Virus record (IMG/VR): IMGVR_UViG_2693429584_000019
Reading direction: 5' to 3' (one strand)
DNA from: a virus
Lineage: Duplodnaviria; Heunggongvirae; Uroviricota; Caudoviricetes
Length of the DNA: 4,267 nucleotides
Shown: positions 1 to 4,267 of the stretch, piece after piece
How the letters are laid out: each line of letters starts with the position of its first letter
Numbering within the stretch: the stretch's first letter is position 1
Notes under the pieces: generated by a model
Database searches by the model: none
What the model was told of the DNA's origin: nothing
The model's input: only the letters and a program-made list of their open reading frames with translations
Position numbers and translations under genes: made by a program

Positions 1-177
1 CTCCTCCGGCAGAAGCAGAAAAAGCTTATTATGCTTCCATCGGAAACGATGATCTGGCAGCCTGAGTTCACAGATAAAATACTCTCCAGGAAACCCGGGG
101 CGGTTCAAAGCAACTTGCAGCCTCTGTTTTGGCACAATCAAACAAAGGGCGTAAGTGACAAATTACAGGGAGAGTAA
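1..177 (+). CDS. 3' end of an unidentified gene entering from the left edge (58 sense codons, stop TAA 175-177), convergent with the integrase; first visible cargo gene of the asnT-linked element
   Basis: Frame 1 on the plus strand is the only frame open from position 1 to the TAA at 175-177. The stop sits in the loop of a terminator-like hairpin (166-187) followed by a T-run. Too short to assign a product. Confidence 0.3.
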   Translation, partial: LLRQKQKKLIMLPSETMIWQPEFTDKILSRKPGAVQSNLQPLFWHNQTKGVSDKLQGE

Positions 178-199
178 AACCTCCCTGCGTTTTTTATTT
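166..199 (+). terminator. Rho-independent terminator candidate, possibly bidirectional between the convergent left-edge ORF and the integrase
   Basis: Perfect 7-bp stem CAGGGAG (166-172) / CTCCCTG (181-187) with 8-nt loop, followed by CGTTTTTTATTT (188-199). On the minus strand the hairpin is followed by TAATTTGT, a weaker U-tract. Confidence 0.55.
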
Positions 200-228
200 A
201 CTACGATTGTCTGCTTGCTGGAAGGCGA

Positions 229-1503
229 TTATTGTTTCTGAGCAAACTCAAACGGCCTGACCATCCCATCCCGGTTTGCATCAAGATAATCTGCCCACCA
301 CTGTAGCATCAACCTTCGCTGCTCAAGATGTTTGGCCTTATGGGTATAGGCAGCACGAACGCTGTTGCTTTCCTTGTGGCTCATTTGAAGTTCTACCGCA
401 TCTTCAGACCATAGCCCTGATTCAATCAGAGCACTACATGCCAGCGTGCGGAAACCATGACCGCAGATGTCCTGCGTGGTGTCATAGCCCATCTTACGTA
501 GCGCTTTATTGATGGTGTTTTCACTCATGGGCTTGAACGAGTCATAACAGCCCGTAAAAATTAACCCCGCCTCATTACCTTCTTCATAGGTAAGCTGGCG
601 GATCTCTTTCAGTATTTTAAGAGCCTGCCTGCAGAGGGGAACGAAGTGCTGGCGTTTCATTTTTGCGCCACGCGTGGAATATTTGACGCGCTCAATCGCT
701 TCACGCTTTTCTGGTATTACCCATAACTTACTGTTGAAGTCGATTTCTGACCATCGTGCATAGCGGAGTTCACTGGAACGAATGAAAATCAACAGATTGA
801 GTTTAATCGCCAGTGTAGTTAGTCCACGACCTTTGTAGGCATCAATACGTTCAAGCAGTAGCGGGATCTCTTCCAGCTCCAGTGCAGGGCGGTGTTCCGT
901 CTCTGGTTTCTGGACAGCGCCTTCCATATCATAGGCCGGATTATGACGCATAAGCTTTTGCTGGACGGCATGACGTAGGATCGCGGTGATGTATTGCTTA
1001 ATCCGCATGGCAATTTCAAGGTAGCCGAGTGTTTCTGCATTTTTAATCGGAACAAGCAGATCACCCGTATCCAGATCTGAAACGTTGCTGTCGCCAATAT
1101 CCGGGAATACATAGGTCTCAAGGCGCTTCCATACCGTATCGGCGTAATCTTCTGACCATTTTGTTTTGGTGGCAAACCAGCTTCTGGCGACGACACGGAA
1201 CGAACGGGTTTTATCCCGCTTTTCCTGCAGCGCTTTTTCATCAGCCAGTTTTTTAGCGTTAGGATCGACTCCCTGAGCAAGCAGCTTTTTTGCTTCATCA
1301 CGTCGTTGTCTGGCATCAGCAAGAGAAACCGCAGGGTAAACACCAATGGAAAACACTTTCTGTTTACCATCGAAGCGATAGCCTAACTGCCAGTATTTTG
1401 AACCATTGGGATGCACAAGAAGGTAGAGACCAAATCCATCAGTGAGCTTGACGGCTTTTTCCGCTGGTCTGGCATTTTTTACTTTAGTATCAGTAAGTGA
1501 CAT
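229..1503 (-). CDS. P4-family (IntA-like) tyrosine integrase, 424 aa, apparently intact
   Basis: Supplied ORF 229-1569 trimmed to the ATG at 1503-1501 (MSLTDTKVKN...), preceded by GGAGGG 7 nt upstream. The product has the P4-family N-terminal region (GLYLLV..., PAVSLADAR) and the C-terminal catalytic region (HGFRT..., NSVRAAYTH...EQRR.M.QWW.DY) from memory of P4 Int. It lies about 180 bp from the 3' end of tRNA-Asn in the same orientation, the usual P4-type arrangement. Confidence 0.9.
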   Translation of the reverse strand: MSLTDTKVKNARPAEKAVKLTDGFGLYLLVHPNGSKYWQLGYRFDGKQKVFSIGVYPAVSLADARQRRDEAKKLLAQGVDPNAKKLADEKALQEKRDKTRSFRVVARSWFATKTKWSEDYADTVWKRLETYVFPDIGDSNVSDLDTGDLLVPIKNAETLGYLEIAMRIKQYITAILRHAVQQKLMRHNPAYDMEGAVQKPETEHRPALELEEIPLLLERIDAYKGRGLTTLAIKLNLLIFIRSSELRYARWSEIDFNSKLWVIPEKREAIERVKYSTRGAKMKRQHFVPLCRQALKILKEIRQLTYEEGNEAGLIFTGCYDSFKPMSENTINKALRKMGYDTTQDICGHGFRTLACSALIESGLWSEDAVELQMSHKESNSVRAAYTHKAKHLEQRRLMLQWWADYLDANRDGMVRPFEFAQKQ

Positions 1504-1520
1504 GACGGTTCCCTCCGCGT

Positions 1521-1567
1521 GCTGGTAAAACGCAAATCGAACCAGCTTTACCAGCATTTTTACCAGC
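1521..1567. repeat. Cluster of GCTGGTAAA / TTTACCAGC repeats between the integrase start and asnT; candidate Int arm-type or autoregulatory binding sites
   Basis: Plus strand: GCTGGTAAAA (1521-1530), ACCAGC (1541-1546), TTTACCAGC (1547-1555), TTTTACCAGC (1558-1567). These give one inverted pair (1521-1530 vs 1558-1567) and three direct copies of the ACCAGC core about 10-12 bp apart. Confidence 0.6.
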
Positions 1568-1644
1568 AAAGTAGTGTGGGTTCGAGCGATTTTTAACGAA
1601 CGAGGGTGAACCTGAAGAAGGGAGTAACCAGTTGATATAAATGC

Positions 1645-1671
1645 AGAAAGCAGACGTCAGTGAACGTCTGC
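1645..1671 (-). terminator. Hairpin immediately 3' of tRNA-Asn, possible tRNA terminator
   Basis: Perfect 8-bp inverted repeat GCAGACGT (1650-1657) / ACGTCTGC (1664-1671) with 6-nt loop. On the minus strand it is followed by TTTCTGCATTTAT, a U-tract of only moderate quality. Confidence 0.4.
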
Positions 1672-1682
1672 TTCCCTTAAAT

Positions 1683-1758
1683 TGGCTCCTCTGACTGGAC
1701 TCGAACCAGTGACATACGGATTAACAGTCCGCCGTTCTACCGACTGAACTACAGAGGA
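1683..1758 (-). tRNA. asnT: tRNA-Asn (anticodon GUU), 76 nt with encoded CCA
   Basis: Minus-strand sequence TCCTCTGTAGTTCAGTCGGTAGAACGGCGGACTGTTAATCCGTATGTCACTGGTTCGAGTCCAGTCAGAGGAGCCA folds as a cloverleaf (7-bp acceptor stem, T-loop TTCGAGT, anticodon loop CTGTTAA). It matches E. coli tRNA-Asn as I recall it. The asnT name rests on position next to mtfA, as in K-12 (serU-mtfA-asnT). Confidence 0.93.
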
Positions 1759-1776
1759 ATCGTGTGAACGGGGCGC

Positions 1777-1805
1777 ATATTACTTAGCGGTACCTTGTCT
1801 GTCAA
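1777..1805 (-). promoter_or_regulatory. sigma70 promoter of asnT
   Basis: Minus strand: -35 TTGACA (1805-1800), 17-bp spacer, -10 TAATAT (1782-1777), then a GC-rich discriminator GCGCCCC typical of stringently controlled tRNA promoters. An AT-rich UP-like region lies upstream (1806-1850). The mature tRNA 5' end is about 12 nt past the predicted start. Confidence 0.65.
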
Positions 1806-1858
1806 CACTAAATTTCATAAGTCATTTCAATTGGTTAATTAATCTGCAAAGTTGTTAA

Positions 1859-2656
1859 TTAATGAACATTCGTCGCCGAAAACGAGTCTGTATCATTAGT
1901 GCGATGTAGTCTCTGCAAAGGATCTTGTTGATAAAATTGGCAGAAACGTTGCCACAATGAAGGGAAACGAGGAGCAAAAAGTTCTGGGGCGCTAAAGAAA
2001 TATTCAGAAAGTACGGCAAAACATTCAGCAGGATCACTGGCAGCATAAGCATCAATGCTCGCCGCATTCTCGCCAACCAATTCGATTTCTTCCTGAATGT
2101 TGTTCATTGCAGCATGAAGATCGTGTTCCCAGCCAGCAACCTCACGCAACGGAATAAAGGGAACTCCGCTGGCGCGATCGCCGTTACGGGTGTCCAGCTT
2201 ATGAGCGACTTCATGAATAATCAGGTTAAAACCAGAAGCATCAAAAGAATCTTGTATATCCAACCAGTTCAAAACGATAGGCCCTTGCTGCCAGCTCTGA
2301 CCTGACTGAACAATACGTTGGTTATGCACCAGACCGATATCGTCTTCCCATTCATCATCGACCACAAATGGCGCAGGATAAATTAAGACTTCATGAAAAC
2401 CATCCAGCCATTCCAGTCCTAACTCCAGAACGGGTAGGCAAAATAGAAGTGCTATCCGGCAGCTTCTTAATGAATCCAGTTCAAAGCCCTGTAAAGGAAC
2501 AAGCCGCTTTTGCTGTAAAAAACGTTCGGCAAGAGTGACTAATTTGCTTTGTTCCTGTTCCGTCAGACACGTTAAAAGGGGGATCGATAGTGCTTCCTGC
2601 CAGGGAAGGGCAGTTTGATGTGCTGATTCTTGTACTTTCCAGGGCCACTTAATCAT
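1859..2656 (-). CDS. mtfA: MtfA (Mlc titration factor A; zinc-dependent peptidase with HExxH motif), 265 aa
   Basis: Supplied ORF 1859-2695 trimmed to the ATG at 2656-2654 ([11 protein letters not shown]...), stop TAA at 1861-1859. Contains the HEVAH zinc-binding motif and matches the E. coli MtfA (YeeI) sequence as I recall it. The divergent serU and downstream asnT fit K-12 synteny. Confidence 0.9.
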
Positions 2657-2705
2657 CGTTTTGCTCGCAAACTCGTCACTTGAACAAAATTGCACGGACA
2701 GGGAC

Positions 2706-2714
2706 TGTTAAAAT
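2706..2714 (+). promoter_or_regulatory. Candidate extended -10 element (TGtTAAAAT) for serU
   Basis: TG at 2706-2707 and TAAAAT at 2709-2714, 36 nt upstream of the tRNA 5' end. No good -35 at 16-18 bp spacing (TTGAAC at 2680-2685 is 23 bp away), so the call is weak. The 93-bp mtfA-serU intergenic region must also hold the mtfA promoter. Confidence 0.3.
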
Positions 2715-2749
2715 GCCAAATTTCCTGGCATCATGGCAACCATCTGAAC

Positions 2750-2839
2750 GGAGAGATGCCGGAGCGGCTGAACGGACCGGTCTCGAAAACCGGAGTGGGG
2801 GCAACTCCACCGGGGGTTCAAATCCCCCTCTCTCCGCCA
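2750..2839 (+). tRNA. serU: tRNA-Ser (anticodon CGA), 90 nt class II tRNA with long variable arm and encoded CCA
   Basis: GGAGAGATGCCGGAGCGGCTGAACGGACCGGTCTCGAAAACCGGAGTGGGGGCAACTCCACCGGGGGTTCAAATCCCCCTCTCTCCGCCA. Anticodon stem CCGGT/ACCGG, loop CTCGAAA with anticodon CGA at 2784-2786, T-arm GGGGG-TTCAAAT-CCCCC, 7-bp acceptor stem. Divergent from mtfA as serU is in K-12. Confidence 0.92.
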
Positions 2840-2883
2840 AAATTCAATCACTTATACATCATTAAGTCAGTGACAAAAATCAC

Positions 2884-2931
2884 ACTTGGAATTACTTGGA
2901 ATTACTTGGAATATTTTCTTGGAATATTTTC
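2884..2931. repeat. Tandem direct repeats spanning the stop codon of the lambda-type integrase: ACTTGGAATT x about 3 (2884-2912) overlapping TTGGAATATTTTC x 2 (2906-2931); candidate arm-type Int binding sites of the att region
   Basis: Read directly. The TTGGAAT core occurs four times (2886, 2896, 2906, 2919). The two perfect 13-bp units encode the integrase C-terminus (ENIPRKYSK); the 10-bp units overlap the TAA stop (2904-2902). The array lies 45-92 bp past the serU 3' end. Confidence 0.8.
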
Positions 2932-3927
2932 AGGTAACGGGACATCAAGTGTCGGTGAAACTTTAACCTTCCTGTCATAGATTAGCACTTGCCCCTCGGT
3001 TTTGTGACCAGAGAAAAGTTGCTTATCCCGACTGCTTCCTTCATAGTCTGAAATTCCTTTCGCCTTCAGATCATGAAAGGTGAAGTCGGTTAAAATACCT
3101 GAAATTTTGCCTGCGCGATTTCTTGCTTCTACCCACATTTCGTTAAAGCCTTTGTACATATATCGGTTGCCGTATTGATTACTGATTACATAGGCGGATG
3201 TTGGTAACTGTTTTGCTTTTTCGATCGCCGCCTGTAATCGTGGACTCCATGCTTTTATCTGTTTTTTTCCTGTTTTCCCTTGCTGGATAAAGATTCCGTC
3301 GTTTCCAATCTGCTCCCATTTCAGCGATAACACATCGGAAACCCTCGCTGCACACAGATAGGCAATTTCCATTGCGATAAAAACAGGAAGAGGTGCAACG
3401 CTTAATACTGCCTGGTATTCTTTGTCGGTTACATATCGTTCGCGGTTTTTGGCCTTGAATTTACTTACACCTGCACATGGGTTAGCCTTCACGTACCCTC
3501 GCTCATACCCCCAACTGTAAACGCGGGACATACTGCTTTTTTCATGGTTGGCTTGCGTTTTACTCTGTTCCCCTCTCTTGTCCATGTATCGACGGATGTG
3601 TTCTGGTTTTATGGAATCTGCCGGCACCTTACCGAATACGGCAAGCAACTTTTTTTGATGTTGCAGATAATCTTTTTGTGTTCTTGGACTGAGGTCACTG
3701 TAATAGGCGCTGGCGAGGAATTTTTCCCACAAGCGACCGAATGTCATTGCACGATCGCGATTATTTACAGTTTCCTCATACTTTTTCCATAAAGCAGCTA
3801 AACCATCCTTGATGGCGGTTAGTGTGACAGATTCTCTGGATGTTGGTTTCCATACATAACTATATTTATTTGGGTATACATTTGGAGGTAGTTTTTCGTG
3901 TTCAGGATTTTTCCTTCGTCTTCCCAT
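2902..3927 (-). CDS. int: Lambda-type tyrosine integrase, 341 aa, apparently intact
   Basis: ORF with ATG at 3927-3925 (MGRRRKNPEHEKLPPNVY..., compare lambda Int MGRRRSHERRDLPPNLY). The C-terminal catalytic region has H-x-L-K...GH-K...LIYDR with a candidate catalytic Tyr. The gene is transcribed toward the serU 3' end, the lambda-like int-att arrangement. Confidence 0.9.
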   Translation of the reverse strand: MGRRRKNPEHEKLPPNVYPNKYSYVWKPTSRESVTLTAIKDGLAALWKKYEETVNNRDRAMTFGRLWEKFLASAYYSDLSPRTQKDYLQHQKKLLAVFGKVPADSIKPEHIRRYMDKRGEQSKTQANHEKSSMSRVYSWGYERGYVKANPCAGVSKFKAKNRERYVTDKEYQAVLSVAPLPVFIAMEIAYLCAARVSDVLSLKWEQIGNDGIFIQQGKTGKKQIKAWSPRLQAAIEKAKQLPTSAYVISNQYGNRYMYKGFNEMWVEARNRAGKISGILTDFTFHDLKAKGISDYEGSSRDKQLFSGHKTEGQVLIYDRKVKVSPTLDVPLPENIPRKYSK

Positions 3928-4130
3928 TAGATTGCACCAAAATTCGGCTCTACCTCGCGTGGTGGTAAAGTTTTATTGCAGGTAAATAGATCCCGGCTGA
4001 CAATCGGTTTGCCACTACGATTGGTATAGAACGGAAGCCCGTTTTCCGTTAACCATTTTCGCTGGTGGCTTGCATATTTGCAGCCCGTTAATATTAGCAA
4101 TTCATCTTCGGTTAAAAATAAGTTGCTCAT
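3927..4130 (-). CDS. Small Xis-like protein (putative excisionase / recombination directionality factor, DUF4224-like), 67 aa
   Basis: ATG at 4130-4128. Its stop TAA (3929-3927) overlaps the integrase ATG (3927-3925) by 1 nt (minus strand ...CTAATG...), indicating translational coupling. The size, the position directly upstream of int, and the LTxxELxxLTG...WLxxNGxPF pattern resemble small prophage proteins found upstream of integrases. Family assignment is from memory, not a search. Confidence 0.6.
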   Translation of the reverse strand: MSNLFLTEDELLILTGCKYASHQRKWLTENGLPFYTNRSGKPIVSRDLFTCNKTLPPREVEPNFGAI

Positions 4131-4147
4131 AGCTATATCTCATAACC

Positions 4148-4173
4148 GCCGCTAACTATATACGGTTAGCGGC
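4148..4173. promoter_or_regulatory. Perfect 9-bp inverted repeat GCCGCTAAC-N8-GTTAGCGGC upstream of the xis-like gene; candidate operator
   Basis: GCCGCTAAC (4148-4156) and GTTAGCGGC (4165-4173) are exact reverse complements around an AT-rich 8-bp spacer TATATACG, 18-43 bp upstream of the xis ATG. No U-tract follows on either strand, so an operator is more likely than a terminator. Confidence 0.4.
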
Positions 4174-4267
4174 AATTAGGGTTGAACATTAAAAATCAGC
4201 CTGACTCGGGATCAGTTTTTGCCAGATAACTGAAACGTATTTTGCCTGGTAACGGGCGTCATCAAGT

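Follow-up and report, generated by a model that had tools for sequence, protein, structure and literature searches.

Two unrelated integrase-bearing elements flank the serU-mtfA-asnT segment of a probable EHEC O111 E. coli chromosome

Genes and features of the segment

The stretch of DNA analyzed here (the window; 4,267 nucleotides) is approximately 99.5% identical to the chromosomes of O111:H8 and O111:H- strains, and no single genome in the collections compared matches it in one piece. Homology to K-12 is confined to positions 1679-2855, in good agreement with the core islet of about 1.2 kb (about 1683-2839) that had been proposed in an initial annotation made from the sequence alone. Among the protein genes of the window, mtfA alone belongs to the core; its equivalog match spans residues 14-278 of a longer ORF. 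A promoter-like site for asnT lies at 1805-1777. The gene order in K-12 is yodB-serU-mtfA-asnT-yeeJ, which confirms the context given in that annotation (yodB by serU and yeeJ by asnT). In the window, two unrelated elements marked by integrases are present at the adjacent tRNA genes, where the annotation had placed them (Table 1). Domain and structure matches also bear out the families it assigned, which are P4-type after asnT and lambda-type with an excisionase after serU, and neither integrase ORF is interrupted, both being of full length, as it had suggested.

Table 1. Positions, strands, and supporting matches of features in the window
Feature	Positions	Strand	Evidence or description
IS1203/IS629-type (IS3 family) right end	1-107	+	99% identity with the IS1203 copies of O111 strain 8B
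Island DNA between IS and int	108-228	+	Collinear with L001 from 20001 onward
asnT-island tyrosine integrase, P4-type, 424 aa	229-1503	-	Pfam Arm-DNA-bind_3, Phage_int_M, Phage_integrase
Terminator-like hairpin, island-borne	1645-1676	-	14-bp stem; directly downstream of asnT
attL core of asnT island, GTTCGAGTCCAGTCAGAGGAGCCAA	1682-1706	-	25-bp 3' end of Asn tRNA gene
asnT, tRNA-Asn(GTT)	1683-1758	-	ARAGORN and Rfam
mtfA (DgsA/Mlc anti-repressor, peptidase M90)	1859-2656	-	NCBIfam equivalog, E = 2.5e-163; Pfam Peptidase_M90
serU, tRNA-Ser(CGA)	2750-2839	+	ARAGORN and Rfam
attL identity block of serU prophage	2778-2839	+	62 bp common to attR, 2 mismatches
P' arm repeats	2884-2931	+	ACTTGGAATT x2.9 overlapping CTTGGAATATTTT x2.1 (TRF)
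serU prophage tyrosine integrase, lambda-type, 341 aa	2902-3927	-	Pfam; lambda Int match
Excisionase-like gene, 67 aa, DUF4224	3927-4130	-	Pfam, 2.8e-16; PHROG 1266 'excisionase', 1.7e-21
Prophage exonuclease gene (RecE/exo VIII-like), 3' end	4189-4267	-	Runs off window

Very probably, the window derives from an EHEC O111 E. coli chromosome, of which it represents the serU-mtfA-asnT segment between two unrelated integrated elements in unequal states of decay. By this explanation, the right side is the attL end of a lambdoid prophage of about 50 kb with an integrase of the ST64B/CP-933U type, whereas the left side is the attL end of a mobilizable island with a P4-type integrase that is a dead, truncated remnant in O111. 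All features beyond positions 1-4267 (attR, the prophage content, and the island remnant) were read from relatives of about 99.5% identity, which differ by IS insertions and deletions. Occupancy and presence counts refer to 5,426 complete E. coli genomes.

Decay of the island at asnT

The integrase of the asnT island (RefSeq WP_001345280.1 in the relatives; Arm-DNA-bind_3 match of 2.3e-28) was found in 318 of the 5,426 genomes. The 25-mer at its attL core is the direct repeat that bounds a full-length, 22.4-kb member of this island family in ECOR29, and the flank holding the hairpin at 1645-1676 is also present in the ECOR29 island copy at asnV.

The IS1203 end at the left edge of the window was overlooked in the initial annotation. 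It holds the 3' end of transposase orfB (1-65, with the stop codon TGA at 63-65 and a translation ending in AYYASIGNDDLAA), its terminal inverted repeat ends at position 107, and it is located 121 bp beyond the island integrase. Because positions 1-107 are the end of IS1203, the 48-aa ORF at 31-177 is a chimera of IS and island sequence and not cargo. The intervening island DNA carries a terminator-like hairpin (166-187) and the remaining 3' part of a hypothetical gene (83 aa) that the IS has cut; this gene (252 nt) is intact and annotated in L001.

In strains 8B and 8E, the island is 12.2 kb long and stands in place of yeeJ and part of yeeL. Its cargo in the relatives comprises a type I CBASS (cyclase, E = 2.8e-149) together with relaxase and type IV pilus remnants. 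The O111 relatives have lost the far half of the island, attR, the whole of yeeJ, and part of yeeL. Furthermore, mobQ is frameshifted, and the 4TM effector gene of the CBASS is a pseudogene split into three fragments. A distal copy of the asnT 3'-end repeat was not found at the far end of the island in these relatives. We infer that the asnT element of the window cannot excise, its intact integrase ORF notwithstanding, because the integrase is without a partner site.

The initial annotation had suggested that either element may still be mobile and had itself named a missing distal repeat as the finding that would count against it. Indeed, neither integrase ORF is interrupted, the serU prophage of strain 8E has both att sites, and in ECOR29 both repeats bound an asnT-type island of full length. 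These observations would suit two intact, potentially mobile elements, one on either side of the window, whose cargo would be substantial and possibly novel. However, we judge this extremely improbable, and on the asnT side it is already contradicted in the relatives by the missing repeat, the truncation of the island into yeeL with loss of yeeJ, the two pseudogenes, and the loss of all cargo in strain 11128. The window also opens inside an IS1203, so that the cargo expected to the left is at best a decayed remnant behind this IS. The annotation had also named the cargo as the most likely place for an undescribed system, if one exists in the region. The relatives carry cargo of known kinds: the broken CBASS, the relaxase and pilus remnants, and, to the right, a standard lambdoid prophage with nleC.

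Strain 11128 (O111:H-) has the order yeeL'-IS1203-int-asnT, in which an IS1203-mediated deletion fused yeeL' straight to the IS beside int. The asnT element of the window strain might similarly be a lone integrase without cargo, since it too has IS1203 immediately beyond int and IS1203/IS629-mediated deletions are frequent in the O111 lineage. We find this unlikely on the basis of the junctions. The IS junction in 11128 is closer to int, at about window positions 189-190 (annotated coordinates) rather than 107/108, and therefore represents a separate insertion event. Moreover, the exact 107/108 junction occurs in a single one of the 5,426 genomes, that of O111:H8 strain 2009C-3675, which keeps the CBASS and a pilV remnant behind the IS.

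The serU prophage and its hybrid tRNA gene

On the serU side, the relatives continue in lambdoid gene order to nleC (a T3SS effector gene), attR, and then yodB, as seen in strain 8E. This near-identical strain carries the distal serU repeat that the initial annotation predicted, some 50 kb farther right (L004 ~31180-31240). An alignment of attL, attR, and attB reveals that the identity block begins in the anticodon stem. Within the variable arm, the pair G2797/C2808 of the window serU replaces an A/T pair in K-12 and attR, which is a compensatory difference. As judged from this alignment, serU is a hybrid whose 5' part is chromosomal and whose sequence from the crossover to CCA is prophage derived, such that the 3' two-thirds of the gene has been swapped for the prophage's own copy. 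The crossover can be placed, by inference, within the anticodon stem-loop (2778-2796). The phage-type arm and a matching attL also occur in the O157 EDL933 and A31 lysogens, and the genuine attP of ST64B holds an equivalent tRNA-Ser segment and phased repeats.

In the mechanism that we propose, the lambda-type Int, aided by the DUF4224 excisionase, would recombine an attP that carries a serU copy from the anticodon stem to CCA, with strand exchange within the same stem-loop. Such an exchange would give the working serU gene its phage-supplied 3' portion and would leave the original 3' fragment at attR beside yodB.

The best solved-structure match of the serU integrase is lambda Int (1Z1B, E = 7.9e-13), in an alignment that begins at residue 1. 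Its length is comparable to those of the ST64B (329 aa; 58.7% identity) and mEp390 (336 aa) integrases, and its catalytic positions are retained, with R195, K218, H285, K288, H308, and Y317 shared with viable phages. The position of lambda R311 is occupied by Lys in this family, which is probably a family trait because Lys also stands there in ST64B and mEp390, both of which are viable phages. A PGAP 'frameshift' flag on the gene touches only the last 5 codons. The excisionase ORF overlaps that of the integrase, and ST64B and mEp390 have genes annotated as excisionase at the corresponding position; a search for solved-structure homologues of the DUF4224 protein returned none. The int-xis module occurs in 1,155 of the 5,426 genomes. 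Beyond it, the window end is collinear with a 2,472-nt 'exonuclease' CDS of strains 8B and 8E.

Given intact int, xis, and attL, the prophage could plausibly excise, provided that the window strain has attR. In the relatives, the serU prophage contains insertions of IS1203 and of the IS66 family as well as tail genes with frameshifts, and excision may occur without the production of infectious particles.

The int stop codon (2902-2904) falls within the P' repeat array, which contains four CTTGGAAT sites (2885, 2895, 2905, and 2918) where 0.18 would be expected. In 42 kb of L004, the motif occurs only twice, both times in the 120 bp that precede the attR core. The motif is enriched at both arms (four in P' here and two in P). 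We regard these phased repeats as probable arm-type sites for the N-terminal domain of Int. The number of sites varies between the window (four) and its relatives (three), as replication slippage predicts, and the array might be nothing more than tandem DNA prone to slippage at the int terminus, irrelevant to recombination. This seems quite improbable, given that, copy number apart, the array does not vary among prophages with int-xis genes that diverge by 7%, and that the only further copies in 42 kb, two in number, are both in the P arm next to attR. In addition, the spacing is approximately one helical turn, ST64B has repeats of a different sequence in the corresponding position, and the serU Int bears a lambda-like arm-binding N-terminal domain, all of which fit arm-type sites better than slippage.

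Relation to known elements and occupancy of the two sites

The prophage at serU in O157:H7 EDL933, which we take to be CP-933U/Sp14, has an int-xis module with 92.6% nucleotide identity to that of the window, and it shares the attL, the phage-type serU 3' portion, and the CTTGGAAT sites (three rather than four). In contrast, EDL933 has an empty asnT next to yeeJ, and its effector cargo differs from the nleC of the O111 relatives. The ST64B annotation names 'CP-933U; AAG57039' as similar. Like the window, ST64B has an adjacent excisionase gene, and its attP contains tRNA-Ser(CGA) from the anticodon stem through CCA, behind which lie three phased direct repeats that precede the 3' end of int. 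However, its repeats read TGAGAAAA instead of CTTGGAAT, its tRNA segment has diverged, and it is an isolated phage genome rather than a prophage end.

Lambda resembles the window in its bipartite Int (a catalytic domain plus an arm-binding domain at the N terminus), in having int-xis beside attL, and in its clustered direct arm-type repeats (putative here) in P' near the int stop codon, with more in P. The two differ in target (a tRNA gene versus the gal-bio attB) and in the length of the identity block (62 bp versus 15 bp), and the DUF4224 excisionase is by sequence outside the lambda Xis family.

The O111 asnT island has the backbone order of PAI-CFT073-serU and PAI VII-536 (int, variable slot, pilV, pilin, traD, mobQ, and lipoprotein), and its PilV and lipoprotein are each 95% identical to the CFT073 proteins. 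Unlike this TcpC island, it lacks tcpC, the RepL/H-NS half, and attR, and its integrase, which targets Asn-tRNA genes, is only 27% identical to that of the CFT073 serU island. The Yersinia HPI likewise has a P4-type integrase directly downstream of asnT and co-oriented with it, and its att core is the tRNA 3' end. Nevertheless, the two integrases are only 49% identical, and the asnT island of the O111 relatives has no ybt genes.

Of the 5,426 genomes, 3,856 have a K-12-like empty junction at serU and 2,675 have an empty one at asnT, which leaves approximately 29% and 51%, respectively, without an empty site. In UPEC strains 536 and CFT073, serU and asnT are also held by two unrelated integrase-bearing elements, with only serU-mtfA-asnT (about 1-1.6 kb) left between them as in the window. 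The occupants there are a 22-27-kb TcpC island at serU and the HPI at asnT, whereas the window has a lambdoid prophage at serU and, at asnT, a truncated element that is related to the TcpC-island backbone but bears another integrase. The double hotspot that the initial annotation described has already been published. Messerer et al. 2017 (PMC5521745) described the serU island, the HPI at asnT, and the 'inter-PAI region A' of about 1 kb between them, a 2020 review (PMC7545054) tabulates the islands at both sites side by side for 536 and CFT073, and PMC8065619 is also counted among the published descriptions. The region between the UPEC islands is cited as a recombination hotspot (PMC5521745; PMC7545054), and double occupancy of serU and asnT is an ordinary state of a known insertion hotspot.

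The islet and its double occupancy

The serU-mtfA-asnT region is a textbook example of a tRNA-linked hotspot for insertion, at which the window adds another combination of element types that are already known. Both tRNA genes abut integrases, as the initial annotation had proposed: a P4-type enzyme follows asnT and a lambda-type enzyme with an excisionase lies at serU, with ARAGORN and Rfam supporting the tRNA genes and Pfam and PHROG supporting the proteins. The proposed core islet (about 1683-2839) was likewise borne out. Homology to E. coli K-12, in which the gene order is yodB-serU-mtfA-asnT-yeeJ, is confined to window positions 1679-2855. Chromosomes of EHEC O111:H8 and O111:H- strains match the window at 99.5% identity, and none of the complete genomes gives a single-piece match to its whole length. 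At both integrases, these O111 sister strains also vary in the IS1203 copies inserted within the gene or nearby. The value of the present analysis lies mainly in corrective annotation, namely an orphan integrase, an IS end, a hybrid serU gene, and a misleading “frameshifted” label.

Features of the window and of the related loci used for comparison
Feature	Sequence	Coordinates	Strand	Basis or description
IS1203 (IS3 family) right end	window	1-107		99% identity to annotated IS1203 copies
IS/island chimeric ORF	window	31-177		spans IS1203 end and island DNA
asnT-side integrase, 424 aa	window	229-1503	-	Arm-DNA-bind_3 / Phage_int_M / Phage_integrase (P4-type set)
terminator-like hairpin	window	1645-1676	-	strong, 14 bp stem; island DNA directly after asnT
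asnT, tRNA-Asn(GTT)	window	1683-1758	-	ARAGORN, Rfam agreeing
mtfA	window	1859-2656	-	NCBIfam equivalog, E=2.5e-163; between the two tRNAs
serU, tRNA-Ser(CGA)	window	2750-2839	+	ARAGORN, Rfam agreeing
attL of serU prophage	window	2778-2839
serU-side tyrosine recombinase, 341 aa	window	2902-3927	-	best solved-structure match lambda Int
predicted excisionase, 67 aa	window	3927-4130	-	DUF4224; PHROG 1266 “excisionase”, E=1.7e-21
CBASS	L001 (O111:H8 strain 8B)	17182-19097		~1-3 kb left of the window
full-length island at asnV, 22.4 kb	L013 (ECOR29)	27418-49823		window-type integrase
PAI-CFT073-serU (TcpC island)	L014 (CFT073)	4513-26564
slot gene, 583-aa unknown	L011 (ECOR29)	17948-19699
slot gene, 606-aa unknown	L014 (CFT073)	5847-7667		unrelated to that of ECOR29
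slot genes	L012 (YD786)	17207-19312		ATP-grasp peptide-maturase-like gene and two unknowns
slot gene	L010 (Tanzanian isolate)	1-1312		DNA methyltransferase

Occupancy of the two tRNA genes was surveyed in 5,426 complete E. coli genomes. An uninterrupted, K-12-like serU junction is present in 3,856 genomes (~29% are without it), and the corresponding asnT junction is present in 2,675 (~51% are without it). The serU int-xis module occurs in 1,155 genomes (~21%) and the asnT integrase type in 318, and at least 80% of the window is found in 57.

Double occupancy with an islet of ~1.2 kb had been put forward in the initial annotation, and this arrangement is already published. Messerer et al. 2017 (PMC5521745) place the serU island at serU and the HPI at asnT, separated by a ~1-kb “inter-PAI region A” in a recombination hotspot, and a table in a 2020 review (PMC7545054) sets the two PAIs next to each other for strains 536 and CFT073. 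Furthermore, serU is listed among Stx-phage insertion sites (PMC8065619). Strain CFT073 is doubly occupied by the TcpC island and the HPI, and the records ON470580 and ON470583 are doubly occupied by a window-type prophage integrase and the HPI.

A sub-threshold Rfam match antisense to serU (RF04351, plastid psbI-rps4 3'UTR; window 2785-2836, minus strand; 38.6 bits, with the gathering score at 68) almost certainly arises as an artefact from the tRNA-Ser-like sequence in that model.

Integrase and attachment sites of the serU prophage

To the right of serU, strain 8E (99.5% identical to the window) carries a lambdoid prophage with exo, dicB, replication genes, Q-region tRNAs, and lysis, head, and tail genes, and its final gene is the T3SS effector gene nleC. 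A repeat of the serU 3' end had been predicted on this side, and in strain 8E it is present as attR at a distance of ~50 kb from serU, immediately ahead of yodB. This attR is a partial serU copy extending from the anticodon stem to CCA. A search of the right-hand locus of this strain (L004) with a long pattern comprising the serU 3' end and downstream window sequence gave no match, as the flank on the phage side is unlike that on the host side, and attR was found by direct reading of the L004 sequence.

An alignment of the window attL, the 8E attR, and the K-12 attB revealed a 62-bp identity block whose first base is window position 2778. The variable arm GTAGGGGCAACTCTAC is common to attR and K-12, whereas serU in the window has the arm GTGGGGGCAACTCCAC, in which a compensatory G:C replaces A:T at 2797/2808. 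Therefore, the 3' portion of the window serU is phage-derived. We infer that the crossover took place between 2778 and 2796, which corresponds to the anticodon stem-loop. O157:H7 EDL933 and strain A31 share this attL together with its phage-type arm, and the serU gene of lysogens should be regarded as a phage/host hybrid.

The serU-side integrase gene is convergent with serU and encodes a Pfam Phage_integrase catalytic domain. Residues R195, K218, H285, H308, and Y317 are invariant with the Int proteins of Salmonella phage ST64B and mEp390, and all three proteins have Lys288 instead of the second Arg (lambda R311 position). A phmmer alignment to full-length lambda Int (1Z1B; E=7.9e-13) begins at residue 1 (MGRRR...LPPN.Y), and thus an N-terminal arm-type DNA-binding domain is predicted to be present. 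The overlapping DUF4224 ORF takes its excisionase name from annotation, and a PDB sequence search with this 67-aa Xis-like protein gave no significant match.

We also considered the possibility that the serU-side integrase is defective, given that PGAP attaches the label “frameshifted” to it, at ~1,050 nt each time, in all genomes that were inspected (including loci L002, L009, L010, and L015). Translation yields a 341-aa ORF whether the repeat units number two or three, and a version with one repeat unit would run to a TGA at 2867 to give 346 aa ending in ...KYSKCDFCH. The last five codons form a variable tail inside the putative arm-site repeats (2867-2904) and past the catalytic Tyr317. Because the flag appears at equal length in every strain and only this tail is affected, the label concerns the last five codons only, and a defective enzyme was rejected. 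The integrase is full length, with 341 aa compared to 329 aa for ST64B and 336 aa for mEp390. In many O111 strains, the gene has been cut by IS1203 or partly deleted.

As sources of attP, ON470580 and ON470583 (Int 99.4-99.7% identical) were evaluated as free phages and rejected. Both are titled “Escherichia phage ... partial genome,” and they are prophage predictions that extend into host DNA, which includes serU, mtfA, asnT, the HPI integrase gene, and ybtS. These records should not be taken for packaged phage genomes. The attP reference used in their place was ST64B, whose Int is 58.7% identical to that of the window and whose circular genome has a genuine attP with an equivalent tRNA-Ser(CGA) segment.

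Just past serU, the window contains 2.9 copies of ACTTGGAATT overlapping 2.1 copies of CTTGGAATATTTT, resulting in four CTTGGAAT sites (2885, 2895, 2905, and 2918; 0.18 expected by chance). The 42 kb of sequence from the right-hand locus contain only two copies of CTTGGAAT, one per strand, and both lie upstream of the attR core at a distance of no more than 120 bp. At the position equivalent to the window array, ST64B has three phased repeats of another sequence (TGAGAAAA). Given this site pattern, the likeness to ST64B, and the lambda-like Int N-terminal domain, the best reading of the CTTGGAAT sites is that they represent putative P' and P arm-type Int sites. Three such P' sites are present in the O111 relatives, EDL933, and A31, and four in the window alone. 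The fourth site results from an extra 10-nt unit (ACTTGGAATT) at window 2884-2893 relative to O111 8B/8E, O157 EDL933, and A31. By this addition, the remaining P' sites come to lie one helical turn farther from the core. The unit may reflect either true slippage or an error of assembly.

The asnT element and its erosion by IS1203

The asnT-side integrase gene follows the 3' end of asnT and has the orientation of that tRNA gene. Between asnT and a truncated yeeL, strains 8B and 8E carry 12.2 kb of foreign DNA, and yeeJ is wholly missing and yeeL partly so. The left junction of the element, inside yeeL, is an illegitimate joint, and neither an IS nor an att repeat was found there in these two strains. 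A second copy of the asnT 3' end, which excision would require, had been expected to the left, and none was found within 20 kb left of asnT in O111 8B when up to three mismatches were allowed. The element encodes the integrase, an 83-aa hypothetical protein, a CD-NTase cyclase, a split 4TM effector, PilV, a type IV pilin, TraD, a frameshifted MobQ, and a few small proteins. The HPI was rejected as the identity of this element, as the HPI integrase is 49% identical and the ybt/irp genes are absent in the O111 relatives.

The CBASS genes adjoin the asnT-island integrase gene. Although the CD-NTase cyclase is intact (PADLOC PDLC00802, E=2.8e-149), the 4TM effector has been divided among three ORFs (profile positions 1-90, 95-218, and 217-305), which RefSeq lists as three separate “S-4TM family” proteins. 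Therefore, this type I CBASS is dead. The cargo flanking the window had been named as the likeliest place for an undescribed system, should one exist in the region, and in the relatives it proved to be of known kinds.

The O111 asnT element comes from a known family of mobilizable islands and is a truncated remnant that cannot excise. Thus, the proposal that either element may still be mobile holds for the serU side, where the element is a full prophage with a distal att repeat and excision is plausible, but not for the asnT side, where there is no distal repeat, deletion and IS1203 erosion have occurred, and strain 11128 retains a lone integrase. The asnT-side integrase is an orphan and should not be counted as the mark of a mobile island.

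The IS1203 right end was overlooked in the initial annotation. In this IS1203/IS629 copy, the orfB stop codon is at 63-65 and the terminal inverted repeat ends at 107. Its target is the 83-aa hypothetical gene, 121 bp past the asnT-island integrase, and the exact IS/island junction at 107/108 occurs in one of the 5,426 complete genomes (2009C-3675). In O111:H- strain 11128 (L006), the entire asnT-island cargo is deleted to leave the order yeeL'-IS1203-int-asnT, and strain 2009C-3675 (L005) has a mobQ-to-pilV deletion. Part of the serU prophage int is lost in both strains, and 2009C-3675 has also lost xis and part of exo. The lesions at both elements are IS1203-associated and differ between the two strains. 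For EHEC genomics, the window shows IS1203/IS629 eroding both elements differently across sister O111 strains.

Relatives of the asnT element with a TcpC-island backbone

The TcpC backbone has the gene order pilV, pilin, traD, mobQ, lipoprotein, RepL, H-NS, DUF6387. Judging from the relatives, the proximal half of this backbone is carried outside the window in O111 8B/8E, without the distal half. Islands were compared at the protein level and by alignment. PilV and the lipoprotein each share 95% protein identity between PAI-CFT073-serU and the O111 island, whereas the integrase of the CFT073 serU island is only 27% identical to the asnT-side enzyme, and tcpC is present in the TcpC island but absent from the O111 island. 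In CFT073, the integrase gene is located at the end far from serU, adjoining zinT, and yodB is without annotation. RefSeq lists a MobQ relaxase, TraD, PilV, and RepL in this island, whereas according to Messerer et al. 2017 (PMC5521745) genes for mobilization or transfer are absent from the serU island.

In ECOR29, the island occupies asnV (next to nac) instead of asnT and lies between 25-bp repeats GTTCGAGTCCAGTCAGAGGAGCCAA. Evidently, the window-type asnT-side integrase accepts more than one of the four Asn-tRNA 3' ends, which are identical.

The content of the slot between int and pilV differs in every strain compared. PADLOC models gave no match to the slot genes of ECOR29, CFT073, YD786, and the Tanzanian isolate, and these genes qualify as candidate defence or competition cargo of an uncharacterised kind. 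The literature on defence hotspots was searched for mentions of mtfA or asnT, and nothing relevant was returned. A broader reading, which we consider improbable, would place the asnT element in a modular TcpC-backbone family of mobilizable islands whose integrase modules have been swapped to use serU (in UPEC) or asnT/asnV, and whose hypervariable int-proximal slot holds defence-type cargo (CBASS in O111). If this were true, the unannotated slot genes in ECOR29, CFT073, and YD786, all of which lie outside the window, could be undescribed anti-phage systems.

At the asnT-island junction, the native asnT terminator is displaced, and the terminator-like hairpin lies in the adjacent island DNA. 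The flank of the ECOR29 asnV copy is identical to this hairpin flank, and it seems that the island supplies the tRNA transcript with a terminator of its own.

Follow-up and report, generated by a model that had tools for sequence, protein, structure and literature searches.

A probable integrative mobilizable element in asnT of Escherichia coli, with an IS1203 copy at the edge of its integrase-proximal region

Bases 1–1503 of the DNA analysed here (the window, meaning the whole stretch of 4,267 bases) very probably form the int-proximal end of an integrative mobilizable element (IME) that lies in the 3' end of asnT, with a copy of IS1203/IS629 inserted later in the first gene downstream of the integrase. 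The open frame that enters from the left edge and converges on the integrase gene is not a gene, but a chimeric, out-of-frame reading across the end of the IS and the tail of a small conserved gene. A preliminary description of this DNA had taken that frame for the end of an uncharacterised cargo gene beside a P4-family integrase and had proposed the region as a candidate variable or defence hotspot; the general form of this interpretation has partial support and its specifics are wrong, and overall the finding is ordinary and already explained.

From left to right the window holds the open frame, the first of two integrase genes, the first of two tRNA genes, mtfA, the second tRNA gene, the second integrase gene and a DUF4224 gene (Table 1); an Rfam scan of the window finds nothing beyond the two tRNAs. 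The neighbourhood of mtfA, asnT and serU identifies the asn tRNA as asnT. The closest chromosomes are those of EHEC O111, with identities of 99.5–99.9%, and an exact match to the full window is absent among complete E. coli genomes, the best agreeing at 99.5%.

Table 1. Positions of features in the window, numbered from its first base
Feature	Position	Strand	Basis or remark
Open frame entering from the left edge (frame 1)	1–177	+	Artefact; shares its frame with neither real coding segment
Right end of an IS3-family IS1203/IS629 copy	1–107	+	Ends in terminal inverted repeat ...CCGGGGCGGTTCA at 107
Final 20 codons with the stop (TGA 63–65) of IS1203 transposase orfB, frame 3	3–65	+	Annotation and translation
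AAG, right copy of the 3-bp target-site duplication from IS insertion	108–110	+	IS-free versus IS-bearing sequence
3' remnant (16 codons and TGA at 156–158) of conserved 83-aa gene WP_000042272.1	108–158	+	IS-free O111 annotation and sequence
Intrinsic-terminator-like hairpin, 7-bp stem CAGGGAG/CTCCCTG, 8-nt loop, and T-run	166–197	+	Terminator scan
Tyrosine integrase, 424 aa	229–1503	-	Pfam domains
Three exact TTTACCAGC repeats	1521–1567		1521–1529 inverted; 1547–1555 and 1559–1567 direct, 12 bp apart
att core, 25 bp (TTGGCTCCTCTGACTGGACTCGAAC)	1682–1706		Covers the 3' end of asnT
tRNA-Asn(GTT), asnT, integration target	1683–1758	-	ARAGORN; Rfam tRNA 72.6 bits; mtfA adjoining
mtfA	1859–2695	-	
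tRNA-Ser(CGA)	2750–2839	+	
Second integrase	2902–3927	-	
DUF4224 gene	3927–4130	-	

The product of the integrase gene next to asnT contains the domains Arm-DNA-bind_3 (2.3e-28), Phage_int_M (1.5e-24) and Phage_integrase (1.7e-20), the same architecture as in the P4 integrase, with which it shares 50% identity over 417 aa (E=5e-153). The catalytic residues R242, H349-x-x-R352, H376 and Y386 align with identical residues of P4 Int, and a GGAGGG ribosome-binding site stands 8 nt upstream of the ATG at 1503. Judged from its sequence this is an intact tyrosine integrase of the P4 family, and the preliminary placing of such an integrase at asnT is borne out. It scores 248.3 bits against the NCBIfam integrase domain model PRK09692, whose cut-off is 434, and is thus a relative of that subgroup without belonging to it. 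The exact protein is encoded on many contigs, and about 240 of 5,426 complete genomes have an orthologue with at least 90% nucleotide identity.

Between the integrase gene and the tRNA gene lie three exact copies of TTTACCAGC, two of them in tandem. When up to one mismatch is allowed, six matches are found where 1.04 are expected, a number that none of 200 shuffles reaches, and the distal att end of an intact element in strain A31 has the same tandem pair. In phage P4, tandem arm repeats of 12 bp are annotated to either side of the attP core; those of the element are likewise in tandem, 12 bp apart and on both sides, although the two sequences differ (TTGGGGGCAT in P4). Because of the excess over chance, the distal copy in A31 and the parallel with P4, we interpret the repeats as putative arm-type Int-binding sites of attL. 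The 25-bp att core recurs 21.1 kb further on, where the A31 element ends, so that this element has the tRNA 3' end as a direct repeat at both borders and, like P4, integrates into the 3' end of a tRNA gene; no distal copy was found in the O111 loci. The order of tRNA, att, int and variable region given in the preliminary description is confirmed.

The leftmost part of the window is not native island DNA. In the RefSeq annotation of O111:H8 2009C-3675 an IS1203 transposase extends across the stretch corresponding to bases 1–107, with its coding sequence ending at locus base 12065, equivalent to window base 65, and the transposase tail in frame 3 reads ...PPAEAEKAYYASIGNDDLAA*. Homology between IS-free genomes and the window starts exactly at base 108, as is true of most other O111 genomes. 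The IS-free sequence at the insertion point is acgAAGcaactt and that of the IS-bearing genome acgAAG-TGAACCGCCCCGG...[IS]...CCGGGGCGGTTCA-AAGcaactt, a comparison that places the end of the IS at window base 107 and reveals a 3-bp AAG target duplication, of which both copies are seen in 2009C-3675 and the window covers the right junction only. The outer 13 nt of IRL and IRR agree at 13 of 13 positions. With the left part taken from 2009C-3675, the copy has the terminal inverted repeats, the orfB 3' end and the 3-bp target duplication of IS3-family IS1203/IS629, and the window copy is like that element in its terminal inverted repeat TGAACCGCCCCGG, its orfB C-terminus and its target duplication alike. 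IS1203/IS629 has a high copy number in EHEC O111, and the copy here is ordinary apart from its rare insertion site: the junction between the IS and the 83-aa gene is present in one of 5,426 complete E. coli genomes, and all other matches break at base 108.

These boundaries account for the open frame at the left edge. Frame 1 does stay open from base 1 to a TAA at 175–177, with an ATG at 31, and its 58 residues match no Pfam family; the convergent open frame, its quoted residues and the position of its stop in a terminator hairpin were thus correctly described, but it is not a gene. Over its first 107 nt it reads IS1203 in the wrong frame and over its last 70 nt island DNA, so that it crosses the end of the transposase gene, the inverted repeat of the IS and what is left of the 83-aa gene, whose final codons are also read out of frame. 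The chance of a 58-codon open stretch is about 0.06 per frame, and its length is therefore unremarkable. A stop just upstream of the window, which the preliminary description had named as counting against a gene, occurs 17 codons upstream of the edge in the single complete genome having this junction, and inspection of the sequence before the ATG at 31 reveals no Shine-Dalgarno sequence. The frame-1 TAA falls within the loop of the hairpin, while the 83-aa gene has its true stop 8 nt ahead of that structure, which is the normal arrangement; the hairpin proper occupies 166–187, is followed by CGTTTTTTAT, and is kept in IS-free relatives, the loop in the window having one extra A. That frame 1 is the 3' end of a real and uncharacterised cargo gene is accordingly very improbable. 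From its stop to the integrase stop (229–231) is 51 nt, and the native island DNA beyond the integrase stop amounts to only 121 bp before the right end of the IS is reached. Beside int stand the tail of the 83-aa gene and the end of IS1203, and a start of the cargo directly next to it, as had been suggested, is not confirmed.

The 83-aa gene, whose 3' remnant the IS separates from its 5' part, is real. Translation in frame 3 after the IS end gives KQLAASVLAQSNKGRK*, the exact C-terminus of the 83-aa protein, for which a homologue search recovered 165 relatives of 82–84 aa spread over the Enterobacterales, Pseudomonas, Caballeronia, Acinetobacter and others, and an alignment of 21 sequences has 24 invariant positions. 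The protein has no significant match in Pfam, PADLOC or NCBIfam, and none of the homologues contains a Pfam domain. In some copies of the element the gene lies beside int with differing cargo and in others it is missing. Homologues in Dickeya are within similar MobA-TraD-PilV (Shufflon_N) elements and those in Pseudomonas are in ordinary chromosomal contexts, and these contexts of the distant homologues yield no functional clue. The gene represents a conserved, unannotated family, and it is not a defence marker.

The nature of the element was read from the annotated neighbourhoods of ten E. coli genomes and from contigs encoding the identical integrase. A common order is seen in O111, A31, PRO_A-1401, EC01, A38, SCEC020001, E189, 2023CK-01482 and A0 34/86, and also on the contigs: int, a variable slot, a PilV shufflon-type adhesin, a PilS-type pilin, TraD, a relaxase of the MobQ/MobA-MobL type, RepL, a Vis-like helix-turn-helix protein and the distal att. 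The intact element is about 21 kb between its 25-bp asn-tRNA repeats, and copies occupy either asnT or asnV, the latter adjoining nac. By annotation and Pfam the relatives have an integrase, att repeats and a relaxase and do not have a complete mating-pair formation system, PilS and PilV being the only type IV pilus genes present; this is the constitution of an integrative mobilizable element.

The similarity to P4 raises the alternative that the element is a P4-like phage satellite, which the preliminary description had considered, with the region beside int corresponding to the published psu-int anti-phage hotspot. Besides the 50% identity of the integrases, the intact A31 element encodes a Vis/ORF88-like protein and has its variable slot immediately 3' of int, as do P4-like satellites, in which that slot is rich in defence genes (Rousset et al. 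2022, PMC9122126). However, when the full set of 13 P4 proteins was compared by tblastn with four elements and with the window, Int and Vis/ORF88 were the only ones with counterparts, and alpha primase, sid, delta, psu, epsilon, cI, gop, beta and cII were not found. The element is thus without the replication, capsid-redirecting and helper-control genes of P4, and its backbone instead encodes the MobQ relaxase, TraD, RepL and PilS/PilV. The far anchor of the slot is pilV rather than psu/cos, and conjugative mobilisation would serve for its spread in place of P2 capsids. A satellite is therefore highly unlikely.

An origin as a remnant of the Yersinia high-pathogenicity island (HPI) or the pks island, both users of asn tRNAs, is less probable still, and we regard it as extremely remote. 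The HPI occupies the same asnT and has a P4-type int beside the tRNA, with ybtS converging on it, but its integrase is only about 55% identical to that in the window, and the DNA at the left edge is IS1203 and the 83-aa gene rather than ybtS. The cargo of the HPI is the yersiniabactin genes, and the annotations of the ten related elements inspected include neither ybt nor clb genes. The element is therefore not the HPI, to which the preliminary description had drawn a link, and an IME in asnT is the reading that we retain.

Among the relatives, homology is lost either within about 10 nt of the int stop or directly behind the 83-aa gene, and it is regained at pilV. The slot so delimited has nine different contents in ten genomes, a hand-picked sample and not a census. 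O111 has a type I CBASS with a cyclase matching PADLOC PDLC00802 (2.8e-149) and Pfam SMODS and a 4TM effector, which in its intact form matches PDLC00717 (7.9e-136); A0 34/86 has Thoeris, with ThsA (2.7e-207) and ThsB (2.5e-69); PRO_A-1401 has a type III restriction-modification system; 2023CK-01482 has a type III restriction-modification system (by annotation) and an SpnT/DUF6880 protein; and EC01 has a TIR protein matching PDC-S66 with two unknown genes. A gene for an NA37 nucleoid protein lies in the slot of 1504D004, and a P2-like prophage comes after it. PADLOC recognises nothing in the gene sets that fill the slots of A31, A38, E189 and SCEC020001, the last with an ATP-grasp gene and two further genes, and the proteins that were not recognised are of 338 and 232 aa in A31, 583 aa in A38, and 530 and 366 aa in E189. 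The CBASS assignment follows from a CD-NTase cyclase adjacent to a 4TM effector in relatives of the element, at a locus outside the window; relatives with the identical integrase carry the full-length cyclase and the S_4TM effector in the slot.

The proposed variable and defence-associated region beside int is therefore supported for the family, but it is not new. The interval between yeeJ and mtfA at tRNA-Asn is E. coli defence hotspot #16, a site detected in 897 genomes, with 393 occupied (Hochhauser et al. 2023, S1 Table, PMC10121019); erfK-nac at tRNA-Asn is hotspot #13 and mtfA-zinT at tRNA-Ser is #17, and IMEs are named among the frequent carriers of defence systems at hotspots (Hochhauser et al. 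2023, PMC10121019). The defence-carrying IMEs of hotspots #16 and #13 (Hochhauser et al. 2023, PMC10121019) use the same chromosomal sites as copies of the element, which likewise has an integrase, att repeats and a relaxase without a mating-pore apparatus. A 2026 preprint also treats defence genes on relaxase-bearing integrative elements on a large scale. Both the asnT defence hotspot and carriage by IMEs are thus already known, the integrase and tRNA site are annotated or published, and there is nothing new inside the window. Our literature search for the MobQ/RepL/PilS/PilV backbone or the int-pilV slot found no description, only general treatments, and the residual novelty is confined to this specific backbone and slot, outside the window.

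Compared with published IMEs, the element of the window's lineage is decayed, and is further broken by IS1203. O111 copies are without the RepL-bearing distal part, abut a truncated yeeL with yeeJ missing, have a mobQ that is either frameshifted or truncated, and hold further IS1203 copies. In E2863 mobQ, traD and pilS are lost and pilV and yeeL are truncated at an IS, and in 2009C-3675 a truncated mobQ lies beside a second IS. The three complete O111 genomes inspected each have the CBASS 4TM effector in three fragments, which tile one 306-position profile; an intact effector of 305 aa is kept by some drafts that encode the identical integrase. To this O111-type decay the window adds one lesion, the IS in the 83-aa gene, which is uninterrupted in the contigs from the exact-Int protein look-up, none of them having the IS junction.

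The IS at the window edge could also be the endpoint of an IS-mediated deletion or inversion, with the anatomy otherwise the same; the CBASS genes would then no longer lie upstream, nor would the 5' half of the 83-aa gene. O111 genomes have about 36–40 places that match window sequence, mostly IS copies, other IS1203 copies in the same island go with deletions (E2863 and 2009C-3675), and the left junction is beyond the window. In the sole complete genome with the identical right junction, however, the IS is a simple insertion, flanked by the 3-bp AAG duplication, and the gene's 5' half comes immediately before it, and we consider a rearrangement rather unlikely. A simple insertion of IS1203 in the 83-aa gene of an IME remains the favoured account of the left edge.

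Homology and synteny suggest how such an element would operate. Int together with the Vis-like excisionase would integrate it into asn-tRNA genes and excise it again, the relaxase would enable it to ride on a helper conjugative plasmid, plausibly of IncI type given PilS/PilV, and the slot genes may guard their host from phage. The O111 lineage would keep the element as a fixed remnant, since the distal att and the RepL-bearing distal part are missing, mobQ is damaged and the effector is split.

It is possible, though we hold this only tentatively, that the int-pilV interval, flanked by converging 3' ends, constitutes a compact two-anchor anti-phage hotspot like psu-int of P4, and PilS/PilV might retarget the thin pilus of an IncI-type helper. 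If the interval is such a hotspot, it would have been out of reach of the psu-based search of Rousset et al., and the unrecognised occupants in A31, A38, E189 and SCEC020001 would be new defence genes. An open reading frame that runs off the edge of a window beside a mobile-element gene should be compared with IS ends before it is called novel. P4-type integrases flag variable slots beyond the P4 satellites, so that psu-anchored searches miss some, and other genomes could be searched systematically for new defence candidates in the int-pilV slot of these IMEs.

The table lists the features of the P4-family integrase element, of its relatives in other genomes (L loci), and of the adjoining serU region. 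The TTTACCAGC repeats share the repeat layout of the phage P4 attP and are probably arm-type binding sites of the P4-family integrase. The strong hairpin beside asnT is presumably the tRNA gene's terminator; it lies between the att core and the putative arm-type repeats, and therefore belongs to the island-side attL arm.

Features of the asnT element, its relatives and the serU region
Feature	Locus	Coordinates	Strand	Position or content
Hairpin, 14-bp stem	window	1645-1676	-	directly 3' of asnT
TTTACCAGC repeats	window	1521-1567		between int and asnT
TTTACCAGC repeats	L004 (strain A31)	401-428		adjoining distal att copy
P4-type integrase, N-terminal fragment	L012	9019-9244		inside the additional DNA
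Lambdoid-type second integrase (341 aa); DUF4224 Xis-like gene	window	2902-4130	-	directly adjoining tRNA-Ser(CGA) serU
Two perfect short tandem arrays	window	2884-2931		ACTTGGAATT x2.9 + CTTGGAATATTTT x2.1; immediately 3' of serU
83-aa gene	L002	11800-12051		tail = window 108-158
PilS/PilV region	L003	8998-11071
PilS/PilV region	L004	15624-17697
PilS/PilV region	L012	14327-16400
int-pilV slot	L004 (A31)	17948-19699
int-pilV slot	L009 (A38)	6948-8699
int-pilV slot	L025 (E189)	5121-7853
int-pilV slot	L023 (SCEC020001)	5207-7312

In L012, whose genome encodes an identical integrase, ~1 kb of additional DNA separates mtfA/asnT from int, and the fragment of another P4-type integrase within it is probably a relic of an earlier asnT occupant. 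In strain 1504D004 (L008 1-8071 and 11890-17355) tail and ogr genes of a P2-like prophage come next after the slot adjoining int, and distal backbone genes of the integrative mobilizable element (IME; DUF6387, HTH, H-NS and RepL) are found across serU, on the opposite side. This layout points either to rearrangement or to the presence of another element at serU.

The second integrase and the Xis-like gene at serU mark where a lambdoid prophage ends. Hochhauser et al. 2023 (PMC10121019) list the mtfA-zinT/serU interval as hotspot #17. The integrase open reading frame is intact in the window and in the non-O111 genome CH10508; two other non-O111 genomes, A31 and PRO_A-1401, carry it in frameshifted form, and in the O111 genomes inspected (2009C-3675, E2863 and 8B) it is truncated, frameshifted or fused to the exonuclease gene. 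The tandem arrays overlap the final codons of this integrase, and may serve the prophage att site as binding sites of the arm type or close to the core.

The 83-aa gene belongs to a family of widespread small proteins that are rich in Ala, Ser, Gln and Lys and strictly conserved in length (82-84 aa). No Pfam model covers the family, and the label 'SMP domain-containing' is attached to one member (single source).

Of type IV pilus components the IME encodes just two, a major pilin of the PilS type and a shufflon-type tip adhesin, PilV; no further type IV pilus genes are annotated in the three elements (L003, L004 and L012). This suggests that the IME may provide an alternative pilin and adhesin for the thin pilus of a helper IncI-type plasmid.

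The int-pilV slots of A31, A38, E189 and SCEC020001 each contain 1-3 genes, for which PADLOC returned zero matches and Pfam signal is scant or absent; the matches are an MvdD-type ATP-grasp domain in SCEC020001 and a weak CoiA_N match in E189. Sister elements carry CBASS, Thoeris and type III R-M systems at this same position, and because of this shared location the slot genes of these four strains are candidate new defence genes.

Follow-up and report, generated by a model that had tools for sequence, protein, structure and literature searches.

Short tandem repeats that start within the last codons of a phage integrase gene and continue past its stop codon towards a tRNA gene raise two questions: what do the repeats do, and what becomes of the integrase when their number changes? 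The locus lies in a 4267-bp stretch, here called the window, which corresponds to the asnT-mtfA-serU region of E. coli (Table 1). The prophage is of the family of Sp14, the lambdoid prophage inserted in serU of O157:H7 Sakai (PMC8190617). The Int of Sp14 has been judged intact, and circularised Sp14 DNA has been detected after mitomycin C treatment (PMC2669165). Members of this family carry different cargo: the O157 prophage has the effector genes tccP and espJ, whereas the 42.7-kb prophage of KE51, an extraintestinal isolate, encodes cytolethal distending toxin (CDT; cdtABC).

Within the 4267-bp window the octamer CTTGGAAT is confined to 2885-2925, where it stands in four tandem copies; the heptamer TTGGAAT, starting at 2886, 2896, 2906 and 2919 and always on the plus strand, is likewise absent from the rest of it. 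Tandem Repeats Finder reports ACTTGGAATT in 2.9 copies at 2884-2912 and CTTGGAATATTTT in 2.1 copies at 2905-2931, both with a 100% match, in agreement with the initial annotation, which had described a perfectly duplicated 13-bp unit in the end of int (ENIPRKYSK) and a 10-bp unit repeated across the stop codon. From this point on, we refer to the 10-bp unit CTTGGAATTA as a and to the 13-bp unit CTTGGAATATTTT as b. The window carries allele a-a-b-b; joining the left flank, the units a, a, b, b and the right flank by script rebuilds its sequence exactly. The final nine codons of int are the reverse complement of both b units, and the window has one a unit more than any other genome examined. In the diverged O55:H7 TB182A, three TTGGAAT sites are retained and unit b1 is kept despite only 79% identity of the adjoining int DNA.

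Table 1. Features of the window, in order of position
Feature	Position	Strand	Basis or remark
P4-type integrase gene	229-1503	-	
tRNA-Asn	1683-1758	-	
mtfA	1859-2695	-	Annotation of homologous loci
serU, tRNA-Ser(CGA)	2750-2839	+	ARAGORN
Putative attL core: stem CCGGT / loop CTCGAAA (2782-2788) / stem ACCGG	2777-2793	+	attL/attR/attB comparison
Candidate IHF site H', ATTCAATCACTTA	2842-2854 (+57..+69)	+	1 mismatch to WATCAANNNNTTR; matches lambda H' in strand and relative position
Palindrome GTCAGTGAC	2866-2874	no strand	Present in window; probably chance
Unit a1, CTTGGAATTA, candidate P' arm-type site	2885-2894	+	Motif repeat
Unit a2, CTTGGAATTA, candidate P' arm-type site	2895-2904	+	Last 3 nt (TTA, 2902-2904) are the int stop codon on the minus strand
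Unit b1, CTTGGAATATTTT, candidate P' arm-type site	2905-2917	+	Within int coding sequence
Unit b2, CTTGGAATATTTT, candidate P' arm-type site	2918-2930	+	Within int coding sequence
int, lambda-family tyrosine integrase, 341 aa	2902-3927	-	ORF; stop codon 2902-2904
DUF4224 protein, 67 aa, overlaps int start	3927-4130	-	Pfam PF13986, E = 2.8e-16

Two other possible features of the region were examined and set aside. A scan of 2650-3050 found no terminator or promoter, and folding of the int-sense strand across 2840-2960 gave z = -0.6, that is, no structure; a sib-like or terminator role was rejected on these grounds. The 9-bp palindrome singled out earlier between the tRNA and the array does exist, but it carries no significance, as roughly 17 palindromes of the 4+1+4 type are expected by chance in 4.3 kb (an estimate) and this one is broken to GTCAGTGAT in TB182A.

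The product of int matches Pfam families PF00589 (E = 3e-11), PF22022 and PF14659. A phmmer comparison with the lambda Int structures 1z1b and 5j0n (E = 8e-13) gave an alignment that begins at residue 1 and extends across the catalytic domain, with Tyr317 opposite the catalytic Tyr342 of lambda (GHK..Y317 versus GHK..Y342). Family match and catalytic tyrosine together mark it as a tyrosine recombinase. Similarity in the N-terminal domain (MGRRR..LPPN.Y) comes from the pairwise alignment with lambda Int only, and Pfam gave no match to an arm-binding model within residues 1-60. The gene upstream, encoding a DUF4224 protein, is likely the excisionase (directionality factor) of the int module, judging from its family and position. 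A DUF4224 gene also lies upstream of int in phages BUCT709 and mEp390, and the mEp390 copy is annotated as a putative excisionase.

The limits of the crossover were set by aligning attB (REL606) with attL and attR of the KE51 prophage, whose attR is marked by a second copy of the 3' part of the tRNA. Identity between attL and attR begins in the 5' anticodon-stem strand, at C2778; the variable-arm pair G2797/C2808 of attL is of the phage type, being A/T in both REL606 attB and attR. Because identity starts at C2778 and the polymorphism lies at 2797/2808, strand exchange is placed within 2778-2796. By this comparison the crossover maps to the anticodon stem-loop of serU, everything to its right being phage P' DNA, and serU in this lysogen is a chimera, of host origin on the 5' side of the anticodon loop and of phage origin on the 3' side. 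The loop itself, CTCGAAA, is likely the 7-bp overlap region. [quoted passage not shown] Two records filed as phages, vB_EcoM-606R7 and vB_EcoS-689R5, match over the full length but were rejected as a source of attP, since they are prophage predictions that include host DNA and contain no true attP.

If the array is an arm of the attachment site, its motif should recur at the other end of the prophage. It does in the two diverged prophages in which that end, the attR arm that the initial annotation had proposed to locate, was found. In the 50-kb KE51 prophage locus, CTTGGAAT is present seven times against 2.25 expected, a number reached in none of 100 shuffles. Five of the seven copies are in the att arms: three in attL and two in attR, at -119 (+) and -54 (-), with offsets counted from the centre of the anticodon loop. 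The attR of O157 Sp14 has CTTGGAAT at -120 (+) and TTTGGAAT, inverted, at -54 (-). The P arms of KE51 and O157 are otherwise diverged, except for the blocks GCTTGGAATATTCT, TGATTTTTC, ATTTATTCCAA and TTGATTTT and the core. Two T-rich blocks among those conserved belong to matches to the IHF consensus WATCAANNNNTTR, at -92..-80 and -37..-25. A further match lies at +57..+69, and the three agree in order and strand with lambda H1, H2 and H', although they are consensus matches only. In the P' arm of the window no exact IHF consensus was found, the site there having one mismatch; a perfect consensus stands at the H' position in REL606 attB and on the B' side of attR. The complete order is P1(+), H1(-), P2(-), H2(-), core, H'(+), P'1-3(+), and lambda attP, scanned with the same tools, gives an identical order with identical strands. 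A short non-core motif is therefore shared by both arms, with three to four copies in P' of attL and one direct plus one inverted copy in P of attR in KE51 and O157 Sp14. On the strength of this recurrence and of the analogy with lambda, the array very probably forms the P' arm of a lambda-type attL, to which Int would bind, as had been suspected from its location. The lambda att architecture is a textbook pattern (PMC4880445); in the literature we found no description of the present arm sites.

The likeness to lambda is close in plan and loose in detail. Lambda attP/attL (Ross & Landy 1982; Laxmikanthan et al. 2016, PMC4880445) likewise has three tandem, direct arm-type sites of about 10 bp beside the 3' end of int, and its tyrosine Int is heterobivalent, as the present Int is predicted to be; its P arm, like that of this prophage, holds a direct P1 and an inverted P2, and H1, H2 and H' agree in both strand and order. 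The motif here is CTTGGAATAT, versus C/AAGTCACTAT in lambda, and the two Int proteins are about 22% identical. As the core here is in a tRNA anticodon stem-loop, the intervening 3' half of the tRNA displaces H' and P' outwards by about 45 bp, such that the P' sites are found at +100 to +140 rather than at +54 to +84. The spacing of b units is 13 bp, compared with 10-11 bp in lambda. The greater distance and the wider spacing speak against the assignment of the sites, as do the mismatch in H' and the lack of a Pfam arm-binding match. Overlap between int and the arm amounts to 27 nt, or two whole sites, versus 4 nt in lambda, where the stop codon of int (313-315) falls within P'3 (locus 307-316). 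Unlike in lambda, the inner pair of sites consists of perfect tandem copies of 13 bp, whose number varies.

A similar layout is found in phages with homologous integrases, namely mEp390, Salmonella 118970_sal3, Stenotrophomonas vB_SmeS_BUCT709 and Pectobacterium ZF40, whose Int proteins are 48-62% identical to that of the window. In all four, int is followed by two to four tandem repeats of an 8-10-bp motif particular to that phage, by a tRNA 3' fragment and, beyond it, by the motif again, once inverted and once direct. The motif is ATGGCGAA in mEp390, ATATTAGGAA in ZF40 and TTTTCTCA in sal3, whose fragment is of tRNA-Ser(CGA), making serU the target as here. BUCT709 has ATTCTAAG, one base off the motif of the window, and among the homologues its Int has the N-terminus most similar to that of the window Int. 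The first repeat of BUCT709 overlaps the last codons of int (..KNSK*), whereas in sal3, mEp390 and ZF40 the int ORF stops ahead of the repeats and a hairpin terminator is present, which the window lacks. Another E. coli prophage, KplE1 (CPS-53), is also reported to have attL sites for recombination proteins that overlap its integrase gene and so couple att architecture to int (Panis et al. 2010, PMC2951348). There, the overlap involves the intS promoter and transcriptional autoregulation; in the present case it involves the 3' coding end, so that the tail of the protein is affected.

How far does the array intrude on the protein? The tail after the catalytic tyrosine has 24 residues compared with 14 in lambda, an excess of 10 rather than the 13 first given. 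The idea that the tail was shaped by the repeats has fared better: alignment with the homologues at 48-62% identity ends at about residue 328 (..SPTLD), just ahead of the residues that the repeats encode, which are for that reason considered lineage-specific. With the int ORF running through the two inner sites, the last nine residues of Int would be a by-product of the predicted binding-site sequence. The conserved part of the tail, YDRKVKVSPTLD, occupies the position corresponding to the lambda tail after Tyr342, and the variable residues lie beyond the part conserved among homologues, unlike the regulatory tail of lambda. In TB182A, Int ends in PQNIPTKYSK, with a tail as long as that in the window.

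The number of b units sets the predicted length and ending of Int. With two units (a-b-b, and also a-a-b-b), the protein has 341 aa and ends in ..PENIPRKYSK (..PRKYSK). With one (a-b), it has 345 aa and the tail ..PENIPSNSKCDFCH (..PSNSKCDFCH). With three (a-b-b-b), it has 360 aa, the tail ..PRKYSKKIFQVIPSVIFVTDLMMYK (..VIFVTDLMMYK) and a stop 8 nt from serU, and with four (a-b-b-b-b) the tail is ..KKIFQENIPSNSKCDFCH (..ENIPSNSKCDFCH). The claim that a change in copy number rewrites the tail is thus borne out for b but fails for the surplus a unit of the window, which lies beyond the stop codon and leaves the protein unchanged. RefSeq annotation is consistent with the predicted Int of the a-b and a-b-b-b alleles. 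Several a-b-b alleles are labelled 'frameshifted' in RefSeq by the NCBI pipeline, yet their ORF is intact at 340-341 aa.

The locus is present in approximately 1152 of 5426 complete E. coli genomes (about 21%), and the comparison of copy number and C-termini across serU prophages revealed alleles from a-b to a-b-b-b-b, with tails that differ accordingly. Alleles were counted with junction queries of 35-39 nt, each having less than 28 bases in a row in common with any other allele; longer megablast queries (81 nt and 107 nt) proved unfit for counting, as split pieces were joined into places of 100% coverage. Among the ~1152 genomes with the locus, 45 are a-b and 27 have at least three b units. 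One of these 27 is a-b-b-b-b, a genome first revealed by its match span in a long-query megablast. By subtraction, a-b-b makes up about 94% of the ~1150 locus-bearing genomes, and the non-majority alleles, some 6%, are largely fixed by lineage in these between-genome data. The a-a junction (a 35-mer) occurs in none of the 5426 complete E. coli genomes and is also absent from 56 other contigs. Those 56 loci came from a gapped-pattern scan of one-genome-per-species contigs and metagenomes, and comprise 50 a-b-b, four a-b-b with a point variant and two a-b-b-b.

Alleles of different copy number share flanking sequence. SNP haplotype T/C/T is found with a-a-b-b (the window), a-b-b, a-b-b-b (DCE7) and a-b-b-b-b (Z1323HEC0355); haplotype C/T/T with a-b-b, a-b (strain 119) and a-b-b-b (O157 Balcarce_14.2); and haplotype T/T/G with a-b-b (KE51) and a-b (N17). 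Since three flanking haplotypes each carry several alleles, the allele changes must have arisen repeatedly. The O157:H7 group of TW14359, EC4115, SS17 and SS52 is uniformly a-b-b-b.

Several other readings of the repeats deserve consideration. They might be functionless products of slippage, a neutral, microsatellite-like tract at the 3' end of int with the true arm sites elsewhere. The perfect identity of the b units, as for a recent duplication, and their drifting number would suit such an origin, but it leaves the octamer in the P arm, 43-45 kb away, at conserved positions and in conserved orientations amid diverged surroundings; it is also at odds with the conservation of the octamer in TB182A and with the analogous motif set, in the same layout, of every homologous phage, and we regard it as very improbable. 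It is more improbable still that the octamers are bound not by the N-terminal domain of Int but by some accessory factor, be it the DUF4224 excisionase, Fis or a host protein. Although the Xis candidate of Sp14 has no recognisable DNA-binding motifs (Asadulghani et al., PMC2669165), the Xis sites of lambda are confined to the P arm, between P2 and H2, and the present motif occupies both arms. IHF has consensus sites of its own here, and the pattern P1(+)/P2(-)/three P'(+) is exactly that of the lambda Int arm sites.

With the array read as a P' arm, its copy number may in turn be viewed as a phase-variable contingency locus, in which selected 13-bp slippage toggles the Int tail and the number of P' sites, tuning or locking excision where the cargo (tccP/espJ, CDT) pays. 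Every change in b does shift the reading frame of int and creates a new tail, and truncation of the lambda Int tail is known to alter cleavage and recombination activity. The residues concerned are, however, unlikely to be needed for catalysis, because the homologues lack them altogether, and a variable tail that modulates activity as in lambda is speculation by analogy. Four b-copy numbers exist in nature and recur on the three haplotypes; against this stands the a-b-b majority, in the complete genomes and in 54 of the 56 other contigs alike. A whole O157:H7 group with a-b-b-b could be taken as a selected state, but alleles seem lineage-fixed rather than flickering, and a 13-mer in two or three copies slips rarely. 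Finally, retention of three sites and of the ..NIPxKYSK tail at 79% DNA identity points to purifying selection on one state. A contingency locus is accordingly quite unlikely in our estimation. As one state is predominant and also conserved in a diverged lineage, we argue that the variants are occasional events in resident prophages and not a selected switch, and that they are probably neutral or mildly deleterious.

The working of the site that we propose, with the array as its P' arm, follows lambda. Each CTTGGAAT(A/T)(T/A) unit would be an arm-type site for the N-terminal domain of a heterobivalent Int. IHF, by analogy, would bend the DNA at H', and the bend would let P'-docked Int reach the core sites in the anticodon stem-loop of serU, where cleavage and strand exchange would occur. 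The partner arm in attR would contribute P1 (direct), H1, P2 (inverted) and H2. In this arrangement the int ORF would pass through the two inner sites and end at the TAA in the spacer of the next. A tract of perfect 13-bp copies such as the b units may now and then gain or lose one by replication slippage or unequal exchange, and each such event would alter the P' site count together with the reading frame of the Int tail (341, 345 or 360 aa). The window would then be a private variant in which one surplus 10-bp a unit yields four P' sites with the same protein.

Conceptually, this adds little to the lambda paradigm, the architecture being ordinary except for a small twist, the repeats that run into the end of int. 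The analysis of the locus explains the 'frameshifted' label that the majority integrase allele has received although its ORF is intact. For one of the commonest prophage integration modules of E. coli, a sequence-level att map is now at hand, with a core, three candidate IHF sites and at least five candidate arm sites, and the natural allele series (a-b, a-b-b, a-b-b-b, a-b-b-b-b and a-a-b-b) is suited to testing what the number of arm sites and the Int tail each contribute. A more far-reaching idea, which we consider unlikely, is that the P' array is an evolvable switch, in which gain or loss of a 13-bp site changes the stoichiometry and phasing of docking along with the Int tail and so alters the efficiency of excision or integration. 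If true, such a switch would stabilise or mobilise a prophage with virulence cargo (tccP/espJ, cdt) in particular lineages, for instance in the O157:H7 TW14359/EC4115 group.

The serU gene of the window lysogen is a chimera, with the 3' half of the tRNA supplied by the phage. Its variable-arm stem has G-C in place of the A-T pair found in unoccupied strains such as REL606 and in the attR copy, a compensatory double difference whose source is the phage-supplied half. Directly 3' of the tRNA, the empty serU attB already contains a perfect IHF consensus, TATCAATGACTTA, at the position of the phage H' site (the candidate IHF site beside serU), and its short homology to the phage reaches window position 2855. 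Earlier integrations may have left both the consensus and this homology behind; alternatively, they may represent a functional element that is shared.

In KE51, which carries a cdtABC prophage, the DNA downstream of attR is unlike the REL606 B' flank, a difference suggestive of another element inserted in tandem at serU. FORC 064 holds two copies of the arm-type repeat array, approximately 18.5 kb apart, one of allele a-b-b and the other a-b (a and b being the 10-bp and 13-bp units), an arrangement that suggests a pair of int/att modules, from prophages at serU that lie in tandem or have been rearranged.

Coordinates of features in the window and in comparison records
Feature	Record	Position	Strand
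P4-type integrase	Window	229-1503	-
Exact IHF consensus TATCAACTGGTTA	Window	1625-1637	-
serU variable-arm stem pair	Window	2797 and 2808	
DUF4224 gene	Window	3927-4130	-
Perfect IHF consensus TATCAATGACTTA	L010 (REL606)	about 1745-1757	
Perfect IHF consensus TATCAATGACTTA	L016	45634-45646	
Sp14 Int	L016	198-1220	
KE51 post-attR DNA, encoding DUF6387, H-NS-like and RepL-like proteins, among others	L009	42925-49900	
a-b-b integrase, 'frameshifted' (RefSeq/PGAP)	L005	1768-2815	
a-b-b integrase, 'frameshifted' (RefSeq/PGAP)	L006 and L007	1768-2818	
Array copies, FORC 064	NZ_CP022664.1	1970798 and 1989337	

At asnT, tRNA-Asn has as its neighbour a P4-type integrase gene whose product contains an Arm-DNA-bind_3 domain, and the exact IHF consensus lies between the two. 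This integrase is followed by yersiniabactin genes (ybtQ, salicylate synthetase) in L001, a related record.

In the window the DUF4224 gene overlaps the start of int, and in BUCT709 and mEp390 such a gene is found directly upstream of int; the excisionases of this integrase clade are probably DUF4224 proteins. Asadulghani et al. judged the Xis candidate of Sp14, the O157:H7 prophage at serU, to be non-functional (PMC2669165). The Sp14 Int itself has one codon deleted in its putative arm-binding N-domain, reading KYSVWKP where the window has KYSYVWKP.

The majority a-b-b integrase is labelled a 'frameshifted' pseudogene in O157:H7, KE51 and ST131, despite an intact open reading frame of 340-341 amino acids, and excision has been reported for Sp14 (PMC2669165). 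The label seems to be an artefact of annotation, arising because the reference proteins represent the less common a-b or a-b-b-b alleles. In four metagenome contigs (L032, L042, L053 and L072), the first b unit carries a point variant, CTTGGAATATTGT, which disrupts the perfect 13-bp tandem and should make slippage there less frequent.
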